From contig JBHGNT010000001.1 in NCBI GenBank assembly GCA_043228905.1, positions 7,626,001-7,690,000 of the forward strand: a stretch of DNA of 64,000 bases. The letters are read 5' to 3'. Positions 1 through 64,000 of the stretch are shown here, in pieces. Numbering within the stretch: the stretch's first letter is position 1; every line of letters starts with the position of its first letter. This DNA comes from Azolla caroliniana. Its lineage: Eukaryota; Plantae; Polypodiophyta. A program made the position numbers and the translations under genes. The notes under the pieces are model-generated. The model was not told the origin of the DNA. It ran no database searches and saw only the letters and a list, made by a program, of their open reading frames with translations.

Positions 1-818
1 TCTTGTGCTTTAGCAAGTTCTCCACATTTAGTATACATATTCACTAGTGCATTGCCAACGAGAACATGTTTTTCAAGCAAACCTTCTTTCAATATCTCAG
101 CATGTATTTCTTTTCCTTTTTCAAATGCTCGGATGCTACAACATGCTTTCAAGATGCAAACGAATGTGACGACATCAGGGGAAACACCTTGGCGTTGCAT
201 CCGATCAAAACAACTCAATGCTTCCTCACCAGGACCATGTTGGGCATATCCTGAAATTAATGCATTCCAACAAACCACATCCTGAATTGGAAGCTGATCG
301 AACACTTCTTGTGCTTTTGACATTGCACCACATTTGGTATACATATCAACCACCGCTGAGCCAAGCAAGATATCTTTTCCTAACAAACCCTCTTTGATGA
401 CATGACCATGCATTTCTTCCCCCTTTTCAAGAGATCCTATACTACCACATGCTTTTAAGATAGCAAGGAATGTGACCGAATTTGGCGAGATACCATCGTG
501 AACCATCATATCAAAACAATGCAATGCTTCATTACCTTGTCCTTGCTTTGCATATCCTGAGATCAATGCAGTCCAGGACACCACATCCTTCACACAAATC
601 TGATCGAACACATCTCGTGCTTTGGAAAGTGCCCCACATTTGGCATAAACATTGACCAAGGTGCTTCCAACACATGCGTTTTTCTCTAGGAGCCCGTTTC
701 TAGTGATTTCAGCATGTATTCTCTTGCAGTTGTCCAGCTCTTTTTTGGGAAGACATGCCTTCAATAGAGCTATATAAGTTGTGGCATCATCATGAGGTTT
801 GTGGTAATGGCTAGCCAT
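1..818 (-). CDS. PLS-class PPR protein (organellar RNA-editing factor type), 3' end runs off the window
   Basis: Manual translation from ATG at 818 gives MASHYHKPHDDATTYIALLKAC...VNVYAKCGALSKARDVFDQ..DVVSWTALISGYAKQG..PNSVTFLAILKACGS.., i.e. repeated P-L-S triplets. The frame is open to base 1, with an in-frame TGA upstream at 876-878. Confidence 0.92.
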   Translation of the reverse strand, partial: MASHYHKPHDDATTYIALLKACLPKKELDNCKRIHAEITRNGLLEKNACVGSTLVNVYAKCGALSKARDVFDQICVKDVVSWTALISGYAKQGQGNEALHCFDMMVHDGISPNSVTFLAILKACGSIGSLEKGEEMHGHVIKEGLLGKDILLGSAVVDMYTKCGAMSKAQEVFDQLPIQDVVCWNALISGYAQHGPGEEALSCFDRMQRQGVSPDVVTFVCILKACCSIRAFEKGKEIHAEILKEGLLEKHVLVGNALVNMYTKCGELAKAQ

Positions 819-3800
819 AGAAAGCTGTTGGCTTTCTTCTTCTTCTTCTTCTTCATCTTCTTCTATGCATTGTCCTCAAGTCTCCACACAGAAATCTACA
901 TTCTCTATGCTGGATGTGCATAGTTTCAAAGCCCTTTTTCTTAGTACCTCCTCTTAAAACTAATTAAGTCCTGCGAGGCGAGGTTGGTAAGCTCCATTCA
1001 GTTCTCTCTTGAGTCTCTCGGAAAGATCGCTTTCCGGCGACTATTCTTGGAACTCATTGGAACTAGCAATCTTTGTTGATAGGTTGTCACTTGGTCGGGT
1101 TCATGAAGCTCTCTCGGAATATATAGCATATTTGGTCTGTTATCGGCAAAGGAAGGTTTCCTCGAAGGTTCAAACATCCGGTCTCTTATTATCTCTTGGC
1201 AAAATTGAGTCTTGTGGTTGATTCATTGTTTCCAATAGTGGTTGATGTGTAGTGTATTATTTAGATTTTGGCCTGGGACTCACTAAGGTGAAGCAATCAC
1301 TCTTTTAAATATTGCTGAATCTTGGCATATTTGTATGAAATTAGGCTTATGCAAAAAACAATCCGTGAGGATAGCTATGAGGAGATGTGCAAGAATAGTT
1401 GGCTTTTGCGAACTATTTTGGGAGAAATGTTATAGGGACAACAATGGTTACTATGGAGACAATTTATAGACTCCATGTGGAAAAGGTGTTAAGTGATTGA
1501 AGGTAGCTTTTGGTGCAGCCAACACAAAGGCAATTGATTGATTGCGAGTAATCTTCACTAAGTGCAAAAGATAGCTAGCTCACATGGCACTGACATGGCA
1601 ACAAGTGATTGGTTGGTCGCAAAAATGTATGTGCAATAAGGTTGGACCAAAGTATTTGTAGAACACTAACCAAATGTGCAATTTGAAGAAGTGGTTTAGA
1701 CTATTGCCCAACTACCCAAGTATGAAACGAAATCGAGTAAAATTCAAATTTATGGTCCCACATAAGATTGTATCCAATGCCTTAGATTTACAAGACGAGT
1801 GCTTTACAACTAACCTATGTATAGAAATAAAGAAATGACTTAATTGTTGCAACCGTGATTTCTTTCTTTGAACATAGTTTGTTTACCAATGTTTATATTC
1901 AGGTTGTTTAGAAGATAATACATGAGAAATTGTCCCCTTATTCACTAACGGAAATTTTCATCGCCCACTTATTCAACACATTGTTATACTATGTTATTAT
2001 GCATAGAAGCAATTATGTTCCATCATGCATCTAGGAGCAAACAACTTGCACATTGTATGGGCAACAAGGGTGCCATCTCTATGTAGTTGTTACACTCAAC
2101 TTCTCCATGTTTGGCTCATTCATGCATACCATCTTTGATTTCGGGCATGCTATACACATCAATGATATAGAGGTATTTTCATTGGAAGGCTATGATTTCG
2201 GGCCTGCAAGAAAGCTCTTCATAGACCCAACATGATGAATGTCCAGGTATTTACGATATCCCGGGATAATGGCAATGAGAATAACAAGATAATTCCTTGT
2301 ATTTTGTGCTCAATTTAAAAGATATGTGTTTGCAATGACTCAAGATGACATTAAATGCATTTAAATTGTAGAGCAACACTCTTACTCTCTCTCATTTCTG
2401 AATCCATAAGCCATTGCATCAAGTAAATTTTGTTCAAGGTGAAATCATGCTCATATGTTTGGCAAAGTCGACATCCTTGGTGTTTCAGAGGAAACTTGTT
2501 ACTTGAATGTGTTAAAGAGTGATTTTTTGTTAGTACTAAGGATAATGCCTTTCCCTTGCCATTGAGGCTTTATTAGTACATAAAACTTCTGTAATTTTAC
2601 AGAGAAGAGATGGAAATCATACAGCTGAAAAGAGAGAAAACCATGCACAGGTTTAGCTGAAATATTGGGCATGGACAAGCTGTTATACACAATATATGCA
2701 CACATTCACATGGCCATAATTCAGTTAATTCATTAACACATTGTTTTTGCTAAACAAACTATGACTGTTATGTGAGAGATTCTCATGAAGTAATATAGAA
2801 AAGTCCATGTTAATGCACTATCTACACATTCTGTCAATTAATACAAGAAAAATAGGAGCTTATGTGACAAACTCTTCTCATTAAGTAGTTTTTGGGCAAT
2901 TTCCATGCTCAAAGGCAATAATATGGGTGATATTTTACAAATATAACAGGTTTCTTATTCATCTCAAGGTAAGGTAAACAGAAAAAATGTAAGCATTCAC
3001 CCTGATAGGAATGATTGTGCATATGTGTAACTTCGAAAAAAAAGATCTTCAGTCTACTTTAAGCGAAGACAACTTGTTTTAGGTACTAGAATAAATGGTT
3101 ACAACCAAGAGAGACAGATGTTTAACTGGCTATTCAACTGTTTGCAATACATTATTGTATCCTCATATGTTGACTCTGTTTGCAGTACATTGTTGTATCT
3201 TCATATGTGACTCAACAGTACCATACATTCTGTGCGATCAACCATACATAACCAGTTGAAGAAATCCATATCTTAAATATCAAGAAGAATTGCAATATTT
3301 CCTTGAAATGGATACATGACTATCCGATAGGTAAAAAATTTGAGTGTCCCATCAAGTTACAGTCACTTAGCTAGAATTTGGTGATTCAATTCAGTAAAAC
3401 TGATCATAAATGATTTTTAAGGGCATTAAGGTAATTGTCAAAGTTTCATACTTTTGTTCTAAATTCTGGATGAGAGCCCTGAAGATTTACAGTAATTACT
3501 AATAAGTAACTTTATTTTCCATTTCCCTAGTTTAACAGAATAGTGAGAGTGCCTAAATAAATGAAGTTCTGATTTGAAAATCAAATCCCATTAAAGCATA
3601 AATGGGACGTCGAGGCTCCTCTTATATTAGGTTAATTCATTCAACAATAAATAAGAGGCAGGGGTTGCATCACATTGTGTGTCATGTCTGGATGGCTCCG
3701 ACTACTTGTAACCTAACCACCATGACAGACATTCAACCTCTAGTCAATTTTAAGATATGTTACTTCATAATTGATATGGCTATTCACGGTGACTTATTAG

Positions 3801-3901
3801 GTTATTTTGCAAGATGTCTTGTTTGCTCCCAACACTTATATCGATAGACAATAAAGGAACCCGTAGTTTGTTTTAACAATTCATCTATTAATTCTATTAG
3901 G

Positions 3902-5228
3902 CTATTTCTCTTCATAGACCATGTGATCACCATCAACAAAAGATGGTGGACGGCGGGAGAGGACAGGGCATCGTTTTGGTAGTTTGGGAGCTTTAAAGTC
4001 GGTGTGATACATGGTCTCTCCACTAAATTTAGTGGCTGGTTCAGGGTTCTTCTTAACGTCACCCCTACGAGCTGCAAGTGGCCATTTCTTGTATGTGTCA
4101 TGGTATGTTGTTTCCCCATTGAACTTAGCACCGAGTTCAGCGACATTGGAAGAAGAGTTACAACCAGTGGTATTAACAGCAGGTAGTGCGCGTTTGGGCA
4201 TTGGCTTGGGACCAAAGTCGGCATGATGAGTCGTCTCCCCATAGAAAGGGGCACTGGAGGTAGTGTTAATGGAACCATGCGTTGGCATTATGCGTCGGGG
4301 TAGCTGCTTGGATTTGTCCCAGAAAGTGCCATTGTAAGTCGTTCTGCTGTCTAACGGATGCTGACCACCATCGCCGATGCAGTTGTTGTTATGATTCGCA
4401 GATGGGTCTCGTGCCGGCGCTGCGCGGGTCGGCATCTTTTTGGGCGCATAATCCACCATGTTTGTCGTGATGCCCACAAACTTGGTCCCATCCTTTGCCG
4501 ACCCTGCAGCCTCTGTGCGGCATGGGGCGCGTCGCTGACGGGGCCAGGCGACGAACGTTTGCCTGTACTCAGATCCCAAATCCGATGGATAATGGATGGC
4601 TGTTGATGTGTGCTTCGACGGACATTTGTGGAGGCCGCATTCACAGATATTGCACATGCACAACGCCTGCGCGCATTACAATATATACACAATAGCATCG
4701 TCACATGCAGTGGTTTTGAATACTGCACCACACATACAAGTAAGTGACTTCACACCCCAACATTGCAATCCAAATTTCATCATCGAGTAGAAAAAAAGAA
4801 GCGATTAAAATGCCAGAAGATTTCACGGTATATTTCAGAATTTAACGTAAAACAGAAAAAGAAAAGAAAAACACTTGATCTGCCAGAATCGAATTAACAA
4901 AAAAAAAAGGCATGTACAAATTTCCCTATCACATAGAATCCAAAATTTCCAGAGTTGAATTCATTTGGAATAAATAAATAAATAAGTGCACTGAATCTCT
5001 CTGAATTTAATGAAAATATGCCAGGATTGAGCTAGAAAAAAATAACAGTTAAGGCTCTATTGCACTTCAACCCAAATTTCCGAATTGAGATAGAAAAACT
5101 GAATAAAAACGCATTCAATCACCCACAAACATTGAAACCACATCTCAGAATTTGAATTAGAGATAAGAAAGAGAAGATTTTGACCAACATACTCCGCATT
5201 GTTGATCTGTTACGGATCCCGGTGCCAT
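3902..5228 (-). CDS. SAXO: SAXO/FAM154-like stabilizer of axonemal microtubules (Mn-motif microtubule inner protein), 2 exons: 5193-5228 and 3902-4666, about 266 aa
   Basis: N-terminal CMCNICECGLHKCP matches the SAXO CxCxxCxCGxHxC motif. Six Mn-like repeats: SEYRQTF, TTNMVDY, TTYNGTF, TTHHADF, TTYHDTY, TMYHTDF. Exon 1 (MAPGSVTDQQCG) ends at GTATGT and joins in phase 0 to GCAG|GCG TTG TGC. Confidence 0.85.
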
Positions 5229-6529
5229 TTTCTTCTTCTTCTTCTCTTTTATAGACTGCAGATTTAGATTTGGGTGCTTTTTTATGCGTGTGTGTGTATT
5301 TTAATTAAGAAACAAGACTTACTTGCAAGACAGAGTAGTGTATATAATCTTGTTGTTTTTATCCTGTGCGATTGAACCTGCTGCTTTTTTTAATCAAACG
5401 GATATGAGTGTTAGGAATCACAACAGAACGATAATAAAAGAAATAAAAACAGCGCAGAAAGTGCGCAAAAGCAGGACTATCCAAATCCAATCAATTACAC
5501 TTAATCCACTCTCTCTGTCTCTCTGTCTCTCTCTCTCTCACACACACATTCATTTTCTCTGTGTTTCCCGCTTTATGTCTCTTTTCCGCCAAAGGGACGC
5601 ATCGATTCGATGAGAGACAGAGAGAGAGATTCCATGGCCTTCCCTTCCACACCATGGGATTCACACAGAGATGCCATTTCCCTTCCTTCCATTCTGGTAT
5701 GTTAACCAAAGGTGTGAACCCAAGTGCCCAATGTATGGTCACAATACACTAAATGTATTTTTTTGTCCAAAATTACACTAAATGTATTTGTTTTTTTTGC
5801 TCGTTGGACCCAATCTATGGTCATTAGAGCCTAATGTAAGTGTTTACAATCAACTTCGTCCATGAGGGCATGAACAATGTCAGAAAGGCAAACATGTGGA
5901 AGTTCTACAGTTTTAAATCCTAATATCAAATCTGAGAACATGTGGGATTTATAAACTTGAGACATGTCTATACTGGTACCACATTCGAAAGAAAATTCTA
6001 AAGAGGAAATTTGTTAACCACTATGGCATTGATTAAATGAACTAGACAATTTTTTCTTTCAAGAAATTTTAATTATGTGGATGAATAAATATAGACTAAT
6101 GTTTTATAGATATTTGAACTATGTTTATCATCATAACATGGACTTGCCTATCTCTTCTTGATCCTCTTCTTGACAAATGGCAAGTATCTGTTGTTACTTA
6201 GCTACATGTGGTTACATCCATGTCTGAATAACATTGGAAAGATAATGTTATCATAGTCCTTTTTGTATTTTTCAAGACACCTAAGCATATCTATACAGAA
6301 GTAGTACCTCAACAAGATTGCTATGATATACTATAATTAAATGGCTAGAAAAAAACGATATTTTCCTTCGATCGATGTATGTATGTCATGTCAATTAGTT
6401 ATCATGTAGGGATATATGCCAAGACATTGGATCCTTAATGTGTACACAAGTTATTATTCTTGTAATACAGTTATGTTAGTAGGAAACCCTCAATATGAGG
6501 TGAAAAAACCCACAAAAAATGAATTGTGT

Positions 6530-9388
6530 TCAAGTTCTAGCAGATGCATAAACATTACTCATAGAAATATAAGCTGAGGCATAGGTGTCATCCAATTTCA
6601 TTGCATGCTCAAAAGCTAGTCTTCCAAGTTCCACACTCTGCCCTCTTTGACAAGCACCCAAGAGAGAAATCCACATTGGCAGATAATCCAACACTGGCAT
6701 CGTCATAATCATTGTCATTGCTTTATCGATATTCCCTGCCCTAGTAAAAAGGTCAACCATGCAAGTTTGGTGTTCTAAAGTTGGGATGATCCCATAGTCT
6801 AACCTCATACTTATAAAACACAACTGACCGCTATCCACCAAGCCTGAGTGTGTACATGCATTAAGCACAACTGTGAAAGTAACCAAGTCCGGCTCCACGC
6901 CATCCCTCATCATTTTGTTGAATATGTTGATAACGATATCCTCCTTTCCCACCTGCGCATATCCAGCCATTAATGCCGTCCATGAGACTACATCCCGAAT
7001 CTTAAGCTCGTCAAACACTTCTTGAGCTTTGGAAGGAGCCCCACATTTACTATACATATCAAGCAATGCATTTCCATACAAAACATCTTTCTCTAACAAC
7101 CCCGCTTTGATAATATCAGCATGTATTTCTTTGCCCTTGTCTATTGCCCCTACATTGCTACATGCTTTCAAGGCATAAAGCAAAGTGGAATCATCGGGAG
7201 AGAATCCTTCGCATTGCATTTGCTCAAAAAGGTTTAATGCTTCCTCATCATGTTCATTTTCGACATATCCTGCAATCATTGTGTTCCAAGACATTATGTC
7301 TCGAACTGGAAGCTTGTTGAATACCTCTTGCACTTTCGTCAGCTCCCCACATTTGGGATACATATCCAACAACGCATTGCTAACCAATACACTTACTTGA
7401 GATAACCCTTCACTGACAACCTTAGCATGTATTACCTTCCCTTGCTGAATTTCTCTTAATCTGCCACAAGCTTTCAACATACAAATATAGGTGAGTGCAT
7501 TTGGAGAAACGCCCTCACAATGCATCCTTTCAAAACACTTCAGAGCTTCCTCATTATAGCCATGCTGAGCATATCCTGCTATCAACGCATTGATCAAAAC
7601 TACATCTGTATTTGGAATGTGACTGAAGGTTTCTTGAGCTTTTGCTACTGCACCACATTTGACATACATGTCCACCAATGCTGTGCCAAGCAACACATCG
7701 TTTCCCAGCCCTTCTCTCATGATCTCAGCATGTAACTGTTTTCCCCTGGTGAGTTCTCCTATACTTGCACATGCTTTCAGCACAGAAACAAAAGTAAAAG
7801 CATCCGGAGAAAGGCCCTGAAGTTGCATCATTTCAAAACAGTTTACTGCTGCCTGCCCATAAACACCATTAGCATAAAGTTGAATGATTGTGTTCCAAGA
7901 GACTAAGTCCTGAACTGGAAGTTCATCAAACACTTCTAGGGCTTTTGTAAGCATGGAACATTTCGCATACATATCTATCAAAGCATTGCCAACAGAGATG
8001 TCAAACAACCCTTCTTTGATTACATAAGCATGTATTTCTTGACCCTTATTTGATGCTTGTAAGCTGCCACAAGCTCTCAATACGGAAACCAAAGTGATCG
8101 TATTTGGTGAAACACCTTCACGCTGCATCTCCTCAAAACAATGCAATGCTTTATCACCTTGTTTGTGTTGCATATATCCAGCAATGAGGGCAGACCATGC
8201 AACCACATCTTGAACACGAAGTTCATCGAAAACATTTTGTGCTTCAGTTATTGCACGGCATTTAGCATACATATCAACCAATGCATTGCCAATTGGAATA
8301 TCCCTCTCTAAAAATCCTTGCTTAGTAACAATTGCATGCATTTCTTTGCCCTTATGGATCGATGTTATACTGCCACATGCATTCAAGATATACACACAAG
8401 TAACTTGATTTGGAAAGAGGCCCTCTAGATGAATTTGGTGAAAAGCTTGAACTGCTCTTTCTCCATATCCATGTTGCACATAGCCTGCAATGAGTACATT
8501 CCAACAAACCACGTCATGCATCCTAACCTGATCAAACGCCTCCTGTGCGTTTTCTACTTTACCACACCTGCCATACATATCCACCAATGCAGTCCCAAGC
8601 ACGGTGTTTGTTTTCAACCAGCCCTCTCTAACAATTTCAGAATGTATTTCTTTCCCCTTATCAGCTAAACTGATGCTACCACAAGCCTTCAGTATACAAA
8701 CATATGTGACAGCATTAGGAGAGAAACCATTTTTTTGCATTGATTGAAAACACTTGAATGCTTCTTCAGCATACTCATGTTGGGCATATGCAGAGATTAT
8801 TGTGTTCCAAGAGGCCACATCCCAAACCAGTGAAAGGTCATCAAATACTTGTCTTGCTTTCACAAGGTCGCCACATTTTGCATACATATCCACCATGGCA
8901 GTCCCAACCAGAACATTTGTTCTTTGCAATCTTTCTATTGCAATTTTGGTATGTATTTGTTTGGCTAATGCCAAACAAGATTCTCCAGTGCTACCACAAG
9001 CTTTTAAGACACAAACAAAGGTTACCGAACTCGGCAACAGGGCCTCACATTGCATCCTTTCAAAACAATGCAATGTTGCCACACCATGACCATGTTGGGC
9101 ATATCCAGACATGATAGTATTCCACGATATGACATCCCTAAGACAAAGATTGCTGAAGAACACTTCCTCCGCCTTTGCAATTACACCACATTTTATGTAA
9201 ACACTCATCAGAGTACTGGCAATGTATACGTTTTCGTCAAGTAGTCCTCCTTCGAGGATGTCGCTGTGAATCGCGATGACTTTATCGAGGTCTTTTTGTT
9301 TTGCATGAACCTTGAGGGTAGCCACAAGGGCAGTACCCTCTCCCAGCTTCTGGAGTTTTCCATGTATACCTTCATGAGCCTTCTTCAT
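6530..9388 (-). CDS. PLS-class PPR protein, E subclass (about 26 P/L/S motifs + E1 + partial E2, no DYW), 952 aa, intronless
   Basis: Eight S motifs (DMY.KCG type) alternate with P (DVVSWN..I.GY) and L (P..VTF..VLKAC) motifs. These are followed by P2-L2-S2 (EHQTCMVDLFTRAG), E1 (WISLLGAC) and a truncated E2 (AYISMSNVYAS*). Confidence 0.95.
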   Translation of the reverse strand: MKKAHEGIHGKLQKLGEGTALVATLKVHAKQKDLDKVIAIHSDILEGGLLDENVYIASTLMSVYIKCGVIAKAEEVFFSNLCLRDVISWNTIMSGYAQHGHGVATLHCFERMQCEALLPSSVTFVCVLKACGSTGESCLALAKQIHTKIAIERLQRTNVLVGTAMVDMYAKCGDLVKARQVFDDLSLVWDVASWNTIISAYAQHEYAEEAFKCFQSMQKNGFSPNAVTYVCILKACGSISLADKGKEIHSEIVREGWLKTNTVLGTALVDMYGRCGKVENAQEAFDQVRMHDVVCWNVLIAGYVQHGYGERAVQAFHQIHLEGLFPNQVTCVYILNACGSITSIHKGKEMHAIVTKQGFLERDIPIGNALVDMYAKCRAITEAQNVFDELRVQDVVAWSALIAGYMQHKQGDKALHCFEEMQREGVSPNTITLVSVLRACGSLQASNKGQEIHAYVIKEGLFDISVGNALIDMYAKCSMLTKALEVFDELPVQDLVSWNTIIQLYANGVYGQAAVNCFEMMQLQGLSPDAFTFVSVLKACASIGELTRGKQLHAEIMREGLGNDVLLGTALVDMYVKCGAVAKAQETFSHIPNTDVVLINALIAGYAQHGYNEEALKCFERMHCEGVSPNALTYICMLKACGRLREIQQGKVIHAKVVSEGLSQVSVLVSNALLDMYPKCGELTKVQEVFNKLPVRDIMSWNTMIAGYVENEHDEEALNLFEQMQCEGFSPDDSTLLYALKACSNVGAIDKGKEIHADIIKAGLLEKDVLYGNALLDMYSKCGAPSKAQEVFDELKIRDVVSWTALMAGYAQVGKEDIVINIFNKMMRDGVEPDLVTFTVVLNACTHSGLVDSGQLCFISMRLDYGIIPTLEHQTCMVDLFTRAGNIDKAMTMIMTMPVLDYLPMWISLLGACQRGQSVELGRLAFEHAMKLDDTYASAYISMSNVYASART

Positions 9389-9496
9389 GTCTTCTTCTTA
9401 TCCCTCTTCATGTCTTCTTCTTCTTCCTCCTCTTCCTCCTCATGTCTGCTTCTTCTTCTTCTTCTTCTTCTTCTTCCTCCTTTTCCCTTCAGCCAT
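9385..9496 (-). promoter_or_regulatory. Three chained Lys/Arg-rich uORFs (9440-9496, 9408-9443, 9385-9411), each stop overlapping the next ATG (ATGA)
   Basis: Read directly from the sequence: MAEGKRRKKKKKKKKKQT*, MRRKRRKKKKT*, MKRDKKKT*, then the main ORF MKKAHE. Transcription of this region is assumed. Confidence 0.5.
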
Positions 9497-9730
9497 GTAG
9501 GGAAGAACAGGGGATACTGGAAATACTAAGTTTGAACCTCTTACTCAAACACATAAACTTTCTCTTCATGGTGGCCATGAGACCATTGTTGTAAACTTAT
9601 TATGACACATGTATCACACATATACATAATACATACATGTGCATGTGCGATCCCTCGCCTAATTTTATTTTATTGTGAGTACACTCGTATGTCTAGACTT
9701 CCTCGTTACTCATTGACTAGAACACACACA

Positions 9731-9733
<3 letters not shown>

Positions 9734-9771
<38 letters not shown>
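9734..9771. repeat. (AG)n microsatellite
   Basis: Perfect AG dinucleotide run upstream of the PPR gene. Confidence 0.9.
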
Positions 9772-9774
<3 letters not shown>

Positions 9775-10852
9775 CCCTTGGTAGAGACGTTTCTCCACCA
9801 TTGGATCATGTCAAATAGACAGCAACCCCGTCCCGACACATAAAATGCTCTCTGTGTGTGCCTTACCCGTTAATATCCATTTACGTTTTGCTTGTATCCA
9901 AACTCCCGTATGACCTCTAAACTCGATTGTTTAATATTTTGCTCTTCTTCACATTTAAATGTAGTGTACATAACTTCATTTCAATTAAGTAAATGTAGTG
10001 TACAAAAGTTTGTTTGCTTGGCTCTTTGTAAGGAATGTGCAGTTATTTTCCAATACAAAGTATGTGTACTTCTAACAATTATTTTGTACTTACACTAAAG
10101 TATAGAAGCTTTGAGAAATGGTTTTCAAAATTATGCTTATGATATAAATACAATCGATTTTAGATTGTTTTTTCATTGGAGTATTTTGAATGCAATTGTA
10201 AAACAAATTAGCTTCCAAAAAAAGACAAATTTTGGGGAGATTTTCATCAAGATATAGAAGATATACTATACTAATCATCCTATCAATCCCAACAATGACA
10301 ATGTGATAAGGTTTGCAACCATGTTTGTTGTTCAAGTTAAGGGACTTTGACGCACACACTAGGAACACACAAATGAGAATGTGTAGCAAGAGTGAAGTTA
10401 TGTACATGAAAATTGACAACAACACGGTGTGTGGAACGTAGGTACAATATAATGAGGAATTGTGACCAATTATGAGAAAGTTTCATGGATTTCAACTTTG
10501 TATATGGATCAATTTGATAAAAAGGATGTCAAACTTACAAACTCCAAATTTGTGCTCCATATGTGGATGGTATTGTGTTAATTACGGGCTCCCCAAGGAA
10601 AAACAAAAGCACCTAGACCATTTGCACACATTTTGTTGAACAGCATTGAATGTAGGGATAAATAAGAATTGTACTCAACAAATTCATGCATGAGCATTTA
10701 GATGGTGCCCATTGTCAACAATTTAAAGTTGGGAAAATATGGTCAAATGCATGTGATCGTAGTATAATGTATAGATAGGACCACAAGAGTTTCTTTATGA
10801 GCACAAACATGGTTAGCATGATTGTCTAGAGAACATGGGGATCTGGGAACCT

Positions 10853-10884
<32 letters not shown>

Positions 10885-12411
10885 GAAACTGGTGTGTGTT
10901 TCTTCTCCCAAACACAAAGATATTCCTCACTATTGACCCTTGAAAATCTTTAATACCCAATGCAAAGAACAAGGAACCAATGTCAATATGTTGCTCAAAT
11001 GAAGGGAAGATTGTCACTTTAAATCTCATGGCAGGAGGAGGATAGCTGCAATATCTCCTTTCCTCCTACTACAACTTAGATTGCCATCATCTAGAAATTG
11101 TTGCTTAATGAACCTAAATCAATCTCTAATACCTAATGGTAGTGAAATGGCTATCCCGTGTCACCTAGATCAATTCTCAAATGTCATGTGGTAGCAAAAT
11201 GGCTCATTATTGGTCCCTCTCAATGCAATATTACAAGACTGCTTCATTTTACAACCCTCTTACATGAGCACCCAAGGTATCATGAGTCACATGCTTTGCA
11301 CATGTTGATTTGTGAGAAAAACCCATAGGGTAGTGCCCACCTAAGTGACACCCTATATAAAGCCTGCATCATCAACACCCATTCTATTGCCTTGCATCAT
11401 TACCATTTAAAGGGATTTTGCCAAAGATATTGATTTGGCAAAGATAGAGAAGTTGATTAAGTCTCGTGTCAAGCTATTCTACTCCGTTGCAGCCATTGCC
11501 TCTTCAATAATAAATAGTATAGAAAGGAAAAGGCAAAGGTTCAACACTTAATTACCATTCAAAACAATCGAGGATAACAGTGGACTTTTTTATTGAAGTA
11601 TGCTAATCAGGATGGAAATTCATGCTATGAACAAAGTAAGACATACAATATATAATCACCTTTGCAAAACAAATCTACAATGCATATTAGCATATAAAGG
11701 AATTTGGAAAGCAGCTCATCATGATACTAATATTCTCATGCTTAAATAGCTGAAGCAAGAAATGCACAACAACTCCAAGTCAGCCAGATGCTTAAAGAAT
11801 GGAATCAGTACTTCCCATATCATGAATTTTGTACAAAGAATAGACATGAAATGCCTCTGAAATGAAGGCAAACAATATTGGCTTCCGGCTAGAATCAATA
11901 AGAATGTCAGTATCAAATACAGCATAAGATATCCCCTTAATTGTTAAGAATAATAATAAGATACAGGTTCCTCATTAGTATGGGCATATATAACTGTACA
12001 GTTAACAAGTCACGTGATGCTCTTCAATGTTAGATTATGTGAGTTTGTGATTCGCCAAAATGTGTCAATGGAACGCCGCAAATAAATCACTGGTACACTC
12101 TTCCAAATCAGAAATTAATATCCTCCTCCAACTCTCAGATATATATTCAGCTGCAGCCGCAACATGTTCAAGTTTGGAATTGTTTATTGAATGGTAAGTT
12201 TTGAGTCAGGTGCAAGAAAAAACTGGCAGCAAAAGCAAACTCTTGATTTTGTTTCATAAGACTGCTTATGCTTCCATGAGTCGCTCCCACATCAATACTT
12301 CACAGACAAACTAGAGCACAAACACAATGCACCTCAAGGATAACTTTCCTACTTTTCGTAGAGAAGAAAGGGAGGTGGTGTTAACTGCTCCATGATTTCC
12401 CTGGGTTAATA

Positions 12412-15400
12412 TTAAAACCCAAGATTCACTTTGTCTTTGTTACTATTGTTAATAGAGATGCCTTGATTAACACCAGCACCTCCACGAGTCTTGCCCAAGC
12501 GCATTCGAGGATTTGGTCCTACCGGAAAAGCCTCCTTCAAGAAGCAAACACCAAAGTGTTACTTATTTCCATTTCTACAGAGGTACACACCAAAGAGCAG
12601 ATAGAAGGGGCAGAAAGAAAGTAATTCTCCTGGATGCCCACATAGAAACATGGGAAAAACATCGAAATATTCTTTTGGATATTTTCCAGAATACCCTTAG
12701 TCACTAAAGAATTACCAGGACACCCATTCGTAGTTGTAAATATTGTACGGAGGTAATTTTTCATGGCTTGAGGGTATTCTGGGAAATAACACAACAGAAT
12801 TGGACATTTTGGTGTTTGTCCCAAACAAAGCAGCATAAATGCTGAAGAAAACCTGGTCTCCTATATTAGGACCTCCTGAGTGGAAAAGAATAGGTCGGCA
12901 TCGTTTATCCTCGTTCATCAGGCTTGAATTCTGAAAATGAGCAACCAGGGCTGATTTTCCTTGTATTCGTGCATAGGCTAATGAAGCCACCTTTTCACTG
13001 TTGAATTTTTCCCATCTTTTACCATTAAATGCCTGAGAAAATAAACCATTGGGTCAAAACAACATACTAGCATATAACTCTATAATTGAGCAGTAGATAG
13101 AAATCAACAAAGACCTGGTAAAAGGAGACAATCTTTGAAGGTTCTGTCATATTGATAAAAGCATAACCAACATTGCATTTATTCTGCAAAGAGAAAGAGA
13201 TTCAACATTGAGATTATGGGTTTCTTCAACATTTCATACTTTCTAAAGAAATTATGGAGTAAAAATCCAATCAAACCTTAAAGTCAATAGGAAGGTAAAT
13301 AAAATCATATGTCCCTTTGTGTTGCTCATCTATGGCAGCCAACAGCATCTTTGATGTATACCTGTGTATAACCACAAACCGCTTAGAACTCAAATTTCTG
13401 ACCCCAACAGTGTTCCATTTCTACATTATGGTTTCCAAGCTTCAAGTTTGAAGAACAAACAAGATTCAAACTAATTGCTGAGAATCATACTTGTTTGGTA
13501 TATTTTTGATCATGAGAGTGGTGCGTATGTCTCCTCCTTGCAGTATCTTCTCAATGTCCAGCTCATACTGTTTTCTATCATGTTGTGCCAGTGGATTATC
13601 AGTTTTACGGCTTCTACTACCACGTTCCATCCCACCCCAATCAGAAGCTGCATCAACTGCTGGCTTTGAAGTTGAGCTCCCTTTGGGCTGTTGTGACATC
13701 AGCCATAGGTTAGGATAAACAGTATGGTCCACAAATCCATTACCCAATATGGTATTTGGCATAACACGACCAAGACTGCTTGAGAACTGAGGTTCCATTG
13801 AATTCTTCCTTCCAAATACTACTCCAAGGGATCCACTGTTTACTGAGAGAGGTGTTTCAAAGGATTCCCTAAAAAATGTCTGACGTTGATCTAAAATGGG
13901 AAATGGTGCTACAGGAGCAGAGCCCACTGGATGATGATGATGATATGCTGATGGACTAGACCCATTGTTTGGGTTAACATCCACAAATGGAAAATGATTA
14001 ACAAATCCACTGACACCCAAAGACTGTGCAGCTGAAATATCTTTATGGTATAAAGAATTCAGATTGTTCCCTAGAAGCCCAGTGACTGGTAAACTCTCTA
14101 GTGAGCATGCTTGCAGTGAAGCTGGCAAAAGACCTGGTAAGCATCCAGCCAAAAATATGAATGAGCATTCAGACTACAGATTTCTGGATCGTAATTTAAA
14201 TTTCACGTGAGATGGTATGGCATTTGCCTCCATTTGGCGATCGAAGCAATGGCACGTTGTTGAAATTGGATATGCCCATTTTTGTCAGATTATTCGAAAT
14301 CATTTGGGCTCTCAGTGCTGAAATAGTTGTTGCAGAGCTATGTTGCACAGCTTCCACAAGGCCATGACCAAATTCAGAGAAAGTGTTTGGCCAACCATAG
14401 GATGCTGGATTCATACCACGCCCCGTATAGCCCAAAGAATTTGAAGCTTTAACTGATTGCATGTTTTCAGTGAAAGAACTATCATGAACTGCAAGGTTTA
14501 TGCACATACAAAATCAATATATATACTCACATCAAAAGTGTATAATCTAAAGTGTTTCATCGAGTGAATGCACGTTCATGCCCTACACATCCAGATTGAA
14601 AGATTAACCATGAAAGGAAACAAGTCACTCAAACCTGACGAAGACTTGGTAGTAACTGGAGAGCTAGCATTAGAACTTTCCTCTTGTTCCAATTCATGTG
14701 TCAAGTGCTGCATAAGACTATTCAAAATAAAGATAAGAATTTTTCCAAAGAATGAATTTGAGGAGTTTTCAGCATGAAATGTACCTTTTGCGCACACCTC
14801 CTGGCCTACTAGGTTCCAGTTTAATACGTTTGCCTGCGATGTCACACCTATTTAATGCTCTAAGAGCTGCTTCAGCAGATCTTACATCATAGAACTCTAT
14901 AAATTTGTGATGTCGTTTGTGTGGTGTTTCACGGATCTGTGAAAGACAGGAAAATGCAGAATTAAAAATAAGACCATAACAATCCATTCATCATAAACTT
15001 ATTTTGAAGTCATGCACGTCATTACTTACCTCTTTAACCTCACCATAAACCCCAAATATTTGCAAAAGGTCATCATTAGATACTGATGCATCAAGATTAA
15101 AAACAACTAGTGTCCCTTGGTTCACATCTTTGTCAGACGGGTTATCCTGTAGAATATCATATAAATAAACAAAGATTAGCGGATAGAAGTAGGTGCATTT
15201 GTGATTGTGAGTATTCAAGTTAGTCCTTCTGTCAAGTTGAACATTATACCAAACTATCTCAAGATAACTTAGATTTCAACCACATAACTTGACAGATTAC
15301 TTCTAATAACTATGTCTCATTTTAACACGGTGCACCTTGGGTATAGAGAAATGTATGTCCAGTTTCCGGCGTCGCAAAGCTTTATTCTGAAGAGCTCGCA

Positions 15401-16489
15401 AAGCACTTCTAGCGGCCCTGATATCATAATAGGATATCATGACAAAACCACGATGTTTGCAAGCAGTGTACAGTGTACGAATATCACCATATTGCTGATT
15501 ATGGAAAAAAATCCCCATGTAAGTTTTTCACATAACAAATTTTCTTTTATCGTTTCTCTTTTCTAATTTTTTGCAATTATACCTCGAATAAGGTTCGCAG
15601 CTCAGAATCTTCAACGCTGCTGTTTATGTTCCTTACAAAAAGAGTTCTTGAAGGGTGCTCACCAAAGGGATGCTCTCCTATACCAGAGGGTGTTCCGCCT
15701 ACAGAAAGGGAGTCAACACCTTTTTTTAAGTCTCTGCTTAGATCTTGGGCTTCACCTTCCAGCTCCATACCACCTCCACTACTAAAAAGGTCCAACTCCT
15801 CGTTCTCGCCTATGAAATTAGCTGTGTTACTGCCATCCTGATCAGTAACCACACTGGAGAAAAATTCATCGTCACTTGGAAGTAAACTGCTGATAGTCTG
15901 CCACTCAAAACCTGAAATTTCGAACTGCTGGTTCTTGATTGATTGCATATTAATCCTTGATCCTCCAATGGCAGTAGTGTCTGGAGCCGATAAGCTCACT
16001 GAAAGACATAGAGGTTAAAATGTCAAAACATATCATAAGTGAAGAGCTGTTTCATCTAGATTGCAAATGCATGTATGTGCATGTGCTTATGATATGATAG
16101 TGAAGTAGTCTCACAAAAAATATCTTGGGAATCTGTAAAAGGTGCATCAACAACGACATGAAAAGCACAGTAATTTGCAAACAAAAGAACAAAATGGATA
16201 GCTTACACTTGTCTTGTAAGAACGATGATAATCTATCTTCAAGATCCCCATGATACCCATTTGTGATACCACCCATTAAATCGGATGGTGCAAACGAAGA
16301 TTGCCCGGGAGATGCAATCCACGAACCTGACAAGAAGTTTGTGTTCTTAGCTAGACCAAACACATTGTTACCAGAGTCCAGCTTGATTGAAGATTTCTTT
16401 GACCAATCATCACCATGATAAGACCAGTCCGCTTCAGCAGCCTTAGATATTATAACTGGATAATCTGATGACCTACTTCCTGGAGCCAT
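12412..16489 (-). CDS. AML: MEI2-like (AML) RNA-binding protein with RRM1, RRM2 and RRM3. Exons: 16207-16489, 15583-15998, 15336-15494, 15030-15146, 14785-14936, 14635-14717, about 14228(or 14207)-14488, 13491-14133, 13277-13361, 13115-13183, 12853-13032, 12412-12534
   Basis: Hallmark segments GEHPFGEHPSRTLFVRNINS, YGDIRTLYTACKHRGFVMISYYDIRAA, NQGTLVVFNLD, IRETPHKRHHKFIEFYDVR, RTTLMIKNIPNKYTSKMLL, LPIDFKNKCNVGYAFINM, WEKFNSEKVASLAYARIQG. GT-AG boundaries are in consistent phase except the ambiguous intron 7 donor. Confidence 0.95.
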
Positions 16490-17661
16490 ATATTCTTTGG
16501 GTTTTTTTCTGAGTCACCACTAATCATATATTCCTGGCATTAATCCTCCCCAGACAAAGCTTCTGCATCAACACAAGGAACTTTTCAGGCAAAGAAAATT
16601 TGCTGCATCAATACACGGACAACACATTTTTTCAAAATCGCCTACAAAATAAGCATTAATGCCCAGCAGAAAAGAAAAACTACTGAGATGAGGTAGATTT
16701 CTTTGGGCTCATGCAGACATCCAGCCGCATATGACATCTGAATTACGCATTAGCATATATGATCTCTGAGTAAAAAAAACTTTCCTTTAAAACATGACCA
16801 TATAGAACTGCGGAATATGCAATGTGAAGATATCATTAATCATGGTGATGCCGTGTGTAGGATACTGTGATCTGATAAAGGACGCCTTCAGTGAGATATA
16901 TGACTGGCCACATTCAATCTCAACAAATATGGCCTTCTAATTTACTTATACAGATTCTGTATGATGTGAGAGGTTAATACTCAGGAGATGTAAGACGTAC
17001 AGGGTCACAATTTTTCAATTTCATTGTGTATGTTTGTTGGCAATGATGGCTAAAATAGGAATTTCTCAAAGTTCCTTACACTTGTTTAGAATTGCCCATG
17101 GCATACTTATTCATCACCTCCCTCTACCTACAAGAAGTAAAGCTAACTGATGATGAAATGTCCTATACCTGTGGTAAAGTTTCTGGACATTACACCTTTT
17201 GATTCTTCAGATAATAATGTGAAAATTTTGAGGTTGATATTCATAAAGTAAATAAAATCAGGTAGACGCATATCAATTTTCAGCTAAATTTCAACCTAAT
17301 TTGTGATATTTTCTCGTGCTTGACTAAGAAGGGAACTTGGCCAATAATGCAAACAATTCTTTACCAGACACTGGTGGAGAGAATTTCCGAGAACTTTTGG
17401 GCTTCAAACAGAGCATTTATTTTTTCGAATATCACAAAAAGGAAACTCAAAGAAATGCTGAAACTTGGAAAACTACATACATAAATTTCAAATATGTACA
17501 GATAACTTAGTGTAATGAGAGAAGATTATTTCAATTTTGGAGTCTCCTCACAGAATGCAATGTTTCGTGTAAAAAAACTTATTTAGCTTGTGCTACAAAG
17601 GAAAGGCCAAAACAAAGCATAGCACAACATACACATAACGAAGAGAGATTTGGATAGATTA

Positions 17662-18417
17662 CCTGGCAATATCCTCTACGGAGTAATCAGAGGAGACAAT
17701 ACAGACTGGAAGCTCCTCTGACACTCCGCAAGAGGGCAATTTTTCCCTGTACTTAGCTTTCAGCCCTAAAATCTTTCAAATTGGAACAGAGTAAGGAACA
17801 AATTCTACAAAGTTGTGAATCCAGTGCAATTCAAGAAGCTTTCTATTTGATCCCGTCAAGACTAGAATACTCATATTTTTCCTCAATGCCTACGGCTGGG
17901 AGGTCAAGCTTTTCTTTTTCCTCAGCTCAGAATTGCATAGAATCTCGAGAAGAGAGCAAGTACCCACTTACAATAATGGCCTAACCGATCTGATCCATCA
18001 CAAAAAAAAAATTAAAAAAAAAAATTAAAAAAAAAAATTAAAACTACTGATGATTATCCCTGCTTAGGTTCGAGTTTGCTTCAGAATTGGTGGCTTTGGT
18101 GCTGAAATTGGGGGGGAGGGGTAGGGGCGATGGGAAGGAGGTGATAAGATTGAGAAGGGGGGGGAGTAAAACAGAGAAAGGAGGAGAGACAGGGAGCGTG
18201 TGTGTGTGTGTGTGTGGGTGGGGTGGGTGGGTGGAGGAAAGGAGGGAAAAAAAAGGTAAAGGTAGGAGGGGAGAGAAGAGAGATGGGGAGGGAATTGAAC
18301 CTTTCAAAGTTAGAAATATCTTCTTCTCTCTAAAGCAAGCAAAGCAGAAGAAGAAGAAGTTGTGACACACAACTGCAAAAAAGACAAAAAGAAGAAACAC
18401 ACACACTCTGTGTGTGT

Positions 18418-18452
<35 letters not shown>

Positions 18453-18560
18453 CAGAGAGAGGGAGAGACAGAGAAATAGAGAGATGGATTCATACATACA
18501 TACATACATACACACACATATGATACATACATACTTGCATGCATACATGCATGCATGCCT
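17662..18560 (-). promoter_or_regulatory. Probable promoter and 5'UTR exon region of the MEI2-like gene, rich in CT/CA/TACA microsatellites
   Basis: Minus-strand donor CAG|GTAATC at about 17662 and acceptor GCAG| at about 16563. Pyrimidine-rich leader and compound microsatellites at 18100-18560. Confidence 0.45.
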
Positions 18561-19224
18561 TCAAGACTCGCACGCCACCAAAAAAACTACTCTCGATACA
18601 CCAAATCGATGTGATGATATGATCCGATCTGAATCCACTCCAAGGGTCGCGCAACCAGCCCATGCCTGCTGCTCCTTTTCCACCACGGAGAGAGAATCGC
18701 CACCATCGCAAGCTTTTGAAATCGGTGTAGGTTATCGTCGCGATCTCAACATTAATGAAAGTTGTTGGATGCAATTAACTGTTCGTGTTTGTAGGATATC
18801 TCAAGCATTTATATAGGCTTGTTAACCATGATAAAAAGTCTTCTTGTCCTTGCCTTGTTATCCCCTCGCTCTTATCCATTCTCCTCCTTTTCTCTACCTT
18901 TGTGAAACTCTCTCGACATTTTTCAGTTCTTTTGTTGCTACAAGGGAGTCAACTTGTCACTTATCCCAAGCTTTGTACCATGTACCAAGTTCACTTGTCT
19001 ATATTGCCCATATTTTTTTGATACTTTTTCGTGTAAGACTTGAGAATGGCATGTTTGCGTTCGTAAACATGGATCTCCTAGAATGATGGGATAAAGAGCC
19101 TTATTGATTCATTTCATCGTAATCTTGATCCTTGCAAAATTTTGTCTTTTTCTTCCTTGATGACAACTTCTTGTTCGTCATAACCTTTAGGATTTCAAAC
19201 TACACCTACTAGGATATATATATA

Positions 19225-19264
<40 letters not shown>

Positions 19265-21474
19265 AAAATACAAGTTCTCGTGTGGATGTGATATCGACAA
19301 GGCATGATGAATAAGAAGATCAAACTACGGTGATAACATGATTGGTATATAAGCCATGAAACACCATATTGTTATTAAGTACCTAGTCCCAAGTATAATC
19401 AGGTTGTCTAGCCATTCAGTATTGGCCCGAATACATATTGTTGGGCGCGTTTTTTTAGGGATTTATCTATTACACAGTACACCTTTTTTAGGATGCTTTT
19501 TTATGTTTGTCATCCTTTTAGAGGTTGGAGAAGCAATAGTGTGATCATGAACTTTCTTATGATTGAGAGTGATCCCAATAAACTTTGTCCTTTTTTACTA
19601 AGTTCGCGTATGAAAACACACAGAAGTTTGTATGTATTTGTGAATTTGTCTTATGTGTGTATGTATTATTGAATAAAGTGGAGATGTTACTAGTTGTTTT
19701 ATGAAATTAGAACTTGGTGATAAAGTTGGTATGCGCGTTTTGCAGAGTAGCTCTCTCATTGACAAAACATCTAATCACATTTTTGGAGTTTACATGTTTC
19801 TTTTCTCGTGGTTGCACAATGAGATTACAAGAAAATATGAATTTATTTTTATTTATTTTTCAAAAAAACATCTACTTCCATTAGTTAAGAATGTACAAAG
19901 GAATCATTTACAACTCATATCTTACAAGACATCTTGCATGTCAAAGGAGAAAATAAAAGCTTAGCAAGCCACATGAGAATTCTAAGTTTTGTAATTGTGA
20001 ATCGGGGTGTATATATTGAATGCAAAATATGTTAATGTAAGAACAATGACAATAAACTAATTTGCAATTTTCCAAACATCCTAATATCTCACGATGTGAT
20101 AACTATACATTCATTACAAGACAAAAAGAAGTGAATCTTATCTTAATGTAGACAAATTGTGCCATACATAAACACCAACCTCAAACACACATTTCCATAG
20201 ATTTTAAAATTTAGGAGAAAGGGGGCTCCAATCACGTGGGTTTTCATTGATTGCTAACGAGAACTTCAAAGACCTAAAATTGTTTGCACAAAAAACTTAT
20301 GATGAAAACTCACACATTCTCGTGTCCATGTTGATGCAATGTATGGCTAAAGTCTTAAATATTGATTATTGTTGAGAACTTAAAAACCGATTAGAACACA
20401 AAGACAATATGCTAATTTAAAGCACTAAAAGGAAACTTTCCAATGCAACAATTTATTAAATAATAAGGGAGTTTTATGTTGACTAATGTCTAATTATTCG
20501 ATTCGCTCATGGGTGCTCTGCATAAAGTATTTATACAATTTTAAGCAAGCTCTTGGTATGGCTGCATAGTTTCATGGAACACACTTTTGGGAAAGTGCTT
20601 TTTAAGCTATCATTAATATGTTGCAAGTGGTCACGAAGCCCGCATATCAAAGAGAAAAAATTTGATCACTTTGCCAATGTTTTTGGCTCAATAAAACTCG
20701 CTATAATATTATTTGAAATGTGCAAGTGCAATGCGTTCCATTATGACACCGAATCTATGGACCATGGGTTTTACACTAGATATGGAAGTGTTCATACACT
20801 ACCATTGCTGTCATTACAGTTTTCAGGAGTACGGAAGGAAGTCCAGCCAGTATGGAGATATTGAGTAGTACCATTGTATGTCACATCTAGAAGGCTTGGT
20901 GCTCTCTCGTTTTCCATCAACGTAAAACACCACCAATTGAAGTGGTTTCAAATATTTGGTTAGACATAGTTCATACTTTGAAGGGTCAATGGGATGGTAT
21001 AGTTGGAGATTATGAGGCTAAAATTGCTCAACGGCATGAGTTTCTTATTATCTGGTCAACTACTCCATTCAAGACAGCCAATTACGACACTCCTTATTGA
21101 CATTTTCAGCCGCCGAAATGGTTGTTTCCCTTGCCGATCACATAGAGGTTTAAAATCTTGTAAAATGTTTATACTAATGACAGGATATCTTTTTATAAAT
21201 AAAATAAAAATGTGCAAGTGCAAATTAGCATTAATCCTAAAGTCAAACGTAAATATATACGTTACTTGAATGATGCAATATAGATGAAAGTCCCAATATC
21301 ATAACATTAAAATGGGATCACTACTTGCAAATGAAAGAGACATTCTAAATGCCTACATGGTCCTAAAAATATAATAGAATTGCATGTTAAACATACATAT
21401 ATTTAACTATTAATATTGTTTATTGAGAATGTTATTTGCATATAATAATATCATATACATGCGCTAGATGTTCA

Positions 21475-22290
21475 TTTTTTTTTTCCAAAATGAAGCTACT
21501 TTCCCATTAGTTAGGAAGGATTATTACAAAGAGATTGTACAAGGAGGCTTAAACATAGATCGGGGAATCTCTCTCCGATCAAGTTCAAGAAAATGAGACT
21601 AGTTACATCGCCTTTCGGACGGACTACTTAATGTAAGTACCTATAGCTAAAAACAATGCCCTTCAGTGATGGCTAGCACGAGACAACTCCTGGGGTCGAC
21701 AACGAAGGGAGGGTGGTAAGTGAGACGGAAACAGCCAGCGTGGGGACTGGTAGTTCCACCACGGGCCACTTCCTCCTTGTGTCACATTGGCGTGTTCCGC
21801 CATTTCTGCCAAAAGCGCAAACGAGCAGTAACCACTTCAGTGGAATGGCTGCAAACCTCGTCTAATTGCCCTCGTAGGCAACTGATAAGCGCAAACCATA
21901 TGTCCATGATCACTTCCTCTGGGGGCTAGACCAGATCCTGAAAGACTTTTAGGCAACGCGCTTTCCATACATACCACTGGGTGAAGCCTACGATCAGCAT
22001 CCAAATGTCTGAGAACCTAGGGGATGCGGATTGCAAGCCTCTCTCAAATCGAATCTTGGCGATTTTGCCTCTCATGCATACGTAGCACCAACTATCCGCA
22101 TTGAAGGTGTCCATCCACCTATCAACGGAGTGATCAAGCCATGCCGCAACACTCGACGATGTTGTTCCTTCCACTTCACATGTCGTAAGGAGGCGAGTCA
22201 CTCTATCCCATACCTTTTGAGCTTGAGGGCAATCCCACAGACAATGCCTCAGAGTCTCAATAGGTGAATGGCAAAGTGGGCAACCTAACG
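21475..22290 (-). mobile_element. 5'-truncated L1-type LINE 3' end
   Basis: Minus strand encodes CPLCHSPIETLRHCLWDCPQAQKVW (CCHC knuckle) and WYVWKARCLKVF, typical of L1 ORF2 C-termini. A poly(A)-like tail lies at about 21476-21484. Confidence 0.8.
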
Positions 22291-22304
22291 AGTTTCTAAA
22301 ATGT

Positions 22305-22788
22305 CAACCATAAAATATATTTTGGTTTCTCACAAATTCTAGTTATAGAAAAGACGTGAAAGATGCAATCAATATTGTTTACAAGAGAACTGATTTGTAT
22401 TGAGTGTTTGATATAATATTTTGTGCAATAGAGGATGTAATAGCTCGAGACACAAATAGGGTGAAAGTTATCAACCATAAAATATTTTTGGTTTTCTCAC
22501 AATTTCTAGTTATAGAAAAGACGTGAAAGATGCAATCAATATTGTTTACAAGAGAACTTGTTCGTATTGAGTGTTTGATATAATATTTAGTGGAGTGGAG
22601 GATGTAATAGCTCGAGACACATCAACCATAAAATATATTTGGTTTTCTCACAAATTCTAGTTATAGAAAAGACGTGGAAGATGCAATCAATATTGTTTAC
22701 AAGAGAACTTGTTTGTATTGAGTGTTTGATATAATATTCTGTGCAGTGGATGATGTAATAGCTCGAGACACAAATAGGGTGAAAGTTA
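22305..22788. repeat. Tandem repeat, 3 copies of a ~150-167 bp unit
   Basis: Unit TCAACCATAAAATAT...GTAATAGCTCGAGACAC starts at about 22305, 22471 and 22622. Confidence 0.9.
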
Positions 22789-22807
22789 TTTGTCTATAAG
22801 GTGTAGA

Positions 22808-23290
22808 CTAACATTAAGCAAAAGTAACAATAAATTAATGAACAAAGAACTTTAGACCACCTCATGGTGAAGGCAAGAGATGGATTTGAGTTCCCACTAC
22901 ACTCTAGTGTTCTATACCACTAAATTTAGACACGGATCATACCGTGGGGTTGAAGCAAAAATAGGCCCACATGTATGAATCTAGAGCTTTGCCGCATTGT
23001 CACAATCTTTATCAAAATTATAAAGATGAACCCCTTCATGAATGTAGCTAACATTAAGCAAAAGTAACAAGAAATTAATGAACAAGGAACTTTAGACCAC
23101 CTCATGGTGAAGGCAAGAGATGGATTTGAGTTCCCACTACACTCTAGTGTTCTATACCACTAAATTTAGACACGGATCATACCGTGGGGTTGAAGCAAAA
23201 ATAGGCCCACATGTATGAATCTAGAGCTTTGCCGCATTGTCACAATCTTTATCAAAATTATAAAGATGAACCCCTTCATGAATGTAGCTA
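22808..23290. repeat. Near-perfect tandem duplication, 2 x 240 bp
   Basis: Lines at 22861 and 23101 onward are essentially identical, giving a period of 240. Confidence 0.92.
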
Positions 23291-24959
23291 GCCTTCTTAT
23301 ATAGGTTAAACCTTAGGCCATTGTTTATCTATCTCATACCTATTGCACTATTATGAACGATAAAGTAATGACACACTCTAAAGTTATCTCCCATAGTAGG
23401 ATTGAAAATAACTCAATCCTTACTTTCCGTTCTCAATGAATTAGCCCACAATTAACCCTAAGATTAGAGAACTATGGTTACGATTATAGTCCTAAAAATA
23501 GATCTCTTTGTACAAATGACTCACAATGTTCAAGACCTTTACTAATAAACGTCTCGATTGAGATTACACATTTTCTCAATGTTCAAGAACTTTATTAATG
23601 AACAAAATTCATGTGATGATTGGGTCGGGTTGAATATGTTAGAAAACACAGTTAAATTGATCAACAACAAAGCGTTGTATCAAAATACATATGAGCATTG
23701 GGGCAAAATGTGCATATTTGATTGGTCACATAATTGAGGCCCCAATGTTCCCTATCACATCGAAGCGAGTATGAAATAAGCCACGTGGAAGCAATGGTTG
23801 GGATGTCGGATGATGGATCTTTATTAAGAGACTAATTAAACTCTAAGAAGAGCTTTAAAAGTACACATAAAAACATATAAGCATGTTCTCTATTGAACGG
23901 GGAAACCACGCATCACGAGGATAGGGTCGCGAAACTAGAGGATCGAGAGTGATTGCACAAGCACTCTTGTCCAATCCACTCCCAATTCTCCATAATAACA
24001 TATTCTAGGTATTCTCAGTCTCATTCCATGCATTAAGAGGGATAGTGTGTCCCCACACTTCTACTCCATGAAGCAAAACCAATGTTACCATGGGATTGAC
24101 ATTAGCGTCACTTCCCATCCACAATTAATATAATAGCTTTGGTTGCATTGATTTTCCGACATATAACAACTTCTCCAATTATTTTGAAGCCTAAACTCAA
24201 AGCATACACTCCATTTATTTGTGGACGGTATTTTGTTATGTACACATGATGTAGATGAGGGTAGGCCACTAATATTTACAAAACATAAGTGAAGGGTAGG
24301 TAAATTAATGTTAGAAAGGGACTAACGTGATCGGATAGAGAAAATGATAGGTGCATGCACCATCATGATATTGACAACCAATGAATGGAGAGTCTAAAAG
24401 TACATCTATTGGAGTGTATAGGAACCCTCATAAGACACATCGTGTTAGAATGTTTAAGGCAAAATACACATACATAGTCAATGACTTTCCTCACTTGTAC
24501 CCCCCACGCCCACGACCCATCACACATTGAAGAGAATGTGAGCTAAGTTGCATTCAACCAATACTAGAGAGGTGGACAAAGCTATGGGTTGTACGATGAG
24601 TGTAGTTTCCTTCTTCCACGCTGAATATTGTAATAAAGTTTGATGCAACATATGCAATATAATGTGTGAACCATGAACCACCCCATCTTTATCGAGTTGT
24701 GATATGATGACATTGCGAAAAAAACCTTCAGTGGAGAAGAAACTCGAGATTAATAATAATGCTAGTGGTTACGTGTGAGATTACGACAGAATTAGTTCAA
24801 GACTAGTGAAGGCCACGAGCGGAAGAGTGAAAAGTTGTGACGAAATTTAATGTGATCAACAAGTGTGATAACTATGTATGAGGTGAAGATAAAGCACCTT
24901 ACACGTTGATGAAAAAGGGAGTTTGTATGTGTGTGTTTGGTTCGGTTTTTATTATGAAT

Positions 24960-25330
24960 AAATGGTTTGGTTTGGTTTGGTTTGAAGGCCAAGAAACCGA
25001 ACCGAACCGGAACCGGGCCCATTGCTATTGAAAGCAACGTAAAATGGGCGCCCAGGTGTGAAACCTGAGCATTTGATTTCCTCCTCCTCCTCCTCCTCCT
25101 CCTCTTCACCTCTTTTGATTTTCCTTTGCTGATTCGGACACTCATTTTCCTTCTTCTGGTTCTTCTGAAACCTCCGAGGAGCAGAAGGATCGATCTCTTC
25201 ATTCGTTTGCTGCTGCTTCTCTTCAGGTTCTCATCTGAAGTCCTCCGTCTCGTCTTCTTCAATCGCTTCTTTTCTTCTCTTTCTTTCCTCGTGGCATTCT
25301 TTCAGTTCATTCAGCGTGTCGTCATTCTGG
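24960..25330 (+). promoter_or_regulatory. Probable promoter and CT-rich 5' leader of the VDAC locus
   Basis: A TGGGCC site-II-like motif (minus strand, about 25016-25022) precedes a (CCT)n/CT-rich leader, as in housekeeping and mitochondrial-protein genes. Confidence 0.4.
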
Positions 25331-26560
25331 TGATGATAAATATAGAAACGGTTTTGAGCTCCGTTTATTCCTTTTCCTTGCATTGCATCATTGATTGGAA
25401 TCAAATATCACATTGTATCGAAATATCTCCTTTGCTTCCAATGGAGCGTGTTTCAAGCAAAATCTCAGTTTTGTTACTTTTGGTTTCTAATGGATTCAGC
25501 CAAATGCAAAACAAATCAGTTTTTCATCTGCAAGGAAATGCAGAACTGTGAACATTATGTCCACCAGTCTAGTTAAATGCCAATATTAATTGTTAAGGTA
25601 GCATGAACATGAGCATTATAACCAGTACTTATAGTTTTCAATGAATTCCGTAACGATAAAAAAATTCCACTTTTAAACTGCCGTGGGAAGATATTGTATG
25701 AGCATCGTAACATGCATTATGAAGCAATCTAAGCTGTGTTAGTCCTTGTTTTCAATTGATTTATTCTATGTAAAATTAAGTTTCTCAGTATGCGAAGGTA
25801 GCATATGATCAATGTGAGCATGAATGTGAACATTAGGCAAGATGGGAGAATGCAAGGAAGAAGGCAATAGAGAGAGTTTCTGAATAAGGAATGATAACCT
25901 TGAAATTCAGATTCATGCATTCTTGGCATGTTAAGAAACTGACTGAAAATTTACATTTGATAGAAAATTCCCCTGAAAAGAAAGAGTAAACACTTTATCA
26001 TATAATGCGATCCAGAGAAGAAAGAATGTTATGCTTTAGAGGTGCATCATTCTCATACATGCACATCCAAACAGTGTAATAAGATAGCCTAGGGAGGGAA
26101 ACCATAAGAACAAAATAGAAGAATTTGAGGAAGAAGAAAAATCTCTGGCAGAACATTGAAGGTGAAGAAACTTCACATTGCACAATTATGTTTCCTTTCG
26201 GGCAAACTATGAGAGAGACATACAGATCAAGAACCGGATTTCTGCATTGAATTGTGGTTGAGGACACCATTCAGAATACTGATAGTAAACTGTGAAGACT
26301 GTCAAGCATATAAATGTTAGGGGACCCAGGAAATTTATGTGTGCAATGCATAGGGACCGAGGAACTTTGATTGAACTTTATTGTTTTGATGTGATTTTCA
26401 TACCAACAAAGAATGTCGGGGGACAAGTAATAGTTCATGAATTATATATGTACATTGTTATTTTGTATATTGTATATGTGCATTCTGAAATCTCTTCTAT
26501 GCTTTTTCTACTGCTCTGCTTTTTAAGCTGGAATATTCTGTTTTATGTAGTTTTGAGAAG

Positions 26561-27985
26561 ATGGGAAAGAGACTAGGATTGTTTTCTGACATTGGCAAGA
26601 AGAGTAAAGGTGAGTACATATTGTTTTTAGCATAACCCAGTCTCAATCAAGTAGGTTATACTGTATCCACTGATTTTCAATCATGTTTATTTTTCACAAG
26701 AGACAGAATTTAACTCAAAAGTGCTCATAGCTGCTTAAGCTGGAATATTTGGTCTTAATTCTGAAAGATTGTAGATCTGTTGATTTTTTTTCTATATCTT
26801 TTTGGAGAACCTATTATCATTTAATAGGACCTTAATTTGTTCTGAAACATTTGTTCACAGCCTTGACCTTAAAGGTGAGTACATATAGAACTGTCTTCTT
26901 GTCTCTATATTTTTTGTTCTTGAAGTTCTATATGGTCTTTCAAGGGCTAATTTATTATTTGAGTTGTATATCTTAGAAAAGAAAACATTTTTTTTTCAAT
27001 AAACAAGCATTACAGTTGCAGGTCAGTAAGCTTCCTTTGTCACAATTTGATCCCAAGAACCATAAATTGTGTTAGTCAACCAATTCTAGCATTTGAATGA
27101 TGTCTTCTTTCTTTAGAAGATTGTGATCCAGTGCAAACTGCTCATCCAGAGACAGATTCAATATATTATTGTCTTCAACGCCCTTGTTTCTTTGGGTGAG
27201 GCACTTTCATGTATAATTCCTGACAACTCACTCTGTCCTTGTAATGGTTGTCTAAAGCATTATTATCTATATATAAACTGTGTGATAATGTCCAGTCTAT
27301 TATAATGCGACGTCAAATAATTTTAGAGAGCAAGGATATATGCATTTCTAGGCGCTTTGTTTATTAATTGGCTTGAAGGTCAAGGCTGTGAAAGGTAAAT
27401 AGTGTGGTACCACAAAACAGCATTTTAAAATTGATCATATGTATGTGAAGACACATGTTAGTATTTCCATTTGTTTATTTTTTCTATATTTAGGAAGCTC
27501 TTTATTTATTTTTATAACTGCTTTAGGAAGTTCCTGTTTAAATCTGCCAATTTGGTGTCTGAATTTTCTAATGGGGATAATTCATCTGTTTCTTCTTTTC
27601 CAGATCTACTGTACAAAGATTATCATCAAGACCATAAAATCACAATCACTACAGAGTCAGAGACAGGATTGGTTTGTTGCATTTCTTTACTGCTAATAGT
27701 TCTTTTAGACTCGAGGATTATAATGAACGCTAATGGTTTCTAAGAAATTTAATATTGCTATGAGGGTAGTCTCTTTAGTTTCATGTCTTAAAAGTTAGAA
27801 TATGTGAAACATATTTATTTTTTGGAGTAACTTTTAAAATCATGTTTGCATGCATGCATGTTTATCAGTAGAACACGATATGTAAATCTGTATTTCTGTA
27901 TGCAACAACATACGACATGTAGGCCTGTACTTATGTATATGGGAATGTACTTATTCAAAATGTGCTTATATGTATGAGGAATTAT

Positions 27986-28016
<31 letters not shown>

Positions 28017-30234
28017 TTACAGACATTTACCACAACTGGAGTTAAAAAAGGAGATTTATTTTTTGGTGATATTGTGACAAAGCTCAAGAAAAGGAATGTA
28101 ACAACAGATATAAAGCTAGACACAAACTCACGCGTATAATTCTATTTCTCATTCGTATTTTTTATTCTTCTGCTTTTTGTTTGTATTTCTATTTTCTTAA
28201 AATTTCAGTCCATTTTTATTGTCATGGACTACTGAGATGAGAATAGATGTTTTTGCATCACATAATACATTATTTCATGCCTTGCGTATTTGGGAAAGGC
28301 TGTATTTAATTGTCTCAGTAGTCAAGACCATGTGAATTGATAAATGTTTGTTTGGCAATGATTAGGAGGTCATGTGCTTAGCCCATACATTCACTAGGAT
28401 CTAGCAAAATAGCTTCGAATGAACCCAAGTCTCTTAGCTAGTAAAACTATGCATTTACCACCAGAATAAGCCTTTGCAGAGAGAGTGAGGGAGAGAGGAA
28501 GAGAGATATCTTTTGGAGGACAGCTTGGCCCAAAACTCTGTATCTCAGCAAATGCTTGTATTGGACCTGGAGTAAGGTTTATTGGCCGTGTTATTCTCAA
28601 TGATGTGCAAGTCAAGGTTAAGATTTTTGAATACTTGTTATCATTTTTAGCTCTGTCGAGCTCAATATGCGAATGGATGTGTGGGATACCCCTTGTGGAC
28701 ATTGGAGAGGGGGCAGGGACAGGACGTAGTAGATTGTATATCCATGTGGCTGGTATGGAATGCTTGTGGATGTTAGTTATGCCTGGTACTTACTGCTGGA
28801 GGGAGATAGTGAAATTAGGTATTCTTTATTAATAGAAAAGGAAATCATGTTGAGAATCAAGCTCAACTTGTGTAAACATGTGCTATGAAGAAAAGCACAA
28901 TGTGTGAAAAAGTGTGTGAGCACACTTTATTGTAATCTGTGTAGTTGTTAAGAGTGAATGTGGTCAAAGAATGTCACATATTCTTATGACAAAATCGTAC
29001 TTGAGTGGATATCTCTTGATTAAATTCCACCAACACATTTAATGTGGCAGTCCTTTGAGGACTTGTGTATAAAACCCCCTTGGCCCATTGTGTTGTTGAT
29101 GATCTTTAGTTAATTAATATAGTTTTCTCTTCGGTGCATAAGCTGTCCATCCCCGTACTGTATATTTTCTTATTTTCTGGTTATTCTCTCTGATTTCATC
29201 TTTTCCGCACACACCCACTCTTAAACAGGCACTTTGCTTCCGCATACTCAACTCTCAACTCTGCCAGAGTTAGATTCTTTACGAATCAGATATCCAGTTA
29301 ACTTATATAGAAGAGTGTTATATTAATATCTTGAAGCTGCACTAGATATTCACAACAGTCACAGTGGATGAAATCACCCCAGGTCTGAAGATCCATTCAG
29401 TTTTACAATCCCAGATCCAAATTCAGGAAAGGTATGCAGTGTTTCCAGATGTTTCTGCTATAATTGTTGTTTTAACATTTCTATGTGTTGTTTCTAGATG
29501 GAGGTGCAATATCTCCATGATCATGCTATGCTAGTCTTCAATGTAGTATTGGCATGACAGCTGTCCTGTAGTAGAAGTGAATGGTGCATTTGGTAATGGA
29601 AAATTCGTTATCGGTGGTGAAGTGACTTTTGACACAAATAAAGTGGTGAAGTGGCTTTTGACACAAATACAGGATTGCTAACTAAGTACAATACGGGTGT
29701 CTGTATCTTTCAACCTGATTTCACTGCTTCTGTTCTCTTGTATGACCTCCATTTGACTCCAATATAATCTAACATTCAGTAGGGAAATTTACTGAAATAC
29801 CTATATTGTTTCACAGAATTCCCAAAATAACTTTCATTTGGCAATTTTGTGAAAAAAGCAGTTGTAGTTCGGGATATTTTCCTATACATTACATTCATTA
29901 CATCATCCGGTCTATATATGTTTTCTGATGTCATGCAGAATGGATAAATGTGATACAGTGAAAGCTTCTTATGTTCAGAACCTCAGCTCTAATAAAATGG
30001 CGGTGGCGGAAATAGCACACAAGTTGTCTAAGAATGAGAATACTTTCGCTATTGGAAGTTCTTATGCGTTGGATGCTCTGACTATTGTGAAGAGTGAACA
30101 ATTATGGTATGGTAGCAGGTCTTATACAACATGAATGGAGGCCAAAATCAACGGTATTGCTTTCAGCTGAAGTTGATTCAAAAGCCTTGGATAAACAAGC
30201 AAAGGTTGGCCTTGCATTGGCTTTGAGGCCCTGA
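26561..30234 (+). pseudogene. VDAC: Unprocessed VDAC (mitochondrial porin) pseudogene. Exons: 26561-26609, 27604-27671, 28023-28133, 29346-29431, 29498-29739, 29939-30234
   Basis: Spliced reading: MGKRLGLFSDIGKKSK|DLLYKDYHQDHKITIT..|TFTTTGVKKGDLFFGD..DTNSR|IFTTVTVDEITPGLK..|..QYLHDHA..GEV.FDTNTG..KYN|..[29 protein letters not shown]. Frameshifts: -1 in exon 4; +5, -1 and +29 in exon 5; about -5 in exon 6. Confidence 0.88.
28848..29283 (+). mobile_element. Probable solo LTR inside VDAC intron 3
   Basis: Starts TGTTGAGAATCAAGCTC and ends GAGTTAGATTCTTTACG (imperfect inverted ends, CA read as CG). Flanked by 5-bp direct repeat AATCA (28843-47, 29284-88), with an internal TATAAAA. Confidence 0.6.
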
Positions 30235-32293
30235 AGGATAGCTATAGGTTCTCTCTACTTTCCTACCAGAATTATTTTGGATTTTTGTCAATAACTTACG
30301 TATATTCAGATAAAATGTCACTACAAATTTGTGTTTTATCAACATTGCTAGCCAAAAAATCAATTTAAACGTTATCCAAGCTGTAAAGCTCACAAAGCAA
30401 TTGTGATACAACTCTGTAAAAACAACCGAACTCCTTGGTCCGAACATATATTTACAGAAAGAACAAGGGAGACATATAGATCTCTTAACTAAAGAGGCCA
30501 ATTTTTCTTTGGACACATAGCTCACATCAAATGTGGAGAAAGAGAGGAATCATTTCGTTATAGGAAATGAGGAAGCCTAGTAAAGTGGTTATTTATTGCA
30601 AAAAGGAAACTTTAAAGCCATTGGATTCTTTCACATGCAACATCCCTAGGAATATGCATTTAAGATTCTCTCGAACATGAGCAACAAGCAAAGTAAATTT
30701 ACAGGGGAGAAGCACATCAGAGATTGAGATTGACAGAAACAGAACACAATAATGTAACTCAAATTATGGGAGTCCTCATTGAGGTTATCTTATTAGCGAG
30801 TCTCCAATACCTCTTCAAAGAGGTATTCACACATTATTCTATGTCATGCACATGTACCACCCCTTGCTCGAGCACTCTTAGGATATCCTTCAATACCAAC
30901 TTCAACTTCAAGACCAGCTACATAATGGAGAACATGTTTTTATCAATATTTACTCTTCTTGCAAAAAAGGGAGTAGATTATTTTAAAGAAAATCTTATTG
31001 CATCTGTGCACTCAAGTGCACGTATTTGGTTTCCAATCAAATTAATTGTAATAACACTCGCTTCTAAGGGCAAGAGATGTTTTTGTCGATACTTGTAATA
31101 CTCCTAAATATTACGAGTGTTAATTGGAGCCCAGATCACAATTAACTACTATATTGAGTGTGAGCACTAAAATATCTATATTATCACGCTCATTTTTTAT
31201 TAACAAATGAGAGTCCATAATCAGTGGTCATAATCTCTAATTAATTGTGCCATTTAAATTGAATTAGCAAGGAGTATTTTGGTAATTTTGCTTAAACATT
31301 GGGGTAATTTTTGGGAAACTTAGGGGTATCACTGTAGATAGCGGAACCATTTGTGTTATTCTCATGTCTCTTATCATTAAAGCATTGGCAATCGTTTGTC
31401 TATATTTTTGAAACACAAGATATTGACATCAACCCATTAGATCTACAGTGGGCATGCTTGTGATGGGTTGTCATGCTTCTAGGGAGCAAAAGCTAAATTT
31501 TTTTGGAGAGTTTTGTAATACTTATTGTCCGAGCTTAAATAGTATGGATATATCAAAGTTTAGCTTTAGCTCATTGTCTAAGATTGGTAGTGGCATTAGT
31601 ACAAATCTCATCACTTGATTATTTTGACGTTTTTGTGAGAAGTAAAAAGTGAGGACACACTTGATCTAAGCTTGTGTATATTCCCTCCATTTGAATTTTG
31701 CTAAACTACCTACCACCCTAAATACAGATTGACCCATATGATATGGGTTGTAGGGTTAGACACAATGATATGGAGGGAGTGTTACCTATACACACCACTT
31801 TGCCAAAGATAATGGTTTAAGGTTCAGCACCTTAGAATGCTACATAAAAAGCATTTTTCTAAACTCATTGTGTATATGAATGGTAATTTGAACCCAAACT
31901 TTAAATTTCCACAGTAAGGTTTGATGAAGTTCAAGTTTACAAAACAAAACCATTGCTTGAATATGTTGGTGTTGTATTGTATTTGGGCAATCCTAGCCTT
32001 GCTGATTGCTTTTAGGCACTAGAGACTATTATGTCTAAGAAGATAAGAGTGGAGGGAGATGACAGTCCCTTTATACATATGTATATATATACACGTATGT
32101 GTGAGCGTGCACATCATATAATCAGCTAACACTATGCAATAATGATAATAGAAGAAGAAACAATGTAAGGTACGGAAATGCACTCTTATCAAAATCAGAA
32201 ACTGACAAAGAAATAATATTAGAGTGACTTACTATGATGTTATAACGTGTGCGTATGTATCTATCAGGCATTTAGGGTGTCATAGTGACTCTT

Positions 32294-32446
32294 CTAAATA
32301 AGGACCCGATATAAGGGATCAAAGAAGGTTTCTGATTCAATAACACTTTAGCTATCTCAATATGATTCTCCTAAATAAAGACCCAATATAAGGGATCAAA
32401 AGAGGTATGTGATTCAATAACCCTCTAGATATCTCAATATGATGTC
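32294..32446. repeat. Tandem duplication, 2 x ~77 bp
   Basis: CTAAATAA.GACCC.ATATAAGGGATCAAA...ATCTCAATATGAT occurs at 32294 and 32371. Confidence 0.85.
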
Positions 32447-32858
32447 CTCATTATGCGTGCGTGCGTGCGTGCGTGTGCGTGTATATATACATCACTACAA
32501 TCTTCAGATTTAGGATTTGTGTTCCAAAGTCTCTCCTTAAACTGTGACTAGAGAAAACAATAGAGATAAGATGAGGAATACAATAACCCAATCAAGGCCA
32601 CTTGGCATGGCCTTGATATCTCACTTGTTATACACATGGATATATGATTATATTGAGAACTATTGAAAGGGTTTTAGGGTTTACAACTACCATTTTTGCT
32701 TGTATTATCATGTAGCATATTGCCATATCTGATTCTTCGCACGCACACACATATATTGATGACAATTTAGGGTTTGGAACACTTCTATTAGTATATCAAT
32801 GTATGAGGAATGTCTCATACCTAGCATATATATTGAGCACAGTATTAGGGTTTAGGGT

Positions 32859-34580
32859 CTAAGGAGACTCTGAAACATCTATTTTAGGTTTAGTAACACT
32901 ACTTGTAAGGAGCCCCGTGAGATAAACTTGGCATTTAATGATGGTATTGTGCACACGAAAGCCAGGCATCACCGTGAATCCCACCATGGGTATTGTATCG
33001 GTAACACTGATACCGACCATTTGCACTATGCTTTCCATATAGAGAGGAGAGAAATTTGTATCTCTCTTAACCTCAAAGATCTGAGCTCGTCCGGGCCGAA
33101 ATGAGAAGGCCAACTTATGCAACATCCACATGGACTTTGCGAGCTCGACAAAGCTCTGATAGAATTGCGTGTTAGGGTGAATGCCGTTGCACACTTGTTC
33201 CCTATGCTTGAGGTTCCCAAAGAATGATTCTTCCATCTTTGGATGAATGAGTTCTACAAACCTCTTGAGACAATACTTCCCAAAATCACATTCTGGTTTT
33301 GCCATGACCATTTCTGAAGGATCTCTAGTTCTACACTCTTCAAATTCCTTGAAACACACTTCTTGGCTTCTATAACAAGACGATTTTTCATCATCATCAT
33401 CATCATGGACGCCAAGGTCCTCTCTTTCAAAGTTGTTGAGCATTCGCTTGGAAATGTAGGATTCGAACACAAACTTCTTGTGGGTTTCTCGTGCATAGTC
33501 AATGTTGGGCTCAATTGAATTTGCAGCTGATTCTAAACTCCATTGGGCCCTCTTCATCAACGATATCAAGAGCTTTGCAAAGTTCTTCAAGGCTTCAGAA
33601 GCTCCTAAAACCATAGATTCAAGCAACTGAGGAGATGGGCCCAAGGATAAAGAAGTTCTACTATCAGAGATTTTGAGGGTGGGTTCTCTCAGAGATAATA
33701 GCCTTTGCTCGAGCTTTTTCACCTTCTTCTCAAGCTTCTCCCTCTTGATTGTGGTGTGCCCTAGCGTTTCCTTCAAGTCTCGGATGATCCTGTCTTTGAC
33801 TTGGATCTCGGCCCGAAAGCTCTCCATGATCCAATCATAAGGAGATATTACCGAGGTTTTTGTCTTTACAAGGTCTTCTTCGTTTATATTATGAGGGGAG
33901 CTAATGGCGGCCATTCGGGCTCGATAGATTTGTTTGAGCTCGGAGAATTTATTGAGCTCAGCGATCACAGTGTCATTTGCAAGGCGAGATTTCTCAGAAT
34001 CATATGGGATATATACTGAATGGAGGTGAACAAATGCATTCTTAAGTGAAGACACAGTCGAGAAGACACTCGAAATGAGAGCTTCCATGATGTGGAGCTT
34101 CAACGAGGAATCGCTAGTCATTTTCGGGGACTCACTCATATCAGCCGATGCTTCTCGGCCGATGGCAGCAAATGTACCTGACAATGGTGTGGCATCACAG
34201 AAGAAGTCATCAGGATTGAGGAGATTCTTGCTTGTGCCACCATTTGACTTGTCACTGACATCGGAAGATGGAAGAACATGTCTCTCACCAATGTCACCAT
34301 TTGATTTCTCACTGGTGCCACAGTTTGAGGTCTCACTGATGTCGCCATTAGACCTCTCGCTCATGTCACTGCTCGACTTCCCACTGATATCATCACCCTT
34401 TGAATTTTCGGCTCTGTCACTCTCGAAGACGATGGATTTCTCATTGTACGTAGTAGGCCATGCCTCTGATGCTACTACAGCTGCAGCTTTGTGTAATGAT
34501 TTGAAGCTATGGACTGTGTTTTGTTTGTGAAAAGTATCCATGTTCGGGCTCTTGGAATGCACCATTACCACTGTTTCCAT
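32859..34580 (-). CDS. DUF641 / GIL1 / IRK-interacting protein (IRKI)-like coiled-coil protein, 573 aa
   Basis: Motifs EALISSVFSTVSSLKNAFVHLHSVYIPYD..DTVIAELNKFSELKQIY, YCLKRFVELIHPKMEESFFG, FYQSFVELAKSMWMLHKLAFSF, FSPLYMES and VGFTVMPGFRVHNTIIKCQVYL. A 5'UTR intron is likely (donor GCAG|GTAATT at about 35225). Confidence 0.9.
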   Translation of the reverse strand: METVVMVHSKSPNMDTFHKQNTVHSFKSLHKAAAVVASEAWPTTYNEKSIVFESDRAENSKGDDISGKSSSDMSERSNGDISETSNCGTSEKSNGDIGERHVLPSSDVSDKSNGGTSKNLLNPDDFFCDATPLSGTFAAIGREASADMSESPKMTSDSSLKLHIMEALISSVFSTVSSLKNAFVHLHSVYIPYDSEKSRLANDTVIAELNKFSELKQIYRARMAAISSPHNINEEDLVKTKTSVISPYDWIMESFRAEIQVKDRIIRDLKETLGHTTIKREKLEKKVKKLEQRLLSLREPTLKISDSRTSLSLGPSPQLLESMVLGASEALKNFAKLLISLMKRAQWSLESAANSIEPNIDYARETHKKFVFESYISKRMLNNFEREDLGVHDDDDDEKSSCYRSQEVCFKEFEECRTRDPSEMVMAKPECDFGKYCLKRFVELIHPKMEESFFGNLKHREQVCNGIHPNTQFYQSFVELAKSMWMLHKLAFSFRPGRAQIFEVKRDTNFSPLYMESIVQMVGISVTDTIPMVGFTVMPGFRVHNTIIKCQVYLTGLLTSSVTKPKIDVSESP

Positions 34581-37500
34581 TGTATCTCCAATCTATGTAG
34601 ACATGGAAAATCGACAAAAAGAGATGGAATAAGTAGAAGAGATGATTTGATGATAGAGTTTGAAGTTGCAGTGGTATTGAGGGTTTTGTTATTCTTTCTG
34701 ATTCAATAATTTATCGTAACTAACAGATGTTGCAAGTTTTGTATAGCTAGAAATGCTAGAGCTTTTCGAGGGGAGAAAAACTACTGACCAATTTAAAGTT
34801 TAAGCAGAAAATACTAAGTTTCGGAACACCTAATTAGCAGGGAAAATCCTAAATTTTAAGTTTCAACATGGACAAAAGAAGTTAGGATATTGCTTCCTTG
34901 TTCCAATCACACGGGAAACTAAACTATGAATATCTGATAAGTATCATTTACAAAATATGAAGATAATATATCAGAAAATGGGGGGAATGCAGATTAAATT
35001 TAGGGTTTTCTTTTCCCTGATTCGACATGCAGAAAAAAATCAAGGTTTGCATGTCCCCTTAGTGGCAGAATCCCTAAATTATGAAGCTCAACATGAATTT
35101 CTTTTCAGGGTTTTCTACCTTACAACCACGAAATTGGCATAATGAAAAGCAAATAATATTTTGTTCAGGATTGCTACTTCTTGTAAATGTAGCAAAGGCT
35201 TTAATAAAAAAAAAGGACATAATTACCTGCAAGATTAGGGTTAGTGTTTCTGCTAGAGCTTTCAATGCATGAAAAATTGCAGCCAAAATTCTAGGGCTAC
35301 TTCCGTTCTTCCCGATTTCTGATTGCGCTGAATAGGAAATGACCAAAGCTCATCCAATATTAAAGAAAGCTTCCTGGAAGCCCTAAATGCAAGCATTTAC
35401 TTGAAATTTTCCTTGTCTTCTCCTTTGGTGTCTGATCAGAGGCAAGGATGGAGACTGTTGAGATGAGCCTTAAATAAATAGGATGGAATGAATAGATAGA
35501 TAGATGGGAAGAAGAAGAAGAAGAAGAAGAAGAAAGGAGGAGGAGGAGGAGGAGGATATGGAAATGACAGTGGGTGCAAAGGAAAGAGAGAGGTGACCAA
35601 AAAAAGAGGGTATGGAAAATCAATGAATGAATAAAACTAATAAACAAATGGGAGAAGAAGCTATGGGGGGTGGGGGGGGTCCAGAAATAGACATAGCAGC
35701 TGCAGCAGCAAACAGCTCAGACCTGCTCTGTTTTTGCTCTGTTTTTGCTCTGTTCTGTTCTGCTCTGTTCTGTGCAGAGAAAGAAATGATGGGAGGCTTC
35801 ATCTGATTCTGTGAAGAAAAACCAAAGACAGGAGGAGCTCATAATAATAATAATAATAATAATAAAGAAAAAAGCAAAAAAAACAAATTAATATTTACAC
35901 CTCTGTTTATCTGTCTCTATAAAAATGTTTGTTTACTTTTATTTTTATGTTTTGTATTTTAATTTGTAATTTTATTCTGGTATGTCATGTCTATGTATGT
36001 ATGTATGTCTTTGCTCTCTTATTTTCACCATAAATTTACAATCATATTTATTTCCTGTATTTATGTGTGTTCGTATATTTATTTATTTATTACGTATATG
36101 TATTCCTTTAAAATATGTGTATATAAATAAATAAATATGTACTGTAGATAGATAAGATAACCCCCCCCCCCCAATTTCCATATATATTTATTTATGCCAT
36201 TTTTTTAGTGCTCTCTCTCTCTCTCTCCGATTTTATTTTTCTTCCTAGTATAATTAAGCTCTATAGAGAGAGGTAAATAGGCTTGTGTCAGATTTTGTTG
36301 AGCTTCTTCATGGACCACACAGCCCAAGCCAAGACCCCAATGAATGGGAAAGTTAAAAGAGCAAAGAGCAAGAGAAAGAGCAAAAGACAAGAGAAGAGAA
36401 GAAGAGCTGGGCCGGCCAATTCATCGTGGACTCCCGGCCCGACATTTGGCTCGCGTACCCTCAATTCCCTTCCCTTACGAGCTCAACCCCAGATATAAAT
36501 CCCCCACATTGGTTAGTTCATAGTCCCGAGCGCGAGAGCCTTCTTCGCGCACTGTCAAAAACTCGAGTGGGTCTTTTGGCAAGAATCGCCCATTTCTATG
36601 GCATTTCCTTGTTCGTAATGTCCCATGTAACACGTGTTTATCGTTTGGCCTTAGAAGACGTTAATATATCTTTCTTTCTCTCTCTCTCTCTCTCTCCCCA
36701 ACCCATTCTAATGCCGATTCCTATTATTTCACCTTCTCCATAGCTACGTAGTAATGACTAGTCACATATCTTATCTTTTGTCTCCTTCCTCTCCCTTACA
36801 ATCCTCAAACGTTAGAGCAAGCATGTGAATCTTTGTTTCGCCTTGTGTCTTGGTGTGTGCATGTACATGTCCTATAGTATTTCTAATCTAGCAACCAGTA
36901 ACAAATTTGCATGCCTCCCCACCCTTTGTGGATGCATTATGGTCATACCGATTGCCATCGTGATAAGACATTGTATAGTAAGTCCCTCCCCGAATCCCCA
37001 AATCCTCAAATGTTTTCGAGGGGATACATCATTCATGAGGTTTCTAAACTACATATTGCATGGCATAGCCCTCTCAAAACAATAACATATGTGCCTCTAG
37101 TAAACAACGTGATTATTGTTCCCTATATAATTTTACTTCCCACATACTTTGAACTCTTCTCCATTCTCCTTGCATTTGTGTGAATTAGTCAACTTGCTCA
37201 TGCTAGTCACATAGTTCTCATACTTTGGCCACATGGATTGTTGTTGCTCTTAACCCTAACTTACCTTGATTTTGACTAGATTTTATAGGGGCATGGGGAG
37301 AATTTCTCCTCCATCATATGGTTTTGCCTAAAGGACCCATCTCTCAAACATAGCATGTTGGAACCATTGTTTAGATATCTTACCCCACTTTTGAATATCA
37401 TCATCCCCCATCGTTAACCACAAAAAATTCATTTGTTTTACATGTGCCATATAAGAACTATGAATATTATCGACTCAATGGTGCTCCTTGCACTCATTAG

Positions 37501-40500
37501 TAGTGCATGTTATTTCACCATTTAATTAGATGAAACCATGGCTTTCACCAATCATGGGTTGTCATGTTCACACTTTGCCCTTTTTCCAATATTTCCTTAC
37601 ACGAGAACATTGCATGCGTTCCATTATATACCCGTTTCACCATTTGTAATCTCCAAGTGCACATGTTATGCAATTACGACACTTAGTACTAGGGAAGTTG
37701 TTGTATGATACAAAACAATAAAAATCAGTTTCTTACATATCTTCTGAGCACACGATTAAACAAAATAGTACACATGGAAATATTCTATTCGCTTTTTCAA
37801 AAGATTTCTTCATCTCAAGGCGTTTTTTCATAAAGCAAGAAATAATGCATGCACACCTTAGAATAAAGTTCACCTTTTGATCAAACATTTCATACGAGCC
37901 TCCTTTCAATTCTTTTTCAATCAAAGCAAACATGCATAATGTTTTGTAACCTTGAATGGCCTTCCATTTTCGTTTCTTTGATAATCTATTCTTGTTCTTC
38001 TCTATATTTGTACACTATCCTATTAACTTACATTATCTCTTTATCATCTAAGAAGCTAGAATACTCGCCTGAGTCTCGTTTGGTGTTCATGACATTGGTT
38101 TGGTTGGATTTTATTCTTGGTTCATTGGATATAGATGGGCCTCACGTCTAAAAGAAATGGTTTAAAAATCAACAATGTATTGATGCTTTTACAAATCAAC
38201 ACTAATAATGTATGTAAATAAACAATTGTTAATATGCTTTGACCTTTGAATCATGATTGGTTTACAATTCCTTAAACTCTTTTATCCAAAAATCGAAGCC
38301 AACCTTTTTCTAGCTTACTTATGTCGTGCTCAAGGATTGTGCTCGTGTGAGCTAAGATTCAATGTCAAACATGAAGAATTTTCATACCATTCACCCCTTT
38401 ACTCTAGAATCTACTTGTATAATGTATTGCAAGAGACGATATGCAATATGTCAATAAGTTAGTGGCAAAACATAAAACGAAAAGGAAACAAATGATTGAG
38501 ATTTGTGTTTTATTTCAAACTAAGAAAAAAATGTGGGTATTTATGGAAATTGAGATTTGTCATTTGGGGACCGCTCAAAAAGAAGCAATCAACAAATTAG
38601 GTAACTTGTGAAGTTTTGAACTACTTGATAGTTGGTTGAATGAAGATGATTCTTGCTCGATTTGTACAACTATTGTTGTCACCAAAAGAACTTAACTACA
38701 CCAACCACCCATGTGAATATAGGCATCTCTCAAGAATGAAGCTTGTGTTTTGTTTCAACATCTAAAGACAATATTTTGTTCCAAAATACAAAGTCTCTTA
38801 TGCGATGTTCGCATGTTCCATCTTATATGGTGCTCATAAGTGAAACTTTTTGGGATATTTTGAAATGTCGAGAAGACATGGGTAGGGTACCTTGCATCAG
38901 AGGCATCTATACTTTTACTTTGTCGTGAATCATGGTTCTTCCCAACATTTTAGGTGAATTATTATTTGCTTTTTAGAGCTTACCTTTGCTTGCAAACATA
39001 AAGAAGGCCCACACGGATGAACATTGATGCAACCGTAACTTTCAGGGCTACATTTCATTTAGAAAATGATAGCACATTGCCACATGTGAGGTTTTTCCAC
39101 TAAGTGTAGTGCACACCCTTTCTAGAATAATTTATAAAGTACGCATTTTACTATTGCTCCATAATTTCAAAGTTGGCACTGCACCATATGTAACAATGTT
39201 GACACTTGCTTGTTTATCATTACATTATATGGGTAAAGATTCCAAATGTGGCAACCGTACAATTGTCTCGTACTACTTCGATTCCACAAAGTCACATTGG
39301 GCATAAGCGATGTTTCTAATGTTTAGTGTGCAATTTAATGCGCATTACAACAAAATTTTATAGCTGTAGGCCATTGCTATTTTCGGAGTATGCGAAGAAG
39401 CAAAATGATATGTCCCCTCATCAACATTATAATTTATCACAATAAGAAAGCTATTAAATGTAAGGAAAGTGATACTCCTACGAGGTATATTTATTCAATG
39501 ACATAGCACAGTAACTTCTACACAAAAAAGATGATCACATATGTGTGAACCATGATTCATGTTCTTCCATATAATTGTCAAGATTCAACCAAAGGTATAT
39601 TTGTAAAGGCTTCAATGCGTCATAGACAATTTTCTATAACCTAAGAAATATGTTTTTTCACATTACATTGGACGTATGGGTGCCAACAAACATCAACAAA
39701 ATACCTTTGATTGGTCAACTAGGTAGACGGTCGATTTAATAATGTAATGTGTGAAAGTTATCATTAGGGTTAGTATGTCAATGTATAAAAGGCTACTTTA
39801 GTTGATTCAACAAAGTTTGGCATGCTCAAGCCATCCGTTTATTAATACCTAGTTGCTTAACATGACAATGAGCATACATCTCCAATAGGTCATCTTTCAA
39901 TCGTAACCGAGTTGCAGTGCTTTGAAATATTTATAAGATTCTCTCTTTGTTCCATTTGTGTTTCTGTGCCAATCGGCATGTATAGTGCAAAGTCTTTTCC
40001 ACACAAAAATTGACATGGTCATCGGTGGTAGAAAAATAGCATAAAATATTTCTAGGGTGGAAATCATTTCCAATGTCATAGTAGTTAACGAATGGGAAAG
40101 GACGTGGGCAAACATCATAATACCCCTAGCTTTTATACAAATAACCAAATAACCCTAAAGTTTTTTAAGGACTACCAAGATACCCCAGTTTTTTTAATTA
40201 TTCCAAATGTACACTTTATTATCTATCAATACTATTATAAGTGGTATAGTGGACTATTATTAATCCTAGTATAAATTGAATTTTTTATGAGTGTTAACTA
40301 GGGCCTATTGACTCTATTGATGTATATTTGCCCCCAACAAGTTTGTGATTCTTTGTGTCTCACTCTACTCTATGGCCTACCTTCAATCACATAGAAACTT
40401 GCTTTTCCCACATTTTCATGCATGCCCTATCCATCCTTACACACCTTTCTCTTGTGTCCATAGTGCAGATTGCTCCCAAAAGAGTGTTGTGTTTTGATGT

Positions 40501-41359
40501 ATGTGAATGAAGTTTTTAGCCAATTTTGCTTGTTTGTTATTGACAAAACAATCAATTAAACTATTCAAAGTCAATGCATAAGTTTTTAATAAGATTGTCA
40601 TGACTCATAACTATAGGCAAGTTTTATATAAATATATATATATATATGATATCTAATATGTCAATAACTACTTTCGTCTACAAATGCTCTACACTATATG
40701 AGTTTTTTTATAAAACCAAAAAACAGTTGTTTCCGTATTCCTACCACCCTCACATAACTCAATTGTTTCTCTTCTCTTCTCCCACCTTGTTTACTATTGC
40801 TCTACTCTTCTCATGTGTCGCTTCCCTCCTATTATCATCTATACTTTATTGAGGTAAGCACTTTTGATCTTACAATTTACTCTTCTCCTACTCGATGTCA
40901 TAGGTTGGATATTTGGGACAAATATGCATTATACAAAGACATGGTTTACATGGAGAGCAAAACCCCATGGAGAAGACTAGTCATTATGATTTCAATCCGA
41001 ACTTGATGACGTGTCACATAGATTGATCACTAAAAAATTGTATTCAAATATTTCAACATTAAGGTTCATAATATAGTAGTTGGACTAGATGCAAGGTTCC
41101 TTAGATTTATACCTCTTTAATATAGCAAGATTATTTAGTTTATACCACGTCCATACGACTTCTCGCCTGACTCTTTAAGTTAGTTAAGTGATTTCCTTTG
41201 TATGTATGCATGTCGTGTCACTCTCGTACTTCTAATGCTAACAAAGCCTTTTGTTTCTATCGTGTAACTTGGGTGGGTTTTATCATTTTATTGTCTAATT
41301 TGCAATGTAGTAATATAAGGTTATATTATAGTTTCAATTACCTTTTTAATTACCACATA

Positions 41360-41807
41360 TGTTAGAGCTTAATCCTAATGTAAGCATGAGATAAGGAAAT
41401 AATAGATAGATATAAAGAGAGGAGAGAGAAATAAGGGTATCCACCCGACCACCCCTGAGTGAAGGGATCAATACGGATTCGAGCCTTGATGGCGTCCCAT
41501 ACTATCGCCATGGCATCGAGTCATACCTGGTACTGGCACACTCACTACAAGAGTTTGATCACCATGAGGTTAGAGTCTCGACATAGCCAAAAGATCCCAA
41601 ATGAGGGTAGCTTGGCCTCATATTTATAGCCAGACCTAAGGCCCCAAGGTCAGATCACACTTGGCCTTAATGGGTTGTCTCAATCCCTCGGATTAAAAGT
41701 AATCCTCCCTTCTTTACACTCTCGATTAACTCTCACACTTTATCCATGTGTATAGAATACTACAATACAATCTTACCATGGGATATTATATGGTCATGCC
41801 CGTAACA
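41360..41807 (-). mobile_element. Solo LTR (448 bp)
   Basis: TGTTA...TAACA termini, perfect 5-bp TSD ACATA (41355-59, 41808-12), and a minus-strand TATAAATA at about 41621-41628. Confidence 0.85.
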
Positions 41808-42230
41808 ACATATGTAGAGATTGTTTAGAACTTCAAACTTTTGAGAAATATAGTCTTACATTTTGTTAGGGAGGAAGACTTGCTAGAACAAAATCTGAAT
41901 GTCACAAAATCTTCTTTTGAAGAGTATTTTCCTTGGCTTAGAAATGGATGTAGTAGGAAAATGTGGTATCCTCAACTCCATGTTGACACTTAGTAAGGTA
42001 AGCATTGTTCAACATAAGCACACAACATGGAATGGAAATATGATTAGATACATTATATGCACACAAGCTCGCCAAAACATGCACAATGATTTTGCCATAG
42101 ATGGTTAGACATATGGAAACAAATCGTAAAACTATTAATACAAGTCTATCCACAAAGCAATGTATACATAGGGGGTGGTATCGTGCGTAGTTTTACAAGA
42201 GCAACCAATGTCATATAAAGGAGGATGTTG

Positions 42231-42426
42231 CTAATGTTATTTCTCTGAGCCATAGTGATGGTGCAAAAAACAAGCATACACTTGAATCCACAAATAGCGA
42301 TTGGCAAAATTGAAATATAGCAATTGGTCTAATGTTATTTCTTTGGGACAGGGTGTGGTGCAAAAAACAAACATACCTTGGAATCCAAAAATAGCGATTG
42401 GTAGAATTGAAATATAGCAATTGGCA
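42231..42426. repeat. Tandem duplication, 2 x ~98 bp
   Basis: CTAATGTTATTTCT...AATTGAAATATAGCAATTGG is repeated. Confidence 0.85.
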
Positions 42427-42932
42427 AGTCGTATTACGATTTCGCATATTTGGAAGTCCAAATGTTTTAATTTATAGGCGTATGAGACAAGTGTATATTG
42501 AGTGTCCCCCCTTATGTTTAATTTAGTCTCGTCTTGGTTCTGTTGTGTTCTACTCGTTTGTTTTAATGCAGAGGAAGCTTATGAGACAAATGTATATTTT
42601 ATAGGCGTTTTAAATTGATAAGGTGAAGTGGTTATACTCTACACAACGATGATTATTTAAGCGATAGCTAGAACTTAACCTTGGCTTAACAAACAAGGGT
42701 AATTACCTGTACATACTTAATTCCTTATACAACATTGACAAAATTCTTATTACTAATGTAGTTTCTTTTACAAAAAATAAATACATGATAACCCAACTTT
42801 TTAGAAAGATTAATAGGATTTATTTCGGCACCAAATTGGATTTTGCCCATAACATTTTCCTTTCAATAATTATTCACATTTTCTATATGTTATTCACACA
42901 TACATAAATTCGAACTTTCATACTTCTAACAC

Positions 42933-45400
42933 TGCTAATGAAATGGAAGTAAAGAGTTAATAGAACAAGTGTGGTTTCCTTGACATTTTACAACTTTGGA
43001 TTGTTTTGGGGGCACATGCTTCAATAATAACACAACCTTTATAGTAATAGAATAATGGTTACACGAAATGACAAAGTTCCAATGAAATTAGAAGTAGGAT
43101 ACCATATAAGATCCATTGCATTCAATACCAAAGATATATTCACACATGCTTTCTAGCACTTCATAAGTCAAACTTCCACACTTGCTTTCCAACAAGTGTG
43201 TTCACACACAAAGTATGGTTGAGCTTGATTCTTAACATACCCCTTCAAGCATAACCATTTTATACAATCATTTCTACAACGAGCTTGTATTTCATACTCT
43301 ACTTCTTCACTCCCCCTCAAGATTAGCCAGGTGCCTTTGAAACTTGTCGTAGCTTATTTGCTCATTAGTAAGTATATCCTTTGATTATCAATGTAGATAT
43401 TTTGGAGATTCACATCTCCTCTACTTATGATTTACTAGTGAATGTATTGAATCCTAGTACTGTGTTTCAATGTGCTTTGTTCATGCATGATTCCCTTGTT
43501 GGTTGTTCTTAGCTCCTTTTGATGTATATAGATTTATCTCAGCCAATTTAAGGGAAGGATCTTTTGCCGACCATTGAGTTTCATAACAGGTTTTGGATGT
43601 ATCTTGGCTTCCTTTCCACCTACTTTGTATGTTATAGCCGGCATGACTTTTCTTAACTAATGGACGGATATTCTTTTATGGACAAAAGAAATGCTAAACT
43701 TTGTGCAAATTGTACATTATTGAAGTTGTTATAAAGAATTGGCATTCATTTGATGATGTAGACATTGAAGTCTTTCAAGATATGTTTAAATCACCTGATT
43801 TCACCAACGATAACCACAATGGCACAATATTTTTGACTTTGTGCTTGACAAGGGGACATTAAGTTGATCCTTGACATTAAGTATATCCTTAACAAGCCCA
43901 TGTTGATTGTCAATATGTTGAACTAAGCTACTTGTGAATGTAGTGAATCATGATACTACATGCAATGTGTTTTGTTCACGATAATAAACTTTGCTCCGGT
44001 TTTGTATTATTGAGGTTTTCATAAGGAAACAACACTTGTTTGATGATCTAGAGTCTAGACATTGAAGTCCTTCAAGATCTACTTAAGCCACACAATTTCC
44101 CAAGCGATAGCCATAATACCCCTATATCTTGACTTTTTGCTTGACAAGGCCACATTAGCTTGTTTCGTTATGCTCTTGGAGAAGGAACCACTCCCTCATG
44201 AAAATGTGAAACCCATGTAGATAATCAATATGTTGATCTACCTACCCAATTGTCATTAATATAGCCTTGAAATAAGATTTGAACTATTTTCATAGAATAT
44301 ATCATGATCCTTAGTTCCTTTGAAGTACCAAATTGCTCTTTTGGCATTATCAAGGTGCATAATTTAAAATATTTGCATGAATTAGCTCAAGATTCTAGTA
44401 GTATAGATAAGGTGAGGGAGGCTTATAATTGCATACATCTAGGTGCCAATGATCTGCCTATATTTACCAATGTCATAGATGGCAAAAATTTCGTGAATTC
44501 ATTAAGAAGTTTTCTCATCCATTATTAGACTTGAGGCACTAAATCTACCACTCTGTCTCTTTTTCCACCATACTCTTCAATGTGCAAAAGATATGTGAAC
44601 TCTTCACCCTTTAACCATGTAGGGAAGACCTGCATATGATCATAATGATCATAAATGCCACCTTTATTTGTCAAAAATGTTGACCGCTAAGTAGGTTCTC
44701 TAACATCCAAGTGAATGACATCCAAAATTCCACAACTTACATTTTGTTCTTGTGAAAATGAATGACAATGTTGCTTGCTTACTTCACATAGTCCAAGTAT
44801 TTTCTTTGAAAATTGGGGGTCTCACAATGACTCTGATGTTCTAGAACTTCTATTGGTTGATGTGGCAAATCCACTTGTGATACATTTCAATGTTTTAGAT
44901 GAATTTTTTCCTTATATGTGATGTGTTTTACCTTCTTGCCGTAAAGAATGAACAATCTCTATCCTTGAGGTTTTCAATGAAAGAATGGTAGTTGTTGGAC
45001 CAAACTTTGTGCCTTACTCCACTATATATTCAACAAACACATTTTTTTTTGTGATAGTGGGAGCATGCATTATATTCTTTATGCAATTCCAAGGCCCATT
45101 GTTGTTGATTGAATGAATCGTGTCATCACTCATATATACATTGTTGAGTTAGATCGGGTGTTGACCTAACTTTGTGCCTTACTCCACTATATATTCAACA
45201 AACACATTTTTTTTTGTGATAGTGGGAGCATGCATTATATTCTTTATGCGCTTCCAAGGCCCATTGTTGTTGATTGAATGAATCGTGTCATCACTCATAT
45301 CTACATTGTCGAGTTAGATCGGGTGTTGACCAATCTCGAAACCATGAACCATGACTAGTCATTTTGGTGGACCTTTGAGTTCTATTGTTAACTATATGCA
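42933..45400 (-). mobile_element. Heavily decayed Ty1/Copia retrotransposon
   Basis: Minus-strand PPT TTGAGGGGGAG abuts TG at about 43309. An RNase H HA*TKHI-like segment lies at about 43470 and an integrase-entry GILDVIHLDV-like segment at about 44700-44730. Boundaries are approximate. Confidence 0.65.
45003..45330. repeat. Tandem duplication, 2 x ~165 bp within the Copia remnant
   Basis: AACTTTGTGCCTTACTCCAC...GAGTTAGATCGGGTGTTGACC occurs twice. Confidence 0.88.
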
Positions 45401-45758
45401 AGACATCTCGCATTCTATGCTTTGTTCTAAGGATACACTCAAGAACGAATCCTAGAAGTAGGTTAATAGATGGAGATTGAGACTTTGACATTGTAAAGGG
45501 GATATAGATGTAGTGTTTACAAACCTATATGTCCTCAAATTATGAAAGGGACATGGGTGCAATTTACTTAATGAAGGAGGACAAACCTATATGTCCTTAG
45601 AGTTAAAGCCTCTCTCTCTCAATCATAAGTTGAGAACCTAAACCTTGTCTAATATATAACTTGTAATTATTTCATGATGAACTAACATAAGCTTGGGGTA
45701 GTCGGTGATTTCTTACTCCATTCTTCTATCAAGTGCATGGGAAGTTTAGTAAATCTAA

Positions 45759-46199
45759 CCCGTGATGTGTTGGTGTAATGGTAATGGGGGGACAGTCCAA
45801 TCGCTAGGTTGGAGGTTGGAGTCTCCCCGCACCAACATACATGTGGTACCTAAAAAGGGAGGTTTGTGCCCGTAAGTGGCGATGACGCATATGGTGACGG
45901 TGAAGGGCGGTTTGTGCCCGTAAGTGACGACAACGAAGATGGTGACGGTGTCAACAATGACGGTTTTGACGATGAAGAAGCTAAAATGTAGCATGTCTAC
46001 AAGTTGCATGATGGAACGTGGTGCGAGTCTCATCATATCTCCTAGAGGTCATCTTGTGCATGTATCTCACTCGTACCATTCAATACACCCCCTGATGGAC
46101 TATGTACTGCTAATAAAACATGACTTTGTGTGAGTTGTAGCCTTCGGGCAAGCCAAAGATAAAAAAAAATACTAAAGTAGTATCTCTAAATGGAAAAAA
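45759..46199 (+). mobile_element. tRNA-derived SINE (about 440 bp)
   Basis: 17-bp TSD AAGTTTAGTAAATCTAA (45742-58, 46200-16). tRNA-like head 45764-45834 with A box TGGTGTAATGG, B box GGTTGGAGTCT and a ...CCGCACCA end. Internal 2 x 48 bp repeat and an A-rich tail. Confidence 0.85.
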
Positions 46200-47064
46200 A
46201 AGTTTAGTAAATCTAATATTTTTTAAGTACCAAGTCTTATCTTTTACATGCGAATAATTGATAGAGTGCACTCAAACTTGTTTTTAACATTTAATTTAAT
46301 TGTTAGTAGCTTAAGAGTGATTGACAATTGCTCTCGCCCACCTCGCCCACAAAAGCGAAAATGGTGGCATGTCCTTGCAAAACAACCTCAAAGTGATTCT
46401 TAGGAATAATACTTGAGAAAGGCACGAGCTTTCCAAAAGGGTATTGAAAGAAGTTACAATTATATGTTGTAGGTTAGTGCACCTAATGGAAGTTGTCCTA
46501 TGGGTGTGCCAAGGTGTTCCCCACCCAAATAGCTATAAGATCATATGTATCCGCATAGTAGAACATTTAGTATAGTTACAATATATTATGGAGCTTGTTA
46601 AGTTCGTCAATAGTTATCCCATAGTACTATTATTAATAATAAGTGACTGACTACTAAAGAAGTAATGTGCACTGTGCATTGTGTACACAATAGATAGAGA
46701 TCCAAGGTGTGGGAATATTCCATGTTGTAATACGTGAACAACTGTATTTAATGTTGTATGCTATCCTCTAAATTATTCGTTGAAGACACCTTTGAAATGA
46801 TACTGATTGTAATGGATAAATCCATATGAAGGATTAATATAATCTCTCTCCCTGGTGTCTCGTTTCTACTCTACAGTGTTGGGGGAATGTCGGCCCTCAT
46901 TAATCCACCTCTTCAACAACATAGAATTGTTGTGACAATGTAATTGCACACCATTCCCAAAGTTTAGTGAATATCCTAGTTCCCTTAACGACTTTACTAC
47001 ATTACTTCAAGAGGAATACTTGTATAAGTTTATATGTAATCTATTGAAAATCATTAATTCTACC

Positions 47065-47735
47065 GGTGGGAGCATGGCAACATGGGAACCTTAGCTCTCC
47101 TAATTGTGTAGAGTCCCACATGCAGTAGAATCAATATGACACGCTCTGTGGGATTGCCCAACGTCCCATCGAATATGGTGGGGGATTGGCTGCATGTTGC
47201 AATTATGTCAAGTGCAAGGCTCAATCAAGTGGGGAAATATATGTTGGCTATCATGGCAGGCCGCAATTGGCAGATACGAGCATCAGGAGGAGGGGATGAC
47301 TTTGGTGATAAAAGCACAAGAAGTCCTTTTCTCCTCTAGCGGCGATGTCCACTCCACTCCTCTTAATGACAAATCTCAAGAGGTGTTGGAATTGGTCAAC
47401 CCAATAACTCTTTGGATTCTATGGAAACAACTATGTAGGCGAGTCTTCTCCAACCAAACTACACATCCAACAAGGTTACTGCAAGAGATATGGAGTGAAA
47501 TTGTAGCCACTCTGAAGAGCCAATATGATGGCCTTAAGGGCGGCTTCGAGGGAGTTGAAAGACAATGAATAGCTTTCATCCAACAATGGTCGTCCTCTTC
47601 CTTTCTTGAGTCAGTGGGCATCCACATAAGATGGAACTATCACGTCCCTTCAAGGATTTGTACATAATCGTCTCATTTATAAAATTTTATAACTAATGGA
47701 AGGAGTTTTTTTGGGAAAAAAAAATAAAAAAAAAT
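47065..47735 (+). mobile_element. Decayed L1-type LINE 3' end
   Basis: ESI*HALWDCPTSHRIW (CCHC knuckle remnant), NPITLWILWKQLCRRVF, and an A-rich tail at about 47716-47735. Confidence 0.75.
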
Positions 47736-49179
47736 CATTAATTCTTTGCAAAATGGAATGGAGACAAGAACAAAAGGCTGAAGAAACCCTATAGCAAAAA
47801 GTGACACAAATAAGGTAAATAGAATATATGATCATATTTGTTTGTATGCAATTTCCCATGTAGATATCTAGGTAATATGTGTTTCATTTGTAACACTTCC
47901 TATTCCCATACTTCTAAGAATACAAACTCTTTTCTTGCAAGCATATAAGCTCTAAGCATTGTACATGGGGTGAAGGTCAATCTTGATATTTGAGATGGGA
48001 ATATAAGGGTAAATTTCCCAAAATAGTTTCTAATACTATATTATGTATATATTGACATTACTTAGGAATGCACCTTTTGAAGGTTACCACGAGAATTAGG
48101 ACAGCTTGTTAAAACTTGTCCTTATCTAAACATAATTGAAAGACAATTCTCACCTCTTGGTGGGCAAAATTATCTCATGAAAAGTATGCTTTATGTTTTG
48201 CCCATGCTGTAGAATTCCATTTCGTGGTTTGCAAATTGTAAGAAAAGTAGAAAAATTGTCAATGACTTTAATATGCATGTAAGAGATTTCATCCAAGGAA
48301 TTATCTTGAAAATGTTATTTTCTCGAAAACCGGAAATATGTATTTAAGGATAAACATGGAGCAAAGGACAATAAAACATTTGAATATTAATGAATGTAAA
48401 GATGGACGCATGATGGAAACTACTTGACAAAGGTGACCTCCATTAATTTCATGTCGACAACTTACTTTGCCAATGCCTTACCTAGTCCAATAACTTTACA
48501 ACAATCATGATTATACTTTAGTAAGAATCACTATTGCTATAAGTCACATTCTGAACAACGTGAGAACTTATACTTATTGCATATCAAAGTCAATGTTCAC
48601 TCTTCACGAGGTTACATGGTTGTACGTGCACACTTATTTATGAAATGTATTGCTAGCAAGGTTAAGGAACGAGGGCTTAAGGAGAGATATTTAAGTATGT
48701 ACAAACATATAGTGTTGAAAATAGCAAGTGAAGAATTATGAGTAGTTCAAGTCTTTTTTATGTAAGGCCAATTAATGAGTGATGCTTGGTTGTTAAAAGT
48801 CTATATCCCTAACAATTGAACAAAGATACAATGGGAATATTAATTGCTCTTGTACTAGCTTTGATTTTATTGGACATGTATTTGTTAGTCAATTACATTT
48901 TGAAATTTGTTCTCATGGTCATGACTTGTTGTATGAGAAGACAATGACCAACCAATAACCAATATGTATATGATCCTTCAATATTTAACCCTTCACTATC
49001 ATCCAAGTTTTTTTTTTCAAAACAAAATATCCTTCCATTAGTTTTAAAAAAGGCATATAAACTACAACATACAAAATAATTCCAAACAAACATGTTTTCA
49101 TATGGCATCCTCTCAGCTTCATCAACAAGCATATTCCTTTGTAAGCTTTGCATAATTGGGTATGTGTAGCTAAAAAGAA

Positions 49180-49710
49180 GTCCTTAGTTAAGTCCACACC
49201 TGAAAGCAACTTCTTATACCAAGCATCAGATGCATGTGAATCGTCCCCATTACGCCCAACGTGTAACGAATAATCAGAATCTAGCTCCCAAAGTGAGGGT
49301 TTCCCTTCCATACCTCTCAAGAAAAATATTATTATGACCATAAGATCCACCATATTGTAATGTCAATGCATCTCCCATATTTTGATACATATCCATCAGA
49401 GCATCTGCTATATTGTTGTATGGATCAACCTTGGGAATATCTAACATGCCCAACGAGAATACATGATGACCTAAGACAACCAAAACATACACATATTGAG
49501 CAACATTTTTCTAATCCAAGCAATCAATACACCTTGTTCTGAAAACTCCACGCTGATATCATGGTTCCTTTCTATCCTTGCCATCATTTTGACCCTACTT
49601 TTGTAAAAATTCAATTTGTTTAGTGCTCTTTGGTTCAATCTTTGTTAACTTTGGCAATTCACTTAAGTCAGTCAAAGATTCTCTCAAACCTTTTGCGGGC
49701 AACTTTGGAA
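49180..49710 (-). pseudogene. Intronless fragment of a SAC-domain phosphoinositide phosphatase (SAC1-5/FIG4 type)
   Basis: YQRGVFRTRCIDCLD*KNVAQY (decayed RTNCIDCLDRTNVAQ catalytic motif), ALMDMYQNMGDALTLQYGGS.GHN, then after an internal deletion EGKPSLWELDSDYSLHVG. Confidence 0.85.
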
Positions 49711-50799
49711 ACATAGGAAGTGTGAAAGCATCACATCTCACTAATTTCTTCGAGAACCTACTAAACATTTGATCTATGTGATCATGTGTGTGACAAACTA
49801 GTAAGAAGTTGACCTTAATCTTTTTGAAAATACCCATGTCTACTAACATGCTTAAATAACCAAACACAATCGAGTTCTTGTTTTATCTCGCCGTGTTGTC
49901 TAGTTGCACGCATAGTACTGGCAGGTGTAAACCTTGCCAAGTCTGCAAAACTCTTTGCATGACTGTTACTGTAAGATTAGGGTCGTTGTGGATATTTGGA
50001 TAAGTTAGGAACACTTGAGGCCTTATTGTCTGACAATATAGAAGACAACCTACTAAGTCCATCTGCATTAGGCATTCATCTCCAATATCCTTGGGCAACC
50101 TATGAAAGTGTAGCAAACAAGTTTTCTTTTGATCCATCCCACCTATAATCAAGCACATATACCTTTTCGGTGATTGAAGCGCTTTTTGACGATGGTGCAT
50201 AACTTTAGATCTTTCCAACGCTTGACTTTCTCAATGTTCTTTTAATAAATTATTATAATTGTTTATTTCTTCATCTGTTGTCCCACTCTTTGCCATGCTT
50301 TTTAAACTTGCACATATAGAACAAACAACCATTCGGGCCTTATGGGGTATGATCACATTGTTAAACTTCAATCTCCATAATCGATTAAAATGCCGATATT
50401 GTATGTAAGGTACACTTTCTAATAACATGTCACCCTTATATGCTTGGTACACCTCACAACGAGTGAAGTTATCTGAGAAATGTAATCTTCCAGTGGTGGG
50501 CATAACGTCAGATTGCTTCGAGAAATATATCTCCATCCATTGAACGACATGTTGCCTAATCAGACCCTTACATCCAAAATTTTCTTTATTGTTGAAAGGT
50601 ACCCACAATACCTTTACTAAGCGATGTTGAATTCTCTAGAGCCTCATGTTACCAATGCTATAAGAAATCTTGAAAGCTACTCGACAACCCTTCATACTAA
50701 GTGAAAGGTAATATTCCACATGCAGAGAACTTGAAACTGCCGTGTGGTCCTCAACAAGTTGCATATGTGAAATCAAGAAAGTATCTTCTTCGTCGCCAT
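49710..50799 (-). mobile_element. DUF7869-like (probably Sola-type) DNA transposase pseudogene, 3' part
   Basis: DVMPTTGRLH, VCSICASL, LII(G)GMDQKKT.L.HF, LPVL.VQLDNTAR*NKN, and FLLV(C)HTHDHIDQMFSRFS, with several stops. The family name is from motif recognition only. Confidence 0.7.
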
Positions 50800-51313
50800 T
50801 GTCACGGACACACCAAGCATGCACTAGGACGTAGCACAGATGATGGGGCTACGAGCGATGGATGAATTTGGAGCTAGATGTGACGAGGCTAAGAACTGTA
50901 GATGTTGTGAGCGACATGAAGGCATGAAGATAGAAATAAAGATCAAGGAGACAGAGATGAGACAAAACGAGAATACTAGATTCATGTTTCAATGACTGGT
51001 GTTGAATCCCTTGAAAGGGACCAAGGATGTTACAAGTATTTATACAATTTCCGAGATTGAATATCTCTAGAATATACTCGAGAAATATCTCAAGAATATA
51101 CCCGTTTAGAATATACCACAGAATAATTCTAGAATATACTAACGACTAGAATATTCTCGAATGTACTATACAATAGACTCTACAATATATACAAGTTCAC
51201 AATCCGTGTGGACAATTCACAAGAGTTTTTATATGGTTAATAAAACACAATGTACTATGTGTGTTAAAGGTCAAAGGTTCGAGTCTAGAATGTGACATTA
51301 TCCCCCCTGTTAC

Positions 51314-53585
51314 TGTTACAAAGGTGTTGTATGGTTTTAGGGTTAGGGATGACGATTATGATAGCATAATTATAATGATGGGTGTGATGATGGAGATAAG
51401 CATTGTGGAATGGTGGAGATGGTGAATGGTATGATGGTGAGAGAGATCATGAAGATGTTGACAAGCATTGAGAAGCATTGCGGGGTGGGGGGTGGTGCCT
51501 AGAATGGCACCACCCCCCTCCCAAGGGGGTTCAATGTTAAGGGGAGGGAAGAGAGAGAGGGAGAGAGAGATTGAGAGAGAAATGGTTGTTATTGTATTCA
51601 TTCATTCCCCATAAGGGGTTAAATAGGTACAAAGGGGTAGATCCACAAGGGTGCAAGCACCCTTGGCATTCACACCTAGTCACTTACTCACACCTCTTTG
51701 TATCTACCACACTCACACTTACATTCGCACTCATAATCGTATAAAGTCACACATACATATCCACACATTACATCTTTCACCCTCACTTATCACAATTATC
51801 AATCATCCGTACATCTCGTACGGTAACACAAGATGGCACGCCCGTGGGAGAGTGCCTTGCACGTCGATCCCACATGCCTTGATCATAAATTTTCTTCGAC
51901 CGGAATTTCCATCGGTCCTCTCAACAATTGACTCCCTCGATCGGAGTACTTGACTCAAACATCTTCGTCGGTCAGCGAATCTTCATCGACACAAACATTC
52001 TCATTCTGTCAGCTCACAAACTTTGGTAACATCATTCGGGTCGCCAAAAAGACGTTGTGTGTATGTGTGTTCTTCTTTGTATCTTGTGAATTGTGTGTGG
52101 ATCACGTCCATTTCTTTTAGGTTCATGAGTTTTTAACATTTCGTAGGTGCCCTTTGATTTTTTAAAATTTTGACAATGCCATCATGTTTTTCGAAATTCT
52201 TCGGATGCTCTGGGGTTTTCAAAACTCCTCGAATGCCCCTTATCATTCTCTTTTTACCTCTTTTTCCTTTTCTTGTTTCCTTTCTTTTTCTCTTGCTTCT
52301 GTCGTTTCCCTCCTTTCTATCTGTCTGTCAGATTGTCTCCTTCGATTCCTTCCTTCTTCTTCTTCTTCTTCTTGATTTCTTCTTCTTCAACGTCTCTTTC
52401 TCTGTGTTCTCTAGTATTCTTCTCTCGCGTGCTTCCTTCTTCCATCTTCTTGGTGTTAAACTCTGCTTCTTCTCCTTCTTTTGACATTCTTTTCTTCTTG
52501 TTCTTCTCTTTCTCCTTCTCCTTCTCGTTCTTCGTCCTTGTTCTTCGTTTCTGTCTCCTTTTCATCGCCGCTCCTTTGGCCGCTACTGTTCAGACTTTGG
52601 CTATCCGGTCATTGTCCCGGCTGCCGCTTCGACTGCTGTCTGGCCACTCCAACCGCTCCAGTTTCTCCTGTCCGGTCACTCTCCGGCCTATCCGACCGCT
52701 TGAACTACTGTCAGTCTGTCTCCATCTTCGTCGTTGTCTGGCGTCGTCCGGTCTGGCCGCCTCTGTTCCGGCGCCGTTCAGCCACTCCGACCGGTCTTCG
52801 GTAGGTCTCCGGCCGGCGCTTCTCCAGCCTCTCCTCTGTCGATGTCGTTGTTCTAGCCATTGAACCATCTTAGTCCGGCTCGTTCCGGTCCGTACTGGCC
52901 GGTTTTCTAGCAGTCGGTTCAGCTGCTCCCATCTTTGTTCATCTTCTCTGGCTCTGTGGGCGTCTTCTTGGTTGCTATCTGGTCGTCACTCTTCTTGGCC
53001 GCTGTTCGTTCCAGTTGTTTGTCTGTTTCTTTTCTGTCTCGTATCTCTGTTCCTTCTGGTCGCCTTTCTGTTTTTTTCTTTGGACCCCATCCTTCTCGTT
53101 GCTTTCTCTTCTCTTTTGCAATTAGATCTATGCCAAATAGACCGAAGAAAAACCAACAAAACACACTCGAAAAGACCTTAGCTCGTAGAAAAATCGTGCA
53201 ACAATGAATTTGGCATTTTCATTCCCATTTCTCGTACACTCCCACATGTTGCTTCCATTCCTTGTTAGTTCGTTGCACAATCGTTCCGACAATCAATCAT
53301 CAATCTACCATTTCCTGCTTCTTATGCACATCATGGTCGCCATTTGTTGCACATTGTCGTCAATTCCATTTCTTGCAGATCATCACCATGTAACATTCTT
53401 CATTTTCCTTGCGCACAACATCACCTTGTTGCATTCCTCAATGGCTTTCAACCACCATCACCATTTCCTGCACGTCGTCCATTTGATTTCTTGCATATTT
53501 CGTCGTTGCCATGTCTTTGCCGTGTAGTAGTCTTCGACTTCGTCTTCTTCAAAGGGGGGTCGCCTTAGTGGTCGACAAAAACTGT
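51314..53585 (+). mobile_element. Nested Tat-like Gypsy derivative: LTR 51314-51828, tRNA-Arg-type PBS, non-coding internal region
   Basis: TGTTAC...GTAACA LTR followed by TGGCACGCCCGTGGGA (51834-49). A PPT-like AAAGGGGGG lies at about 53551. No matching second LTR was found. Confidence 0.6.
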
Positions 53586-53964
53586 GTTACTCCTTAGGGC
53601 CAGACAATGGCTTAACACAAGGTGTTTACGGAAGACACTTTACTAAAGGGGTGTTACGGCGAGATAACTTAAGACACAACGATTAATAAGACTTAATTGG
53701 GTATTTAGCAATATGGCATTAGATTGATACACGCGTACGATAGAACAATTAGTACAGAACGGTAATCAACACTTGAAGATAAAACAAGAAGCTCTATTAA
53801 TTATCCGTCAAAGTTTTACATTGTAACCGCGCCTTTATATAGATCACCGGTGCTGAGTACAAAACGGTGCCAACCGACACCTGTTCGGAACCGGTCCGGA
53901 ATAAGGTTTTAAATGGTAATAGTTATGTCGCCTTCCCAAATCGGTCGTCGCCTTAAGGGAATAT
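53585..53964 (-). mobile_element. Possible additional solo LTR fragment
   Basis: Imperfect inverted ends (TGTTACTCCTTAGGGC / GCCTTAAGGGAATA) and a minus-strand TATATAAA at about 53834-53841. No clean TSD. Confidence 0.4.
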
Positions 53965-54044
53965 TGTTAATGAAAGTCTTAGACCACCTCCAAAGTATTT
54001 TGTAAATCGTAGAAAAGGAGTAGCCCTTCCACAACACGAGGTAT

Positions 54045-54945
54045 TGAACACCAACGAGCATGAGCGACCATGTGCGGTCCTCAGGGGGAGCACGAACACC
54101 AATGGGCATGAGCGATCATGTGTGATCCTCACTGAGAACTGGAACATGAACAACAACAACAACGGGCATGAGCAACCATGTCGGTCCTTGTCGGGATCTG
54201 GAACACGAACAATAGTTGGAATGAGCGACCACGTGCGGTCCTCACCGGAGAATGGAACACGAACGAGAGTGGTCGACCATGCAACCCTCACCAAAGACTA
54301 GAACACAAACGGGAGTGAGCGACCATGTGGCCCTCACCGGAGACTGGAACACTAATAGGTGAAGGAGTGCAAGTGACGCGGTCAACTCGACTTCTTCTAT
54401 TATGAGAGGGTAAATAGTCGAGGTTGACCCAAAACATGGCACAAACGGCAACGCTAGTGAGAAATTGATGCGATCCACACAAGGAAAGTGAGTGGTTGTG
54501 ATAACCCACCGAAATTAGAAGGTGTGCGATCGAAATCGATCCTTGTCAAAAGAGAGTGGAGTGAAATGTAGACCGAAATGAAAAATGGAATGTAACTGAG
54601 CAACGATTTGATCCCCACCCCGAAAGTGAGTGGTTGTAACCCCACCAAAAACTAGGAAGGTGAGCGATCAAAGCGATCCTCGCAAAAGGAAAGTGGAGTG
54701 AAACTTGAACTGAAATGAAAATGGAGTGCAAGCGAGTGATGATCCGATCCCCACCAGGAAAGTGAGTGGTTATGACCCCCATCGGAACAAGAAGGTGAGC
54801 GATCAAGATCGGTCATCGCCAATGGAAAGTGACACGAGACTTGAATTAAAATGAAAACGGAGTGCAAGCAAGCGATGATCTGATCCCCACCAAGAAAGTG
54901 AGCGGTTGTGACCCCCACCTGAACTGGGAAGGTGAGCGATCGAAA
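54045..54945. repeat. Two tandem arrays inside the non-autonomous LTR element: ~55-bp units (54045-54350) and ~137-bp units (54485-54945)
   Basis: Recurrent GAGCGACCATGTG.GG.CCTCAC.GGAGA.TGGAACAC and AAAGTGAG.GGTTGT.ACCCC...GATCCCCACC. Confidence 0.8.
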
Positions 54946-55635
54946 GCACTCACCACCAAAACCGTGATGCAAAATGATACCTAAAAATGATGACAAGTAG
55001 TGTTGATGACGACGATGGTTGGGCGAAGAGGTGCTGAAAATGATGATGTCAAAGATAAGGATGTTGACGATGGTAACTCCGGAAGCAAGGATGGTGATGA
55101 TGATAACTCTAAAAGCAAAGGCAATGACGAAGACGGGTGGTGCTCCCAATTGGAAGGGATTCAAACTGTCATGGACACACCAAGCGTGGACTAGGACGGA
55201 GCACAGATGATGGGGCTACGAGCGACGGATGAACTTGGAGCTAGATGTGACGAGGCTAGGAACTCTAGATGTTGTGAGCGACATGAGGGCATGAAGGCAG
55301 AAATAAAGATCAAGGAGACAAAGATGAGACGAAACGAGAATACTAGATTCATGTGTCAATGATTGGTGTTGAATCCCTTGAAGGGACCAAGGATGTTACA
55401 AGTATTTATACAATTTCCGAGATTGAATATCCCTAGAATATACTCGAGAAATATCTCGAGAATATACCCGTTTAGAATATACCACAGAATAATTCTAGAA
55501 TATACTAACGCCTAGAATATTCTCGAAGTTCACAATCCATGTGGACAATTCACAAGAGTTTCTATATGGTTAACACAACACAATGTACTGTGTGTGTTAA
55601 AAGTCAGAGGTTCGGGTCTAGAATGTGACAACCAT

Positions 55636-56070
55636 TAATTGACAAATACTTCTGTCGCAACCCCCTCAAGTTTGCCTTTCCAAAATTTGAAAGACAAAGA
55701 TTCCCACAACATGGCTTGCATATATCAAATGCAATTTGGCGATCTGAACACAAAAAATTATATCTTTCAACACTCACTTGTCGAGAACTCTTCGAAAATT
55801 CAGAGGCTTATTGACACAATCCTATTCAACATTACATAAACTAGAATACTCATGATCCGTAACTACTTTATTATTTCGTAGTCTACCTAAGTTAAAAGGC
55901 TCGATCGAAAAATGCGATTTTGAACTTTGCCCAACATCATCGTTGGACTCTACATGGCACTGTTTATTATTTATATAGTTATATTCCTCCATAGAGAATA
56001 AAGAGTTATCAGATAATTTAAAAGGCTCAATGGAGAATAGAGAATTTTTACTCGAGGTTGAGGACATCTC
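55636..56070 (-). mobile_element. Probable 5' part of the interrupted DUF7869-like transposase
   Basis: Lies immediately beyond the LTR TSD on the same strand. A decayed reading frame plausibly continues into 50799. Inferred from position. Confidence 0.4.
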
Positions 56071-56499
56071 GACTAAGGCTAACTAACCTCAACTAAGTCG
56101 AAAATAGCTCAAAATTTTATACTATAATAAGTCACAGTTAAAAATAAAATTTTAAAAATAAATAAAAATACATAAAGGAAAGTCATCTTCTCATTGCCAT
56201 TATCGCATTCAAGAAGCCCAAGAGCACATAGCCATCCCAAACCCTCCATTTTCGCCTCTTTGATCAACTCGAGTTCACATCAGCAACATGAACAAGAGAA
56301 AGAAAATTGCTAGGTATTTGCTTTTAACTGTTTTTTAAGATTCTCTAAAGATTCCATTTTAATTTTGTTTATTTTTGCATCGAGAACTCGATGCAGTGCA
56401 TCGTGTTCCCGTTGAAAGCCACCCTCCTTCAACAGGAACCCGATGCACTGCATCATGTTCCCGTTGAAAGAGGGATTCCATCGAGTTCCCATTGGATTT

Positions 56500-57470
56500 T
56501 GGATGACAGTTGGGTACTAAACTTGCTCGGAGTGGCTACAGTGAGTGTAGGGATAGAGCCAATTGGTCTTCCCGAATATCGCCTAGCTGAATTGAGCATA
56601 GTTAACTATCAATCCGATTTTGATTGCCGGTTTCAATGGCCGATCACAAATTATGTGCCATTTTCCGGGCGGATCCTGCTTTGAGTGCCTACAATGAGAG
56701 GGACTGATCAGACTGGTCTTCCTAAATGTTGTCTAATAGAATGAAGCACGGATGGGGATTGTTCTTGGGATTGAATCTACTTGAAGTAGTTACGATGAGC
56801 GAGTTGGCAACACCGGATGGCCTTGTCGATTGCCATCTAACTTAATGAAGCACGATTTACGGTTGAATCGATGGAAAGACCTCAGTTCAAGTGGCTACAA
56901 TCATGAAGGCAAAGTACAGCCGACTGACCTACTTCAAGAGACTTGATTTAGCTTAGCGAAGTACCGGTTTTCTAGGTGTTTCTCCTTCAGAAGGGTGAAC
57001 TTGTTGAAGTTGATGATTGAGAGATTTCAGTCGGACTGAAATCTTAGAATCTATTCTATCAAGTAATTTAATAGAAGGTACTAGAGAGGAAGTCCTGATG
57101 AGGACAAGAAGACAACCAGCTGTAGGATCAAGAAACACCAAGCTTTGATGCCAAATGCTGGAAACGACCGTCAGGATGCGGAGCAAACTCAACAGTCTTA
57201 GAGATGAAGATATTCAGATGATACAAAGGAACATATTATGAACACAAGACACCTGAATCATAAGACAAGATCAAGAAGAAAGACAAAGAGAAGTATTACT
57301 CTCAAAGTTACAATGACATAATGTATAAAATGAACAGCCAACAAACTACATTACAAATGTTAGTTTAAATACTAACCGACTCAAGGCAATAAGTTGTGCT
57401 TTCCACTATTTACATAAATAGCCTAAACCTAGTGTGTTTAATGGGACAATGTGAATACGTCCATTATACA
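56500..57470 (-). mobile_element. Truncated LTR element: LTR 57156-57470 plus tRNA-iMet PBS and non-coding leader
   Basis: Minus-strand TGGCATCAAAGC (variant of TGGTATCAGAGC) at 57142-57153 sits next to a TG..CA-bounded 315-bp LTR. Confidence 0.65.
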
Positions 57471-57578
57471 GTCATATTTGACACTAGCACCTCTAATTCA
57501 GAAGATGTATGGTTTGTCGACTCCGGCGCCGTAAATCACATGACATCTCACAAAGAATGGTTTTGCGAATTGAGAACT

Positions 57579-58661
57579 TGCTTGAAACTTGATATTTGAC
57601 GTGCTTCAGACATGTTCCTTTGATTCATCTCCCTTTTGTATACATCAAGGAACTTCGTAATGTTCCTTCCATCAAATTGACCCTCGACCTCCACAACGTG
57701 GTTGACGGCCTTCTCTGCGCTTGCATCGTTGTCCCGAGATCTCATCATTTGTTCGAAGATTATCATCATTCTTTCGAGCTTTCCCGCTTGATTGCTTGAG
57801 GATGCCATCTCAAAGTATCAGTCGATCCTCATCTTGATCCTTCCTACCACTTCTTTACGTCGGGTTCACCAAGAAAGATGTCAAGGAAATCCTTGTGTGT
57901 TTGGAAATGAAGCGGGACCGCCGAGGTCCGGGACCGGAAGGATTTGAAGGTTGTACTAGCTTTATCAAGAAAGTATTTAAGTTAGAGATAGAGGGATTGA
58001 GAGATGGAGATTCCAATTATGATACACATTGAGAGAGAGAGATTGAGATTGAGATTTCAATTTTGAGAGACAGAATACATCACCAATAAGATAATTAGAT
58101 TTCTTATTATTAATTTCTTGATTCAGTACATAGCTTTTTTCTCATTAATTGATTCATCCTTTGAATCTTTTTCCTCCACTCTTTTATAGATGCCCCCATG
58201 CATATGATGCATGTGAGGGTGCAAGACATGCATACAATGCATGCGATGTGCCATTTGGCACTCATGCATTACATGTGATGCATGATAACCATGTCATTCA
58301 TTCAAGCTCTTATGTATGAGAATTTACATATGAAAAAGTATAATGATGAGAATACAATTTTTTAAAGAAATGACTTATGGTAAGTTAATTGTGTTATGTA
58401 AGATTGTCCCTCCTTGTGGGGGAGTCGGTCGAAAAGTTGAAATGAGAGTCGGTTGGCCGAAATTGACCGAAAAAGCCGAAATGGGAGTCGGTTGCCGAAA
58501 TTGGTCAGAAAGCCAAAACAAGAGTTGGTTGGCCAAAAAAGCCGAAATGGGAGTCGGCTGCCAAAATTGGTCAGAAAGCCAAAACAAGAGTGGGCTGGCC
58601 GAAATCGACCGAAAAGCCGAAATGGGATTTGGTCAAACGGTAGTCGACCAAATTTTAAACG

Positions 58662-58696
<35 letters not shown>

Positions 58697-58864
58697 TTAT
58701 ATATATGAGATAAGCTAGTATTTATATAGACAGAGTTGTATTAGTTGCACATATATGTGGGATAACTCACTGAGAAAAACAATGAGAGAAGCGTGAAAGT
58801 GAACCCTTTTCAGTTTTCTCCTTTCCACATGTTTTTCACACTGTTGTCGAAAATCTTCACGACA
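57579..58864 (-). mobile_element. 5' fragment of a Ty3/Gypsy element: LTR 57879-58864, tRNA-Trp PBS, gag N-terminus
   Basis: TGTC...GACA LTR with internal tandem repeats (58420-58640). ACGTCGGGTTCACCA (57857-71) matches the plant tRNA-Trp 3' end. Gag-like MASSSNQ...FDGRNITKFLDVYKREM. Confidence 0.8.
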
Positions 58865-61725
58865 ATGAGGTAAAATCATCCATGTTCGAAATGGGCCATA
58901 AAGTCGACGCTGATATAGAGCTATGGAATAAAAGAATCGGCCCCATCAACCTCCAAAAGCTCAAGGTGATGCGATCAAAAGTAAGTCGTCATCGGACTCC
59001 CTACATTTAAAGAGAAGGATATCAATGGAGTATGTGATGCATGCTAATTCGGCAAGCAACATCGGCAACTATTACCGAAAGAGAGGAATGTGAGCAAAGG
59101 CCTACTGGACGTAATCCAGTTGACAAATGTGTGGGGACCTACTTAGACGGGAACATTCAGAGGATGTTTATACTATGTCACCTTTATACATGACTTCTCT
59201 AGGCACACTTGGATCTTCTCCATGAGGCAGAAAAGTGAAGTGTTCGCACACTTCCAAAAATTCAAAAGTGAAGTCGAAAAGGAAACTGGTTGGCATGTTA
59301 GATGCCTACGGTCGGACGGAGGAATAGAGTACTTTTCCGATGATTTTTCGATTCATCTCCGCAAAGAAGGAATTCGACAAGAATTTATCTGTCGACACAC
59401 ACCTCAACAAAATGGAGTAGCCGAAGGAAAAATCGGCACATATTGGAGGTGGCATGAGAAAAACCTACCAAAGTCGTACTGGGCAGAAGCAGCAACCACA
59501 ACCGTATACCTCATGAATCAGTGCACAACATCAAGAGTGCACGACATCACACCCCATGAGAAATGTTTTGGGAAGAAGCTAGATTTTTCTCACATCAGGA
59601 TATTCAACTCAATTGCTTATGTACATATTCCCGACGAGAAGTGACAGAAGTTCGATCTTAAGTCGAAGAAATGTATCTTTGTAGGGTACTCACTCGAAGA
59701 AAATGGGTACAAGTGTTATAATCCTTCTACCCGAAAAGTTCGAGTCGAGACGTCGTTTTCGACGAGTCGACATCATGGTATGAACTAGAATCAAATTCCA
59801 CTCTGGCCCCACCCGACCAAGAGACACAAGATGCCGGTCGATCGTGGTATCTAATAGAACAAAGCCCGATCACGACTAGGCTTAGTAGAGCCTCCGAGAA
59901 AGGAAGGAAAAAACTACTGGAATATGAAGATGATCAATCTAATGACAACAAATAAACTCACTCACACAATAGTGAGCTCGGTGCCTTTGATGTACCTATC
60001 ATGAGGACACTTGGTGTAAAGAAAGCCATTGCCATAGCCAATGAAAAACTCTGACACTCCACCTGTGAGAAGAACATCGCCAGCCGATTCGGTTAGAACG
60101 ACTATATGGTGTACCATTATGCCTTTATGATGAAGGTGGCGACTATTCGAGAACCGAAAAGTTTTTCTGAAGCCGCTAAAGATCCTCGATGGATCAAAGT
60201 GATAAACGAGGAGATGCAAGCTCTCAATAAGAACAAGACATGCGATCTCGTCCCTCACTCACCTCACAAGAAAGCGAATTGTTCGAATTGTGATTGAACT
60301 TGCAATGGCAAAATGGTGGCACCTCCACTAGATGGACGTAAAGAATGTCTTTCTTCAAGAAGAAGTAGAAGAGGAGGTCTTCATGATCCAACCAACCGAG
60401 TTGTGAATTGACCAACCATCTGACCGTAGTTTGCTAACTCAAGAAGCCGTTGTATGGTTTGAAGCAAGCACCACATGCTTGGCATTTGACGATTACTGAG
60501 TATCTTCACGAAATCAACCTTCGAATGTCAAAATCGGACCTCATCCCCTTATATAAGAAGCGATTCTGAAAGCCCGATTGTCATCATCCTATACATGAAT
60601 GATCTAGTCATAAGAGGACAGAATTTAGCCGACATCACTAAGGTCAAATCCCTCCTGTCCAACAGATTCGAAATAAAAGACATGCAAGAGCTCCATTACT
60701 TCCTCGACATAAAAGTAAGTTGGACACCTGTCTGGATCATGATCTCCCAACGACACTATATCCTCAACTTGTTATACAAGTTTGGGATGACTGAGTGCCG
60801 ACTAGGCCGGCTACAACGCCTACCGATGATTGACTGCAGGGTCCATCTTCTCTCTCGGTAGTGGAGCTATCTCATGGAGTAGTAAGAAGTCGCCGACCAT
60901 CGCACTTTCGAGTACGGAGACCAAATACATGGGTGCGGTTGTGGCTGAATATGAAGCCGTATGGCTTAAGCAAATTCTGAAAGACCTTGGCGTCTGCATC
61001 AACGAGTTAGTCCTGATCTATTGTCACAATTTTAGCCGCATCCATTTGGCTTGGAACCCAGTATTCCATGTTCGGACAACGGATATCGAGGTGCACTACC
61101 ACATCATTCGAGAACGTGTCATTGCAGGGGATGTCGACCTTCAACATATCAGTACCAATCTTCAAACGGTCGACATCTTCACGAAAGCTTTGGGAATCGA
61201 CACGTTTCGATTGAGCTTGGTCTTTCAATCTACGACTTGCCAAGCTTGAGAGGGAGTGATAGTCGACCAGTGTCGTGATGTGGTGCATTGAATGTGGAAA
61301 AAGCCGATGAACAAGGGCCAAAATGTCTATGTGCAATGTGCATGCACACAAAGGCGATTATTTGTGCACATGCACATTAAAATGGAAAATGAAGGGTGCG
61401 AAGGAGGCACACAAAATCGTGGGGGGTTGAAAGTAAGAGAGAGGAGAGATGAAAAGTAGGAGAAAGAAGGAAATATGTGTCGTATAAATATTAAGTAAGA
61501 GAGAATTAATGGCTTAGTGATTAGAGAAATTGACCTCTAACTAGAGATGCACGGTTCGTATCCAATTTGATAGTATAACATGATTTAAGGAGACTTACTC
61601 CTTTTGCATTAAATCTAAATGTATAAAAGGAGTATGAGGGTCACCATTACTTTCTAACATTAACTATGTGTCATAGAATCATATTCTATGACACATAACT
61701 AATGAGTTCCTACATTCCCCATGAC

Positions 61726-61958
61726 TGTTAAGAGTCTATTACTAATCAATAGACCAAACTAAGTAAAAGAAGGAAAATAGATTGGATAGAAGAACCCGTT
61801 CCACCCATCCTAATATCCGGCGGTATGGTACGTCAGTGGTAGGTCAGTTATGTCTAGATCATAGCTCGGGGGTGGTCGGGTGGAACGGGTTCTTCCATCC
61901 AATCTATTTTCCTTCTTTTACTTAGTTTGGTCTATTGATTAGTAATAAACTCTTAACA
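61726..61958. mobile_element. 233-bp palindromic MITE-like element with 81-bp inverted arms
   Basis: Arms 61726-61806 and 61878-61958 differ at 2 positions. TGTTAAGAG...CTCTTAACA termini and perfect 5-bp TSD ATGAC. Confidence 0.9.
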
Positions 61959-63661
61959 ATGACACATGAGCTTCTATAGTTGCTAGAGAGTGAGTGAGTG
62001 GTTTAGTGAGAGGGTGACCTTATATAAAGCACCCTCCTCATACTTTGTAAAGTGCCGGTTAATCTTCTATGTAATGTTATTATCCTTGTACTTGCTATTC
62101 TCTACTCATGTCAATATACATCTTGAGTATTCTATTTTCCTATCTATCTTGTGTCTCTCCTCTCTCCTTTTTTACACACACATAACACACCTCTCTAATC
62201 TATTCCACTGGATAGAATCACACTTGATTCTTTACGCGTCACTCTTTCCTATAGTGTTGATGTAGGATCATTGCCTTAGGTCAAGCACTAGGTATCAAAT
62301 ATATCTTAACACAATTTGCAACAGATATGTATCAAATACTTGTGCTCTAATCTCCAGGTGCTAGGTTTCTCTCAAATAACGACAACTCAAATTCAAAAAA
62401 CAATTGAGCCAACGTTAATTTTCTTCATACCTATGTTGAAATCCTTGTATTTGAAAAGGCGAAGTTGCAATTTCCACCTCTTGATGGTAAAATATAAATC
62501 ACATGGTGACTTTTTGTATTTTCAATGGCTACTACCATGACTTTGGAAAAACCCACATTAACTAATAGGCCATTCCATTCACAAAGAGGTAACATGTTGT
62601 ACCTAAAAGTTTTCGAAACTTATGTTAAAATAGGCCAAAAACTAGAACCTCCTATGTATAAATTGAAACTAAGATAGTGAAAATGTTGAAAAGGCCAAAT
62701 TTTCTCACGTTCTACCAAAGCTTCTTGAATGAACTCTTCTAGTTAACCAACAAATAAAATAGATAGAGTAGGTGATAGATCACATCCTTATTTCACTCCC
62801 ATGGTGAGCATGATCTCTTTAGAAAAGTTATTTTCAATCTTCAACCAACATTTTACTCGATAATATAAGCGAGCCAAATTTGCTTCCACATGGAAAATAA
62901 GTAGCTTCGTCTAAATAAAATAGATGTCAATATAACTTGAGGGGAGAATGAATACCTAAATATGCTTCTAGATGTTTTCAAAGCTCAAAAACTACACTTA
63001 CTATTTGTGAAATTAGCCAACTAGTTGTGTCAATGTGCATGATGAGCAGACTTGTCTATCACTACCATGTTTATGTTTTGTCTATAACACCTTTAGTTTT
63101 GTGTGGAAAAACAGAAGTCTGTGTAAAACTGAGTTGTAACTTGTAATGTAGGGGCATATTGTTCTTGCGGCCAAGCCGACTATATGAGCAACAAGTCTTC
63201 GTGATGATGTTCAAGAAAATATGTGGGGGGCTACAATGAAGTCATTCCATACAAACCTAATATCTCGGTGGATGCCCACGATGAAATCAATCCATACTGC
63301 CTAATCTCGGTGTATGCATTTAGGGCGATGGGATTAATTATTAGATAGTGAAGAGTATATTTTCCAAGAGTGTGTACTTTATTCAAATCTACATAATGTA
63401 CAACCCAAACGTATTGTATTGGATGCAGCAAAAGTATAAGTTCAAATTTTACAATATTTATTACACAACATGACCGTGTCACATGGGAGTGGAGCCCCAC
63501 CTTTGAAGGTTATGACCTCCCCCATTAAATGTTAAAACCAATGGATCTTAAGGATTGGGAAGAGAGAAAAGTGATGCAGTGATGATAAGCTCAAGAAATG
63601 TTGTGTAAGGCTAAAAAAAGCTATTAGAGAAAGAGAGGGAAGGAGGGAAGGAGGGAGAGAC

Positions 63662-64000
63662 ATGGCATATGTGCAGGTTGATCAAGATATAAGAGTGCGG
63701 GTTGTGAAGGAAGAGATGGTGAAGCCGAGCAGCAGGATAAGTAGAAGCAGCAATGGAAGTAGGGAGGGCGAATCGAGTGTGGTGGAACAAATGTTTGTGT
63801 CGTCCATCGACATGATCGGCCCCAAGGCTCCACACTTTGGTCGAATTCTCTTCTACGAGGCGAGCCCCACCCTAGGCTTCGGGGGACATCACGAACGCAT
63901 GGACAACATCATGAAGAGGTCATTGGGGTTGGCCTTGGACGAGTTCTACCCGCTCGCGGGACGCTTCCACATGGATGCCAATGGCCGGCTCCACATGGTG
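63662..64000 (+). CDS. BAHD-family acyltransferase, N-terminal part (runs off the window)
   Basis: MAYVQVDQDIRVRVVKEEMVKPS...FVSSIDM...ILFY...MKRSLGLALDEFYPLAGRF, the BAHD N-terminal LK.SLS..L..FYPLAGR signature. Confidence 0.88.
   Translation, partial: MAYVQVDQDIRVRVVKEEMVKPSSRISRSSNGSREGESSVVEQMFVSSIDMIGPKAPHFGRILFYEASPTLGFGGHHERMDNIMKRSLGLALDEFYPLAGRFHMDANGRLHMV

What the first reader, a model, noticed from the sequence alone, without database searches (positions are those of the whole stretch)
55140..55410. Self-priming (tRNA-independent) LTR retroelement: the PBS is complementary to its own predicted mRNA 5' end
Seen: 2 nt after the 5' LTR (minus strand) there is no TGG-type tRNA PBS but TTGAATCCCTT (55154-64). 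Its perfect 11-nt complement AAGGGATTCAA starts at 55379, 31 nt downstream of the first T of the LTR's TATAAATA (55410), which is where a TATA-directed start site is expected. The motif is kept in the other LTR (51002-12). U5 GTGCTCC (55198-204) can also pair with GGAGCAC just downstream of the PBS (55140-46). Known: fission-yeast Tf1 primes reverse transcription with the first 11 nt of its own transcript, aided by U5-leader stems, and related elements are chromoviruses. A chromodomain vestige (VQYLVLWKGYS) lies next to where the PPT sat before nesting. Inference: a non-coding Tcn1/Tf1-like parasite element that keeps the self-priming cis structure.
Basis: partly seen in the sequence, partly recalled or inferred. 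Interest (0 to 1): 0.8.

Follow-up and report, generated by a model that had tools for sequence, protein, structure and literature searches.

The report
Self-priming non-coding fern retrotransposon family
A gene-less, high-copy fern jumping element has a primer site that pairs with the predicted start of its own RNA instead of a tRNA, and in a subfamily both halves changed together at four letters, so it likely copies itself by the self-priming trick known from yeast Tf1.

Summary
Confirmed, and stronger than stated. The minus-strand LTR element (55630-50800; about 2.2 kb without a 2.6-kb foreign insert) has no tRNA-type PBS. The 11 nt at 55154-64 exactly complement 55369-79, 31 nt below the TATA box (chance 8 of 20000). 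The host is a fern. Family copies from metagenome contigs give a natural test: 20 of 23 distinct LTR-PBS junctions pair 11/11, and three of them changed four letters on both sides. Mismatched junctions are hybrids that switch between +9 and +29, spanning the Tf1-type cleavage point. No gag or pol was found; a chromo-box motif (6/7) hints at chromovirus ancestry, but Tcn1 membership is untested without an RT, and the start site is unmapped. Self-priming is proven for Tf1 and predicted for plant Tcn1 and TAR elements, and this scan noted similar cases on other DNA. I found no report in ferns or in a non-autonomous plant family. Verdict: new variant of a known kind.

The parts
55167..55630 (-). 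5' LTR (464 bp, TG..CA)
   Evidence: 94% identical to the 3' LTR at aligned bases
55403..55410 (-). TATA box, 31 nt above the predicted start (32 nt in most family copies)
55369..55379 (-). Predicted self-primer (predicted first 11 nt of the RNA)
   Evidence: exact complement of the PBS; covaries with it; start site not mapped
55348..55363 (-). R strand of the R:U5-end stem
   Evidence: common variants keep or improve pairing
55168..55183 (-). U5-end strand of that stem; its TTGG (55183-80) can pair with R or with the leader CCAA
55154..55164 (-). PBS, 2 nt after the LTR, not TGG-type
55150..55153 (-). Leader CCAA, candidate third duplex with U5 TTGG (no covariation)
   Evidence: helix 4: 94.6% paired, no two-sided change; these letters were fixed by the search pattern
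55198..55204 (-).
   Evidence: helix 3: 84.8% paired
55140..55146 (-).
53930..55166 (-). Non-coding internal region with 136-bp repeats (54466-54959) and shorter repeats (54047-54355)
54017..54049 (-). Chromo-box-like remnant VQYLVLWKGYS (6 of 7 chromo-box positions)
   Evidence: motif from PMC3350952; 0 of 1500 resamples reach 6/7; similar motif in 4 further family translations P0096-P0099; no HMM hit
51308..53929 (.). Foreign insert, absent from all 31 family loci tested; begins with a plus-strand LTR-like segment (51308-51829) and a TGG-type PBS; no TSD found
51298..51307 (-). PPT remnant directly before the 3' LTR
50800..51297 (-). 3' LTR (498 bp), with primer copy at 51002-51012
50795..50799 (+). 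Left TSD copy (GCCAT)
55631..55635 (+). Right TSD copy (ACCAT)

Best explanation
This is an old, interrupted copy of a high-copy non-coding LTR retrotransposon family of ferns that likely primes reverse transcription with the first 11 nt of its own RNA, as Tf1 does, using enzymes likely borrowed from an unidentified, probably chromovirus-type, partner. Shown: LTRs, TSD, PPT, no coding hit, exact primer/PBS complement with four two-sided changes, and a conserved R:U5-end stem beside it. Inferred: transcription starts at 55379; the RNA's 5' end folds onto the PBS; the partner's RT/RNase H cuts after nt 11 and extends the fragment; the first-strand product lacks nt 1-11, so U3 plus primer come from the 3' LTR and R(12+)-U5 from the 5' LTR; copying the primer can rewrite the PBS to match a new primer.
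For: Chance of the complement is 8 of 20000. In 29 LTR-PBS units (23 distinct): 17 A/A and 3 B/B distinct junctions pair 11/11, 1 has two primer changes, and 2 are A-primer/B-PBS. Pairs 5-8 change on both sides in B; cells with two-sided change 16 against 3.9 in shuffles (0 of 500), and slid controls fall to 34-46% paired against 93%. All 4 B-primer LTR units are followed by PBS B; 2 of them have no PPT upstream, so they look 5'-terminal. The folded ensemble gives P(primer:PBS) 0.93-0.95 in the 20 fully matched RNAs of 23 folded, 0.63 in L045 and 0.45 in the 2 hybrids. R:U5-end stem: 282 of 299 cells paired, one column CG 10 / UG 10 / UA 3. TATA-to-primer spacing is 32 nt in 29 of 33 LTRs listed, 31 in two, 35 and 36 in one each. 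The middle of R-U5 varies so that primer-to-LTR-end runs from 52 to 246 nt, while both stems persist. U3+primer and R(12+)-U5+PBS assort as blocks: the B U3 is unrelated to the A U3s (0.41-0.51) while the B R-U5 of three of four B units is 0.94-0.95 identical to an A copy's (0.89 for L031); the hybrids switch between +9 and +29, with two different A-type U3s. The PBS-B letters also appear as loose ends in runs X11 and X13 of two other organisms. Tf1 mechanism and three-duplex structure: PMC7175516, bioRxiv 2022.12.06.519325.
Against: The start site is unmapped and no RNA data were examined. The four two-sided changes are one lineage event, not four independent ones, and the shuffle test ignores relatedness. 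The search pattern fixed 7 of 11 PBS letters plus flanks and was designed after seeing variant B, so other PBS variants could not be found. 4 of 29 units are mismatched, and one (L001) appears 5'-terminal. The third duplex downstream of the PBS shows no convincing covariation, and RNAalifold pairs that TTGG with R instead. The whole 280-nt fold is no more stable than shuffles (z 0.56). The family contigs all carry one assembly-id series and are short-read assemblies of a repeat. No autonomous partner or RT was found.
Confidence: 0.85

Rival explanations
1. Priming is by a host tRNA fragment (half-tRNA or other small RNA), and the R 5' end pairs with the PBS only as a structural or regulatory helix.
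For: Half-tRNA priming without TGG exists in plant Copia lineages (Osser, Bryco, Bianca; PMC6317226). Host tRNAs could not be screened.
Against: It needs two different host RNAs for PBS A and PBS B, each matched by coincidence at the predicted RNA start. PMC6317226 finds half-tRNA priming only in Copia, while the chromo-box hints at Gypsy. No tRNA-like sequence was found in the element.
Confidence: 0.06
2. Self-priming is real, but the helper is a TAR-type Ty1/copia or another non-chromovirus element, and the chromo-box is a captured or chance fragment.
For: TAR elements are 89% self-priming with 5-bp TSDs (PMC6317226 supplement 5). There is no HMM support for a chromodomain. The TWE-like motif lies before, not after, the box. 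This rival concerns ancestry only and overlaps with the best explanation.
Against: The box matches 6/7, sits on the sense strand at the 3' end of the internal region where a chromodomain belongs, was reached in 0 of 1500 resamples, and recurs in 4 other family translations.
Confidence: 0.2
3. The complementarity is a DNA-level inverted repeat homogenised by template switching, or an assembly artefact, with no role in priming.
For: The contigs are short-read assemblies of a high-copy repeat with tandem units. The B LTR has a 12-bp inverted repeat around the predicted start, so fold-back events may have occurred there.
Against: The pairing sits exactly at the PBS position and at TATA+31/32. The window itself has it. 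PBS B is also seen in separate runs. The stretch shared by A and B across the hybrid junction is only 21 nt, shorter than usual final assembly k-mers (recalled).
Confidence: 0.06

Closest known systems
Tf1/Tf2 of Schizosaccharomyces pombe and the Tf1/sushi group (Tj1, Tosmo1-3, Tcry1)
   Same: 11-nt complement between the RNA 5' end and the PBS; flanking duplex from PBS-adjacent sequence (the 'pretzel', bioRxiv 2022.12.06.519325); tandem elements sharing one LTR, as Tf1 forms by integrase-independent insertion (PMC11042837).
   Different: No gag-pol here; fern host; the third duplex is weak and unproven; cleavage and priming are untested; two natural primer/PBS types within one family.
Plant Tcn1 chromoviruses (moss, club-moss)
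   Same: Non-seed plant host, predicted self-priming (83% of 1500 elements), 5-bp TSD, chromodomain (PMC6317226 and its supplement 5); the survey's criterion of at least 10 bp starting 0-5 bp after the LTR is met.
   Different: [quoted passage not shown] Those elements are 5.5-9.4 kb and coding; this one is about 2 kb with only a chromo-box remnant, so clade placement is untested.
TAR Ty1/copia lineage (Houba, Osr-1)
   Same: Predicted self-priming plant LTR elements with 5-bp TSD (PMC6317226).
   Different: Copia, coding, with no chromodomain listed.
TRIMs, including Cassandra tandem arrays
   Same: Non-autonomous, LTR-PBS-PPT only, tandem LTR-internal arrays (PMC6934838, PMC10886601).
   Different: TRIMs are under 1 kb, and those described there use tRNA primers or have no clear priming mechanism; this family has 0.75-1.5 kb internal regions, no 5S or tRNA sequence in the LTR and a self-complementary PBS.

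Membership tests
Self-priming LTR elements (Tf1-type mechanism) | No tRNA-type (TGG) PBS after the 5' LTR | tested here: met
   Sequence after the LTR is GT then TTG in the window and, by construction of the pattern, in the family hits
Self-priming LTR elements (Tf1-type mechanism) | At least 10 bp starting 0-5 bp after the LTR complementary to a 5' LTR tract | tested here: met
   11 bp starting at +2; 20 of 23 distinct junctions pair 11/11
Self-priming LTR elements (Tf1-type mechanism) | Primer tract is the RNA's 5' end | not testable with these tools
   Only TATA spacing of 31-32 nt; no RNA holder listed
Self-priming LTR elements (Tf1-type mechanism) | Primer and PBS covary | tested here: met
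   4 adjacent two-sided changes in subfamily B, one lineage event; 4 of 29 units are mismatched hybrids
Self-priming LTR elements (Tf1-type mechanism) | Duplex between R and sequence just upstream of the PBS | tested here: met
   282 of 299 cells paired, one two-sided column; partly circular because the anchors fixed some letters
Self-priming LTR elements (Tf1-type mechanism) | Duplex between U5 and the leader downstream of the PBS | tested here: inconclusive
   4-bp TTGG/CCAA 94.6% paired without covariation; 7-bp stem 84.8% paired and its exact U5 arm absent from 10 of 23
Self-priming LTR elements (Tf1-type mechanism) | RNase H cleavage after nt 11 and priming | not testable with these tools
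   Indirect only: hybrid LTRs switch between +9 and +29
Chromovirus Tcn1 clade | RT/RH/INT phylogeny within Tcn1 | not testable with these tools
   No pol in the element or in the family frames scanned; partner not found
Chromovirus Tcn1 clade | Chromodomain at the end of pol | tested here: inconclusive
   Chromo-box 6/7 at the right place, 0 of 1500 by chance; no Pfam or PDB chromodomain hit
Chromovirus Tcn1 clade | 5-bp TSD | tested here: met
   GCCAT/ACCAT, 4 of 5, one copy
TRIM | Under 1000 bp, non-coding, LTR-PBS-PPT | tested here: not met
   Non-coding, but internal regions of 746-1509 bp plus two LTRs of 450-500 bp
Cassandra / Helenus (small-RNA-derived LTRs) | 5S rRNA or tRNA-like sequence in the LTR | tested here: not met
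   Rfam on 50700-55700 gave only one weak miRNA hit inside the insert; ARAGORN found 0 genes

The most novel reading that the evidence does not exclude
Ferns harbour an unreported Tf1/Tcn1-like self-priming chromovirus lineage with a very abundant gene-less parasite family that has switched primers in nature. It took up a foreign U3+primer block at the primer cleavage point, and the PBS was then rewritten by copying the new primer. The family's hybrid LTRs would be a genomic record of the cleavage step, the first mechanism-level evidence for self-priming in a plant that I could find.
Probability: 0.45. Interest if true: 0.68.

Novelty: new variant of a known kind. Interest (0 to 1): 0.52.

Why it matters
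Self-priming in plants rests, in the papers I could read, on complementarity alone (PMC6317226). This family adds a natural compensatory swap and hybrid LTRs whose switch point fits the Tf1 cleavage model. It shows that a gene-less element can likely parasitise a self-priming system, since it brings its own primer. It also challenges the report that Tcn1-like elements are likely absent from ferns (PMC2864245), which bears on their proposed horizontal transfer from fungi. A 52-nt minimal R-U5 copy (L025) and the A/B pair are ready-made constructs for a test.

Tried and rejected
No own genome was held, so there was no genome-wide collection and no host tRNA screen. No RNA holder was listed, so the start site was not tested. 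The narrow lay on 55345-55400 listed no letter differences, probably because the stretch was too short; it was uninformative. Viral-contig scans gave 14 loci unrelated to the family and 0 hits. The genome-contig scan gave 4 bacterial records, not examined further. Searches used the wrong reading frame of the chromo-box stretch and were discarded; the right frame gave no word-sharing homologue, no chromodomain in PDB, and in the representatives search 12 hits with no chromodomain or pol: one fibronectin-repeat protein and 11 with no Pfam hit, of which the four read are translations of this family. The ESM Atlas gave no answer. One search had an off-by-one in the R stem and one mis-anchored unit, corrected. 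Copia gag and pol hits in L001, L007, L017 and L049 were read as flanks or nested inserts (L001 and L007 inspected; the other two not inspected). A general anti-primer hairpin in U3 was considered: strong in type B (-18.6 kcal/mol, 0 of 500 shuffles) but weak in the 14 type-A variants (p 0.01-0.26), so it is not claimed. The internal repeat as a coding frame: 104 of 115 spacings are multiples of 3, but 88 are simply the 48-nt unit, so it is not claimed. Levin 1995 and Lin & Levin 1998 were not held. Neumann's element table (Additional file 1) was too large to read and might list similar PBS sequences or fern entries.

Full report
1. Observation. The element lies on the minus strand. Its 5' LTR is 55630-55167 and its 3' LTR 51297-50800, both TG..CA, with 26 mismatches in 464 aligned bases and a 4-of-5 TSD (K2P 0.059). 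Two bases after the 5' LTR comes TTGAATCCCTT (55164-55154), the exact complement of 55379-55369, which begins 31 nt below the first T of TATAAATA; the 3' LTR has the same 11-mer 32 nt below its TATA box. Such a complement arose in 8 of 20000 resampled LTRs. Folding the predicted RNA from 55379 pairs nt 1-11 with the PBS, although the whole 280 nt is not unusually stable (z 0.56).

2. Host and anatomy. No genome was held. The window's DUF641/GIL1 protein (32859-34592) has its best named hits in Adiantum and Ceratopteris. In a quick tree of 40 rows (the window plus 39 of the 93 hits) it falls in a 7-row group with SH-aLRT 100 whose three named rows are from those two ferns, on a long branch; the careful search did not finish. 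The host is therefore a fern. Bases 51308-53929 match none of 31 family loci and are a foreign insert; the family's own sequence resumes at 53930, and other copies run from there to a PPT and the 3' LTR in about 20 nt. Without the insert the element is about 2.2 kb. None of the frames inside the element among 93 scanned from 40000-64000 hit gag, pol or Chromo. Among 89 frames from 28 family loci, the only retroelement hits were copia pieces in four loci, which I read as flanks or inserts.

3. Family. Laying four SRA contig sets on 55060-55660 at 80% likeness placed 2443, 2285, 754 and 745 contigs from four organisms, with many different flanks at the LTR end. Of 206 variant sites, 40 were shown; none lay in the PBS or primer. 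Those in the R:U5-end stem keep or improve pairing (55363, 55172, 55358, 55353). Loose ends at 55162 in X11 and X13 (3 contigs each) showed a PBS with four changed central letters. A metagenome scan leaving those four positions free returned 52 loci, 34 of them family (31 after dropping three overlapping fetches; 30 contigs, all from one assembly-id series). Of 35 family PBS matches, 7 lacked a usable upstream R and were dropped, leaving 28 units plus the window.

4. Covariation. Of these 29 units, 20 are primer A with PBS A, 4 are primer B with PBS B, 4 are primer A with PBS B, and 1 has two changes in primer A; among 23 distinct junctions the counts are 17, 3, 2 and 1. Primer B differs from primer A at exactly the four positions that pair with the changed PBS letters, and by the complementary bases. 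On alignment A1 the named structure has 93.2% of cells paired and 16 cells with two-sided change (shuffled mean 3.9, 0 of 500); slid controls give 34-46%. This is one lineage event, relatedness is not controlled, and the pattern fixed 7 of 11 PBS letters, so further PBS types could not be seen. RNAalifold, given no structure, returns the primer:PBS helix plus an R:U5-end stem, 28 pairs in all. The distance from primer to LTR end varies from 52 to 246 nt while both helices persist.

5. The mismatched units. Three of the four lie at internal LTRs of tandem arrays and one (L001) looks 5'-terminal. The three compared (L001, L011, L042) are hybrids: A-type U3 and primer joined to a B-type R-U5 and PBS, switching between +9 and +29, with two different A-type U3s. 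The B U3 is unrelated to the A U3s (0.41-0.51 over 150 nt), while the B R-U5 is 0.94-0.95 identical to that of A copy L026 (0.89 for L031). In the Tf1 model the first 11 nt are cut off (PMC7175516), so by inference primer and U3 are inherited together from the 3' LTR, as seen in every LTR compared. Early strand transfer in a conventionally primed element, or recombination between LTRs, could also give this. Tf1 cDNA retains a PBS copy at its 3' end and forms tandems sharing one LTR (PMC11042837), which offers a route to both PBS rewriting and arrays; that link is inference.

6. Ancestry. VQYLVLWKGYS (54049-54017) fits 6 of 7 chromo-box positions (motif from PMC3350952); 0 of 1500 resamples did. 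A similar motif occurs in four other family translations but in none of the 31 loci at 6/7. No profile search supports a chromodomain. Chromovirus ancestry is likely but unproven, and Tcn1 membership is untested.

7. What is known. Neumann et al. 2019 (PMC6317226; passages and supplement 5 read) predict self-priming for 12% of plant elements, namely Tcn1 (83%, moss and club-moss) and TAR (89%); the word fern does not occur in their main text, and their element table could not be read. Novikova et al. 2010 (PMC2864245; passages and section 7) recovered no Tcn1-like clone from 26 ferns and horsetails. The three-duplex structure is from passages of bioRxiv 2022.12.06.519325. Only passages were read of PMC5341516, PMC4600332, PMC6934838, PMC7175516, PMC11042837, PMC3350952, PMC10886601, PMC13469084 and PMC8282616; PMC1940013 had no matching passage; Levin's primary papers were not held. 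Searches for Tcn1+fern, self-priming+non-autonomous+plant, self-priming+fern, fern genome+chromovirus and fern+TRIM arrays listed no report of such a family; this rests on the listings and the passages named above, and subscription journals and Repbase are not covered. This scan's own notes hold several similar predicted self-priming elements in other genomes, one of them non-autonomous, and none matching this sequence or place.

8. Verdict. It works like Tf1 with probability about 0.85; it cannot be filed as Tcn1. The mechanism is known. New here are the fern host, the gene-less high-copy family, the natural primer/PBS swap and the hybrid LTRs. Novelty: new variant of a known kind. Interest 0.52.

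Noticed in passing
L004 1337-1364, L011, L014, L031 (type B LTR, around the predicted start): A 12-bp inverted repeat spans the predicted start, so the U3 end is complementary to primer B; type A LTRs have only a weak 6-9 bp version. It might mask the 3' or internal primer copy, or record how primer B arose.
   Followed up: partly
L004, L008, L011-L014, L034, L039, L042: Many family contigs are tandem LTR-internal-LTR arrays; the contig behind L011-L014 alternates B and hybrid LTRs four times. Real arrays and assembly loops cannot be told apart here.
   Followed up: partly
L025 976-1057 (minus): A copy with only 52 nt from primer to LTR end keeps the primer, the R:U5-end stem and TTGG: a natural minimal structure.
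   Followed up: partly
window 54047-54355 and family loci: The internal tandem repeat (mostly 48 nt) reads as an EDRTW-containing 16-codon unit resembling the C-terminal chromodomain motif, but it lies upstream of the chromo-box; it may derive from chromodomain-coding DNA.
   Followed up: partly
window 51308-53929: Composite insert: a plus-strand LTR-like segment (51308-51829) with a TGG-type PBS resembling a Tat/Ogre tRNA-Arg site (recalled), a CT-rich leader, a G-run at about 53554 and a second unrelated LTR-like stretch; no TSD found.
   Followed up: partly
L023 about 1968-1981: A 3' LTR is followed by flank DNA that partly resembles the PBS, as in integrase-independent Tf1 insertions.
   Followed up: no
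window 49598-50230 (minus): Broken DUF7869 (PF25273) coding fragments beside the element's insertion site, possibly an older mobile element.
   Followed up: no
window 59147-59641 and 60490-60858 (plus): Copia-type integrase and RVT_2 remnants.
   Followed up: no
window 6530-9397, 13466-14173, 32859-34592 (minus): Host genes: a long PPR-like ORF, an exon resembling a Mei2-like RRM protein (recalled), and a DUF641/GIL1 homologue.
   Followed up: partly
window 61726-61958 and 56375-56469: Long inverted repeats (81 nt at 98%; 42 nt at 83%), possibly MITE-like.
   Followed up: no

What the first reader, a model, noticed from the sequence alone, without database searches (positions are those of the whole stretch)
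61721..61963. Palindromic mini-element apparently built from two LTR U5 ends, with an integrase-type footprint
Seen: 81-bp near-perfect inverted arms around a 71-bp spacer, TG..CA termini and a 5-bp TSD (ATGAC). That footprint is typical of retroviral-type integrases rather than common MITE transposases (TA, TAA, 8-9 bp TSDs). The arm and adjacent spacer read CCACCCGACCACCCCCGAG on the minus strand, nearly identical to CCACCCGACCACCCCTGAG about 80 bp inside the U5-side end of the solo LTR at 41360, which also begins TGTTA. Inference: a fold-back of an LTR end that was integrated as a unit, or a Ginger-like non-autonomous DNA element. If transcribed it would form a long hairpin and a possible siRNA source against the parent LTR family.
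Basis: partly seen in the sequence, partly recalled or inferred. Interest (0 to 1): 0.7.

Follow-up and report, generated by a model that had tools for sequence, protein, structure and literature searches.

The report
One-off fold-back of a retrotransposon end
This 233-base palindrome is the tail end of a common plant jumping gene joined to a mirror copy of itself and inserted with a clean scar; it is likely a single copying accident that cannot spread, not a new family of mobile elements.

Summary
Confirmed: 61726-61958 has 81-bp arms (79/81 identical), TG..CA ends and an ATGAC duplication; empty-site copies of the host repeat lack exactly 238 bp. It is not two ends around a foreign spacer. 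Right arm plus spacer are the last 152 nt of an ordinary 474-bp LTR (best copies 93% identical), and the left arm is an inverted copy of the last 81 nt. A Met-type primer site follows this end in L081, so it is U5. The sister family encodes a chromodomain Gypsy integrase. No fold-back family was seen: no listed contig piece of four runs bridges the junction, and 15 of 16 informative parent loci continue as normal LTR. The Ginger reading fails. Likely origin: aberrant minus-strand cDNA with two U5 ends, integrated by the family's integrase and trimmed at the centre (0.6); rival, a template switch in a solo LTR after insertion (0.27). siRNA production is untested and the parent's promoter is deleted. 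One weaker U5-out fusion lies in L009/L060. The scan noted similar inverted-end accidents before on other DNA (e1-7146264, e1-10619871, e1-10621211).

The parts
61721..61725 (.). [quoted passage not shown]
   Evidence: empty-site joints skipping 238 nt in X1-X3; paralog L079 without the insertion
61726..61806 (-). Left arm: inverted copy of the last 81 nt of the LTR U5 end; keeps the family's common letter at both arm mismatches
   Evidence: 24 of 27 and 22 of 27 family arms share the left-arm state
61806..61807 (.). Fold-back junction, 1-nt overlap; in the parent it falls in the 5-nt loop of a 6-bp hairpin
   Evidence: hairpin in 10 of 15 parent copies
61807..61877 (+). Spacer: continuing R/U5 sequence of the parent LTR (LTR positions about 321-391 of 474)
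   Evidence: L041 320-474 aligns to 61806-61958 at 92.9%
61843..61848 (+). Three clustered private changes that turn this hexamer into a copy of 61832-61837; possibly one slippage event
   Evidence: table 3; (0 of 25 family copies share it)
61878..61958 (+). Right arm: U5 end of the parent LTR, ending in CA
   Evidence: primer site follows this end in L081
61959..61963 (.). Right copy of the target-site duplication
61257..62216 (+). Host: 3' LTR of a decayed Copia element (purine tract 61248-61256, TATA-like box at 62021); the insertion lies in U3, 63 nt upstream of the box; right boundary approximate
   Evidence: pieces ending at 62205-62235
41360..41807 (-). Solo LTR of the sister family (448 bp, TG..CA, ACATA duplication); shares conserved R/U5 blocks with the element
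24234..24410 (+). Decayed U3 fragment of the element's own parent family (LTR positions 1-178, 82%)

Best explanation
The element is the last 152 nt of a high-copy LTR retrotransposon's U5 end fused to an inverted copy of its last 81 nt, likely made once by faulty reverse transcription and likely inserted by the family's own integrase into the U3 of an older Copia LTR. Shown: LTR and U5 identity, asymmetry, 1-nt junction overlap, 5-bp scar, loss of TATA box, primer site and purine tract. Inferred: minus-strand cDNA starts at the tRNA primer and so begins exactly at the U5 terminus; the nascent strand likely stalled at the small hairpin at nt 146-162, folded on itself and was copied back, giving a duplex U5 end. 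Two such U5 ends (both ends of one unfolded molecule, or two hairpin cDNAs of one particle) were then joined to the target with a 5-bp stagger, and repair at the palindrome centre removed about 70 nt from one side. It is predicted to be dead: no promoter, no primer site, no purine tract, and integrase does not excise.
For: Parent LTR of 474 bp in L041, L059 and L004 with TATA 277-279 nt from the U5 end. Met-type primer site after the end in L081 and L086 of family A and in 8 family-B loci (10 of 99 loci with enough flank). L059 shares its purine-tract region with L026, whose ORF is a Gypsy integrase with chromodomain. The junction lies inside the predicted strong-stop span (about 246 nt, using TATA+31). 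The break sits in the loop of one of two perfect hairpins of 5 bp or more in nt 82-250; such loops cover 14 of 169 positions in L041, L059 and L081 (noticed after the fact). A nascent strand ending at that hairpin is predicted to pair its 3' end (0.66, fourth of 166 lengths). The arms differ at 2 sites; the nearest of 27 family arms differs from the left arm at 3, and the family median is 8, so both arms come from one template or siblings. Self-priming of strong-stop DNA is known in HIV-1 (PMC6088434, passages). HIV-1 integrase prefers U5/U5 pairs in vitro and leaves 5-bp duplications (PMC8742673, section 8). Inverted junctions usually carry asymmetric deletions (PMC8701086, passages).
Against: No direct trace of the cDNA route exists. 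Folding gives no pairing of a 153-nt nascent end with nt 81 (it pairs locally near nt 114-120), so a second, deletion step must be assumed. In vitro both ends of one 355-bp DNA were not integrated together, and substrates under 200 bp gave little concerted product (PMC8742673, section 8 and passages). Self-primed products were not detected in disrupted HIV-1 particles (PMC6088434, passage). The two LTR ends share TGTTA, enough for a chromosomal template switch to give the same structure. 41 of 351 family arm pairs also differ at 2 sites or fewer. The junction is not bridged by any listed contig piece.
Confidence: 0.6

Rival explanations
1. A normal solo LTR inserted first; later a replication or repair template switch replaced its U3 part with an inverted copy of the U5 end, landing back at the 5-nt inverted repeat shared by the LTR termini, so that the old scar was kept.
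For: Solo-type ends dominate: only 10 of 99 loci have a primer site after U5. U3 and U5 termini share TGTTA. The break is at a hairpin loop. No bending of a short duplex is needed. Both arm mismatches and three spacer changes are on the right part, as expected if that part has its own history, although a later copy should then have inherited them. Such switches are recalled, not from a call.
Against: It needs two precise switches, the second skipping about 320 nt to land exactly on the terminus; the sixth base is of U5 type. The left arm lacks the right arm's two private changes. Only empty sites were seen, and no loose end listed behind 61725 reads as the U3 start (24 of 750 loose ends listed).
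Confidence: 0.27
2. A member of a small amplified MITE-like family derived from an LTR end and re-mobilised in trans.
For: Both ends are intact integrase sites; the insertion is clean; 13 of 30 parent loci end inside the spacer, where a fold-back could hide; runs X1 and X3 differ from the window's genotype.
Against: None of the 32 listed pieces (the longest of 471, from 456 contigs laid in X1, X3, X6, X9) bridges the junction; all listed loose ends there read as ordinary LTR. 15 of 16 parent loci with 40 nt or more upstream continue as LTR interior, one (L077) breaks off elsewhere, none folds back. No primer site, purine tract or promoter.
Confidence: 0.07
3. Assembly artefact: a fold-back chimera inside a high-copy repeat.
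For: No listed contig piece spans the junction, also in X6, which carries window-identical flanks (0 differences at 61400-61536 and 62258-62345).
Against: Exact TG..CA ends, a 5-bp duplication that matches empty sites, two arm mismatches and return to the host in register. X6 and X9 have a depth of about 3 and the tool warns that a hole proves nothing.
Confidence: 0.04
4. Non-autonomous Ginger/Tdd-type DNA transposon with 81-bp terminal inverted repeats.
For: Ends fit TGTNR; arm length is within 40-270 bp; TDD-4/5 make 5-bp duplications (PMC2836005, passages).
Against: The parent has two unlike ends, a TATA box, a primer site and a purine tract. Only one kind of sequence follows the arm inward. 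Ginger1 and most Ginger2 make 4-bp duplications (PMC2836005).
Confidence: 0.02

Closest known systems
Solo LTRs of plant chromovirus Ty3/Gypsy elements (Neumann et al. 2019, PMC6317226; passages)
   Same: Sequence is R/U5 of such an LTR; TG..CA ends; 5-bp duplication; Met-type primer site in the parent; chromodomain integrase in the sister family.
   Different: U3 is absent and replaced by an inverted U5 end; 233 bp instead of 474; no promoter. The clade (Tekay, Galadriel, Reina, CRM) was not determined.
Self-primed minus-strand strong-stop DNA of HIV-1 (PMC6088434; passages)
   Same: A cDNA that starts at U5, folds at a hairpin and is copied back gives this symmetry.
   Different: Described as an in-vitro dead end and not detected in disrupted particles; here the product is chromosomal, has a scar and an asymmetric centre.
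Complex LTR insertions made by template switching (Sabot and Schulman 2007, PMC1950507; abstract)
   Same: Abnormal reverse transcription gives a rearranged cDNA that is still inserted as one unit.
   Different: Those fuse two parent elements into a large daughter; this is a 233-bp inverted piece of one LTR end.
Ginger1 and Ginger2/Tdd DNA transposons (PMC2836005; passages)
   Same: TGTNR termini and long inverted arms.
   Different: 4-bp duplications in most; transposase-coding parents with two inverted ends; here the parent is an LTR element.
Mu killer and LTR hairpins as siRNA triggers (PMC11624286; passages and reference list)
   Same: An inverted duplication of an element's end could give hairpin RNA against the family.
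   Different: No transcript or promoter is shown here; the family already has very many copies.

Membership tests
LTR-derived sequence (U5 end) | Colinear with the terminus of a TG..CA LTR | tested here: met
   L041 320-474 aligns to 61806-61958 at 92.9%
LTR-derived sequence (U5 end) | Primer-binding site directly after this end in full elements | tested here: met
   L081 and L086; the tRNA-iMet label of the motif is recalled
Chromovirus Ty3/Gypsy parent | Gypsy integrase with chromodomain upstream of the 3' LTR | tested here: inconclusive
   Met for sister family B (L026: PF17921, PF00665, PF24626, PF00385); family A is linked only by a similar purine-tract region (L059) and LTR homology
Solo LTR | Complete U3-R-U5 between duplications | tested here: not met
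   U3 and TATA box absent
TRIM or other non-autonomous LTR retroelement | Two direct LTRs with primer site and purine tract between | tested here: not met
   Arms are inverted; the spacer is plain R/U5
MITE | Terminal inverted repeats, short, non-coding, with duplication | tested here: met
MITE | Many copies of the same unit at independent sites | tested here: not met
   No junction in 32 listed of 471 pieces or in 16 informative loci; the window's own genome is not held, so a few copies cannot be excluded
Ginger1 / Ginger2 | 4-bp duplication (CCGG/CCGT or within RTATAY) | tested here: not met
   5-bp ATGAC; PMC2836005 passages
Ginger/Tdd | Integrase-only autonomous partner with the same inverted ends | tested here: not met
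   The parent has unlike ends and LTR signals; no genome-wide search was possible
Killer-type hairpin locus (Mu killer-like) | Transcribed hairpin that yields siRNA and silences the family in trans | not testable with these tools
   No small-RNA data were laid; both read-laying runs went to DNA runs

The most novel reading that the evidence does not exclude
This is an in-vivo fossil of self-primed strong-stop cDNA: two U5 hairpin ends captured by one intasome. U5-out/U5-out fusions then form a recurrent, overlooked class of integrase-made palindromes in this genome (one more candidate in L009/L060, one distinct locus among 47 LTR contigs with enough flank), a steady source of MITE-shaped hairpins that can feed siRNA back on the parent family and a route from LTR ends to inverted-repeat elements.
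Probability: 0.2. Interest if true: 0.6.

Novelty: new variant of a known kind. Interest (0 to 1): 0.3.

Why it matters
As a single dead insertion it matters little: it shows that an LTR end can be folded back and still carry a perfect integrase scar, and that such pieces mimic MITEs or Ginger elements in annotation. It would matter more if a genome-wide count showed many independent U5-U5 fusions breaking at strong-stop hairpins: that would be in-vivo evidence for a reverse-transcription dead end known from test tubes, and would give a testable source of hairpin RNA against LTR families.

Tried and rejected
No whole genome is held, so no direct copy count. Rfam: 10 matches up to E 10, all far below gathering scores, none meaningful. 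Metagenome scan with a 24-nt arm motif: 0; viral contigs with the 20-nt motif: 0. Five of the 52 loci with enough flank are chance non-LTR hits (L001, L032, L082, L097, L100) and were set aside; L069 and L084 were dropped from the 32 hits as family B. The opposite-strand joints 61802-7 to 61842-4 looked like other fold-backs but are what an ordinary parent copy gives when laid on the inverted arm. Summed depth over the arm (about 2.5e5 in X1 against 37-56 for single contigs) suggests thousands of parent ends but is no copy number. No RNA holder listed; no evidence either way. Direct self-priming at nt 81 is not predicted. The bacterial promoter scan is irrelevant to a plant. No matching duplication was found around the four complete or near-complete family-A LTRs examined, probably because contigs switch copies inside repeats. 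Sequence look-ups in earlier findings with the element and the solo LTR, and a look-up near this place, gave nothing. Paper searches for a described class of inverted or U5-U5 LTR insertions gave 0 papers, 1 that by its listing is unrelated, and none on point among 20 listed of 152; subscription journals and older manuscripts are not searched, so absence from print is not established. No supplements were read.

Full report
Observation. The element spans 61726-61958. Its arms (61726-61806, 61878-61958) match at 79 of 81 positions, the ends are TG..CA, and ATGAC flanks both sides. It is the longest of 116 inverted pairs in the window and folds far better than shuffles (z -21.7, 0 of 200). The likeness to the 41360 end of the solo LTR is real: an end-anchored alignment beats 2000 of 2000 shuffles, the other end does not (849 of 2000 reach it); without the shared 20-mer the arm is only weakly alike (23 of 2000) and the spacer not at all (1365 of 2000).

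The scar. No genome is held, so I laid contigs of public runs. In X1, X2 and X3, one or two contigs each skip exactly 238 nt, the element plus one ATGAC; X6 shows none. These may be the orthologous empty allele or paralogs of the host repeat. The host is the 3' LTR of a decayed Copia element (pol pieces; purine tract at 61248); paralog L079 runs from a purine tract through the same U3 without the insertion. The insertion lies 63 nt upstream of the host's TATA-like box, so the host promoter would read away from it (inference).

The parent. A scan of metagenome contigs with the shared 20-mer gave 103 loci, nearly all from two related LTR families. Thirty belong to the element's family (32 hits less two cross-hits). 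Its LTR is 474 bp in L041, L059 and L004, with a TATA box 277-279 nt from the end. L041 positions 320-474 align to 61806-61958 at 92.9%, and positions 392-474 align, inverted, to the left arm. So right arm plus spacer are one piece of LTR, and the left arm is a copy. In L081 a Met-type primer site follows this end at once; 10 of 99 loci with enough flank carry one (the tRNA label is recalled). The end is therefore U5. L026 of the sister family has a Gypsy integrase with chromodomain before its 3' LTR, and L059 of the parent family shares its purine-tract region. The parent is likely a chromovirus (PMC6317226, passages); I did not test the clade. That the plant is a fern comes from earlier notes (e1-10617911) and was not tested.

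One copy or a family. On 61762-61852, 456 contigs of X1, X3, X6 and X9 were laid. None of the 32 pieces listed (the longest of 471) bridges 61806/61807; listed loose ends continue either as arm-to-spacer or as LTR interior. Of 30 parent loci, 16 reach 40 nt or more past the junction: 15 continue as LTR, L077 breaks off elsewhere, none folds back; 13 end inside the spacer and one has 5 nt only. Against this reading: X1 and X3 differ from the window in the flanks, X6 and X9 are shallow, and short-read contigs break in repeats. A large family is unlikely; a few copies, or in principle an artefact, are not excluded.

Mechanism. Shown: asymmetry, a 1-nt overlap at the junction, loss of promoter, primer site and purine tract. 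The arms differ at 2 sites (95% interval 0.3-8.6%), both derived on the right arm; the nearest of 27 family arms is 3 from the left arm and the family median is 8, with 41 of 351 pairs at 2 or fewer. The break lies in the loop of a 6-bp hairpin found in 10 of 15 parent copies; such loops cover 14 of 169 positions in nt 82-250, and a strand ending at that hairpin is predicted to pair its 3' end (0.66, fourth of 166 lengths). I noticed this after the fact, so it is a hint. Inferred: minus-strand cDNA, which begins exactly at the U5 terminus, self-primed there and was copied back; two U5 ends were joined to the target; the centre then lost about 70 nt on one side. Each step has a precedent: self-priming in HIV-1 (PMC6088434, passages), preferred use of U5/U5 pairs with 5-bp duplication in vitro (PMC8742673, passages and section 8), asymmetric deletions at inverted junctions (PMC8701086, passages), and 5-bp duplications in most plant LTR elements (PMC6911290, passages). 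Against: no direct pairing with nt 81 is predicted; both ends of one 355-bp DNA were not integrated together in vitro, which favours two hairpin molecules over one; and a template switch in a solo LTR after insertion gives the same structure, because the two LTR ends share TGTTA. I put these at 0.6 and 0.27.

Ginger and siRNA. The ends fit TGTNR, but Ginger1 and most Ginger2 make 4-bp duplications (PMC2836005, passages) and the parent is an LTR element with unlike ends. Hairpins of element ends can trigger silencing (PMC11624286, passages), but nothing here shows transcription, and the element has no promoter of its own.

Recurrence and novelty. Among 47 LTR contigs with enough flank (52 less five chance hits), L009 and L060, two assemblies of one locus, hold another fusion with U5 ends outward. 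Its arms are only 76% alike where both contigs agree, reach into U3, and have no readable scar, so it may be a deletion between neighbours. Unchecked earlier notes describe inverted-end insertions in this genome (e1-10619871, e1-10621211) and in a fungus (e1-7146264), all read as accidents; they are leads, not support. Template-switch insertions are in print (PMC1950507, abstract). My searches found no paper on U5-U5 insertions, within the library's limits; papers and 53 other than those cited were seen as listings only.

Verdict. A real, clean, most likely unique and dead fold-back of an LTR end; a new variant of a known kind of accident. Interest 0.3.

Noticed in passing
L009:971-1623 and L060:1134-1779 (orientation): Two assemblies of one locus (99% over 1623 nt) hold a second fusion with U5 ends facing outward, in sister family B: a 388-nt inverted LTR piece joined just after the TATA box of a sense piece. 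The arms are 76% alike upstream of the motif (family median 85%), both reach into U3, and the right end differs between the contigs, so no scar can be read.
   Followed up: partly
window 50800-55630: 4.8-kb LTR element on the minus strand (LTRs 498 and 464 bp, GCCAT/ACCAT flanks). Instead of a tRNA site, 11 nt after the 5' LTR are complementary to the LTR at TATA+31, as in self-priming Tf1/Tcn1 elements (Tcn1 self-priming in PMC6317226 passages, the 11-nt Tf1 detail recalled).
   Followed up: partly
window 61658-61704: 47-nt imperfect palindrome in the host Copia LTR, 17 nt left of the insertion; very high summed depth and present in paralog L079, so it belongs to the host family.
   Followed up: partly
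window 63575-64000: Open frame with a weak Transferase match (PF02458, below cut-off), BAHD-like; first in-frame ATG at 63662, about 1.7 kb right of the element.
   Followed up: no
window 41440-41459 and 61865-61884: The 20-nt G-rich block and a second block about 45 nt upstream are conserved between two LTR families whose other parts differ; function not determined.
   Followed up: no
L042:49-424 and 1949-2248: Two other imperfect fold-backs (74-86% and 78%) unrelated to the LTR ends, probably MITEs.
   Followed up: no
window 1-875 and 6530-9397: Long minus-strand frames with repeats spaced about 306 nt, PPR-like by recall; not scanned.
   Followed up: no
window 59147-61249: Decayed Copia pol in several broken frames (rve, RVT_2), upstream of the host LTR.
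   Followed up: partly
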